From Haliotis rufescens (taxonomy: Eukaryota), in assembly GCF_023055435.1 (NCBI RefSeq), contig NW_025964112.1, positions 64,046,001-64,110,000 on the forward strand: a DNA stretch of 64,000 nt, given 5' to 3'. The translations under genes were made by a program, and so were the position numbers. Below, piece after piece: positions 1 to 64,000 of the stretch. The notes under the pieces are model-generated. The model was not told the DNA's origin. It was given only the letters and a program-made list of their open reading frames with translations, and searched no databases. Position 1 is the first letter of the stretch. Each line of letters opens with the position of its first letter.

Positions 1-255
1 GCAAGTCGCTGTGCAGAGTTGCTTCCCTTGGGTACGCCAGAAACCTATGATTGTGTGTTCGAATCCCGGTTCGCCCCGATTATGTTCCTAGGTTTGTAGC
101 ACCATACCCGTGCTCGTGGGTTTCACCTAAGGGGTAAACGTCTGAGACCTGCATCACTTCGGGCTTTCCTCCTACATCAAGCTGACACAACACGATTTAA
201 CTGGAATAATGTTAAAAGCTGCGTTAAAACCAACTCACTCACTCACTCAATCACT
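1..255 (+). mobile_element. SINE family A (long tRNA-derived head), cut by the window start
   Basis: Aligns to the copies at 2703 and 63356; B box GTTCGAATCCC; (ACTC)n tail. Confidence 0.85.
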
Positions 256-1097
256 CAGCACCATGTCCGTGCGGGAGGTTTTCACTAAACTGGTAAACGT
301 CTTACACCTGTATTACTCCCTCACTCACGACTGCGGTAGTTACCTTCCCGCCGTTTGTTAAATATCTCCCGCAATCCTAGTCAGAGTGATGACGCTTTGA
401 CCGACATGTGGCCGAGAAGATAAATATATAACCGCTATCTATATAGATTGTCGTGTAGTTAATACCATTCATTCAAAAACAAACAGCCACACATACCACA
501 CATACGTCACACACATAATGTACATACAGACACATGTACACATCATACACCTGTTCACATACACCAACACACAGAGACCCCAGGCGACTGTCTGCTGATA
601 GGGTGAGCTGTCCAAATTACATGACAAGTACAAGGCCTCGCTCGCTTAAAGGTCACAGATCAGGGATATGTCATGACTTTGTTTGACACATCTACATGTT
701 CTGTCCCCATCTACGCACAGTATATACGTGGTGACATTCAACAACGCTTCCATACAGTAGATAAGCGTCATGTGCAACACATCTGAGGACACACACGCTG
801 GATAAGAGGTAATATAGACCGCTATTTGTAGAGGTATTGTCATGTCTGTTGCAGCGCTAGTTTCCGGGAGTTGAAAGGCGGGAGTACATCTCGACGGCTT
901 CATCGTGAACGAGGCTGTTTTGTGTCACGTCGCCTGCCGGGAGCCGAGCCGGGGGGCAGACGGTCATGTTTCAGTAAACCACGTTGACATTTTGTGACGA
1001 CTATCTACACAAACAAAAGTAAATGTTAATTGAAAGAGTTTAATCTTTTCAGGGTTGAAAAAAGGTACACCATCACCTCCAAGAGCCAGCTCTCAAG

Positions 1098-4000
1098 ATG
1101 GCGGCCATGATACCTACATCCATGGCAATACTCTTGGTGTCGTCTGCTTCGGCCCTAACGGAGATAGTGCAGACCAAATATGGACGCTATAATGGTTTTA
1201 TAGAAGAAATGGAGGACGGAAATATAACTAAGTTTCTAGGAATACCTTATGCCAAACCTCCTACCGGGGGCAGACGATTCAGGGCCCCCGAGGCTCTCGC
1301 TGAACAGGAAAACATCACTGTCGAAGCTGTTCAGTTCAAACCGGCGTGTCCGCAAAATGAAGCCATATTCAGGAATATTTACGCCCCTCATTTGGAGAAT
1401 AAAACCATGAGTGAGGATTGTCTGTACCTGAACGTATATGTTCCAGGCACTGTGGACCGGACGAGGCAAGAACTACTGGCTGTGATGGTCTGGATTCATA
1501 GCGGAGCGTTTCAGTTCGGAGCTGGATCTCTTCACGACGGTTCTCGACTTGCACTAACTGGGGATGTGATCGTCGTCACCATTAACTACAGACTCGGGTT
1601 ACTTGGTTTCCTAGGAACTGAGGATATAGTTGCTAGGGGCAACTGGGGATTGATGGATCAGACGAAAGCTTTAGAGTGGGTGCAGGTAAACATAGAACAT
1701 TTCGGCGGCAACCCAGGCAATGTGACCCTGTTTGGCGAATCCTCCGGCGCGTACAGTGTAGGACTTCACATTCTTAGTCCGCTCTCCCATGGTCTCTTCA
1801 ATCGTGCCATATCGCAGAGCGGTTCTGCCATTATGAACGGTTTGAACAGACGGCCTCGAGAACGAGTCGTCAAAGTCGCCCAGTACCTCAATTGTTCCAA
1901 TGGGAACTACCCCCAGTCAACCCTCAGTCTGGTCACGTGTCTCCGGCACGCAGACGTGAACGTCCTCGTCAAAGCAGACGGAAGCATCGCGTCATCAATA
2001 GCACCCTTTACCCCAACAATCGACGGACATTTTCTTCCAAAAGAGCCATTGGATCTGATGAAACAGGGAACATTTGCCGCTGTGGATTACATCATTGGCA
2101 TGAATAGTGACGAAGGCTCGGCGACGCTCGAGACCATGCCTTCTGTGCTGGATGGTGAGGGGATGAACAGGGCCATGTTTGAAACATTCCTGTCTCGGAC
2201 TTTTATAGCCAGATACCCATCCCCTCTTCCAGCACGTGTCACGGATGTCGTCTGGTCGACACTTCTGTCACACTACCTTCCAGCAGACGACACAGTGGCA
2301 GCGTACAGACGACGCTACTTGGATGCTTGTAGGGACGTGTTCGCCGCTCAAACCCTTCAGTATGCAAATTACCACTCCACCAAAGCCGACTGCTTCGTGT
2401 ACTACTTCACCCACCGACCGTCTCGCTCTCAGTACCCAGACTACATCCGGGCTGCGCACTCAGACGACCTTCAGTTTGTGTTTGGCGACATCCAGAATCT
2501 GGGCACACGTGAAGAAACAGAACTTAGTGCTGATTGGATGGATGCTTGGGCGTCGTTTGCGAAATATGGGTATGTACACTACAGAAATAGTAGGTCTCGT
2601 CATGTAATGTAATGTAGATGATCGTAGATGAAGTTTGATGTGAAGTTGCCGGACACATATTTTAGAATTATCATTTAAATGTTGATGATTTAGTCTTACA
2701 ACCGGGGGCACGGGTGGCCCAGTCGTCTAAGGCGCCGTGATTTACTGTACAGAGTTGCGTCCCTTGGGCACGCCAGAAACCTATGATTGTGGGTTCGAAT
2801 CCCGATTCGCCCCGGTCATGTTTGTAGATTTTTCAGGACCATACCCGTGCTCGTGGGTTTCACCGAAGTGGTAAACGTCTGAGACCTGCATCACTTCGGG
2901 CTTTTCTCTCACATTAAGCTGACACGCCGTGATATAACTGGAATAATGATAAAAGCGGCGTTTAACCGAACTCACTCACTAGTCTTACAACTATGATCAG
3001 GGCAAACCACTGACGGTTTCATTGCCGCATTAGGAGTAGGGTGTGGGGTGTGGGCTATTGGGTCATGTGGACCATATGTCACATCAGATGATTGAGTTCG
3101 ATCATCATGAACAAATTCACCACATATATATCTCTACGCTCGTATCAATGATCTAGCCATGAACTAGCACACCTTGCGCTACAGTAATAAGACATCTAGC
3201 AATTTTAGTGGACGAATTTCTCTGGTAAAACCCGAGGATTAATTTATATTTTCCAGCATCGACGAAAACGGATTATTTTTCACATAAATCCCAAAATATT
3301 TGATTCTCCTCGTTTCTGTTGCGTGTTCTTCTTTCTGTATATCGATTGAACAGCATTGACGAATAGATTTCGAAGATATTTATTGCTTAAATTTCAATGT
3401 GGTCATACAGAATAAATTCTGACCGATATAACCGCCAGTAACATTTATAAAACGATGATGCAACTTGATATGGTTTATGCCATTTTATTTGTAGAAATCC
3501 CAACTTCAATTCGAGTCAGCTTGAGTGGCAGCACTACAGTGAGTCGACGAGATCGTATTTGGAAATAACTGTAAATATGTCGGAGTCAAATTCGAAAACG
3601 AGGCTTTTAGAAGGCGGAATCATGCTATGGAATGATGTTCTTCCGGGAATAGCAACCATGGCCACAGGTCAAAGGCCACAGGTGTCAATGGCGGCTGCGG
3701 GCCAGGGAATGATCGCTCTTCGACAGAATATGATGTCAAAAGGTAAAAAATACAATTATTAATAAATAATGGATCCCTATTAGATCTATCGATGCAATTG
3801 TGTAAATACTGCACATATACATGTGCATACACTACACAAGTGTACAGCATACGTCAGTGCACTCACGGATGGTCAGAATTTGTCACTGTCGAATGACCCG
3901 TGAGGATGCGGGTGAGAATAGGTCTTCAGCAACCCATGTTGTCGTTAAAGGTGACTATGCTTGTCGTAAGAGGCGACTAACGGGATCGGGTGGTCAGGCT

Positions 4001-5198
4001 CGCTGGCTTGTGGTAAGAAGCGACTAAAACCAGACTCGGTCATTTGTCTAAGTAATCTTCGGACGCCGACAACGTCAGACGTTATTCGTATTTTCAGAAA
4101 CTGGTTTGTCCGGCCCAGACTCGATTATTTACCACCGTCATATAGCTGTGATATTGCTGACTGTGCACAACACAAACAAACAAATAAACAAGCAGAATAA
4201 ACGAGTTTTCGTGTTGCAGCTAGTGACAAGGACTGGGGGATGAGCGCCAAGCAGGTATGTATAACTACACACAGCCACTGTAGCGAAGGGGCAGGTAGCT
4301 CAGAGGTAAAAGCTATAAACTGAAGCGCCACGCTAAAGATAATATGAACCGCCTAGCCAAAGATCCACAATAGACGAACACGTGTGTAATAAACTCTTGC
4401 CTGAACATGTCACTTAAAAAATGAGGACAACCCGATTCTTTCATATTACTATGAATAAAAAATGTCTCATTTTTCTCATCATATTATTATTCGAAAACTT
4501 AATTTTGAAAGACTTTTCAAAATGATTTTCTAAACTATAGACAAATTTGAAGTGTAAGTATTGTATTAGTAATTTACTTACTATTCGTAGGGTGCAAACA
4601 GTGTAAAAATACAATCCTTTCAGTTTTATTTTGAGGTGATGATTAGCAACACATTCGTTTCTTTTTGGTCTTATGTAAAGTTGTATACATAAATGGCATG
4701 TTTCACTACGGGAAATTATTTTTTTGTAACTGGACATCGGGGCGGTGGTGTAACCTAGTGGATAAAACGTTCGCTCGGCACGCCAAATGCCCGGGTTCGA
4801 TTCCCCACATGGGTACAATGTCTGAAGCCCATTTTCCGGTGTCCCCCGCCGTGATATTGCTGGAATACTGCTCAAAGCGACGTAAAACCATTCTCACACA
4901 CTCACTCACGCGCTGTAAGTGAACATCACGGTTATTGTGGCGCCATGTTTGTTGTTGTTGTTTACAGGCCGAGGAAGTCATGCTGAGTCTGATTCTAGTT
5001 GTCACGTTCCTCGTAGTCATCTGCGCAGCTCTCGTGCGCATGGTCTGCTACATTGACAGGAAGCGAGTCCCGCCACCAAGAGGGTCGAGTTTTGTGAACG
5101 AAGCTTATGACTTGAACTTAATAAACAAATGTTCAAATGGGGAAACAGCCAGAACTAGATGTCCTCACAAAAGCATGGAGAGTGCAACAAAGTTATGA
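1098..5198 (+). CDS. Type-B carboxylesterase/cholinesterase-fold type-I membrane protein (neuroligin-like architecture), 661 aa; exons 1098-2569, 3495-3742, 4220-4254, 4968-5198
   Basis: Signal peptide; family motifs FLGIPYAKPP, SEDCLYLNVY, INYRLG, GNWGLMDQ, GESSG (Ser), NSDEG (Glu), AAHSDDL (His). All introns are GT-AG and phases (2,1,0) join to 1986 nt with FAKYG|NPN continuity. The last exon encodes a TM helix and a cytoplasmic tail. Upstream acceptor ends at 1052; AATAAA near 5984. Confidence 0.92.
2703..2979 (+). mobile_element. SINE family A, full length
   Basis: A box TGGCCCAGTCGTCTAAG, B box GGTTCGAATCCC, (ACTC)n tail, 12-bp TSD TAGTCTTACAAC. Confidence 0.92.
3895..4190 (+). mobile_element. 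SINE-like family C (no tRNA head), rearranged copy
   Basis: Starts GACCCGTGAGGATG; ends in an (AAAC)n tail. Confidence 0.75.
4739..4909 (+). mobile_element. SINE family B (short tRNA-derived, about 170 bp)
   Basis: tRNA-like head with GGTTCGATTCCC; shared 3' end GCTGGAATA..GC.GCGTAAAAC(ACTC)n. Confidence 0.85.
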
Positions 5199-5664
5199 TT
5201 GACACGTGACGTCATAATTTTTCCAAAGTAACTTATCATCTCATCCATGTTGGAACTCGTTTCATTTACATGACTGTCACATCACACACCTCAGCTGTCG
5301 TGTCGCGGAAGAAAAGGATGAAAGTGTTTTTGTTTTTTGTCTGCAAATGAAAGTGTAAAAATACCTTGAACGATCAAAAAGGCATGTCTTTCTTTCACGA
5401 AAGAAACGCGGCAGAAGCTCACGGTGAACAGTCTACAGTTTCACTATATGCATCACTACTCCACAACTTCCGGAGGAGATGAAATGAGCTGGGTTGACCG
5501 GAGTGCATGCCAAGAGTGACGGACGTTTACTATTGTTTGCGGCAGCCAATGAAAAGCAATACAGCAACATACAATGACATCATAAACAGCGTGTAGTGGC
5601 CGGGCTATTGTAACTATTGATCCATTACGCTCGTCCTTCGTCTTTTGATTTTATTTTTGTATTT

Positions 5665-5880
5665 ATGATTTCGGTCATTTGGCTCTATTTATTCATGATT
5701 TAAGCCATTTTGCTGTATTTGTTTTTAATGATTTCAGTCATTTTGCTTTGTTTATTCATGATTTCAGTCCACTATTCACGATTTCAGTCCATTATTCATG
5801 ATTTCAGTCCATTATTCATGGTTTCAGTCCATTATACACGATTTCAGTAATATGGCTTGTAATTTGTGTATTTATGATTT
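5665..5880. repeat. 20-bp minisatellite CATGATTTCAGTCCATTATT
   Basis: Tandem copies visible. Confidence 0.8.
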
Positions 5881-6385
5881 CATTGTTCTTTGGGTCTTGC
5901 ACCATAGCCTCGCTGTCCTGTATCAAATTTGTTATGATGGATTCGTAATCGAGGTATATTTATTAATTGCTCTGATGTTTGTGAATAAAGCGATTGCTGC
6001 AAGAGGCAATCTTGACCAGTAGTACATTCCTGTCTGGAGCATGTGTCCTGGTAGAATCGTCTCGTGGTGCATGGATGTGTGGATTAGGACACCCGGTGTC
6101 TGGCCGTCCTGGTGGTACCTAGTGTTTCATCTCGGTCACTCAATGTTGAATCTCTACCGTAGAAGCTGTTCCCAAAACAGGAGATATTGAGGCGGTATTA
6201 AGAGACCGGATAGTTGTGTTGTTTCTCCCGGATAGTTGTGTTGTTTCTCCTTTCGGTGTTAAGTGTGTTCCCCAACTCGCTGATTGTCATTTACACGTTT
6301 GTCTAAATACCGTAACACCCAACAGTCATATTGAAAAAAAGAATATTGATTTTATTCATAAAGTGAGTGCCGATATCTTCCTGCG

Positions 6386-9300
6386 TCACATGAAATGTAT
6401 CACGTCGCGCAGTGTCGACGTCGCTGATTGGATGGTAAAGAGTATGACCGAAAAGTGTTGTTTGACGTTCTCCCATTGGTTGGTGTCGGAGTCCTTGATA
6501 TCGATAAGGAGGTCAATCAGCCCTGGGAACGAGGCTCCAGAATAGCTGTCCTTGCTGCTCGGCGCGAAAAGGATGTGCCTGTGTACATGAAGCAGGGTGA
6601 GTGAGTGAAAGACCAGAGAAAGATCCAGCAATACTTCACCGGAATCATCTTCACAACGTCAAACATTGGATGACATGGCGTTCGAAGCGACAAACGGGAT
6701 CGGGTGGCTTGGTTGATGCATGTCATCGATCCCAATTGCGTGGATTGATGCTCATGATATCAATGACTGGATTGCCAAGGCTACCCACCTGTAGTTACTC
6801 CGGCCAGGCAGTCCGGGTCTAGGAATGCCCTCTCCAGCTGTAGGAGTTGGCTGACTTGGTTGATGCATGTCATCGATCAAAATTGCGTGGATTGATGCTC
6901 ATGATATCAATCACTGGATTGTCTGGCCAAGACTCGATTATTTACAGAACGCCGTCATATAGCTGTCATATTGCTGAGTGCGGCGTTAAACAACCAACCA
7001 ACCAACCAACCAACCAACCAACATGGTATTCTACAGATGCCTCCTTTGTTTTTTTCCGAACAATTTCTCGGGGTTGCAGTTATATACATATCCTGCTGAG
7101 TTGGCTAGTTCATACGTAAATATATTTTTTACCGATAGGTCTAATTATTCCTGTCTCAGTGTACCCCTAATTTTCCAGGAACGACAATGTGGGGGACTGA
7201 ATAAAAAGTTGAAATGGAATTTTAAAACAGTTAGAGAATACAAGTAAATTACGAACTACGGGGAAATACGGATTATCTGGAGTGAATGAATTAAGTAAGT
7301 TGTGAGCCAAGACTACCCACCTGTAGTTACTCCGGCCAGGCAGTCCGTGGGGGTCGAGGAACGCTCTCTCCAGCTGGAGGAGTTGGTCATTCAGCTTGCG
7401 GACGACGAGGGGGCTGAAGATACGGATGTGGAGATTTGTTACAGTTACGATTGCCGTTACATACATTTTAAACATACTTACGTCTGTCGTAACACCCACT
7501 TTAAACACACTTAGGACTGTCGTTTCATTTACTTTGAACACACTTACGACTGTCGTAACATTCCCTGTGAACACACTTACGACTGTCGTAACGTTCTCTG
7601 TGAACACACTTACGACTGTCGTAACATTCCCTGTGAACACACTTACGACTGTCACATTCACTTTGAATACAGGCCTACGGCTGCCTTAACGTAGATTTTG
7701 AACACTGTTATGACTAGCGTATCACACACTTTGAACACAGATTGATATACAAATTTACGACTGTCGTAACATGCCATTTGAACACAGTATTAAGACTGGA
7801 AATCTGTGTATGGTTGTCGTAACTACCACTATAAAGTATGAATAGACTACCGATATTCGTAACTCACACTTTTAACTTACACCTGTCGTATTTCCCACTT
7901 TAGCATAGACTTGCGACTGTCGTAGCTTTTTCGAGCACAAAAGTATGACTTTCGTAACACCCACCTTGAACACATACTTACGAAGAGTCCGTGATAAAAA
8001 AATATAAAAATATAATAATATGAGTAGCAGGATCAGTAGCCTAAAGGGACGTCATGCATTGAATGTCATGTAGATTGTAGTAGCCGTACATTTTACGCCC
8101 TTGATTGTTCTTAACTTACTTGGACGTCTTCGTGTTGGCCACGTCCGCCATGAAACTGGCCGCTGCCTCTGTGAACTCGTCTACAACCTGGGTCAGATTG
8201 GCCTCTGGAGAGAGAAGAGTGAGTAAGTATGGTTTACGCCGCTTTAAGCAATATTCCAGCAATATCACGGCGGGGGACACCAAAAGGGAGATTCACACAT
8301 TGTACCCATGTGGGGAATCGAATCCGGGCCTTCGGCTACCCACCGCTCCCAGAGAAGAAATGGGAGTTCATCTACGAATCGGCAGAAGGACACGTTTGAG
8401 GTAAAACATGGTGGAGGTGAAACGTGGTAGAGATGAGAAAACAGTAGGGGTTACAAATAGTAGAGTTTTTTTATGTGGCAGTGTAAATCTCCAAGGCTAG
8501 CATATGATAAATCTACACCAACCCTGGATTCCCCCCCCCCCCCCCCCCCCCCCCGTGTTTCTCGCAAAAGAGGAAGGCATGTTTTGTGGTGGCATAGTCT
8601 GTAGTGATGGGAAGTAGTCAGTGGCAGAAAATGATTGAAGCTATGGTAAAATGTCGAGGGCAGTCGGAAGCAGGAAGTGACTAGAGTTGCCTCACCTGGA
8701 GAAGTCTCGGGATGGGACAGGCTGGCTGTACCTAAATCTTAGCGACACGATGGAAATTCGGAGGCTATTACGACCTGCCGTGCGTCTTATTTATTCAAAA
8801 TTCAGAAACTGCTGCCACGTATGTGTCCAAAAGTAATGCCCTTTTTTATTGTAAATCTAAAGCATTTGCGTTTAAATATAATTTATTGTTTATTCATTGA
8901 TCTGTTTTATTGATTTCACATTTTAGTTCTGTACGAACAGATATCTGCGTTAAACTTTGTATTTCAATTTTGAAATCACCTCGTATCAGGGTGAAACACC
9001 GAAGAGGTGAAAATAAGTTGAGGAACAATGCGGTAGACTTGAAACGTGGTACAGGTGAATAACGGTGGGTTGAAATACGATAGAGGTGAAAAACGGTGGA
9101 GCTGAAACATGGAAGAGGTGAAATATTGTACAGGTGACGCATTGTCGAGGTCAAGTGTTGTCGAGGTGAAGCACCATATACGGGAAATACAGTGAAGTGA
9201 AACGCCATATATGGGAAACAAGGTGAAGGTGAAATATTGTAGAGGTGAAACATCTTACCATATCCAGGCAAGTGTCTGTCCAGGATGTCACCTTTATCCG

Positions 9301-12300
9301 CTACGAGCTGCGCCTGGAGTCGGGTCAGGGTCTCGGCGTAGTCAGAAAGGTTGAAGGGCAAGATGACGGACTCGGTGAGCTCCAGCGCCAGGGCCAACCA
9401 CAGCTGACCGAGTGCTCGATGGTACTGTAGAGATACACGCGAGCAGTGTGATAGTTACTCGCGTTGTATACTACAATAAGGTATCATCATATCAAGTCAA
9501 GTCCAAGTTCCACCATGTGGGCCTTTCGTTTTTTAGAAAATGATTTTGTACTTCCGATTCTGATGCTTTGAACGAATATCTAACAAATAGAGATGACTAT
9601 GCCAGGGTCTCGCCCGTGCCATTAACTTTGTAAAATGCATTTACAACCACCAGTTGTGCCTGGTAGTTCTAAGGACATTTGATTTAATAACTTGGTTTTC
9701 GTATACTTTCTTAAAAAATTCAGAGTATGTGGTCAAAATAAAAAATAAGATAACAATTCAAAAATATAAACTATGCTTTTTGCAATAAGTGACTGTTTCT
9801 GGACACGTAGGGGTAAAAAACAATAAAAGGGATGTATTCACAATACATAAGATAATAGACCCATTTGTCACTCTGCCTTTGAAAACACAAAGATTGTTTG
9901 CTCTCAGGACATTTATTACAGCCAAATACAGCACAACTTCATTTAAACATGTATATCATGTCCAGATAAACGGGTCAGATCGTATAAACTCCGTGCAGCC
10001 TTCCAATGTTCACGCATGTTGTATTTAAAGTGAATAGCGATGTTTTGAGTTCATGATTATTGTGTTGCTTGCGGAAAGCGATGTGGATCTAAATCAAGAT
10101 TTAGATAATCTATAAAAACAATCTGGTTTTATTTCATGTTGGGCAGATACTTTGATGTTTCTCTCGGTGGTAATAAAAAATGTTGCAAGTTATTTCCCCC
10201 CAATTTGCAGAATCTGGGGACGGCGGATATGTACACCAATCTATTAAAAAAATCGCCTAACACTTGGGGGAAATTAACTGGTTTCAATATTCAGAAGTAC
10301 GAGGAGTCTAATACACAGTCTTGTAGTATTTACTTTACCACTGGCGAGTCTCTGCGTAATAAAATTATCATAACAATATCATCCACAGTTTCCTTCTTAC
10401 CGTAAAGTTTCCATCGACGAAATTTTTGACGGCGTAGAATGTTTCGTACTCAGAGTGGTACAAGGGGTAGGAGCCTAAGTCCCACTTGGTCTGAAACAGT
10501 CGACGGTGAAACGGCACAAGTTGTTTGTCATGCCGCCACGAGAAGGGCTGTGGTTTGTTGGGTTCAGAGATGTAGGTATTGAACTGGGTTGAGAGTTGTC
10601 TGACACAGATTCATACCTTATACACAGTTACACACAAATGTCCACATATGTAGCAGTTTGAGTCTTTGGACCAGACCACCAATAACTTGAAGCGACAGAG
10701 TAGACACAATTTGAGGATAACAACGTTTTTAACATAGTCGTGGGTAGTGGTTTTGTTTGTTTGTTTAGTGTTTAACGCTGCACTTTACAATATTCCAGCT
10801 ATATGACGGCGGTCTGTAAATAATCGAGTCTGGACCAGACAATCCCGTGGTTGACACAATGAGCATCGATCCACGCAATTGGGATACGTCGACATGCATC
10901 AACAAAGTCAGCGCGCCTGACCACCCGATCCCGTTAGTCGCCTCTTACGACAAGCATCGTCGCCTTTTACGGCAAGTATGGGTTGCTGAAGACCTATTCC
11001 ACCCCGGGTGTTCACGGGTCCGTGGGTTGTGGTAAAACATGGTAGAGGTGAAACATGGGCAAGTCCGAAACACAACACAATCTGTAGCACATTAAATAAG
11101 TTGTTATCCATATACTATGTCCTCTTTATCACCCTTCAACTTCATTCGTGACCAACTCGTGTCAGCCCGGGTTTGGGGAACGAGTCTTCTTGCAGGCTAC
11201 GGAAAAGGGCAAGTGGTGACGAATGCCGTCAACTTCTAGCAAACAATTCTACTTGAAGCGCTCTTAAAATCTCTTACAGCCTGTAAACTGTCTGTGAAAT
11301 GCCTGTATCTTTAAACAACACGCACAGCACATCAGCATGCTCACCACGTCGTAGATGTAGCCCATGTCGAGGATAGGTACCCCAGCTAGGCCCCTCATGT
11401 TGGCGAAGTCACTCCCCGACCCTAGGTTGCCGTATCTGCAACAGGTAACGAATAGAGGTAGCAATGATGATCAGCTCCACATGAAACTTTGTATGTTTGT
11501 TTGTTGTTTAACCCCGCACTCAGCAATATTCCACCCGGAACAAATATTGCCAGTGTACATGGTTTGGGCAAAACTGAAACGTTTCCATGGGAATAGGACC
11601 AATTTCGCTACGGGAACAGATACTCTTTGACATTTCCATCGCATGCAGTTTAATTTACAGTTTGTTGTTGTTTAACGCCGCACTCAGCAATATCTCAGCA
11701 ATATGATGGCGGTCTTTAAATAATCGGGTGTAGACCGGACACTCCAGTGATTAACATTATGAACATCGATCTTCGCAAATGGGATACAATGACATGTATC
11801 AATCAATTCAGCCAGCCTGACCACCCGATCCCGTTAGTTGCCTCTTATGACAAGCATAGGTTGCTGAAGACCAATTCTAACCCGAATCTTCAAAACATAG
11901 CAGCCCCATCTCCTCAATCATTAATCATATTGTCTTTACCGAATCAGGTGACAGCTGACCTCATTAATATTTTTCAGTGTTCACCTTTCATCCCTGGTGT
12001 GGTCTATGCATCTAACTACCCTGATAACAGGTACTTTTGTTTTACCCCGCTCTTAGCCATATTCCAGCAATATCACGGTAGGGAACACCCGAAATGAGCT
12101 TTACACATCGCACCCATGTGGGGAATCGAACCCTGGTCTTCGGTGCGATGAACGAACGCTTTTATAGCTAGGGTAACACACCACTCCGACAAAACACATG
12201 GCCTATGCAGTAAAGGTTTGAAACAGGAGTCCTATGCCTATAGCTACCTTACTCATTGGCACTACCTTTTCAACAACATCATTTCTAGTTGAGTAGAAAG

Positions 12301-15300
12301 TATGCCATGCGCAGTGTGACTTTAAAACAGAAAGACCTAAAAGTCAAGCTACCTTGATAAGCATATGCACTTCCGGATTAATGACGTCACATCCGGTTTG
12401 TGAAAACATGTCTAATGCGAGACAACCTTAAGACAGAAGGTTATATGCCTCTTACCTTCATAAGGAAGTGATTTAATATGCGCTTCGAAATCCTGGTATT
12501 GATGTATTGACTGGGCTCCGCCATTTTGTTTGAAGAAAATACAATTGATATGAGAGGTGGAATCTCAATGGGAGGGACTTAGAGGGGACATAACTTGTAA
12601 TAGCGACTGGTGGCGCTACAATCGAGCCACGAAATTCAACAAATTCCCTTGCCTCGGGAAGATGCTGCAGACGAACCTCACTTGACATGTCGACCTACTC
12701 CACACTAACTGCAAGTGTCATGTCAACCTACTCCAGATGATCTAACCCCATGTGACATACAGACCTACTCCACAAGCTATCTCCGTGACTACTTACATTG
12801 GTCTGCCCAGTCCCCTGCCGGCCTTGTCATGCGCCTCCTCCCTGGTCACCCACTCCTCGTACAGTGTCTGGAACTCAGAGTTCGGGGACTTCACCTGAAA
12901 CATAGTCCCAAGAGTTCTAGACGAACTACTCAACCACAAGCCCACTGCCCTGCACAGAGCAAGGAGAACACCAACGCCACTCCATCCCACCCCACCCCAC
13001 CTCGTGTTTACCTTTTGTGTGGCCGACAATGCTGTTCTGTACAGTAGAGGGGATCCACCAATAGTGACGCTGTACTGACCTTGATACAAAAATAAGAGAA
13101 ATTTAAACCCCCCAAACCATTTGCCCTCTTCAATTGTCGATTTTGGTTTAATATAAAATATCCATATATTTAGAAGCGATTATATTGTTCATTGGTGAGG
13201 GACACAGACCAAGCCAACTATATGAGCACCGATCCACGCCATCGGCACACGATGAGATAGCTCATAATGAAGAAACTACATGGGTGATACATTTTCCCCG
13301 ATACACGCTAAGTCTTTCGACGCTCGGAGCATAAGACGCTATGTACCATCGGAGATACCCATCGTTCCTGGAATCTGAGACGCCCCTACGAGGTTAGGAA
13401 GAATGAGAACTGGTGCAACACTTTACTTCACCAAGGTTCCCCCGTGAATTGTTTACCTACGACTGCAATGTCCACGTTCAGGTACGCCACCGCCCTCGTC
13501 GTCAACGTCTTCACATATTCCTGAAATGCGAAGTAGACTTTGCACGGTCGTAGAATTCCAGCTTACTGTGTACATGGGGTTAGAGTCGGTTTAAAGCCGC
13601 TTTTAACAAATTTTCGGCTGTATCACGACGCGTCATCCTGATGGAGGAGGAAAGCCCCAAATTACAAAGGGACAAAGGGCAAACTCACCTCAACAAACTC
13701 AGTGGATCCAATCAGTCCGTACTCCTCGGCATCCCAGCTACAGAGGATGATGGACCTGCTGGGACGCCAGCTGGCTGAAGTGGAATGAGTGAGTGAGTGA
13801 GAGAGAGAAGAAGAAGGAAAACGTTAGCCACCCAAAATCAAGATGGCCGCCATTTTACCAAAATAGTCTTTAGCACTCAAGTACTCATGGAAATGAAAAC
13901 ACCCTGTTTTGCTGGATTTAATAATCGACACAAAGCATTACGTAGATGTAAATACAAAATAACAAACCAACTGGAAAAGTACTAGTCTGGATTTGCTAGT
14001 AAACTGTGTGTTGTTTGAGGGACTTGGATCAAATTATCTAGGATTGCCAAGTTGAACAAGCCTGTTCCCTTTGAGATCACATGACGCCAATAATATAGCA
14101 TGATCTCCAGGATCCGATGCTTGGTGTTAGCAAGGATTCCAAACTAAAACCGTCAAGCTGCAGGTGACAGTATCGTCTGTATTCAGCCCTACAAAACGAC
14201 GTCTGTCCGGCCGCAAGACAACAACGGATGACAGCCAGAATGATCTCCCCATGTAGTTGTATGGGGATTCGAACCAGATTTCAGTTTAACGAGCTAACAG
14301 AACTCCCTAACCCTCACCCATCCCGACTTTACTAGGTTAACGAGTGCCCCTTCATGATGGCCACGTACTGGTATTTATGGCCTGTTTGAGAGCCCGGGCG
14401 ATCTCCAACATGACGGCTGTACCACTCGACGGATCAATGGCTCCAAACACCCACGCGTCTCTATGATTACCGAGTATCACGTAGCGATCTGGAAGAGAAG
14501 ACATTAAAGCAAGTAACGTTGAATGTTGATAGAGTATGGATGATAGGTACATATGAGTGTTGAGTGAGTGAGTGGGTTTGAGTGAGTGGGTTTGGGTGGG
14601 TGGGTGGTCGGGTGAGTGAGTGGTTGTGACAACGTACCTGGCTCTACTGCTCCTTGTATCACTCCAACGACGTCAGAGATCTTGCTCTGCTTGTTTCTGG
14701 TGGACACATTCAGTCGGACGTGTCTGGAAGGACACAGGACCAGGGTTAGCTAGTTTTATCGTATTGGGAACATAAATTACGTCTTGACTGACTTGAAGCA
14801 TGCTGTTACTACAGCATGTTCTCAGATACCTACAAATGCTACATGAAAGCAGCCCCATTATATCTCACCGAACTACTGCCTAAATACAAGCCTTCCAGAT
14901 CTCTCCGTTCACAGAATAACCACCTGTTTCTAGTCCCGGAAAGCCGTCTCAAAACCTTTGGTCAGAGATCTTTCAAAGTGACATCACGAAATATGGACAT
15001 GGCAAACTAAGGCGACCTTTATTGTTTCGGAACTGCCCGTTTATGTCTGTTTTCGAGATACAGATGTCAGACATGCAGCTGAAACTTTAGTAGCATTAAA
15101 TTTGATTTCAAAGTTCATCTGATGCGACCCCCCTTTGGTTTGTCAGATATATATACAGGATTCATGGGTTAATTGAAGGCATTGTTTGCTATAATATTAG
15201 CATTATATCATTTTTATACTTATTTGCACATAACTACATTTGCAAGTGGCTAAATGTCTCATTCGTTCAATAATGTTTGAAATAATGTTTAATATGGTTT

Positions 15301-18300
15301 CTTGTTACTATAATCTAACGTACACGGTGTTATCAGTTGGTTATAACTTTCCTCACAATTGTTATTTTGGATAGGAAATATTTCAAACTCGTTTTATTTC
15401 CTGCATATCGTCATTTACCCTTTGCTGCTAAACTGTTTAACAATCTAACTAAAATCAGATCTTAGTTCCCGCTTCCGCTAAACAAAGATGTAGGGATATC
15501 GGGGCAAGTCAGAACGACCTTACACCCGACCAATCAGAGCGTCGCTTACCAGACCAGGAAAGATACTCTCAGAATGTGTTTACTTATCATGAATTCTCAA
15601 AACATTTAACATGGGGTATTCCGAACGACGGGCTTCAGGACTGAATCCATCAAAATCATCGTCTTTCTCTTGCTTCAAGGGAAAACCATTTGAACGCAGG
15701 AGACATTTCACATTACCCATGGAAGTGCTTTCAACAAACCAGGCCTTGTATTGGACATTCGAAAATGTTCTTTGTTCAATTTTCAAATTTTGAATCGAGA
15801 ATTTGTCAAAATATTTTTCAAAGCGAAGTCCGAAACTAGTGCCGTACAGTTCGAGAAAACTGCTTTCTGATAGGCTTATGTAGACTTCGTGTTAATCATT
15901 TAATTGGTCGGTAAAAAAATCGCGAAATGTCGTTCTGACGACACTTGTAATGGGATGATGTCCTCAGACCGTTGTTTTGCCACAGCGAGAACGAAGATCT
16001 GACTTGAATGAGATTGTACCGTTTAAACAATTGTAGTCATACCCTTGTCATTGATACTCATCACGTTCAGCACTAAGATTTAATGGGAAACAAATGATTG
16101 TTTCCGACTATACTTATACATATACATTGGATGCCTCCATTGGGTACAGTAGTTACCCGCGAAGATCCGGGGTAGAATAGGTCTTCAGCAACCCATGCTT
16201 GCCGTAAAAGGCGACCATGCTTATCGTTAGAGGCGACTAACGGGATTTGGTGGTCGGGCTCGTTGACTTGGTTGATGCATGTCATCGTATCCCAATTGCG
16301 TGGATCGATGCTCATGAGGTCAATCACAGGATTGTCTGGAGCAGACTTGATTATTTACAGACAGCCGTCATGTAGCTGGAATATTGCTGAGTGCGGCGTT
16401 AAACAACAAACAAACAAACAAACCAAAGGGTACAGTAGATACAATGTAAGTTGGAACCATGACACTGTCTGTCCGGCCCTGGTGTCCCCCTGTGGCGACA
16501 ACAGCATCAACTCACACGCCATCACGGAAGCTGGGTCCCAGGTTGTAGGTGACGTTCAGGAACCCCCTCCATTCCGGGGGTGCAGGGGGTCCGGCCAAGT
16601 AGCTGGAACCAGGTAGTAGGGGTGGGTGAGAGGGTAACACATAACGGCATGATAATGGTACGGAACTTGCTGTAGGGGCAAGCATGTGTCCAAGAGTGGC
16701 AAAGACATCAGACATTGTTTGGCAATGTATTTGATTCATCGGATTCTAACATTTCACACTCTTTCTTCAAAACAAATAAACTACATATTCGTCATTATTT
16801 CCAGGTGGAATAAAACACAAGTCTATAAGATTACGGTTAGTACAGATCTCTTGCATAAAAAACTATTTTGGAATTTACTTTCATGTATGACAAAAGTACT
16901 AGTAACAAGTACTGACCCTCAATTCCCAACGCAAAACTTTACCGATTTGGGCTTATTGTTGTTTGACAACAGATTTGATATTTAACACATACCTGAGTAT
17001 TTTCTCTGCCACCTCAGCATCGATGGCGTGGGCGGGGATGGAGGGCAGGGGAGGGACGACCGCGCTCTCCTGGATGCGGTAGGCAGTCGCTGAAACATAG
17101 CCTCAGTGTAGGAACGGGCTCTCTCATTCTTTCACAAACATGTTCCAATCCAACTTCGTAACATTTATTGGCCACCTATTCCCATTTCTGAACTAACCAA
17201 GATGTTTGTTTGGAGAAACACATATTCTGTGACGGCGCCATACTCTCTACGCTACCTACTGGGCCAATGGCTCGCTATAAGCTGGCGGAGTTTGAACCAC
17301 GCACCTGTTGCTGGGTACCCCGGGGTCAAAGGATCTCCATCTCCCACATCAATGGTGCCTCTCTGTGTGCCCGAGGGGGGCAGCCACCATGAGTGAGGGT
17401 AGGGGAGGGTGGTGTTGTCCGGCGCATAGTCCTGTGGGTCGGAGTAGACGATGACGCCACTAGCTCCGTGCAGAGTAGCGATGCTAACCTGTGGAGGGAG
17501 AACCAGATACAACACATTATCATCAGTGGTCTCCAGCAACACAAGCACGTTACCCAGCAATGTATGAATGGAAAGTAAACACTGTGTGGGCTGTGTACGC
17601 CTCTGTTTAAACTGACCGTATATCGCCCTGCAGCTCCGAGTACATCAGGCACTGATAGTCTATGTAGTAATTATTCTTACTCACTATATCTCCTCTAAAT
17701 ATTCTGCCATATCTAGCAAGGACGACCTTGTTGGTGACGTTGATGGAGTTGTTTGAGAGGGTGACGTAGTCCTCCACACGGCCGTAGTTGACGTAAACCA
17801 GATCACCCTGGAAACGGTAAAGAGATGACACGTGGGTCTATGGCTATACATCTTGTGACGTGTTGCTGGTGTGACGTGTTGCTGTCGTGACGTGATGCTG
17901 GTGTGACATGCCGATGGTGTGACGTGCTGATGGTGTGACGTGCTGATGGTGTGACATGCTGAGTGTGTGTCGTGCTGCTGGTCTGTCGTGCCGATGGCGT
18001 GACGTGCTGATGGCGTGACGTGCTGATGGCGTGGTGGGCTGAAGGCGTGATGTGCTGATGGCGTGACGTGCTGATGGTGTGACGTGCTGATGGTGTGACA
18101 TGCTGAGTGTGTGTCGTGCTGCTGGTCTGTCGTGCCGATGGCGTGACGTGCTGATGGCGTGACATGCTGAAGGCGTGATGTGCTGAAGGCGTGATGTGCT
18201 GAAGGCGTGACGTGCGGATGGCGTGGCATGCTGATGGCGTGATGTGCTGATGGTGTGACGTGCTGATGGTGTGACGTGATGATGGCGTGACGTGCTGATG

Positions 18301-19998
18301 GCGTGACGTGCTGACGGTGTGACGTGCTGATGGTGTGACGTGCTGATGGTGTGATGTGCTGATGGTGTGACGTGCTGACGGTGTGACGTGTTGCTGGTAT
18401 GATGTGCTGATGGCGTGACGTACTGATGGTATGATGTGTCATAAGCCAGCAATGAGCAGTAAATGTATCGCGGCATGTAAAGTCATCGATACAGGGCCAG
18501 ACAAACTGGAGTTGGATAGCATGAGAAGCAGACAATCAGGCCAGATTGATATCGATTATCAGCCCAAACTCACACTGAACGGCCTTTGTGACCACCAAAT
18601 CCTCAGTTTGGCCAGCAAGGGAAACTTGGGACCCCTTGACCTGGGATTCCCACAGTAATTTGTATATAAGAGGCAGGTGAAATATGTTGAACCGGTACCT
18701 CAGCGATTCCAGCCTTGGCAAAAGCCAAAAAAGGGGGGACAACTCCTGTTTTGTTCTCCTCCGGGGTGAGTATTTTCTCCGTCTTCGGTGAAGCGTATAT
18801 CGTGTTTCCAGCCTTGTTTATCAAAGACACTATGTTGGGGTTCTCAGTGTCAGGGTAGGACAGTAGTACGTCGTATTCCCGAGTTTGGACCTCGTCGAGG
18901 CCAATATCCCGCCAGTACTTGTGTATCCTGCTCCCCAACACCTTGTTCCTGTCTCTCCCGGCTATGTGGGGCAGCTCTGACAGCCATCTGTCAACACAAT
19001 ACATACCACAGTTTGCTTCTTCATAACTTTATTTTTAATTTTTAATTTTTACGCCGCGCTGTAAGTAATCGAGTCTGGACCTGACAAACCATGGGTTGAT
19101 ATTATGAGCAACGTCCCAGGATGACTACGTCATCAACCACGTCATCAAATCTGACCGCCTGATCTAATTTAGTCGCCTCTTTCGACAAGCATGGGTTACG
19201 GTGGAATAATTCTGGGTCCCCATCGGGGCATCTTGGAAGACAAAACAGAAGACAGCAGTAGCGCCAAGTGTCATCAGACAAATACCCCCCGGCCCCCACA
19301 AATTAATCTGGCTGTTACTTTAAGACCAACTTGATGACAGATATCTATCTAATCTGCCTGTCCGTATACCAGAGTAGCTATTGAGATATCAAAACAATAC
19401 CATGGAACTGGGATTCGGAATTTTGTATTTCTCTGTAAGGTGCACACCAATATGAACAGAGTCAAAATCAAACGTGTTGCCATGTAAACGGAAAAAATAA
19501 CTTTTTTTAAAAATGATGAATATGTGTACCAAATACGATTATATTTGCGCCCCACGTACCACATTGCTGAGTCCAGAACTCTCTCTAAACAGAACCAGAA
19601 TCCCGCGTACCAAATTGGTGAGAAGCCTCGGTCATCTCGACCTTGATCTTTACACATTCAGGTTGAAAATCTAAATTCCACCAAGCGCATGCAAATCAAC
19701 ATACATAGGATTACACGTAATCAATCATTTTTTAACTATTTTCGTGGATACTCTCTTACCTTAAATTCTCTTCAATTTTCGTTTTGTTCACACCGCTTAG
19801 AATATTTTGTAAAATATCATCTTTGAACGGGTCTGTATTCGCCTGGACAGTTGGTGGCTGTGAAGCATCGCCGCCGTCATCGTCACACAGGACGTACATG
19901 CCGATGACGATGCCGACAGCGACACCGACACAGAGGGTGAAGAAACATATGACTGAGAAGCAGCATCTGCTGGTGGGTTCCTCCCGCTGACCGGCCAT
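6386..19998 (-). CDS. M28B metallopeptidase, NAALADase/glutamate carboxypeptidase II-like type-II membrane protein, 752 aa; exons 19760-19998, 18699-18987, 17685-17807, 17305-17488, 16993-17089, 16516-16602, 14638-14723, 14369-14488, 13689-13774, 13457-13520, 13012-13079, 12797-12894, 11345-11435, 10401-10490, 9259-9424, 8120-8204, 7321-7413, 6386-6578
   Basis: N-terminal TM anchor; PA-domain motifs [28 protein letters not shown]; zinc/catalytic motifs [38 protein letters not shown]; dimerisation-domain motifs [18 protein letters not shown]. All 17 introns are GT-AG and phase-compatible, total 2259 nt. AATAAA on the minus strand at 6351-6356. Confidence 0.95.
6685..7022 (+). mobile_element. 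Family C copy with an internal duplication bracketing the exon-17 fragment
   Basis: TTGGTTGATGCATGTCATCGATC...CTGGATTG occurs twice; (AACC)n tail. Confidence 0.8.
6774..6850 (-). pseudogene. Duplicated fragment of NAALADase exon 17 plus its splice donor, lying in intron 17
   Basis: Aligns to 7306-7386 with 4 coding-region substitutions, 1 intronic substitution and a 4-nt deletion. Confidence 0.9.
7476..7990. repeat. 33-bp minisatellite TGAACACACTTACGACTGTCGTAACATTCCCTG
   Basis: Tandem copies, degenerating to the right. Confidence 0.85.
8217..8338 (-). mobile_element. SINE family B, 5'-truncated
   Basis: Reverse complement aligns to 4739-4909. Confidence 0.8.
10752..11020 (-). mobile_element. 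Family C, full length
   Basis: 13-bp TSD CGTGGGT(A/T)GTGGT; 5' end GACCCGTGAA. Confidence 0.9.
11659..11892 (-). mobile_element. Family C copy
   Basis: Aligns to 16153-16427. Confidence 0.85.
12037..12185 (-). mobile_element. SINE family B copy
   Basis: Reverse complement aligns to family B. Confidence 0.75.
14815..14980 (+). mobile_element. 3' fragment of a CR1/L2-group LINE ORF2
   Basis: Translation YKC...[17 protein letters not shown]...[13 protein letters not shown] is typical of the C-terminal end of these LINEs. Confidence 0.7.
16153..16427 (+). mobile_element. Family C, full length
   Basis: 11-bp TSD GGGTACAGTAG; 5' end ACCCGCGAAGATCC; (AAAC)n tail. Confidence 0.9.
17855..18440. 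repeat. 16-bp minisatellite TGGYGTGACGTGCTGA
   Basis: Tandem copies in NAALADase intron 2. Confidence 0.9.
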
Positions 19999-20469
19999 CT
20001 TGTCGAGGTGTTCTGAGTGGGCCCTAACCTGGACAGGTCTTCCCTGCAGCCACAATCCAGCGTTGCCCCGATACTCGCACCTGCCGTGAAGAAGAGGCCG
20101 TGTAGAGGTGACATGTCAAGTGGGTAAGACAGCTATTGGCAAATTGTAGGTTTTGTCTATTTATAATTTCTGTTTTGCAATTAGAATATATACGGGGATA
20201 TCAACTAAATATTTATTTTGAATTTGTGTTTTGTTTACGTGTTTCTGCACTTTTTGCCATGACTTTGTTAAACACGATTCTCTTATCTCGACATGCCCCC
20301 AAATATTCCAATACTACACTCGTGACTGAGCCACGTTCAGTGAGGAGGAGGATCTGACCTCTACAGACAACTGCCTTGTTGACCCATGTGTGAAGAAACA
20401 CCGCACGGGACTGAACTTCACGCCACGCCCTGATGGGTGTCTGAAGACATTATCGTCAGTCTACGTATA

Positions 20470-21750
20470 TCCTGGCATGTCCAAGCTGTTTCATATCCCT
20501 GGTATATCCTAGCTGTTTTCTGTACCTGGTATGTCCCAACTGTTTCCTGTCCCTGGTATGTCCCAACTATTTCCTGTCCTGGTATGTCCCAACTGTTTCC
20601 TGTCCTGGTATGTCCCGACAGTTTCCTACCCTGGTATGTCCCAACTGTTTCCTGTCCTGGTATATCTTAACTGTTTCCTGTCCCTGGTATGTCCCAACAG
20701 TTTCCTACCCTGGTATGTCCCAACTGTTTCCTGTCCCTGGCATGTCCCAACTGTTACCTGTCCCTGGTATGTCCCAACTGTCTCCTATCCCTGGTATGTC
20801 CCAACCGATTCCTGTCCTTGGTATGTCCCAACTGATTCCTGTCCCTGGTATGTCCCGACTGATTCCTGTCCCTGGCAAGTCCCAACTGATTCCTGTCCTT
20901 GGTATGTCCCAACTGTCTCCTATCCCTGGTATGTCCCAACTGTCTCCTATTCCTGGTATGTCCCAACTGATTCCTGTCCCTGGCAAGTCCCAACTGTTAC
21001 CTGTCCCTGGTATGTCCCAACTGTTTCCTGTCCCTGGTATGTCCCAACTGATTCCTGTCCCTGGTATGTCCCAACTGTTTTCTGTCCCTGGTATGTCCCA
21101 ACTGATTCCTGTCCTGGTATGTCCCAATTGTTTCCTGTCCCTGGTATGTCCCAACTGTTTCCTGTCCTGGTATGTCCCAACTGATTCCTGTCCCTGGTAT
21201 GTCCCAACTGTTTCCTGTCCCTGGCATGTCCCAACTGTTACCTGTCCCTGGTATGTCCCAACAGTTTCCTACCCTGGTATGTCCCAACTGTTACCTGTCC
21301 CTGGTATGTCCCAACTGATTCCTGTCCCTGGTATGTCCCAACAGTTTCCTACCCTGGTATGTCCCAACTGTTACCTGTCCCTGGTATGTCCCAATTGATT
21401 CCTGTCCCTGGTATGTCCCAACTGATTCCTGTCCCTGGTATGTCCCAACTGATTCCTGTCCCTGGCAAGTCCCAACTGTTACCTGTCCCTGGTATGTCCC
21501 AACAGTTTCCTTCCCTGGTATGTCCCAACTGTTACCTGCCCCTGGCATGTCCCAACTGTTACCTGTCCCTGGTATGTCCCAACTGTCTCCTATCCCTGGT
21601 ATGTCCCAACCGATTCCTGTCCTTGGTATGTCCCAACTGATTCCTGTCCCTGGTATGTCCCAACTGATTCCTGTCCCTGGCAAGTCCCAACTGATTCCTG
21701 CCCCTGGTTTGTCCAAACTGTTTCCTGACCTGGTATGTCAGATGTGTTTC
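20470..21750. repeat. 27-bp satellite GGTATGTCCCAACTGWTTCCTGTCCCT
   Basis: About 47 tandem copies (estimated from span). Confidence 0.95.
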
Positions 21751-21762
21751 ATGTCCTTTATA

Positions 21763-23271
21763 TACTGAACCAAATTAAAAACTTCACAATCCTAAAATTT
21801 TAACATTTTGACCAGTTATCATTGTGGGCTCTTATTGTGTATTTAAACAGTAATGGCCACATATTGTCTTCAGATAACACCCGTTTTTGTGCAGGTGAAT
21901 CGATCAAAATCATGTGCACAACACTATAGTGGCAAAGGTGCTTTTTCACGTGCAACTGGTCACGTTGCCATAATACCGCACGTGTTTTCAGCCATACTTG
22001 TTAGCAGTCATTAACAAAAAAAGAAAAACACAAGAAAACAAAAGTCTTTACGGCCATTTGTCATGCCACGCCTTTCAAATGTGCAACGTGAACGTGCCAT
22101 TGGCATGTTGCAGACGGGAACGTCCGTAGCTGAAGTCGTAAGGACGATGGGTTGTAGTCGACGAAGTGTTTATGATTTACAGACGCGTCTACAGCAAACG
22201 GGTACCACCGCTGATCGCCCTCGGCCAGGTCGACCACGTGTGACGTCACATGCAGAGGATCGTAAGAGTGTCTTACGTCACCTCCGTAACCGATTTTTGA
22301 CGGCTACATCAACCAGAAATGAACTGTTTAGGGGTAGACTGAGTGCGCAAACTGTTCGAAACCGTCTTAAAACTGCTCGCCTTCAAGCACGACGGCCATA
22401 CTGCTGGCCGATTCTGACTCAATTACACAGACGTCAACGTCAATTGTGGGCACAGCGACACTTACGATGGACTCAGAGGAATTGGAATCAAGTCGTCTTC
22501 AGTGATGAATCCCGATTTAATCTTCGATTTGCTGATGGTAGGGCGAGGGTGTGGAGGCGCCGTCATGAACGTTACGCCCAGCGTTGTGTACAGGAAGTTG
22601 ACAGATTTCGAGGCGGAAGTGTCATGGTGTGGGGTGCTTTCTGTGGCAATGCACGTTCCAGGCTTCTTGTCATCCGTGGCAACCTCAACGCTACTGCTTA
22701 CCGCGACCAGGTAATGGCACCAGAACTTCTGCCTTTTATGGCAGCACATGGACCCGGTTTGATCATCAAACACGACAATGCCAGACCCCGCACAGCAATT
22801 TTGACAAGGAATTTCCTTCAGAAAGCGGGAGTCAACGTCATGGACTGGCCGTCAAGGTCTCCCGGGATGCTCTTGGCAGAAGGCTGCGCACTCTCCAGAA
22901 CCAACCACAGAATTTGCAAGATCTTGGCACCATTTTGCAGCAAAAATGGTGTCGTCTTCCCAATCATGTATTCACAAGCATCACAAGGTCCATGCGGAGG
23001 GGTTGTGTGGCAGTTGTCAACGCACATGGTGGCCATACAGGCTATTGAACTTGTGTGCCATCAGATTCTCGTGCTTGGGACTTATAATTTCAACTGTTGA
23101 TGTTATTACCGAATACCGTAGGTGCTTGGAACAAATTATGGTTACCACCGTTAATTAAAATCCTTCTTTGGACATTAATGATTAAAAATTACCTTCTCTG
23201 ATACATTTGTCCGTTGTATATCATATATGGGATTACTTTTAAAAATGTAAAGTTTTAAATTTGGCTCAGTA
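21763..23271 (+). mobile_element. Tc1/mariner DNA transposon, full length, transposase disabled
   Basis: Terminal inverted repeats TACTGAACCAAATTAAAAACTT / AAGTTTTAAATTTGGCTCAGTA with flanking TA at both ends; internal transposase ORF. Confidence 0.93.
22063..23048 (+). pseudogene. Tc1-family transposase pseudogene
   Basis: HTH region, RPGRP, VFSDES, VMVWG, HDNA and WPSRSP are present. The expected DLNPIE..W segment with the catalytic Glu is deleted near 22865 with a frameshift; the C-terminus continues in the frame ending at 23048. Confidence 0.9.
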
Positions 23272-23633
23272 TATGTTCCAGATGTGTCCAGCCCTGGTGT
23301 CCTAAATGCGTCCTGTTCCTTGCAGGTTAAGCTTACACCTCCAGCATCTGCCATAGTGTGAGATATCGCCACAATCAGCACGTCTATGTTGGGGTCCATG
23401 GTTCTCCAGATGTGACTCGGGCCAACAACAAACATTATCATGGCGAAGAGGAATTACTCTATGTGGGTCAACATATGTGCTGATTGTCATGCTGGTATAA
23501 AAGGCTTCAAATGCCACCTACTTTCATTACCATCTGTTCTCCAAGACATTAAGTCCCACGCCGACCTGAGGTACGTTATATGTCTAGTGTCATTCTTCAT
23601 CATTGTTTGACAACCAACATCTACAAATCTGTG

Positions 23634-23863
23634 AGTGAGTGAGAGAAACTGCTTTAACACTGTTGTAATGTTCATGCAATATGACGGCGGTCTGTAAATA
23701 ATCGAGTCTGGACAATTCAGTGATTGACATCTTGAGCATTGATCTACGCAACTGGGATACGATGGCATGCATCAACCAAGTCAGCGAGCCTGACCACCCG
23801 ATCCCCTTAATCGCCTCTTACAACAATTATGGGTTGCTGAATTCTAAACCAGATCTTCACGGG
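23634..23863 (-). mobile_element. Family C copy
   Basis: Aligns to family C; (ACTC)n tail. Confidence 0.8.
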
Positions 23864-23897
23864 GGGGGATGCCCAATTCGTTCGCATCTTCATGCAG

Positions 23898-24210
23898 CGG
23901 GGATGCAGGGGACAGATTCTACCCCGGGTCCCCACGGGAAACACTGATGTGAACAGTGTTGCAGTTATAGCACGTCAGATTGATGTGGGTTGCTGGGGAC
24001 AGATTCTACCCCGGGTCCCCACGGGGAACATTATTGCAGTTGTAGCACGTCAGATTCATGTGGGATGCTGGGGACAGATTCTACCCCGGGTCCCCACGGG
24101 GAACATTATTGCAGTTGTAGCACGTCAGATTGATGAGGGTTGCTGGGGACAGATTCTACCCCGGGTCCTCACGGGGAACAGTATTGCAGTTATAGCACGT
24201 CAGATTGATA
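23898..24210 (-). repeat. 75-bp tandem repeat (4 copies) containing a variant of the family C 5' structured motif
   Basis: Minus-strand unit contains CCCGTGGGGACCCGGGGTAGAATCTGTCCCCAGCAACCC. Confidence 0.9.
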
Positions 24211-24523
24211 TTGGAGGAAATGCGGGTTTTGGCGTTATGGTGAACTGTGTTACTGTCAATACAGTGTAATCTTATAAAAGTCATTTCGCCGAACTTACCA
24301 ATCAGCTGTGAGAATTCCTAAAATATGAACAAGTTCCTATTCCGGATCGAACAGCCCTTCAGGGTAATGCTTGACGCTATAGTCCTAACTTGCAGTACAT
24401 ATAATACAGAAACGCTATTTTAAGTGTTTAAACATTATCAATTGTGTTGATATTACGTGTCACAAACAGAATGGTTCATCATGTTTATATCAATCGCATA
24501 TATCTGCAGTTGACTTTCAGGCC

Positions 24524-27500
24524 ATGATGCTGGTATATTTGACCTTCACCTTGGCGCTGTTGTCGTCTGCTGTGGCGATAAATGGTCCATGTGCCCCAAA
24601 TGAGAATCTACTGACGTTCCTGAAGGCAATCCACAACATCCCGTCCTACAGCACCATGTCTCCCGACAACAAGGTGCTCCTGACCGAGATGGTGTCGGAG
24701 GTGCAGATCTGTCAACTCACAGCCTACGTCAACACCATTGGCTTCAGCAAAGTCCTAGGTTTGCTGGACAGTAAGTAACGACTGGACCGCTGGGATGCCA
24801 TTCATGTAATGGTGGTACAAACCAAACACAATTCCCCGCATGTCATTCATGTGCAGGTGGTACAAACCAAACACAATTCCCCGCATGTCATTCATGTAAT
24901 GGTGGTACAAACCAAACACAATTCCCCGCATGTCATTCATGTAATGGTGGTACAAACCAAACACGATTCCCCGCATGTCATTCATGTGCAGGTGGTACAA
25001 ACCAAACACAATTCCCCGCATGTCATTCATGTAATGGTGGTACAAACCAAACACGATTCCCCGCATGCCATTCATGTAATGGTGGTACAAACCAAACACA
25101 ATTCCCCGCATGTCATTCATGTAATGGTGGTACAAACCAAACACGATTCCCCGCATGTCATTCATGTGCGGGTGGTACAAACCAAACACAATTCCCCGCA
25201 TGTCATTCATGTAATGGTGGTACAAACCAAACACGATTCCCCGCATGTCATTCATGTGCAGGTGGTACATACCAAACACAATTCCCCGCATGTCATTCAT
25301 GTGCGGGTGGTACATACCAAACACAATTCCCCGCATGTCATTCATGTGCAGGTGGTACATACCAAACACAATTCCCCGCATGTCATTCATGTGCGGGTGG
25401 TACAAACCAAACACAATTCCCCGCATGTCATTCATGTGCGGGTGGTACAAACCAAACACAATTCCCCGCATGTCATTCATGTGCTGGTGGTACAAACCAA
25501 ACACGATTCCCCGCATGCCATTCGTGTGCTGGTGGTACATACCAAACACAATTCCCCGCATGTCATTCATGTGCGGGTGGTACAAACCAAACACGATTCC
25601 CCGCATGCCATTCGTGTGCTGGTGGTACATACCAAACACGATTCCCCGCATGCCATTCGTGTGCTGGTGGTACAAACCAAACACACTTCCCCGCATGTCA
25701 TTCATGTGCTGGTGGTACAAACCAAACACAATTCCCCGCATGTCATTCATGTGCGGGTGGTACATACCAAACACAATTCCCCGCATGTCATTCATGTGCA
25801 GGTGGTACAAACCAAACACGATTCCCCGCATGCCATTCATGTGCTGGTACGATTGATAGTTTGTCAATCCTGTAACCAGTGCGACAACCTCCATGTCTAT
25901 CGTGTACTGAACAGTTAGTTATTATCTCGACAACCACCATGTCTATCGTGTACTGAACAGTAAGTTATAATCTCGACAACCACCATGTCTATCGTGTACT
26001 GGACAGTAAGTTATAATCTCGACAACCACCATGTCTATCGTGTACTGAACAGTGAGTTATAATCTCGACAACCACCATGTCTATCGTGTACTGAACATGA
26101 GTTATAATCTCGACAACCACCATGACTATCGTGTACTGAACAGCAAGTTATAATCTCGACAACCACCATGTCTATCGTGTACTGAACAGTGAGTTATAAC
26201 CTCGACAACCACCATGTCTATCGTGTACTGAACAGGTAGTTATAATCTCGACAACCACCATGTCTATCGTGTACTGAACAGCAAGTTATAATCTCAACAA
26301 CCACCATGTCTATCGTGTACTGAACAGGTAGTTATAATCTCGACAACCACCATGTCTATCGTGTACTGAACAGTAAGTTATAACCTCGACAACCACCATG
26401 TCTATCGTGTACTGAACAGTGAGTTATAATCTCGACAACCACCATGTCTATCGTGTACTGAACAGGTAGTTATAATCTCGACAACCACCATGTCTATCGT
26501 GTATTGAACAGTGAGTTATAACCTCGACAACCACCATGTCTATCGTGTACTGTACAGCAAGTTATAACCTCGACAACCACCATGTCTATCGTGTACTGAA
26601 CAGCAAGTTATAACCTCGACAACCACCATGTCTATCGTGTACTGAACAGTGAGTTATAACCTCGACAACCACCATGTCTATTGTGTACTGAACAGCAAGT
26701 TATAACCTCGACAACCACCATGTCTATCGTGTACTGAACAGTAAGTTATAATCTCGACAACCACCATGTCTATCGTGTACTGAACAGTAAGTTATTATCT
26801 CGACAACCACCATGTCTATCGTGTACTGAACAGCAAGTTATAACCTCGACAACCACCATGCCTATCGTGTACTGAACAGTGAGTTATAATCTCGACAACC
26901 ACCATGTCTATCGTGTACTGAACAGGTAGTTATAATCTCGACAACCACCATGTCTATCGTGTATTGAACAGTGAGTTATAACCTCGACAACCACCATGTC
27001 TATCGTGTACTGTACAGCAAGTTATAACCTCGACAACCACCATGTCTATCGTGTACTGAACAGCAAGTTATAATCTCGACAACCACCATGTCTATCGTGT
27101 ACTGAACAGTGAGTTATAACCTCGACAACCACCATGTCTATTGTGTACTGAACAGCAAGTTATAACCTCGACAACCACCATGTCTATCGTGTACTGAACA
27201 GCAAGTTATAACCTCGACAACCACCATGTCTATCGTGTACTGAACAGGTAGTTATAATCTCGACAACCACCATGTCTATCGTGTACTGAACAGTAAGTTA
27301 TTATCTCGACAACCACCATGTCTATCGTGTACTGAACAGCAAGTTATAATCTCGACAACCACCATGTCTATCGTGTACTGAACAGGTAGTTATAACCTCG
27401 ACAACCACCATGTCTATCGTGTACTGAACAGTAAGTTATAACCTCGACAACCACCATGTCTATCGTGTACTGAGCAGTGAGTTATAACCTCGACAACCAC

Positions 27501-29854
27501 CAAGTCTATCGTGTACTGAACAGTGAGTTATAACCTCGACAACCACCATGTCTATCGTGTACTGAACAGGTAGTTATAATCTCGACAACCACCATGTCTA
27601 TCGTGTACTGAACAGCAAGTTATAATCTCGACAACCACCATGTCTATCGTGTACTGAACAGCAAGTTATAATCTCGACAACCACCATGTCTATCGTGTAC
27701 TGAACAGCAAGTTATAATCTCGACAACCACCATGTCTATCGTGTATTGAACAGCAAGTTATAATCTCGACAACCACCATGTCTATCGTGTACTGAACAGG
27801 TAGTTATAATCTCGACAACCACCATGTCTATCGTGTACTGAACAGTGAGTTATAACCTCGACAACCACCAAGTCTATCGTGTACTGAACAGTGAGTTATA
27901 ACCTCGACAACCACCAAGTCTATCGTGTACTGAACAGGTAGTTATAACCTCGACAACCACCATGTCTATCGTGTACTGAACATTAAGTTATAACCTCGAC
28001 AACCACCATGTCTATCGTGTACTGAGCAGTGAGTTATAACCTCGACAACCACCAAGTCTATCGTGTACTGAACAGTGAGTTATAACCTCGACAACCACCA
28101 TGTCTATCGTGTACTGAACAGTGAGTTATAATCTCGACAACCACCATGTCTATCGTGTACTGAACAGCAAGTTATAATCTCGACAACCACCATGTCTATC
28201 GTGTACTGAACAGCAAGTTATAATCTCGACAACCACCATGTCTATCGTGTACTGAACAGCAAGTTATAATCTCGACAACCACCATGTCTATCGTGTATTG
28301 AACAGCAAGTTATAATCTCGACAACCACCATGTCTATCGTGTACTGAACAGGTAGTTATAATCTCGACAACCACCATGTCTATCGTGTACTGAACAGCAA
28401 GTTATAATCTCGACAACCACCATGTCTATCGTGTACTGAACAGGTAGTTATAATCTCGACAACCACCATGTCTATCGTGTACTGAACAGGTAGTTATAAT
28501 CTCGACAACCACCATGTCTATCGTGTACTGAACAGTGAGTTATAACCTCGACAACCACCATGTCTATCGTGTACTGAACAGCAAGTTATAACCTCGACAA
28601 CCACCATGTCTATCGTGTACTGAACAGTAAGTTATAACCTCGACAACCACCATGTCTATCGTGTACTGAACAGGTAGTTATAATCTCGACAACCACCATG
28701 TCTATCGTGTACTGAACAGTGAGTTATAACCTCGACAACCACCATGTCTATCGTGTACTGAACAGTGAGTTATAACCTCGACAACCACCATGTCTATCGT
28801 GTACTGAACAGTAAGTTATAACCTCGACAACCACCATGTCTATCGTGTACTGAACAGTAAGTTATAATCTCGACAACCACCATGTCTATCGTGCACTGAA
28901 CAGCAAGTTATAATCTCGACAACCACCATGTCTATCGTATACTGAACAGCAAGTTATAATCTCGACAACCACCATGTCTATCGTGTACTGAACAGCAAGT
29001 TATAACCTCGACAACCACCATGTCTATCGTGTACTGAACAGTAAGTTATAATCTCGACAACCACCATGTCTATCGTGTACTGAACAGCAAGTTATAACCT
29101 CGACAACCACCATGTCTAGCATGATCTTGCATTGGTGAGGAATGATTCGGACAAACCAATTATGGATAAAAAGTTCAGACAGACAGATTTATTTCAGGCC
29201 AATTGTAGAATGACATTTTGTTGTGGGTAAATTCGACATGGAGCACCATTTGTATGTTGAATCTGAACAGATTTACACATCTGTGATTTATTAATATTCC
29301 ATGAATCATGTTTCTTATAAATACCTGATAATGATTATGTACAGTAATTCCCTGTTCGTCGTGTCATGACGTGTCAAACTACTGCCTTTACAGGTCTAAC
29401 CCCACAGGAAGCCCATCTGTTGAATTCCTACCTCGTGAAGGTGAGTGTTAGCAGGACATGGGCTCTCGTCCATGTGTTCTCTTACAGAAAACGTCATTTC
29501 TGTTGATATTTTTTTGTCTTTGTGCTTACGTTGTGTAGGGCGATGTGTATTTAGAAGTAGGGGTTTCGTTAGCTTTACGAACCGCGGCGAGAGGCTGTGT
29601 TTTTTTATTCTCACACTGTATTTTGTAACCTATTCTTTATTCCACAGTGCGATTGTACTACCGACGACTTCACATAACGTTATTTAACACACAATAGCTT
29701 CTAGTTGTAAGATTGTGCATTGTGACTTGCCGTTCTTTGTGTGTTCATCGCATGTGTTAAGTTTACTATTTGATTTCAGCACCTTAACATTGAGAAGGCT
29801 GTTAGCGACAAGCTTCACCATACAACAACTCGTCCGCCCACCCCTCACCACTGA
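24524..29854 (+). CDS. Small secreted protein of unknown family, paralogue A, 122 aa; exons 24524-24770, 29394-29440, 29780-29854
   Basis: Signal peptide MMLVYLTFTLALLSSAVA; GT-AG introns of phase 1 and 0; same exon layout as paralogue B (47-nt exon 2) and 51/84 identical residues in the mature core; AATAAA at 29916-29921. Confidence 0.88.
24794..25849. repeat. 45-bp satellite ATGTCATTCATGTAATGGTGGTACAAACCAAACACAATTCCCCGC (about 23 copies)
   Basis: Tandem copies in intron 1 of paralogue A. Confidence 0.95.
25882..29118. repeat. 46-bp satellite GTACTGAACAGTAAGTTATAATCTCGACAACCACCATGTCTATCGT (about 70 copies)
   Basis: Tandem copies in intron 1 of paralogue A. Confidence 0.95.
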
Positions 29855-30118
29855 TACACGGGGACACGAGTTCCCAGAGAGCTAATGCTACACCTGAAAG
29901 AAGAGCATTTGAAGAAATAAATGACAGAAAAAGAACATGTTCTTTCTTTTGTTTTCAGCCCTGGTAATTGGGTAGTATATAGATGGTACCCACCTACTAG
30001 TTATAACTGTACACTTTTTTGAAATTCATCGTGATTATAAAGATACCTATCACACTGTTTTCAAGGGACGGTTATTTTTCTGTGTGTTACCTGTCGACAT
30101 TTGTACGTAAAAGAATTC

Positions 30119-32582
30119 AGTGTATGTCCTATCTGATTCCCGACCCTAGTATGTCCTATCTGATTCCTGATACCTGACCCTAGTATGTCCTATCTGATTC
30201 CCGACCCTAGTATGTCCTATCTGATTCCCGACCCTAGTATGTCCTATCTGATACCTGACCCTAGTATGTCCTATCTGATTCCCGACCCTAGTATGTCCTA
30301 TCTGATACCTGACCCTAGTATGTCCTATCTGATTCCTGACCCTAGTATGTCCTATCTGATTCCCGACCCTAGTATGTCCTATCTGATTCCTGATACCTGA
30401 CCCTAGTATGTCCTATCTGATTCCCGACCCTATTATGTCCTATCTGATTCCTGATACCTGACCCTAGTATGTCCTATCTGATTCCCGACCCTAGTATGTC
30501 CTATCTGATTCCCGACCCTAGTATGTCCTATCTGATTCCTGATACCCGACCCTAGTATGTCCTATCTGATTCCCGACCCCAGTATGTCCTATCTGATTCC
30601 TGATACCTGACCCTAGTATGTCCTATCTGATTCCTGATACCCGACCCTAGTATGTCCTATCTGATTCCTGATACCTGACCCTAGTATGTCCTATCTGATT
30701 CCCGACCCTAGTATGTCCTATCTGATTCCCGACCCTAGTATGTCCTATCTGATTCCCGACCCTAGTATGTCCTATCTGATTCCTGATACCTGACCCTAGT
30801 ATGTCCTATCTGATTCCCGACCCTAGTATGTCCTATCTGATTCCTGATACCTGACCCTAGTATGTCCTATCTGATTCCCGACCCTAGTATGTCCTATCTG
30901 ATTCCCGACCCTAGTATGTCCTATCTGATTCCCGACCCTAGTATGTCCTATCTGATTCCTGATACCTGACCCTAGTATGTCCTATCTGATTCCCGACCCT
31001 AGTATGTCCTATCTGATTCCCGACCCTAGTATGTCCTATCTGATTCCTGATACCCGACCCTAGTATGTCCTATCTGATTCCCGACCCCAGTATGTCCTAT
31101 CTGATACCTGACCCCAGTATGTCCTATCTGATTCCTGATACCTGACCCTAGTATGTCCTATCTGATTCCCGACCCTAGTATGTCCTATCTGATTCCCGAC
31201 CCTAGTATGTCCTATCTGATACCTGACCCTAGTATGTCCTATCTGATTCCCGACCCTAGTATGTCCTATCTGATTCCTGATACCTGACCCTAGTATGTCC
31301 TATCTGATTCCTGATACCCGACCCTAGTATGTCCTATCTGATTCCCGACCCCAGTATGTCCTATCTGATTCCCGACCCTAGTATGTCCTATCTGATTCCC
31401 GACCCTAGTATGTCCTATCTGATTCCCGACCCTAGTATGTCCTATCTGATTCCCGACCCTAGTATGTCCTATCTGATACCTGACCCTAGTATGTCCTATC
31501 TGATTCCCGACCCTAGTATGTCCTATCTGATGCCTGACCCTAGTATGTCCTATCTGATTCCCGACCCTAGTATGTCCTATCTGATGCCTGACCCCAGTAT
31601 GTCCTATCTGATTCCCGACCCTAGTATGTCCTATCTGATTCCCGACCCTAGTATGTCCTATCTGATTCCTGATTCCTGACCCTAGTATGTCCTATCTGAT
31701 TCCCGACCCTAGTATGTCCTATCTGATTCCTGATACCTGACCCTAGTATGTCCTATCTGATTCCCGACCCTAGTATGTCCTATCTGATTCCCGACCCTAG
31801 TATGTCCTATCTGATTCCCGACCCTAGTATGTCCTATCTGATTCCTGATTCCTGACCCTAGTATGTCCTATCTGATTCCCGACCCTAGTATGTCCTATCT
31901 GATTCCTGATACCTGACCCTAGTATGTCCTATCTGATTCCCGACCCTAGTATGTCCTATCTGATGCCTGACCCTAGTATGTCCTATCTGATTCCCGACCC
32001 TAGTATGTCCTATCTGATGCCTGACCCCAGTATGTCCTATCTGATTCCCGACCCTAGTATGTCCTATCTGATTCCCGACCCTAGTATGTCCTATCTGATT
32101 CCCGACCCTAGTATGTCCTATCTGATTCCTGATACCTGACCCTAGTATGTCCTATCTGATTCCCGACCCTAGTATGTCCTATCTGATTCCCGACCCTAGT
32201 ATGTCCTATCTGATTCCTGATACCTGACCCTAGTATGTCCTATCTGATTCCCGACCCCAGTATGTCCTATCTGATTCCTGATACCTGACCCTAGTATGTC
32301 CTATCTGATTCCCGACCCTAGTATGTCCTATCTGATTCCCGACCCTAGTATGTCCTATCTGATACCTGACCCTAGTATGTCCTATCTGATTCCCGACCCT
32401 AGTATGTCCTATCTGATTCCTGATACCTGACCCTAGTACGTCCTATCTGATTCCTGATACCTGACCCTAGTATGTCCTATCTGATTCCCGACCCTAGTAT
32501 GTCCTATCTGATTCCTGACCCTAGTATGTCCTATCTGATTCCCGACCCTAGTATGTCCTATCTGATTCCCGACCCTAGTATG
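30119..32582. repeat. 27/34-bp satellite AGTATGTCCTATCTGATTCCCGACCCT (variant with extra TGATACC)
   Basis: Tandem copies of two length variants. Confidence 0.95.
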
Positions 32583-33207
32583 TCGTCGTAGCTGTTGCCT
32601 GTCTTAGGCACGTCGTAGCTGTTGCCTGTCTTAGGCACGTCGTAGCTGTTGCATGTCCAAGGAACATCGTAGCTGCTGTCTGTGTTAGGCACGTCGTACC
32701 TGCTGCCTGTTAGGCACGTCGTAGCTGCTGCCTGTACTAGGAACGTCGTAGCTGCTGTCTGTCCTAGGCACGTCGTAGCTGCTGCCTATCCTAGGCACGT
32801 CGTAGCTGCTGCCTGTCCTAGGCACGTCGTAGCTGCTGCCTGTCCTAGGCACGTCGTAGCTGCTGCCTGTTAGGCACGTCGTAGCTGCTGCCTGTCCTAG
32901 GCACGTCGTAGCTGCTGCCTGTACTAGGAACGTCGTAGCTGCTGTCTGTCCTAGGCACGTCGTAGCTGCTGCCTATCCTAGGCACGTCGTAGCTGCTGCC
33001 TGACCTAGGCACGTCGTAGCTGCTGCCTGTCCTAGGAACGTCGTAGCTGCTGTCTGTTCTAGGCACGTCGTAGCTGCTGCCTGTCCTAGGCACGTCGTAG
33101 CTGCTGCCTGTTAGGCACGTCGTAGCTGCTGCCTGTCCTAGGCACGTCGTAGCTGCTGCCTGTCCTAGGAACGTCGTAGCTGCTGTCTGTCCTAGGCATA
33201 TCGTAGT
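32583..33207. repeat. 27-bp satellite AGGCACGTCGTAGCTGCTGCCTGTCCT
   Basis: Tandem copies abutting the previous array. Confidence 0.95.
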
Positions 33208-33972
33208 CCCATGTTCTCTTTGATCATGGTCATGGCTTGAAATCGAAGTTTGAACTTTCTTTGCAGTAAGGAACCCGCATTACAGTCGTACTGTTTTATA
33301 TACTGTTATCTCAGTGACACCAATGACATCTTGCCTGTACTGAAGCAGTGCATCGCTACCATCTCCTGCAGTACAGCAACGCCCTATCGTATTGGTGCTG
33401 CGGCGTGGTATCTCAGTGAGCTAGCACTATAAATCTGCATCAGTCCGGACTAGTACAAGCAGCCATACAAACACATACACGTACATGCACGTCGCTATAT
33501 AAGTGCAATAATCTTGGACGCGACGTTAAACCCCATTTCACCTCACCTCACTATCGTATTGGTGCTGCGTATGAACATTGAACTGTTTGGAAGGGGCACT
33601 GGTCAGATTGAATTAGAGAAAGGTTTCCAGTATGAAATCGACCACTGAGGATTATGAACTCACTTAGGCAGGAACAGAACACACCTTTCAGTTCCCTTTT
33701 ACTGCGGGAACATAACCAACACGTTTACACGTCGACTTTATCAGTGTTTTTCCACAAACAAACCAGATAACGGGCAACATTCCAGTCTGTCAGTTCACAC
33801 ACTATCACCACTGATCTACTTCTTTATATTGAACCAACACAGCGGGTCGTATATTCTCAGCCGAATCCAGTACAGGTAAATGAAGTCCACAGCATCTCCT
33901 TGAAAAAGACAATGTGTGACAGGGTGTGACAATGTGTGACAATGTGACCATATAACATATCATACATCCATG

Positions 33973-34224
33973 ACACGTGTGGCCTAGTCGTCTAAGGCGC
34001 TGCAATTAGCTGTACAGAGTTGCGTCTCTTGGGCACGCCAGAAACCTATGATTGTGGGTTCACCCAATCTATGTTTCTAGGTTTGTTAGAACCATACCCG
34101 TACTCGTGGCTTTCACCGAAGTTGTAAACATCTGAGACCTGAATCACTTCGGGCTTTCTTCCCACGCTGTGATATAAATGGAATACTGTTAAAAACGGCG
34201 TTAAACCGAACTCACTCACTCACT
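33973..34224 (+). mobile_element. SINE family A copy directly upstream of the paralogue B acceptor
   Basis: Aligns to 2703-2979 with small deletions. Confidence 0.85.
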
Positions 34225-34271
34225 CTTTTGTCCCTGCAGCGTCACACCTCAGCATCTCTCTTCTATCCACA

Positions 34272-37200
34272 ATGATCCCGTACGTGGTTCTGGCGCTACT
34301 GCTGTCAACGGCTGCTGCTTCTGGGCCCTGCGCCCCGAACGAGGACCTCCTCAAACTGCTGAAAGGCATCCATGCAGCCCCATCGTACAACACAATGTCG
34401 GCTGCCAACAAGGCGCTTATCCCTGAGCTGATTGGCGCATCTGAATCCTGTCAGCTGACGGCGTATATCTACACCGTGGGCTTCCATAAAGTCCTGGATT
34501 TGTTGGACAGTAAGTAATGGTATATTTGACTTCCATACTGTTCCGAATGACGCGGGGGCGGTCGGGTAGCCTCGTGGTTAAAGCGTTCGCTCGTCACGCC
34601 GAAGACCCGGGTTCGATTCCCGACATGGGTACAATGTGTGAAGCCCATTTCTGGTGTCCCCCGCCGTGATGTTGCTGGAACATTGCTACAAAACGGCGTA
34701 AAACCATACTCACTCACTCACTCCGAATGGTGTGAGTATTTGTTGACATGGCCCTTGTGGTCTGACATCCAGTCCCGGACTCCATTGACGCATGGTTTAT
34801 ATATTTTTGTTCATGGGGAGTCCATTCTTGGCGCTGTTGACTTTGTGTACTGAATGGCGTATGACGAGCGAGCATCTGGAAATGGCTGCCGATCAGAGCT
34901 GGATACGTTCGCTATTGGAACATTAATAGATGTGTTTATCACGGCTCTAGCACTTGACAACAACTTATCAAACATTATGAGATCTATTTCAGAGCACATT
35001 TAATGAAATTGTTTGTTTGTTATTTAACGCCACCCTCAGGTATACATGACGACGGTCTGTAAATAATCGATCGAGTCTGTAGCAGACAATCCAGTGATTG
35101 AAATCATGATCATCGATCCACCGAATTGGGATACGGTGACATGCATCAACCAAGTCAGCGAGCCTGACAACCCGATCTCGTTAGTCGCCTCTTACGACAA
35201 GCATAGTAACGGCAAGCCTGGGTTGCTGATGACAAGTATACCACAGTAATACACTACCACTGTGTAACAAAAATGAGCTGAATCGCCCAGTTCCAAATTT
35301 AAATGAAATATCTAATCTACAGTTGGATTATCTCAAATTCAAAACACAGGAGGTTTATCTTCTAGCTGACTGTGTGTACTGATAGTGATACCTATCGTTA
35401 TTAACATGAGATCAGACCAAGTAATAGATTATAATACGGAATGGCGTTTGTTTCGTCTGTGTAATTGTTATTTATTATTGTCATTCACTCCGTAGATATG
35501 TTGCCGGAGTAGAAATGTATCTACACCAGTTAAAACCCGATATTTCACCGTGATGCATGCTCGACTGTGACTGTTCCTCTCCGCAGGTGTGACGCCAGGT
35601 GAAGCTCACTTCTTGAACAACTACCTGTCAGCGGTAAGTACAGGTGAAACTCACTTCTTGAACACCTACCTGTCAGCGGTAAGTACAGGTGAAGCTCACT
35701 TCTTGAACACCTACCTGTCAGCAGTAAGTACAGGTGAAATTCACTTTTTGAGCACCTGCCTGTTAGCGGTAAGTACAGGTGAAACTCACTTCTTGAACAC
35801 CTACCTGTCAGCGGTAAGTACAGGTGAAACTCACTTCTTGAACACCTACCTGTCAGCAGTAAGTACAGGTGAAACTCACTTCTTGAAATCTACCTGTCAG
35901 CGGTAAGTACAGGTGAAACTCACTTCTTGAACACCTACCTGTCAGCGGTAAGTACAGGTGAAACTCACTTCTTGAACACCTTCCTGTCAGCGGTAAGTAC
36001 AGGTGAAACTCACTTCTTGAACACCTACCTGTCAGCGGTAAGTACAGGTGAAACTCACTTCTTGAACACCTACCTGTCAGCGGTAAGTACAGGTGAAACT
36101 CACTTCTTGAGCACCTACCTGTCAGCGGTAAGTACAGGTGAAACTCACTTCTTGAGCACCTACCTGTCAGCGGTAAGTACAGGTGAAACTCACTTCTTGA
36201 ACACCTACCTGTCAGCGGTAAGTACAGGTGAAACTCACTTCTTGAATACCTACCTGTCAGCGGTAAGTACAGGGGAAACTCACTTCTTGAGCACCTACCT
36301 GTCAGCGGCGGTAAGTACAGGGGAAACTCACTTCTTGAGCACCTACCTGTCAGCGGTAAGTACAGGTGAAACTCACTTCTTGAATACCTACCTGTCAGCG
36401 GTAAGTACAGGTGAAGCTCACTTCTTTAACACCTACCTGTCAGCGGTAAGTACAGGTGAAACTCACTTCTTGAGCACCTACCTGTCAGCGGTAAGTACAG
36501 GTGAAACTCACTTCTTGAGCACCTACCTGTCAGCGGTAAGTACAGGTGAAACTCACTTCTTGAGCACCTACCTGTCAGCGGTAAGTACAGGTGAAACTCA
36601 CTTCTTGAACACCTACCTGTCAGCGGTAAGTACAGGTGAAAACTCACTTCTTGAATACCTACCTGTCAGCGGTAAGTACAGGTGAAACTCACTTCTTGAG
36701 CACCTACATGTCAGCGGTAAGTACAGGTGAAACTCACTTCTTGAGCACCTACCTGTCAGCGGTAAGTACAGGTGAAACTCACTTCTTGAACCCCTACCTG
36801 TCAGCGGTAAGTACAGGTGAAGCTCACTTCTTTAACACCTACCTGTCAGCGGTAAGTACAGGTGAAACTCACTTCTTGAGCACCTACCTGTCAGCGGTAA
36901 GTACAGGTGAAACTTACTTCTTGAACACCTACCTGTCAGCGGTAAGTACAGGTGAAACTCACTTCTTGAGCACCTACCTGTCAGCAGTAAGTACAGGTGA
37001 AACTCACTTCTTGAACACCTACCTGCCAGCGGTAAGTACAGGTGAAGCTCACTTCTTGAACATCTACCTGTCAGCGGTAAGTACAGGTGAAACTCACTTC
37101 TTGAACATCTACCCGACAGATGGTACCCAGCTGATTTAAGAAGGCTCATGTTTCTTGCGAAATCTCGATATGTAGTCACGTGATGACATTGTCAGACGCA

Positions 37201-37301
37201 ACGATTCATTAAGTTTGTTGTGTTTGTTCCAGCATCTCAAGTTTGAGCAGTCCCTGGCTGGGTTGTACACAACAGCCAAACCTGCACCTACTCACTCATA
37301 G
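34272..37301 (+). CDS. Small secreted protein of unknown family, paralogue B, 117 aa (shortest isoform); exons 34272-34509, 35587-35633, 37233-37301
   Basis: Signal peptide MIPYVVLALLLSTAAA; GPCAPNE...CQLTAY...KVL.LLDS.TP.EAH.LN.YL..HL..E is shared with paralogue A; identical intron positions and phases. Confidence 0.88.
34554..34721 (+). mobile_element. SINE family B, full length
   Basis: A and B boxes, (ACTC)n tail, TSD TCCGAATG. Confidence 0.9.
35009..35232 (-). mobile_element. Family C copy
   Basis: Aligns to family C. Confidence 0.8.
35596..37112 (+). repeat. 45-bp array of exon-2/splice-donor units CAGGTGAAACTCACTTCTTGAACACCTACCTGTCAGCGGTAAGTA (33 donors)
   Basis: The first unit is the real exon 2 of paralogue B; donors run from 35634 to 37077. 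Confidence 0.95.
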
Positions 37302-37821
37302 TAAGCATGGGAGATCAACAGTGAACTTTCCTTTGCCGCCATGTTGTTGTTTTTAACAAATATAAACATATTTGCCTCCGCATGTTGTCCGGTGTTAATG
37401 AGAAATCAAAGTTCTGAAGCCTGTTATAAGAATGTAACGGAGTTATGCCACGTCATCACTTTCAAATCAGATCGCTGATACTAAACAGCATGAAAGAGTG
37501 AGAGAGTGAGTGAGTGAGGTAGTTGGGTTTGACGCTTCGTTGAACATATTGCCGTTTTATCACCATGCATCAGCTTGATGTGGGTGCAGGACTCGAAGTG
37601 ATACAGGTCATAGTAATTTACCACTTTGGTGAAACCCTAGAACACGGTTATGATGATGAAACACATAATCAAGGTGATCTCGGATTCGAACCCATCACCA
37701 TTAAAGAACGTCAGTTAATACGTTCGTAGCATTTGACTTCATCCGTGCCTGGTTAGAACTACAGGAAGTCCATGCTGACAACACCGCCATGACTGGTGGC
37801 ATCTGCCTCCGTCGTAACGCT

Positions 37822-40800
37822 GTTCGGGGCTTTAGTGGATGTTCGGGGCTGTAGTTGATGTTCAGGGCTGTAGTGGATGTTCGGGGCTGTAGTGGATGTT
37901 CGGGGCTGTAGTGGATGTTCGGGGCTGTAGTGGATGTCCGGGGCTGTAGTGGATGTTCGGGGCTGTAGTGGATGTTCGGGGCTGTGGTGGATGTTCGGGG
38001 CTGTAGTGGATGTTCGGGGCTGTAGTGGATGTTCGGGGCTGTAGTGGATGTTCGGGGCTGTGGTGGATGTCCGGGGCTGTAGTAGATGTTCGGGGCTGTA
38101 GTAGATGTCCGGGGCTGTAGTGGATGTTCGGGGCTGTAGTGGGTGTTCGGGGCTGTAGTGGATGTTCGGGGCTGTAGTGGATGTTCGGGGCTGTAGTGGA
38201 TGTTCGGGGCTGTAGTTGATGTTCGGGGCTGTAGTGGATGTTTGGGGCTGTAGTGGATGTTCGGGGCTGTGGTTTAATGTTCGGGGCTGTAGTGGATGTT
38301 CGGGGCTGTAGTGGATGTTCGGGGCTGTAGTGGATGTTCGGGGCTGTGGTGGATGTTCGGGGCTGTAGTGGATGTTCGGGGCTGTAGTGGATGTTCGGGG
38401 CTGTAGTGGATGTTCGGGGCTGTGGTGGATGTCCGGGGCTGTAGTAGATGTTCGGGGCTGTAGTAGATGTCCGGGGCTGTAGTGGATGTTCGGGGCTGTA
38501 GTGGATGTCCGGGGCTGTAGTGGATGTTCGGGGCTGTAGTGGATGTTCGGGGCTGTGGTGGATGTTCGGGGCTGTAGTGGATGTTCGGGGCTGTAGTGGA
38601 TGTTCGGGGCTGTAGTGGATGTTCGGGGCTGTGGTGGATGTCCGGGGCTGTAGTAGATGTTCGGGGCTGTAGTAGATGTCCGGGGCTGTAGTGGATGTTC
38701 GGGGCTGTAGTGGGTGTTCGGGGCTGTAGTGGATGTTCGGGGCTGTAGTGGATGTTCGGGGCTGTAGTGGATGTTCGGGGCTGTAGTTGATGTTCGGGGC
38801 TGTAGTGGATGTTTGGGGCTGTAGTGGATGTTCGGGGCTGTGGTTTAATGTTCGGGGCTGTAGTGGATGTTCGGGGCTGTAGTGGATGTTCGGGGCTGTA
38901 GTGGATGTTCGGGGCTGTGGTGGATGTTCGGGGCTGTAGTGGATGTTCGGGGCTGTAGTGGATGTTCGGGGCTGTGGTGGATGTTCGGGGCTGTAGTGGA
39001 TGTTCGGGGCTGTAGTGGATGTTCGGGGCTGTAGTGGATGTTCGGGGCTGTGGTGGATGTCCGGGGCTGTAGTAGATGTTCGGGGCTGTAGTAGATGTCC
39101 GGGGCTGTAGTGGATGTTCGGGGCTGTAGTGGGTGTTCGGGGCTGTAGTGGATGTTCGGGGCTGTAGTGGATGTTCGGGGCTGTAGTGGATGTTCGGGGC
39201 TGTAGTTGATGTTCGGGGCTGTAGTGGATGTTTGGGGCTGTAGTGGATGTTCGGGGCTGTGGTTTAATGTTCGGGGCTGTAGTGGATGTTCGGGGCTGTA
39301 GTGGATGTTCGGGGCTGTAGTGGATGTTCGGGGCTGTAGTGGATGTTCGGGGCTGTGGTGGATGTCCGGGGCTGTAGTGGATGTTCGGGGCTGTAGTGGA
39401 TGTTCGGGGCTGTAGTGGATGTTCGGGGCTGTAGTGGGTGTTCGGGGCTGTAGTGGATGTTCGGGGCTGTAGTTGATGTCCGGGGCTGTAGTGGATGTTT
39501 GGGGCTGTAGTGGATGTTCGGGGCTGTAGTGGATGTTCGGGGCTGTAGTGGATGTTCGGGGCTGTAGTGGATGTTCGGGGCTGTGGTGGATGTTCGGGGC
39601 TGTAGTGGATGTTCGGGGCTGTAGTGGATGTTCGGGGCTGTAGTGGATGTTCGGGGCTGTGGTGGATGTCCGGGGCTGTAGTAGATGTTCGGGGCTGTAG
39701 TAGATGTTTGGGGCTGTAGTGGATGTTCGGGGCTGTAGTGGGTGTTCGGGGCTGTAGTGGATGTTCGGGGCTGTAGTGGATGTTCGGGGCTGTAGTGGAT
39801 GTTCGGGGCTGTAGTTGATGTTCGGGGCTGTAGTGGATGTTTGGGGCTGTAGTGGATGTTCGGGGCTGTGGTTTAATGTTCGGGGCTGTAGTGGATGTTC
39901 GGGGCTGTAGTGGATGTTCGGGGCTGTAGTGGATGTTCGGGGCTGTAGTGGATGTTCGGGGCTGTGGTGGATGTCCGGGGCTGTAGTGGATGTTCGGGGC
40001 TGTAGTGGATGTTCGGGGCTGTAGTGGATGTTCGGGGCTGTAGTGGGTGTTCGGGGCTGTAGTGGATGTTCGGGGCTGTAGTTGATGTCCGGGGCTGTAG
40101 TGGATGTTTGGGGCTGTAGTGGATGTTCGGGGCTGTGGTTTAATGTTCGGGGCTGTAGTGGATGTTCGGGGCTGTAGTGGATGTTCGGGGCTGTAGTGGA
40201 TGTTCGGGGCTGTGGTGGATGTCCGGGGCTGTAGTGGATGTTCGGGGCTGTAGTGGATGTTCGGGGCTGTAGTGGATGTTCGGGGCTGTAGTGGGTGTTC
40301 GGGGCTGTAGTGGATGTTCGGGGCTGTAGTGGATGTCCGGGGCTGTAGTGGGTGTTCGGGGTCACTGTGGGTGTTCGGGGTCATTGTTGGTGTTCGGGGT
40401 TATTGCGGGTGTTCGGCGTTATTGTGGGTGTTCGGGATTAGTGTGGATAATTGGGGACATTGTGGGTGTTCAGGGTTAGTGTGGGTAATCGGGGTTTTTG
40501 TGGGTGTTCGGGGTTAGTGTGTGTGTTCGGGGTTAGTGTGGGTGTTCGGGGTTAGTGTGGGTAATCGGGGTTTTTGTGGGTGTTCGGGGTTAGTGTGGGT
40601 GTTCGGGGTTAGTGTGGGTGTTCGGGGTTAGTGTGGGTAATCGGGGTCATTGTGGGTGTTCGGGGTTAGTGTGGGTGTTCGGGGTTAGTGTGGATGTTTC
40701 GGGGTCATTGTGAGTGTTCGGGGTCATTGTGGATGTTCGCGGTCATTGTGGGTGTTCGCGGTCATTGTGGGTGTTCGGGGTTAGTGTGGATGTTTCGGGG

Positions 40801-40935
40801 TCATTGTGAGTGTTCGCGGTCATTGTGGGTGTTCGCGGTTATTGTGGGTGTTCGGGGTTATTGTGGGTGTTTGGGCTGCTGTGGGTGTTCGGGGTTATTG
40901 TGGGTGTTCGGGCTGTTGTGGATGTTCGGGGCTGC
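37822..40935. repeat. 19-bp satellite GGCTGTAGTGGATGTTCGG with higher-order variant blocks
   Basis: Tandem copies; degenerate right end. Confidence 0.95.
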
Positions 40936-42807
40936 TGTACTGGACAACACATCAATTATAGGTCACGTGTTTAAGGAATGCTTGAAACCAGATCCACGTT
41001 GGGCATGAATCCATATTCACGCAGAACCAAAACTCGATTCTGATTAGAGGTTTCAAAGCACAATAACACACCTCTGATCAAAATAGCCGTCGTACTAATG
41101 GCTATCGATATTTTTGTAAAGCAACATTAAATTCCTAAAATGTAGGGAAAAAAATAATAATATAAAAGTATAATTTAATTTATTTTAAGAGTAGCATGTG
41201 CAACAAACACCACACCCACAGAACGACACCAGTAAGCACAACTACCTTCTTTAACATCATATGGGTATTTGACGTGCACCGAGCTCAAAGTGGCCTCATC
41301 AAGCAAAACATTGTTCTTGGTAGCGCAGTATGGTTTGGGTGACTTTTACTGACGCTTCTAGCAATAAAGGAATTCCAAACTTCAACTATTCTCCCCCGGC
41401 ATTGCTTCCGGCAGGACAGGGCCTGCTTACCCTTTTGGCGAACACCTGGTGTCATCACCGTTATCAGTGATCCATTCTATAATGTTCACCCTATTTTGCT
41501 TTTTATACCCACTGGAATCTGTTTCAGATAATCGATACTGGTTATTCTCTGGTTTTGACATTTAATATTTACGAAAAGAATGTTTACAAAACGTCTTAAT
41601 ATCTTTAACCTTGCTTCCATTCTGTTTGTATTTTACATTTAATGTAACGTTATGCGAAGCACTGTATAATTTATTCAAAGATGATTGTACAATTTACTTT
41701 AGTGGACAGAACCAAGCAACAAGCCGTGTTTGCGGACAGATAGCAAGGGCGGGTCCAGTATTCTGAAAAGGGAGGGGTCCAAAATATCAATGGATCGTAT
41801 CTGTAACACTACAGGTCAAGTTATAAATTATTTGAAATTATCATGATTGTGTGTTTGGTTGAATGCCGCTTTGAACAGTGTTTCAGCAATTTCACAGCGT
41901 TCCAGCAGGATGTGAAGATCATAATTATGAAGGGCAGGATATCATATTAAAACTGCCAAAATTCAAAAGATACTAAATTACCACTCTAAATGTTATTAAG
42001 AATAATCGTATCCATTGTATATTAATTCCAACAATTTAGCCAAATGGCCGCCGCATAGTGGATCGTAGTGTTAAAAATTCGGATATAATGTCCATGTACA
42101 AGAATTAATGACACTTGTGATGGGGCAATCTTTAATATTTTTAAAACCTGGTCACTAGATTTATGAGTGTACGTATTTGAATGGTTAACGCAACAGCAAT
42201 ATTTCAACTATATGACGGCGGTCTGTATATAATCCAGCATGGACAAGACAATCCAGTGATTGATGTTATGAGCAACAATCCACGGCGTCGGGGTACGATG
42301 ACACACGTAGGACCATGTCGCCGAGACTGGCTACTACGTCGCCCCCTCAAGGAGACTGCAATGGTGGCCATGTTAGAAATCGGAATGGAATTTCGTGAGC
42401 ACGCATACATATTCCTGAGATCATCCATGCAACCTCCGCTCAGGTTGAGGCGAGTAACAACACCTGCAGATGTTCATGAGCACTGCATTCGATAGTTTAC
42501 ATTAGTTGGTTTCCGTTTTAAACAAAACATATAGAGACAACATGATTCTAAATAACAGCGCATGATGAACAAACATGAACACATTACGGGTATGATAGCA
42601 TGGTAAATATAGGCCTTCCTGATCAATGTCACTTCCAGTGATGATAAAAAACAGCCGTCACCTTGATCTCAACAGTTACAGTTGTCTGGTCATCGATCAC
42701 CAAATCGGTCGAACTGAAACCCTAGGTTCCTTATTCTCCATTTATGCGTCGTACTTGTTAGTTTGAAGTACATCACAAATGCATATTAGTTTGTGGTGTG
42801 CCATTCA

Positions 42808-43735
42808 TAGGTTGCAGTAAAACATGAATACATGTTAAGTTGAAGCAAAACGTGAATACTTGTAGGTTGCAGTAAAATGTGAATACTTGCAAGGTTGCAG
42901 TAAAATGTGAATACTTGCAAGGTTGCAGTAAAATGTGAATACTTGCAAGGTTGCAGTAAAATGTGAACACTTGCAAGGTTGCAGTAAAATGTGAATGCTT
43001 GTTTGATTGTAGTAAAACAGTAATACTTAAGATTCAGTAAAACATGAATATGTGTTAGGTTGCTGTAAAACATGAATACTTGTTGAATTGAAGTAAAACG
43101 TGAATACTTGTAGGTTGCAGTAAAATCTGAATACTTGATAGGTTGAAGTAAAAGGTGAATACCTGCAAGGTTGTAGTAAAATGTGAATACTTGCTAGGTT
43201 GTAGTAAAATGCGAATACTTGTTGGGTTGCAGTAAAATGTGAATACTTGTTAAATTGAAGTAAAATGTGAATACTTCCTAGGTTGCAGTAAAACGTGAAT
43301 ATTTGCGAGGTTGCTGTAAAAGATGAATATTTGCGATGTTTTGTAAAAGATGAATAATAACTAGTTGTATTAAAACATGAACATTTGTTAGGTGACAGTA
43401 AAAGATGAATACTTGCTAGGTTGCAGTAAAATGTGAATACTTGCGAGATAGCTGTAAAAGATGAATACTTGCTAGGTTGCTGTAAAAGATGAATACTTGC
43501 TAGGTTGCTGTAAAAGATGAATACGTGCTAGGTTGCTGTAAAACATGAATACTTGCTAGGTTGCTGTAAAACATGAATACTTGCGAGGTTGCGTTAAAAC
43601 ATGAATAAATGTTTGATTGTAGTAAAACAGTAATACTTGTTTCGTTGTCGTATACGAATACTTGTTTGGTTCCAGTAAAAGATGAATACTTGCTAGGTTG
43701 CAGTAAAAGATGAATACTTGCTAGGTTGCTGTAAA
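42808..43735. repeat. 28-bp minisatellite AGGTTGCAGTAAAATGTGAATACTTGCA
   Basis: Tandem copies. Confidence 0.9.
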
Positions 43736-45364
43736 GAAAAAACGACTAAACCCTCTCCGTACTCACAAGAAATCTCTGCTAAAAGCAGGGTCGATTGTAC
43801 GATTCGAAAAGTATCATGAGCATGCGTTTATGAATCAGCGATGATACCGGATGTTCGCAAAAAGGTGACTTCCGTCAAAAACACATGCAAAGGCAAGTCA
43901 ATTTTTCACCCGAAAAAAACAACACGGGAACATTTGGCACAAGTCAAAATAGTGAACTGCATCGAAAGGTTACATCATTCAAGGCCTAAAGCTTTAAAAA
44001 GTATTATGGTTGACGCGTGGGGAACATTTCCAAATTTGACGAACCAGCGACAAAAATAATGTCCGATGCAATTCCCCATTTTGACCATATGTTACCTTGT
44101 TACCTCAGGTGAACGTCTGACTTGCCTTTACAAGCGTTTGTGACGGATGCCACTGGTAGGGCAGGAACACCTGATATCATCACTCTTTGACAGTGATTCA
44201 TAAACACATGATACAGTCGGAATCCTACATGGATTCTTCGTTTAGCAGATATGTCTTATGTTAAGAGTTTTGTCGCTTTTGTTTACCTGTTTTCACATAT
44301 GATCTGAGATATGGGGATGTCTTTGTGCAGGACCGATTGAAAGGGAGCACACTAAATACCGTATAAGACTTTTGTATTTGCCGAAACCAGCCTCTGACGG
44401 CGATGCACTTACTGAAATCCCAAAAAACTCACACTGTATATTACGTTCAAGTGTATCAAGTATACGACAGAGTTGTTGAACCTTAATAATCAAAAACCTG
44501 TAAAACAGACCTGTCCAGTGACGTATAGCCTGGATGAAATAGAACGCACCTCATGGGTCACGTATGTGAAGGATATTTTGTTCAAACGTGGGTTTGGTAA
44601 GGGCTAGATACCTCTAGAAATTGGAAACCTCTAGACATTGGAAACCAAGACTTCTTTCCAAGGTCTAATTGACTGCAAGCAGGATCAATGGCATCATGTA
44701 AAATGCTATTTCTAAACTATAAAGTTACTCTAGATTAAAATCAATATTGGATGAAGAATTGTTTCTGTTCGAATGCTGCTGTTCGCCGAGGACTTCCCGA
44801 TTCAGACACGGATGAGACAATGAAACGATAGAGCTTTGAAGACACACAAGAACCGACCAGGCAAATTGACAAAAGTTAATACATGGTAGAAATTATGCAG
44901 TTGCAGCCCATGATAGGTTTGTAAGTCGCATGTTACCGTGTGCACAAATACTGGTTACCGTTGTTTATCATGCAATGAGAAACGCAATAGAAAAAACAAC
45001 AACATAATTCTGTGTAATTTAAAAAGCCTCAGAATCCATTTGCTTAAAAAAAATACTTATTCCCCTCAATAACAAGTCTCGGCGGCAATATGGACATGTT
45101 CATCATACAGAGTATTTCGTGAGCAAAGCCTTTGACATTGAGACATGAGCATAATAGACAACATGCCTGAAGCACGTATTTATTGATAATCATTTCAACT
45201 CTTCCATTTCAAGAGGCCATATGATGCAAATCACTGTGTTGTATCCTTGGACAAGGTAATTGACTCCACTTGCCCCGCTGTGATGTGACTGAAACGGTTG
45301 TCGACTGTGGTGTGACACGGTCAGATTTACAACTCTTCGCAAATCTAAAACAACAATAACATTA

Positions 45365-45529
45365 CAGTAAACTACGGTTATAACGAACTCAAAGGGACCC
45401 CTTATTTTAGTTCGTAATAACCGTAGTTCGTTATTAGCGTATATACAACAAATAGGTGGGACCAAAATATACAGTTAGTTATATCCGTCAGTTCGTTATA
45501 AGCGTGTTCGTTATAGCCGTAGTTTACTG
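45365..45529. mobile_element. MITE (pogo/Tigger-like ends)
   Basis: Inverted ends CAGTAAACTACGGTTATAACGAAC / GTTCGTTATAGCCGTAGTTTACTG with flanking TA; internal GTTCGTTAT repeats. Confidence 0.85.
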
Positions 45530-46011
45530 TATTGTCTGGCAAGCATTATGCATATGGTGATGACATCATTTCTGTTGTTGAGGACTTTTTACACCAGAAG
45601 GGGGTCTTCTACACAAGTGGGATCCACGGGCTCTCCAGAATCGTAAGCAGAAGTGTATGGGGGCTTATGTTGACAAATAATTAGCAGTCCATTACATTTG
45701 GTTCAGAACTTTTCAGCCACCCCTAATATTATGAAAGAATGTGGAATTATCAATAAACCCTCTCTTTTTTAATAGCCGATTTCAATCTTGACATTACACT
45801 TCAGTCTTTGCATCTCATCCATTGGCCTTCCACGTATTGGTATTCGAAGCCAGGGTAGGTCACTAGTACCCAATAGCTGTCTACCTATTGAGATTCAAGG
45901 ACAGACTACATACCATGCTTGCCTCTGTTGGGATTCAAGGTCAACAAATGTTCCATGCGTGGTGGTTTACACAGCAACCACAACTGAACTTGGGCGGTTA
46001 TAATGAGTGGC

Positions 46012-46280
46012 TTGGCTGATTGGGTCATGGCTGATTGTGTCATGGCTGATTGTGTCATGGCAGATTGTTACATGGCTGATTGTGACAATTCTGATTGTGC
46101 CATGGCTGGTTGTGCCATGGATGATTGTGTCATGGCGGATTGTGACATGGCTGATTGTGTCATGGCTGATTGTTACATGGCTGATTGTGACAATTCTGTT
46201 TGTGCCATGGCTAGTTGTGTCATGGATGATTGTGTCATGGCTGATTGTGACATGGCTGATTGTGTCATGGCTGGTTGTGT
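46012..46280. repeat. 15-bp minisatellite TGTCATGGCTGATTG
   Basis: Tandem copies. Confidence 0.9.
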
Positions 46281-46910
46281 ATCCATGCTCTTGGTTCACA
46301 TCTGATCTACCATGTTTTTGTCTGGAATAAAATTGACAGGCCATAGAAGTAAAAACAATTCTGATGATACCCAAGTTATCATCATACACTCAAAGCTCCA
46401 TCAGTCTTGATATTTTAGGCAGTGTACAAATGTATCTGTGAAATTTAAGAGTTGTTTGTGTTTCCAAATCGAAACAGCATGTTAACCCAGAAATATGTAC
46501 GTAAAACAATTTAGTGTGAAACCAACAATCAACAAATGGTATACAATCAACAGTTGTATTACAAAATTAACTAGGTTTACAAATCAATACAAGTTACTGC
46601 ACAGCAAGTACAGTGGCAGTACACAATGGAGTGGTAGTACAATATTTAATGGCAGTATAGATTGTGAGAGGAGTGGAAGTGACAATGACAAAAATAATAA
46701 TCACCTCGCTACAATAGTGGTCAAGCTTCCAGGATATACCTAGGATACCAAGGTGAAAAGTGATCTTTACAAGAAAGCTGGTCCTGATGTAATGTCAGAT
46801 GAAATGTGAGATAATATGGTCTAACTAGGTTCCAGCACTTTCCACACAATGCTTGACAAGTCCAGTGTCACTAGAACATCACAGAATATTCCAAATGTTT
46901 CTGTAACGCT

Positions 46911-47155
46911 TGGGTTTAATGCCGCTATTAACAGTACTCCAGTCATATAACCAGGAAAGCCCGAAGTGATGCAGGTCTCCGACGTTTACCACTTCAGTGA
47001 AACCCACGAGCATGGGTATGGTGCTGACAAACCTAGAAGCAATATCAGGGCGAACCGGGATTTGAACCCACAATCATAGGTTTCTGGCATCCTAAGGGAC
47101 GTAACTCTGCACAGCGAATCGTAGCCCCTTAGACGACTGGACCAACTGTGCCCCC
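46911..47155 (-). mobile_element. SINE family A copy inserted in the 3' LTR
   Basis: Reverse complement aligns to family A. Confidence 0.85.
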
Positions 47156-50144
47156 TCGACAGAAACAATGTAATGCAGTTATAATCACTGATCAACAACA
47201 CATTCCACAGCCATATAACACTTTCCCCCTATGGAGAAAGAAAGTTTGAACAAGGTGAGAACTTTCTTTGCTGATAAAAGTACAAAAGCTGCGTAGTACA
47301 GCAAATAATAGTAAACATTATACATGATAACTATGAGAAACGTTAACAAAAATGCAAATCTTATTTGCATCCAAGCAACTGGAGACGTTGCATCTGCAAT
47401 AACGTTGTCTTCGCCTTTGATATGCTTGATGTCTGAATCAAATTCTTGCCAAGACAAGCTCCAGCGCATTGGGAGTTGGTTTTTGTTTTTCATTTTATGA
47501 AGAAAGGACATGGATTGTGATCAGTGTACACTTGCAAAGGAAACAAAGAAGTACACAAGAACACAAAGCTAACAACAGAGCATTAGTTTCTATTTTAGTG
47601 GTGGAATAATTTCTCTGATGTTTGTCAAATTTTCATGAACAATAACAAACAGGATGAATAAAGCCTGGTGCGTCTTCCTGCAACAGGACAGCCCCAGCAC
47701 CAATGTCACAAGCATCTAGTGCCAATTCGAAATATTTTTTTAAATGATTTGAAGGTTTGGTGCTTTGATAACAGGAGAATTTATGAGAATGACTTTAATT
47801 TTCTCACAAGCAGTCTGACAATTGCTGTCCCAAACAAGTTGCACCTTAATGCCAAGCAAATTAGTGAGCGGGACTACCACATGTGAGAAATTTTGACAAA
47901 ATTTATGTTAGTAACCAGCCATACCCAGAAATCTCATGTTCCTTTTTGATTAGTGGAATTTTAAATAGCTTTCACCTTTGCTTGTACGGGCTGTACCTAA
48001 CCTTGGCCTATGACGCCTAAAACTTTTTTAAGTGCCTGTGCAAATTCACTTTTCACTAAATTTACATTCGAATTGGTTTCTGTGAGTCTCTCGATGAAGG
48101 CATGGATCCTCTCCAGGTGTTCGTCCCACACCATGGCATGACTGATGACATCGTCAACGTAGGCTTTGACACCCTGTAATATCATTGATAAGACGCAGGA
48201 AGGTGGCTGCAGCGTTCTTGAACCCAACTGGCATCACTTTATATTGATGAAGTCCACCTGGAGTCGCAAGAGCTTGGCATGCTCAGACAGTGGAATCGGC
48301 CAATAACCCTTGAGTGCGTTTAAACGTGCACGAACAGAAAGGCCAAAGACAACGTCTGAAGACAGCTGAACTGACTCCACAGCAAACAATAACAAATGAA
48401 TGCCTTTATCCCAATCCTCCTGAGTCTCAGAACAGCAAGTCCTTATCATATTGTAAAGAGTCTGATGACACCTCTCAAAAGCTCCTTGAGATTCAGGATG
48501 ATATGCAGGAGATTTTATGTGACTTATGCCTAACTGGTGCATAGCCTGTTGGAAAACACCTCAGATGAAATTAGAGCCCTGATCTGACTGTATAGTCCGA
48601 GGCAAACTAACCATAGTGAAGAACGTTACCAAAGCCTTGATAATAACCTGAGCTGTAAAAGGAATAGCGTCCGGAAACCTTGTGGAAGCACACCTGATAG
48701 TAATCAGGTGCTGATTTCCTGACTTCGTTTAATGCAAAGGACCAACACAATCAATGATGGCCCTGCTAAAAGGGTTCTTCAAAAGATTGAATGTGTTTCA
48801 AAGGTGCGGCTGGGATTTTCTGATTAGGTTTGCCAACTATTTGACACACGACATGTTTTGTATCAGCCACATCATGACACAAATTAGGCCCAAAGAAATG
48901 AGACAGAATTTTGTCACGTGTTTTGCTTGCATCCACGCTATCCTTGAAATAATAGCAAACTGTAACCTTGTCTGCTTCTCCTAAAGAGGGTGCCCTGTTG
49001 GCAAGAACACCGAGTTCTCGGTCTTCCCCTGTAACTTAACTGCCCCCAACCCTGAACTGGTTCCTCAACAGCCACTGTCAGAATGTTTAGAAAGGTCAAA
49101 TGAATGATCCATAAAGGTGCCAGTCAAATCATAACTGGAACCATTCTCAGAAGAATTTGGCTTAGCCTTAGCACGAGTAACACTACACGAACAAAAAATA
49201 CCTGAAATTTCTTTTTCTTCAGTACTTTCCGAAGTGCTGGTCTCAAGACAATCAACAGGATCAGTCAAACATCTTCCCTCTGCCAAACCTTTTCCAATGA
49301 GCAAGTCTAGACCTTTAACAAGTCGAGCTTCTATAGCCCCCACCTCCACCAACCCAGACACCAAATCTGTCTTCAAATTCACAAAATGGAGAGGTGCACT
49401 GGTAAAACCACATAAAGAATCTAACAAAACCTCAGAGTTCACTGATGGCTCCTCAGAAAGAATCAAAATACCATCCAAAATCAGAGTTTGAAGAGCACAA
49501 GTATCCCTCAAAACGGTAATAGGCATAACATTGGAACTGTCACCTTTAACTGACACAACCCCTTTACTAACTGAAGGTAAGTATACAAGTAGGCTGTGAC
49601 TCGACATTCACAGAAGCATTTGGGAAGAGCTTTCTACACTCAGAAATTATATGCCCTGGCTTGCGGCAATATCTACAAATAGGCTCTGACGAAAATCCAG
49701 AGGTATCTTCAGAACCAACTGGAGTGGAACTTGACTTTTTGTCAACAAACTCAGAACCAGACTTGTTAGAACTAGATCTAGGCAGGGATGAACTATCCTT
49801 TCCTGATTTGTAACCCTGCAAACTCTTGCCAGTAAACCTTGGCTGCTTAAAACTAATCTTGTGAGTTAGAGAATACTCATCAGACAAGGCAGCAGCTTTC
49901 AATCTCAACTTTTCTTTCTCAGCTTCTTTTTTCTTTCTTTTCAAGCAGAATATCTGAAGCCAATTTTTCTCCTTCAAGTTCTAATTTGTTCAGTCAAGGC
50001 CAAAACATCATCATTATCCAAAATTTCTTCCCCAACCAAGTGTGTAATCAAAGTTTTCTTGACATCGGCTATAATTATACCCGATTTGACGTCAAGTTTG
50101 TAATATTTGGCCATGTGGACCAGTTCAGACTTTTTTCAGCAGAG

Positions 50145-50300
50145 TGAGTGAGTGAGTTTGATGTCATGCCGCTTTTAACAATATTCCAGCAATATCATGG
50201 AGGGGGACACCAGAAATGGGCTTCGCCCATTGTACCCATGTCAGGAATCGAACCCGGGTCTTCGGCGTGACAAGCGAACGGTTTAACCACTAGGCTATCT
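50145..50300 (-). mobile_element. SINE family B inserted in the gag region of the LTR element
   Basis: Family B sequence; 12-bp TSD TTTTCAGCAGAG. Confidence 0.85.
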
Positions 50301-51002
50301 GATAATAATCCTATTTTCAGCAGAGACTTGTTCCATAGAAGGTTGGCTAACGAACTCCTTCACACTAAACACCATAGTGATTGTTGGCTTCTCTCAATAT
50401 TAGACAATGACATGTTTATCCAATAAGTGATATATTAAATTTCGATCTCGGACATGACCCCAATTTCTGTTATGTGTCGATTCCCAAATTGAAACATGTT
50501 AACCCAGAAATCTGTATGTAAAACAATTAAGTGTGAAACCAACAAACAACAAATATAATACAATCAACAATTGTATTACAAAACTAACTATGCTATGTTA
50601 AAATACCTCTGAATTTTTTAAAATATGAACACAACCCCAATTTTAACAAAATAACAATGTTTCCTAATTTGCCTGCCTTGAACTTACTTTTTAAACCCAG
50701 ATGAAATCCCCTGAATATATTGACACAATATAATGTGGGAGGAAGGGCCAAAGTGATGCAAGTTACATTTACCACTGGTGATACGGTGCTTCATTGGGTT
50801 CATGCTTGCAAACAAAGAATCATAATCAGGGTGAATTTCCAATCCACCCCAGATTCTGGCACAACTAAGGGCCACCACTCTGCAAAGAGCTGCACAGCAA
50901 ATTGTGATGCATTGCAGAACTGTTCCACCTCTGCCCCATAAGAAATAATAATACAGGCTCACCAATAGTCACTTAATCATCAAGCATCAGTGATGGATCA
51001 AT

Positions 51003-51180
51003 GTTTGTTTGTTGTTTAACGCTGCACTCAGCAATACTACCGCTACATGATGGCGGTTTGAAAATAATCGAGTCTTGACCAGACAATCCAGTGATTGATA
51101 TCATGAGCATTGACCCACGCAATGGGATACGCTGACATGCATGAACCAAGTCGGCGAGCCTGACCACCCGATCCTGTTGG
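51003..51180 (-). mobile_element. Family C, 5'-truncated
   Basis: Aligns to the 3' two-thirds of family C. Confidence 0.8.
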
Positions 51181-51713
51181 TCACTAACTCTGAGGTGAGG
51201 TGAGGTTGTGTGTGGTTTTTGTGTGTTATATAGGTTTTATAGTGCTAGCCCACAGAGATACCATGTCACACTTTAACATGGATACCCCATTGAGGCTAGT
51301 AAACTGACACGGAGCCGACCAGTACTTGTTATATCCCCCTCGTGCTGAGTGCCAGGCAGGGAAACAAGTACCATCTTTTGTCTTTTGGTAGGATGCGACC
51401 AGGATTGAACCACTGACCTTCCACTCTGAGCAGAGGCTCTATCCACTAGACCACATAGTTGATTCCACTCCAGAGGAAGTTTACATGGAAACAGTTGGTT
51501 TAAACTGGGCTACTGGGTTCACTGAGAATTGTTTTATAACAACACAGTCAGTTCCTGCAAGTCCCAAGGTTCTTTTCATAGTCTTATACAGAATCATTTG
51601 GTACAATTTATACCCGAGTTTACAACAGCAGTTTTATTAAATAGTGACTGGGTGCCACTTTGCTGCTATTCTTAGAGATGGTTTTTTTGGGTAGAAAGAA
51701 TTCATTTTAAGTA

Positions 51714-52041
51714 GAGGTGGTGAGGTGGGGTGAAATGGGGATTAACGTCACATTCAAGATTATTGCATTTATATAGCGACGTGGATGCACGTGTGTGTGT
51801 GTGTGTGCGCGCGCACGCATCTGCTGGTACTAGTCTTGACTAATGCCATTTGAAGTGCTAGCCCTATGAGATGCAATGCCACAGTTTAACATGAATATCC
51901 CACTCAGACACAGTATACTGACTCCGCAGGCCAGGCAGGGTAACAACAAATACAATATTTTAACTTCTCTTGATATGATGGGACCGGGGATCAAAACCCA
52001 AACCTTTCGCTCTCCAGGCGGATGCTCTACCACTAGACTAC
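51714..52041 (-). mobile_element. SINE family D (tRNA-like head, (CACCT)n tail); related pieces at 33400-33551 (+) and 51191-51455 (-)
   Basis: Head GTAGTCTAGTGGTAGAGCATCCGCC on the minus strand; 3' end matches 33490-33551. Confidence 0.7.
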
Positions 52042-53939
52042 AAAGGCCATTTTAAGTATCAGCAGATTAAAGAAGTTATAGACGGCATACAGACACGTTC
52101 CACACAAAAGACCTTGGTTGACGAAGAAGCAATTGGATCATGTTGAAATACTGATACTTGTTTGAACTTTGAGTACAAGCAGATAAAATAGAAAGGAATA
52201 GTTTTTACAAGCATTAAAGATTATACAAACTAATGTAAAAAAGCTTTGAAAAATAAACATTAATTTATTTTGTGAGAAAACTTTTCTTCTTGGTCAAGAT
52301 TATGTGTCAAACCTGAGCACCATTCTTGACAGAATACAGAACACATCAAAGAAAGTGCACATCTGCTAAGGAAATATTTCCAGGAATAATAATAATATTT
52401 GTATTATCATTTTGCGTAGAGATATAATAAAGGGAGACACATTGAATCAGCAGTGATATTTTGAATAACGAGGAAGACTTTCATAAAAGAAAATTCACTA
52501 GTCACCATCATATAAGTGCTAAATCAAATCAGGTTTTGTAGCAATGAATATGTCTTTGAACTTTAGAACATGTATCTAAATTTCATGATGAGTGTAGCCG
52601 ATTATATTTGATGACAATCTTCATTATTCTCAGTTGGAATCTACATACATCATTCTCTCAGATGTATACCACTGGTTGTCTACATTTGTTACAATCTATA
52701 ATTTACTTTCGCCTGAACTTTCACTTATCCCACTTGTACTGCAACATTGTCTTTGAGGAAAGCATTAAACATTTTTGTTGATGCTATTCATATCTTAACT
52801 ACTTAGTACTGGCATTATGGCTATGGATGCAGGGTCAGCCTTTTAGCCTGTAGAACTGTAGATTTTGTAATAAGAACAGTTATAGTCATCATGACGCCTT
52901 GTTGCAGACTGTCTCATACTGAATTCAGGGCAGGACAAGTAGGGGTTCAACAACTCACCCACAGCCTACATCAGTTTAAGTATGACTATATATTTGTACA
53001 CTGACATACTGATATACAGTTACACTTTCACCCCATCCTGGACTACGGACCAAAAATTGTATTTGTTAAATTTAAACTTTCCTCTGTCATCAACTTGTGT
53101 CACTCATCAACTTGTCATAATAAATGTCTGTATGGTCCTCTTCTCCCGACGTTAGATACATTCAACGTTTAACATCAAAAGCAAAACTCTGAAGGGTAAA
53201 GATGAACTGCAGTACATGCATTGAAGGAGAAGCATAGTAACACTTAGTAACAGCACATATATCTTATAGCTGGTTTGGTCAAGGCGAGGGTCTTTGATGT
53301 CCATTCGATTCATGCTCCCTGTAATTTCAAATGTCTTTTTCGCGAAGATACGTCACCTTTACCGCCAACAAATTACTGTCATAATGAACATAGTACTTTT
53401 ATTTCATTCTTGATAAATGAGCAATCATAATAAACACGTACATGTACAGTATTTATCCAGAACATAACGATTTACTTCCGCAGGAACTGATACCGAAAAT
53501 GACTTCTCCCTGAAGACTGTGAAAGTAGGTCACATTTGAACAAGACCGTACACGAGCCCCTGCACATGTAATTTCGCATTTAGCTGCAGTTAAAGATATT
53601 CAGCATATGCGAATCAGTTCTAAGTATGGACCATATTTTCGCAAATAAAACAATTTATTTTTTTGCAAAGCGTCAACCCAATTAACCTACACGTTGTTAT
53701 AAAGCCGGTACATTTTGATCACTGTGACGGAATCCCCCCTCATCGTTTTCCAAGCACCTTGAGGTATTCCTCCGCTAACAATGTACTGCCCTATTCCAAG
53801 CGCCCTTGTTTATGCAAACATTTTAATCATCGGCGAGACCATATCAATCAATTTAGCTATATGATCGTACATGTATGTGGAAAAATAATAACTGGAATGA
53901 TATCAATCCACTAAACTAAGGAACTATTTCTTGTGCGCT

Positions 53940-54580
53940 GGGATACCGATAGCATCAATCCAAGATGGCTGATGCTGGAAGGAGAGTTCATTCTATGGGT
54001 CACGCTCACTGTTAGGTCTAATAAGACAATTTACTCTCTTTCCAGATAGATATTACCTACATTAGAAATTGCATTATTGCTCATATATAAGGATTATTGT
54101 GTTCACAAGCAAGGACTTGCTTAAGGTAAGTGGGACCCCTTAATTTTATGCATCGAGCTTGTTCACATTTGCTACTGTGTTGTGAATTTCGCAGACAATG
54201 ATGAAGAGGCCGATGCCTGATTGCGAAGGCCAATTAGCCTAGATTTTTGTTTCGTAGCAATCTTCTTCCAGTCTGCCGTTTCGTTCAATTATGAATGCTC
54301 TTGCTTGTTTATCACTGTCTCTCATCTTCATTATTTGCTTGTTTTTCTATCGTAGGTGTTTTTACCCTCTATACCGGCCGGGCTAGAGACTTGCAGTGTC
54401 CCGGGCTGGCGGTAGTCTCTTCTGTACTCACGTTGCCCATTGACTAAGTGTCGACACTATGCTACATGTCCTCTGACTACAACTTTGAATTTCCAGATGG
54501 AAAGCCATCCACATGACATCAAAAATGCAGATCTGTGCATCTTCTGATTTTAGGCCTTCGATCTTGGATCTTAATGGACG
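53940..54580 (+). promoter_or_regulatory. Probable promoter and 5' UTR exons of the AT-hook gene (exon ending 54125; exon 54356-54580)
   Basis: YY1-like CAAGATGGC at 53961; strong donor AAG|GTAAGT at 54125/54126; polypyrimidine tract plus TAG acceptor at 54355; donor G|GTAAGA at 54580/54581. Confidence 0.5.
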
Positions 54581-57500
54581 GTAAGAGTGAGTGGCTTATG
54601 ATTGTGTTGACAGTACTCAATCAACATGATATAGATCCATTAGGTTGAATAAACACTGAAATGAGTTTGAAGTAGAGTGTGGCCATCACTTTCTAACCTA
54701 AAATGGTAGTAATTTCATTGAATGATTCATACAGCGACAGTGCCTTCCCCAAACATTGAAAAAGCAGGTCCCGCCCCCCACCCCAAAAACATGCAGATTT
54801 GAGAAGGTAATTCGTGTCTGGATGGGTCTCTGATTGTTTGCACATCACTATTTCATCTTTTAAAGCGCATTCTTGACCATGCACATTTCTTGCACTTGAA
54901 TGTGAATAGTGTATTTTTGTACTCAATATATTTTCTTAAGATCCTTTGATCTAATAAGTAAGTTTCAACTTCACATAAATGCTATTTCATGTTCTACCTT
55001 CGTTATTCTGGAAAACACCAAAGTATGAAGTAAGTGTAAACATTACACACTCTTATGTATGTTGCATGCTTTTGAATAAATACATTCAATGTTAAAGTTT
55101 TATCAGTAATAGGCGATCCACATAAATAATTTAGAATGGCAATCCATGTTTTCCATGTTCATTCATTTAGAGTAAACTTATCTTTTTTAGCAATTCTGTT
55201 GAGAAAAACTTATCATGTAATTTCTATTTTTCTTTGAACAAATAAAGTAAGTAAGGAATTCATTGTAGTATGTTAATATGAGCAATAAGGTTCATTAAAT
55301 GTTGAGTATCTGGAAATACACATTATCAGATGTTGTCAAATATAAGTAATATTTCATCATGGTCAGTAATGTGAACTGTTTCCAGTAGTGTGAACTCTAC
55401 TGTACATGTCTTCTTGTCATGGTACTGCAGGTGATGCATTTTGGTACATTGCATTTTGCAAGTTATATTGTCAGATTTTAACATTAACCAGTGCACTTCT
55501 ATGTTGTCAGTAGCTGATTGTAGCAGTGCAGTATGCACCTAACATTTTCTGCTGATGCTTTAGATTAACACAAACTTACCTTATACTCATCTAGTAGTTA
55601 TTTTGTAAGAAGTTTGTAAACGAATGTATTGAAATATATCTGATGTATGTCTATGTATTTATGCATATATTTATTTTCACCATGTTGATTGTAGTATTAT
55701 TTGACAATGACAAGTGTTTTTTATCATATATGTAGTCTTAAATTCCATTGTTTTTAATTTTGTTTCATGATACAATTTGTGTTATGATGAGGGTACCACA
55801 CACGGTCATGATTCTTCTTGTCTTGAGACTAGTGATTAAATTATAAGGACAAGTTTTTTTCTAAGACTTGTAGTCCAAAATAAATTGTGGACTACTTGTA
55901 TTTAACTAGAGGTGTCTATGCCAATATTTACAAGAAATAATTTTTGAATACATGTAATTAATACATTACATTATTGATGATGTTCTTCATTAGAGTAAGT
56001 CTTTGAAAGGCATTTAGAAGTGATACACATAAGGAAGAGAATTAATGGATATCAACTTAATAATGAAGTTGACATCCATAAATTCTCTTCCATATGTTCT
56101 ACATTGATGTCCAACAATGGGAGACAACTCTGAAATTAGAACATTAGAAGATATTCCTATTCATATAAATAGCTATGCTTGTCACAACTGTTAGGAAAAA
56201 ACTGTTTCTATCTTAAGTGAAATTCATTAGGAATCAAATAATTTAGTTTTACATTGATAAAGATGTCAGAAAAATGAAACTTGCAAAAAACTCATGCATC
56301 ACCTTTGATATGTTCTAGTGATTTTAGTGGTATTGCATCAATTGGCAATTTTAGCCACAGGTATGATGCCAGGATTTAGTAAAACATTTCAATTTACCCC
56401 ATATCAGATATGTTCAGATTGCAATCAACTGTAATGATTTTGCAGTAGACTCAAAATGTTTGTGCCCAGTTTGTGTCCTATATAAACTTTTTAAAGCCCA
56501 GCCCCCAGCTTAGTTTTGCAAAGATAATTGTTCATTTCAACATTGCTATCACTAAATGAATTCATGTTAAGACAAACAAAGAACAATTTGTTATTTTTTT
56601 TCTGAATAATTTTAAAAGAAACACGTCATTCTATCAAGAGATGAAAGAGGGTGATTGTGCAGACAAATTGATTTTGAAGTGATATATTGGCTTAGATTAA
56701 ACATGTATGGATAAATGATGAATTGGAGTTGACAGTTATTAGCCATTATACCTTGGCTTCTTACTTTTGATTTTCAAAGGGCGCACAATAAAAAACCCTG
56801 ATGTGATAGACTGTCCACGCTGTTTCAGAACAACTCACTTTTTTAAATTAACTCATTAAAACATAAGTGAGCTATTGCCATATGCTAATGTTTTGCCCGA
56901 AGAATCGTATGAAATTGAAAAGTCAACGATGCATCATTCAAGGGGGTAGTGATGCAGAATTATTACCAAACTTGGAGCCTGTACCTAAGAAGTATTCTGT
57001 ACCACATGATTTGTGTGCTAGGACCTTTTTAATTTATGTTACATGCCAGTCCAACGCTATAGGCATGAGATACTTGGTTATATATTATATGACATGAAAA
57101 TCATCAGTTCAAAGTTTTAAGAAACAGGGTTTTATGATTGACCCTAATGACCATTTTCGCGTGTGGCTGGTCCCAACAGATCCTCAAATCATAACATACA
57201 CTTGATTAATACTTTTGTATATATACTGAACAAGACTTGCTATGGTCTCCATTTGTATAAAGATTTTAAATTAATATGTTTGAAACATGAAGTATGTTTT
57301 GACAGTTTGGAAAGGAAGACAGCTGTGTATGACTTTAGTTTGAAGTCGAGTAAAGTTCTGTTTGGTCTGCTAAGTTCAGCTAATGAAAGTATATAACGAT
57401 ACCAATTCTACTGAAAATGTAGCTAAGAGTCAAAATTGCTCCAGTTTACTCAAAAGTTTTGATCACAGTCTGACAAAATATAATTAATGCTTTTCCCATA

Positions 57501-57749
57501 AGTCAAGTTGATTGTTACTCCAATTAGCCTGTTTGTCTGTCGTGCGTTGTCTGCCCTTCATCGTAGACATTTTCCACTTAGAAACCAGTGAAGCTGAAAT
57601 TTCACATACTTCTTCCTACCAGTGATGGCATCCCAATTTGTTCCAAAAGTGTGAATCAGATTTTCAGTACCTATTTATTATTCATCTCCTCAGAAATGAA
57701 ACATCACATGATAATTTTCACCAGTGATGTCACCTGAAGTTCTTCAATA

Positions 57750-57925
57750 GGGATCGGGTGGTCAGGCTTGCTGACTTGGTTGATGCAGGTCATCGATCCC
57801 AATTGCGTTGATCAATGCTCATATCAATCACTGGATTGTCAGGCCCAGACTCGATTATTTACAGACCACTGTCGTATAGCTGGAATATTGCTGAGTGTGG
57901 CGTAAAACAACAAACCAATCAATCA
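57750..57925 (+). mobile_element. Family C, 5'-truncated
   Basis: Aligns to the 3' two-thirds of family C. Confidence 0.8.
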
Positions 57926-60900
57926 ATTAGTTCGAATCTGATTTCAATATGGCCACCACAGCAGCCATATTAAAAAAATCTTTTTATTTCACGTAAATTG
58001 GCCATGCTTGTAAAAAATGTAATGAAATTTGGTGTGTGCTTATTAAGTGGCTATCTTTGTTGACATTATAAACTGTAAACTACATACCCAGGTGAGCCAC
58101 AGTGACATGGCACCTTTTTTTTTCACTAAAGCAACATATTTCAATGCTGAATAAATCTGTATTGAGGAGTAAATAGGTTCTGAAACTTGACTGCTGTGGT
58201 TAAAGAAACACCTGACAAATATCAATGAAATATGACCAAACTTCCACTTATCCTGCTTCTGGAATAGAGTATATGTACTACATGTAAGAACACTGTACCT
58301 CCTACCATGCGAGTATAGAGAATACCCTTTCGTACAGAATGCTTTCATTGGAACCAAACATTCACTGTTATGAATTGTTATATAACGCGCATGTTGTAAT
58401 TATAGAGGCCAAATGTGACCTGATAAATATTGTGTGCTAAGAATTTTGTTTTTGTAAAAACAGCTAGAGGGCAGTCATTGAAAGTCTAAATGTTGATGTA
58501 TCGATTCAATGTGTCTCCCTAGTCAGTATCAATACACAAAGTTAAAAGAGGGTATTAACATGATAAGGATGGAACAATTTATGAAACTATTAATGGATTG
58601 CGATTGCCCATGGCCTGATTGCAATACATGGATCACAAATTAAAATGTCAATAGTTAACACAAGGTTCATGCAGGCTTGACAATACCTTGAATTTGGCAG
58701 TCTGGCCTTGAAAGGTCCTTTAGGCAGTATGGACTTAAAGCAGTGTTAGAAACTGGCACTAGTCCTATAGTCCTTGCCAAACTGCCCAGTGGTAAAGGTA
58801 TCATACGGACTAGTAGAAATTTGCCCTTTTTAAGGGTTTTGCTATATGTTATCATTATAAGGCCTAGTGGACGAAAACTGTTAGTTTCTAACCCTGCTTA
58901 AAGGACCTTAATTTAGGCAGTCCAGTCTTGAAAGGGCCTTACATTAGGCTGTCCAGTCTTGAAAGGGCCATCAATTTGAGTCTGCCTTGAAAGGCCATTT
59001 CCATACAATTATTTATTCCCAGCAGAAAGAGTAATGCTTGATGACATGTAGAAAACAACATATGTCTGTAACTCAATTGATAAATATTTTTGAAGAACAT
59101 TTTAAATGTGTGACTGATTGCATCATCTGACACTGAAATATATAAGTAAGAATGTCCTAAGATATCTGTTTAATAGAACACTTGGATCTTGCTTTTAGCT
59201 GGGAAAGTGTTAACTTTGCATTGAAAAGCCATAAAAAGGCTTTGGATTGGTGGCTCAAGTTTTGTATGAACCATACTGTGATAAACCTAGGATTTATTTG
59301 AGGTGGTCCCTAGGGCCCATAGACCTTGAAAATTGTGGGCCTATCCATGATTATTAAGGACATGCAGTAAATGTGACGGCTGTAAACAAGCACATGAAGC
59401 ATGCAAGGCTACATAAAAATGCTGAAAAATGTATTTGTTCAAACCGAATGTTTAGAAGTTAAGGCTTCTTCTGTGCATACGTCAGTGTTGGTTACTGTAG
59501 TCAAAAATCAAAGTTAATTCAGTAGTTTTTAAAAATCGGGCATAGGTTTCTACCTGCCAGGTCTGGGGACAATACTGCCTTTAATCTCAAACCCCCACCC
59601 CCATCCCACCCCGGTGGACTAGCAACTCTACATATTACCAGTCCCTCCAACTTTGAACAAATAAAAAAAACTATGCAAATTACCTGGTTTTAATTCTTTC
59701 AACATCGTGTTCAATGCATACAAAATAGACTGCAGGAACCCTGATAACAACAGACAAGCTGACTTGGTTTGAAAAATATACTGTATTGATTATTTTAGAA
59801 GTTTTGTTCAAGAACAAAGATTTATAAGGTAATTTATTTGCCGGTCCACAGGGACTGACAGTCACATGAATTACCAGTCCAAGCCTAAGTTGACTGGTTA
59901 TTACGGGTTAACGGGAGTACTGATATATCATCGTGTCATGAACAATAATAAGGGCATGATGCTGAGAACACTGATCGAAAACAGGACAATGACATTTGTT
60001 ACTGAACATTCTCAGAATGACATGAAACTTAATGAGAACATTTCCTTGGTCATTAGAAAGACTATTTATCAATCAGAGAAATAAGATTACAAATCAAACA
60101 TATTTGTGATTCGGAAATTAACTTCAAACTTGGAATAAGTTTTAAATGGAAAGTGATTGTGTAAAAGGAGTTATATATCAAACATACGTAATGCGCCCAA
60201 GGGCCCATGATATCCAGTTTTGATGCGTTAATTATTACCATAATGCATCAATGCCACAGAAACATGGTCCAGATCTAACCCTGACCATATGACATTGATA
60301 CCATCCCATCACTGGTCGGGGTAGGTGTAATAACATGAAATGTACTGGAATCATTTAATTTTGTTTCCTTTCTTATCTTAATGCAAATTGCTGATATCAA
60401 TTCAGATGACATGTCAAACAATGTGAGAAGTCTACATTGTGGGATAGTAAACTGGTAAAGGCTCGGTTCATACAGATTATTTTTTAGTGTTGCAATAGTA
60501 TTTTGAAATATTGCAGTATCAGGAGTGGTATAACAGTTATAATATGCCCAGTTATCACCTCCAACATTTGCTGAAGTCAGACCATGGATTTATCTAGACA
60601 TGTTCAAAGGCTGATATTCGGCCACAAGTCTCCAGCTGATGTCAGTAAAAATTCCCAAATTGGAAGTAAAAATTTCCCAATTCCTGTTAATATAGTTATA
60701 ACTTTGTAGAGGTAGCTTGTATATCACTGACAACAGGGCCAATAAAGCGTAGGAGACGTTAATGCTTAGTTTTACATTAACACACTGAAAGCAGTGTTTA
60801 AATACCTCAAAATTAAAGAAAATAATAACTTTTTATAATATCCCAATTTTAAACAAAATAATGTTTTTCTCCAAAATTTGCCTGCCACAGACACTTTGTT

Positions 60901-61153
60901 TAGAATCCTGGATAAATCCCTATTGTTAGCTTTCATTGAAGTGTTTTGTATTTTGTCAGTTGTAATTGTAGTCTTTCTAAATGCATAAGGCAAAGGAGTA
61001 ACGTAAACATGAATGACAACAGATAAAAATGTTTGAAATCTTAAAAAACTCCAACTTTAGTGTAAGATTTTAGTGAAATGGTATAATTATGTATCAATAT
61101 AATACAGGTTTCCAATAAATGCCTCTTTTAGTCTGAGGTTTTCATATTGCCAG

Positions 61154-61412
61154 GGTTTGTTTGTTTGTTTGCACTCAGCAGTATTCCAGCTATATGACAG
61201 TGTTCTGTAAAATTATCGAGTCTGGACCAGACAATCCAGTGATTGACATCATGAGCATCGATCCACGCAATTGGGATCGATGACATGTATCAACCAAGTC
61301 AGCGAGCCTGACCACCCGATCCCGTTAATAGCCTTTTACGACAAGCATAGTCGCCTTTTACGGCAAGAATGGGTTGCTGAAGATCTATTCTACCCCAGAA
61401 TCTTCACAGGTC
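61154..61412 (-). mobile_element. Family C, full length
   Basis: 12-bp TSD TCATATTGCCAG; 5' end GACCTGTGAAGATT. Confidence 0.9.
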
Positions 61413-61693
61413 TCATATTGCCAGAGACCTCCGGATAAATGATATTTAATTGTTGTAGTAAACATTGTTTACTGTAAGGCTTTGTGTTATTATATTTTAC
61501 CTGTGGTGATCAGTATGCCACATGCTACTCCAAGAATGCACCTTTGATTGGATTGTAAGCCATGTCATGACGCAAAAATAAGCATGAGATTTTACAAGAA
61601 AACATGTTTTAAGTGTAAAATATCTAGGGAGTGAATCCTGTGAAGAAGAAAAACAATGCCAAGTTCAAAACTGACTAAAACATCACCTAATAC

Positions 61694-61940
61694 ATCTGGG
61701 GTAGAATAGGACTTCAGCAACCCATGCTTGCAATAAAAAGCGACTGTGCTTGTCGTAAAAGGCGACTAACAGGATCGGATGGTCAGGCTCGCTGACTTGG
61801 TTGATGCATGTCATTGTATTCCAATTGCATGGATCGATGCTCATGATCACTGGATTTTCTGGTCCAGACTCAATTATTTACTGACCGCTGTCATATAACT
61901 GGAATATTGCTGATTGTGACGTTAAACAACAAGCAAACAA
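61694..61940 (+). mobile_element. Family C copy
   Basis: Aligns to family C; inverted relative to 61154-61412. Confidence 0.85.
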
Positions 61941-62474
61941 ATAATACATGCCCTTCATGTTCCAATCATAAATTGTAGTTGAAGATTGATCTGTTACTAT
62001 GGTTACGTAAGGTAAATGCAGTAAATAGTATATATTCTTTGTTGGATCGTTGATAGAAGAGAAAAAATATTATTTGATATTACCTCTATTTCAAATGTTA
62101 AACCATTTATATTCATTCATACTTCAAAATGCCCCCATTAGAATTATGCAACCAATAATATTTAAGATCTAAGATTTTAATAATGTAAAAATTATGTTAA
62201 GTAACAACATGCACTGAAATAGCTGGAAAATACTATATTTGTGATGAAGTTAATAATTGATTGGTGTTATCAGACAGATTATGACCAATGATTGACAAAC
62301 ACTAGGATTTGCAGTCCGCCACAAAGTAGTTCATCAATGAAAACACAAGGTTTCAGTTGGAAGATAAAGCTAAGAGTCATCATTGTTCTTGATTATTTAA
62401 TGATTTCTAGATAGTGCAAGCAGAGGGAGAGGTTTACCATGTCAAACTTAATTTGAAATGTTTGAATTTCCCAG

Positions 62475-62979
62475 GTAGCCCAGGAAATCTACAAGGGGAT
62501 GATGGTTTAACTGATGTAGAACCGCCCCTTGACACTGCTGAAGATGTGAACCAAGAGCAGATAACTGGCCAAGGGGATGTAACTCTATTCCCTGGACAGT
62601 CACAACTTAGTGAATCTCATAGCCTGGGGCAAGAAACAGAACTTTATGAAACCGATCCAACATATTTTGGTGAGTCTTTGGCATCATCTTACACAGATGG
62701 TTCTCCGACTGACCTCTTTGAAGAATCTCAACACGCTACAGCTTCATCAGCTTTGGAAAATATAAGTGCTAATGAGTCGTCTCCACCACCATCCTTTTAC
62801 TCACGTCAATTAGACTCCAGTTCACCTGTACAGAACTTGCCTGCAGTAGACCCTAGTGCTATTTTGTCTCCTGAACACGCTGGACGAGGTTATCCCCCCT
62901 TTCCAGTTCTACAACCAGTTAAAAGAGGCCCTGGTCGGCCGAGAAAAGATGGTCAATCACCAATACCCAGAAAACGAAG
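62475..62979 (+). CDS. Coding exon of an AT-hook nuclear protein, possibly a KMT2C/MLL3-like N-terminus; gene continues beyond the window. Probable start ATG GAC G at 54574-54580
   Basis: Open acidic Ser/Pro-rich frame ending KRGPGRPRKDGQSPIPRKR, with acceptor ttcccag at 62474 and donor gtttgt at 62980. The AT-hook context resembles the vertebrate KMT2C N-terminal RGRPRKDGASP (recalled, not searched). A phase-1 join from the 54580 donor gives MDGSPGNL. Confidence 0.7.
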
Positions 62980-63355
62980 GTTTGTGTTAATGATGCTTGT
63001 GTGTAGTCCTACAATCATGACAGTTCACAGTATTCATTTGGATATGTTATCCCTGTTCAATTCTAGAAACTATTGCATGATGCCTCTTGATAGTGATTTC
63101 ATAACTTGTAATGATATCCTTAACAAGTCTTGAAAGTGCCATGAATTCTTCACATTTTGAGTTGTGATTATGTTCTTGTTGACTGTCAGGTAATGTTAGT
63201 ATTTTCTATGCCAGTGGTCGTGGAAGAGTCTTTGGAGCAGGAAGAGGATCCCGGTCATTTTCTGCTGAAAGAGCTTCGTGAGTTCAGCCAAAATTTAGTA
63301 TTCAGCTGATCCTCAATTGCCAGCATGTCCTTAGAACTGACTTTCATCTCCTGAA

Positions 63356-63631
63356 GTGGGGCATGGGTGGCCAAGTCGTCTAAGGCGGCGCGATTCGCTG
63401 TGCAGAGTTGCGTCCCTTGGGCATGCCAGAAAATATGATTGTGGGTTCGAATCCTGGTTCGCCCTTATTATGTTTCTAGGTTTGTCAGCACCATACCCGT
63501 GCTCGTGGGTTTCACCGAAGTCGTAAACGTCTGAGACCTGCATCACTTCGGGCTTTCCTCCCACATTAAGCTGACATGCCGCGATATAACTGGAATACTG
63601 TTAAAAGCGGCGTTAAACCAAACTCACTCAC
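63356..63631 (+). mobile_element. SINE family A, full length
   Basis: A and B boxes, (ACTC)n tail, 12-bp TSD TCATCTCCTGAA. Confidence 0.92.
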
Positions 63632-64000
63632 TCATCTCCTGAATATCAGTGTAGTATAAGTGAAATAGACAAGGAGACATGTTTTTTATCCTGAGTTTTA
63701 TGTTGAATTTTTATTAATGAGATTGAATCCTATCCCCTACTTATTGTAATTATTATTATATAAGTAGAACCTTCCAACGTTAAATTTCTACTCACTTTCT
63801 TGCTCTATCACATTCCTCTCAGTTTTGGTGGGGGGAGTGGAGCGAGGGTGTGGGTGGGGAGGGGGAAGATCATGATACTATATTCTTTTCTTAATAGGGG
63901 CAGTTGGAATTTTGATATTGAACCACGCAAGGCGATTGAAACGCCCAATTAAGCTCTTGATAAAAGCCTCGTTCCTGTGATATTGTGGGAGACAGCTTGA

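Follow-up and report, generated by a model that had tools for sequence, protein, structure and literature searches.

The tandem array at positions 23,898-24,210 of the window (the whole 64,000-nucleotide stretch of Haliotis rufescens DNA analysed here) is in itself ordinary and of little weight; the point is the motif that it exposes, namely, the 5' head of an interspersed element, on which there lies a conserved fold. The head sequence is a known one, and the fold itself is undescribed: neither a description of it nor the sequence words of the head were found in the openly searchable literature, outside which lie subscription papers, Repbase reports and the supplements of bioRxiv preprints. 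On balance, we lean towards a two-part account as the best overall explanation, in which the array is dead and the head would act as a double-pseudoknot block to 5'-to-3' RNA decay. A 70-nt fold common to retroelement 5' ends and to the 3' UTRs of RNA viruses is directly assayable, and the motif gives a testable answer to the question of how thousands of tRNA-less SINEs, and the LINEs that go with them, obtain exact 5' ends.

The predicted fold, in which we place high confidence, comprises stem S1 (CCCG/CGGG), a single-nucleotide loop L1 (U), the 7-bp stem S2, a loop L3 that ends in AGAAUA, stem P3 and a second pseudoknot. Overall, the data support a model that comprises an H-type pseudoknot at the 5' end, one more stem, another pseudoknot and a hairpin (P4), the second pseudoknot being predicted to pair the loop of P3 with the strand that follows GUCG-UAARAGG-CGAC-UAA. 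Homologous heads were taken from this genome (465 matches), from metagenomes (at least 120 loci) and from viral and genome contigs. Covariation was assessed on 19 heads, aligned blind to structure and controlled with 500 shuffles in which relatedness was ignored: across S1, S2, P3 and P4, 88.8% of the cells are paired versus 71.2% after shuffling, and there are 60 double-change cells versus 20.7 in the shuffles (0 of 500). Covariation of the helices extends over animal retroelements and RNA-virus 3' UTRs. Changes on both sides are seen for all seven pairs of S2 and for three of the four pairs of P3; S1 is 86% paired, its covariation amounting to two double-change cells. P4 is nearly invariant and was selected for, and its conservation is partly circular, as all of the homologs from outside were chosen by the P4 hairpin.

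The substitutions from which a stem had been proposed in the preliminary description, GAAGAT/GTCTTC to GGGGAC/GTCCCC (two A-U pairs turned into G-C, and a U-G pair into C-G), together with a U-A at the same U-G pair in the copy at 61.4 kb, are all present in the sequence, and the covariation of this stem, S2, is real. Two further elements of that proposal do not survive the larger comparison. The outer T, drawn there as part of a stem pair, is probably the 1-nt loop L1 in the 19-head alignment, and the pairing of a loop GGGGT with AACCC is found at only 35% in three of its four pairs, scoring 2.65 versus 2.51 with partners swapped (1775 of 10000 swaps); this pseudoknot is replaced by CCCG/CGGG and the second pseudoknot.

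Exchanging partner strands among 26 family representatives (10000 swaps, relatedness ignored) gave 3.54 versus 2.31 for P3 and 3.73 versus 2.81 Watson-Crick pairs for the second pseudoknot, with 0 of 10000 swaps in either case; S1 and S2 were mis-parsed in about six of the 26 rows, and the S2 result of the whole comparison is circular. The second pseudoknot is illustrated by pairs such as CCUGG/CCAGG versus CCAGG/CCUGG, and it is weak or absent in L092 and in two viral contigs, L215 and L220. L3 is as short as 8 nt and reaches about 70 nt in metagenome families. In compact families, S2 closes a loop of 12 nt plus the closing pair, and this loop is much longer in some metagenome families. In L130, L088 and related metagenome loci, L3 carries low-complexity inserts of 17 to about 70 nt, and AGAAUA stays beside S2. 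The pseudoknots do not appear in a plain MFE fold.

Within the window, TRF (period 75, 3.5 copies, 94% match, at 23951-24209 of the 64 kb) and a unit-by-unit reading both confirm that there is a 75-bp tandem repeat with a family C-type head, which lies, as the preliminary description had it, 5' of a family C copy on the same strand. On the minus strand, the array consists of three 75-bp units and a longer fourth with a 12-nt insert (Table 1). In each 75-bp unit, 33 nt of old flank precede 42 nt from the start of the 5' head of a LINE of the I group (Nimb-like). Beyond its decayed hairpin, unit 4 goes on to a second head and the family C body, i.e. a double-headed LP-SINE. The S1 and S2 pairs are mostly intact in units 2-4; in unit 1, a single G>A change disrupts S2, leaving five of its seven pairs. 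The head of unit 4 retains all of the pairs of the first pseudoknot, although its P4 has decayed. That the repeat lacks the downstream hairpin, as had been stated, holds for units 1-3, which end within the P3 loop, but not for unit 4, where a decayed hairpin is kept; the covariance model scores are 22.6, 26.7 and 28.1 bits for units 1, 2 and 3, respectively, versus 43.7 bits for unit 4, and the second head, in the family C copy, scores 28.3 bits.

Table 1. Locations of the array, its parts and related features (coordinates are those of the window unless a locus is named)
Feature	Location	Strand	Details
Repeat unit 1	24135..24209	-	33 nt flank and 42 nt LINE head (head 24176-24135); from TRF and unit-by-unit comparison
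Repeat unit 2	24060..24134	-	Flank and truncated head; S1 4/4, S2 6/7; without the 3' strand of P3 and without the hairpin
Repeat unit 3	23985..24059	-	Flank and truncated head
Unit 4, flank part	23941..23984	-	Carries the 12-nt local insert
Unit 4, head	23869..23940	-	GGGGAC-type LINE head, full-length but decayed; first head of the double-headed SINE
Family C (LP-SINE-like) copy	23631..23865	-	Second head, decayed, then body and (CACT)n tail
Older flank	24176..24225	-	Resembles the 3' tail of a different dispersed repeat; L210 is 84% alike over 50 nt (E 1e-9)
Double-headed SINE arrangement, as at unit 4 head	L005, L006, L011, L019, L047, L049, L212, L213		
Head-only tandem arrays at SINE 5' ends	L265, L283-L286, L323-L342, L041		Units of 44-58 bp in as many as 40 copies
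HDV-like module	L051:1442-1499 and relatives		58 nt directly before the head; the family starts at its G1

The older flank is the source of the 33-nt non-head part of the units and of a CC(A/C)CAT microhomology at the duplication joint: its CCACAT, a near-match to CCCCAT in the head, is located where the units break. Very probably, a double-headed SINE landed in the tail of an older repeat, and slippage at the short microhomology then copied flank and head in tandem. A 24-mer from the flank, searched across the genome, is found in the four units and at one further site with two mismatches, itself part of what appears to be the other repeat's tail. The restriction of the flank to this locus and the truncation of units 1-3 make a dead minisatellite of SINE/LINE origin likely, and not a ribozyme multimer. 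Very probably, the array arose when 33 nt of flank, together with the initial 42 nt of a LINE-derived head, were locally duplicated in tandem, and it has no function; it likely inherited its compensatory changes from that head.

Hammerhead satellites and retrozymes consist of tandem units with a structured RNA motif, and the preliminary description had offered a multimer of a functional RNA motif as one reading of the array. That the array is a functional satellite RNA, cut to monomers in the manner of the hammerhead satellites, is highly improbable: the largely intact S1 and S2 pairs of units 2-4 would suit it, but they are set against a single locus, truncated units, the broken stem of unit 1 and the lack of a hammerhead core, CTGA.GA being absent from both strands of 23800-24260 and GAAA from the head strand. 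Moreover, no Rfam model matches the window at its gathering score. The other reading offered there, an amplified fragment of a sister subfamily, proved apt, as the GGGGAC head belongs to a LINE 5' UTR and to a subfamily of double-headed SINEs.

The surroundings of the array are rich in repeats. Other minisatellites are numerous in the window (35 TRF rows), and unrelated ones, with units of 15-46 bp in up to 164 copies, are densely packed between 17854 and 46280. On the plus strand, 22015-23100 holds a 361-codon ORF for a Tc1/mariner-type transposase with Pfam matches to HTH and DDE_3 (the DDE match being below cut-off), and 24524-24775 and 34272-34514 form a paralogous exon pair for a small, signal-peptide-like protein that has no Pfam match; the array lies ~320 bp upstream of the first of these exons, on the opposite strand. 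Additionally, another head variant with a different body, probably a separate subfamily, is seen on the minus strand at 19160-19229 (43.7 bits).

The GGGGAC variant is not unique to this locus, and its stem covaries in the larger alignment. The start of the dispersed head, GGGGACCCGGGGTAGAAT, which lies within the last 42 nt of the units, has 60 exact matches in the genome, versus none for the reversed control. When 38 loci were classified (the window's own being counted once), 22 led into a LINE 5' UTR, 11 into a family C body or second head and five into neither. The ORFs downstream of the head carry CCHC motifs, APE and RT. In intact relatives, ORF2 is 1230-1235 aa long with Pfam matches to APE, RT and RNase H, which points to an I-group LINE as the source of the head; in ORF1, CCHC motifs are visible and there is no Pfam match. 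'Nimb-like' is a provisional label for this LINE, given on its architecture and the common head.

The double-headed layout was recognized by script in six of the 38 loci, to which L212 and L213 may be added; a search with a loose pattern for further copies of this layout mainly returned ordinary family C heads (two of 25 loci were double-headed). Family C itself is abundant, with 5743 genome matches to its exact 39-nt head, and is a non-coding element of ~255 bp with script-detected target duplications in 23 of 60 copies and a tail that is 83-86% like LINE tails over 36-45 nt. No target duplication was found around the window's own decayed copy. Most families begin 1-2 nt before the first paired base of the head; for family C, there is a G at position -2 in 49 of 60 copies and an A at position -1 in 51 of 60, position -3 being mixed.

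Copies of the head also occur in viruses. With a covariance model built from 15 heads of non-viral origin, six RNA-virus contigs (L214, L215, L217, L220, L221 and L222) reach 45-73.5 bits, versus 15-17 bits for four chance pattern matches. In all six, the fold is in the 3' UTR, just after the last long ORF, with 25-119 nt between the stop codon and AGAAT. Five of them carry coding sequence for an RdRp or for a capsid of the tetravirus/nodavirus type; the ORF of L214, in which the motif is in tandem, has no Pfam match. As L215 and L221 are near-identical, we count five independent virus contigs. Additionally, a 212-kb DNA-virus record has the fold between genes (L216:2981-3054, 62.9 bits). Relaxing the hairpin pattern added only chance matches among the viral contigs, and phage records gave no match. 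There are seven matches in prokaryote genomes (L223-L229), for which contamination by host DNA is likely, given that L228 runs into a LINE 5' UTR and a zinc-knuckle ORF; L224 and L229 have a common downstream sequence.

The copies in RNA viruses require a role at the level of RNA. We rank a block to decay first on account of the viral 3' UTR position and of element starts 1-2 nt before S1: such a block would trim read-through transcripts to the exact start of the element and, in viruses, would protect the 3' part of the viral RNA. That the fold stalls Xrn1-type nucleases is accordingly our leading proposal for the head, albeit one that we hold at rather less than even odds; against it, the length of L3 varies widely and the 5' GA could be the capped start of a Pol II transcript. 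More tentative still is the fuller proposition that the head represents a new class of xrRNA (exoribonuclease-resistant RNA) common to animal LINEs and SINEs, to RNA viruses and to one large DNA virus. It would define the 5' ends of retroelements with neither promoter nor ribozyme, be coupled with an HDV-like ribozyme in certain LINEs of the I group and, through a nuclease-proof core of ~49 nt, seed the arrays of heads.

The same viral copies, located in the 3' UTRs of virus contigs of tombus-like and tetra-like type, would also suit a cap-independent translation or ribosome-recruiting element, serving viruses as a 3' enhancer, uncapped LINE RNA as a means of translation and SINEs as access to the ribosomes that make the LINE RT. 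In its favour, the head tolerates long L3 inserts, and in one LINE family it stands directly behind an HDV-like fold, which would leave the RNA uncapped. By itself, however, it leaves the element starts 1-2 nt before S1 unexplained, and ORF1 lies some 600 nt downstream; we consider it unlikely, if worth keeping in view. Rather less probable is that the head is mainly an internal promoter, with RT or RNP binding as the second role of the fold. The fixed GA start fits a capped start, and section 10 of the LP-SINE report, in the part available, proposes a promoter and cites Pr77 of L1Tc/ingi as both promoter and ribozyme (PMC4758252). A promoter acting at the DNA level cannot, however, explain the copies in RNA-virus 3' UTRs, nor conservation at the level of pairing, nor the variable spacing from the start to AGAAT.

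The HDV-like fold belongs to an I-group LINE family that is young and intact (about 6.2 kb, with a 1230-aa ORF2) and in which the 59 nt upstream of the head are common to 28 of 30 loci drawn from the genome matches to the head. A descriptor of the canonical fold (G1-U wobble, L3 UCCUCGU, J4/2 C) finds it in 22 of 213 loci and in none of the shuffled sequences, and the module aligns to RF02682 with 27.5 bits (E 0.0024), below the gathering score of 44. The module has 1090 genome matches; in all 30 of the loci retrieved with it, the head is still present behind it, and the DNA upstream of the module is unrelated. In five of six long copies, the target duplication adjoins G1, so that the 5' end of the element is at the predicted cleavage site. 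We infer that the module cleaves there. With the head kept in 30 of 30 loci and duplications at G1, the head would be neither needed for cutting the 5' end in the young family nor cut off from it. The module offers an internal control, in that ribozyme-set and head-set 5' ends can be compared within one genome. In a separate locus (L058:1441-2005), the whole LINE 5' region of ~565 nt, module included, is tandemly duplicated. An antisense small RNA of 31 nt with a 5' U, piRNA-like, lies over the pseudoknot of the young LINE (L051:1505-1535); its 127 reads have one start in run X20 and are possibly copies of one molecule. Three small-RNA runs gave no reads on the window array, two of the three being nearly without reads on either stretch; among the sequencing runs listed as containing the sequence, none is registered as RNA.

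Arrays of the head without its body are common across the genome, where family C head-to-head joints number 532. The first 100 of these joints represent 27 loci, of which 18 break right after GCTTGTC, the foot of the P4 hairpin, two break one base earlier and seven elsewhere or unclearly. The 24 loci inspected have 1-40 counted units, mainly before a SINE body and in unrelated flanks; by eye, the target duplication encloses both array and SINE in seven of the 24. The array units have GCTTGTC and the last units mostly GCTTGCC, which favours one double-headed master with later expansion. The GCTTGTC site is also the break point of L041, an array of a sister family, and there may, therefore, be a preferred break site.

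These breaks bear on a further reading, that the head is an undescribed self-cleaving ribozyme from whose cleavage fragment the arrays were copied. The recurrent break, L041 included, would agree with it, as would a double pseudoknot with a C-UAA motif, which we take to resemble HDV J4/2. The window array breaks elsewhere, however, and the GCTTGTC and GCTTGCC units point instead to the one double-headed master; moreover, 30 of 30 loci still have the head behind the HDV-like fold, and double-headed SINEs keep it too. Nor does the head have an HDV P3/L3 module: the descriptor has no match in the window, and Rfam ribozyme models match the upstream module only. We thus regard a ribozyme as very unlikely. 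Specific assignments for the head were rejected: the HDV fold (P1-P2-P3-L3-P1.1-P4-J4/2), for which L3-like words are present and both descriptor and Rfam are negative, and the hammerhead, twister, pistol and hairpin ribozymes, whose signature words are absent and for which Rfam is likewise negative.

Satellites derived from SINEs are already known, including SINE arrays in bivalves, and, as far as the accessible parts of these reports go, the window array resembles them in that a portion of an interspersed element is repeated head-to-tail (Vassetzky 2023, PMC10702118; PMC11481361); it differs in that the 5' head is the part amplified and that the unit also includes flank. With hammerhead satellites and retrozymes, which are named in PMC6765202, it has in common tandem units with a structured RNA motif. 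Unlike the hammerhead satellites, with their dispersed arrays of one unit, it lacks a hammerhead core, carries a truncated motif and is confined to a single locus, the flank part occurring here alone.

Mollusc LP ('LINE promoter') SINEs have a head of ~70 bp in common with Nimb-17_LMi, I-3_DR and RTE-9_CPB, and a promoter role was proposed for it (Matetovici 2016, PMC4758252, as available in part). By eye, the scallop 'Nimb-17 homology' block in Supplementary Figure S2 of that work matches the head described here in its layout and in its P4 hairpin, and this head is common to LINE 5' UTRs in this genome. Hdi_LP, at 255 bp, is about the length of family C; the ~70-nt head has no tRNA head ahead of it. 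The portion of that report available describes no RNA fold, virus copies, upstream HDV-like fold or head arrays.

Viral xrRNAs, in so far as the accessible text of a 2021 review describes them, have a ring of 15-16 nt, and those of cellular RNAs were still to be found (PMC8374639). Measured against that text, the head differs in a secondary structure unlike the described classes, in apparently having no fixed 15-16-nt ring and in occurring mainly in cellular genomes; it is alike in placing a pseudoknot on the first nucleotides, at the start of viral 3' UTRs and in tandem in one virus. HDV-like ribozymes have been described at the 5' ends of LINEs of the R1, R2, R4, RTE and Ingi groups as well as the LOA group in the available parts of PMC5786205 and PMC6765202, and the young family is similar in starting exactly at G1 of an HDV-like fold. 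The module is a separate 58-nt unit before the head, absent from the window array, and its I-group, Nimb-like host lies outside the six clades listed in those parts; it would thus extend the range of clades that have 5' ribozymes by an I-group LINE.
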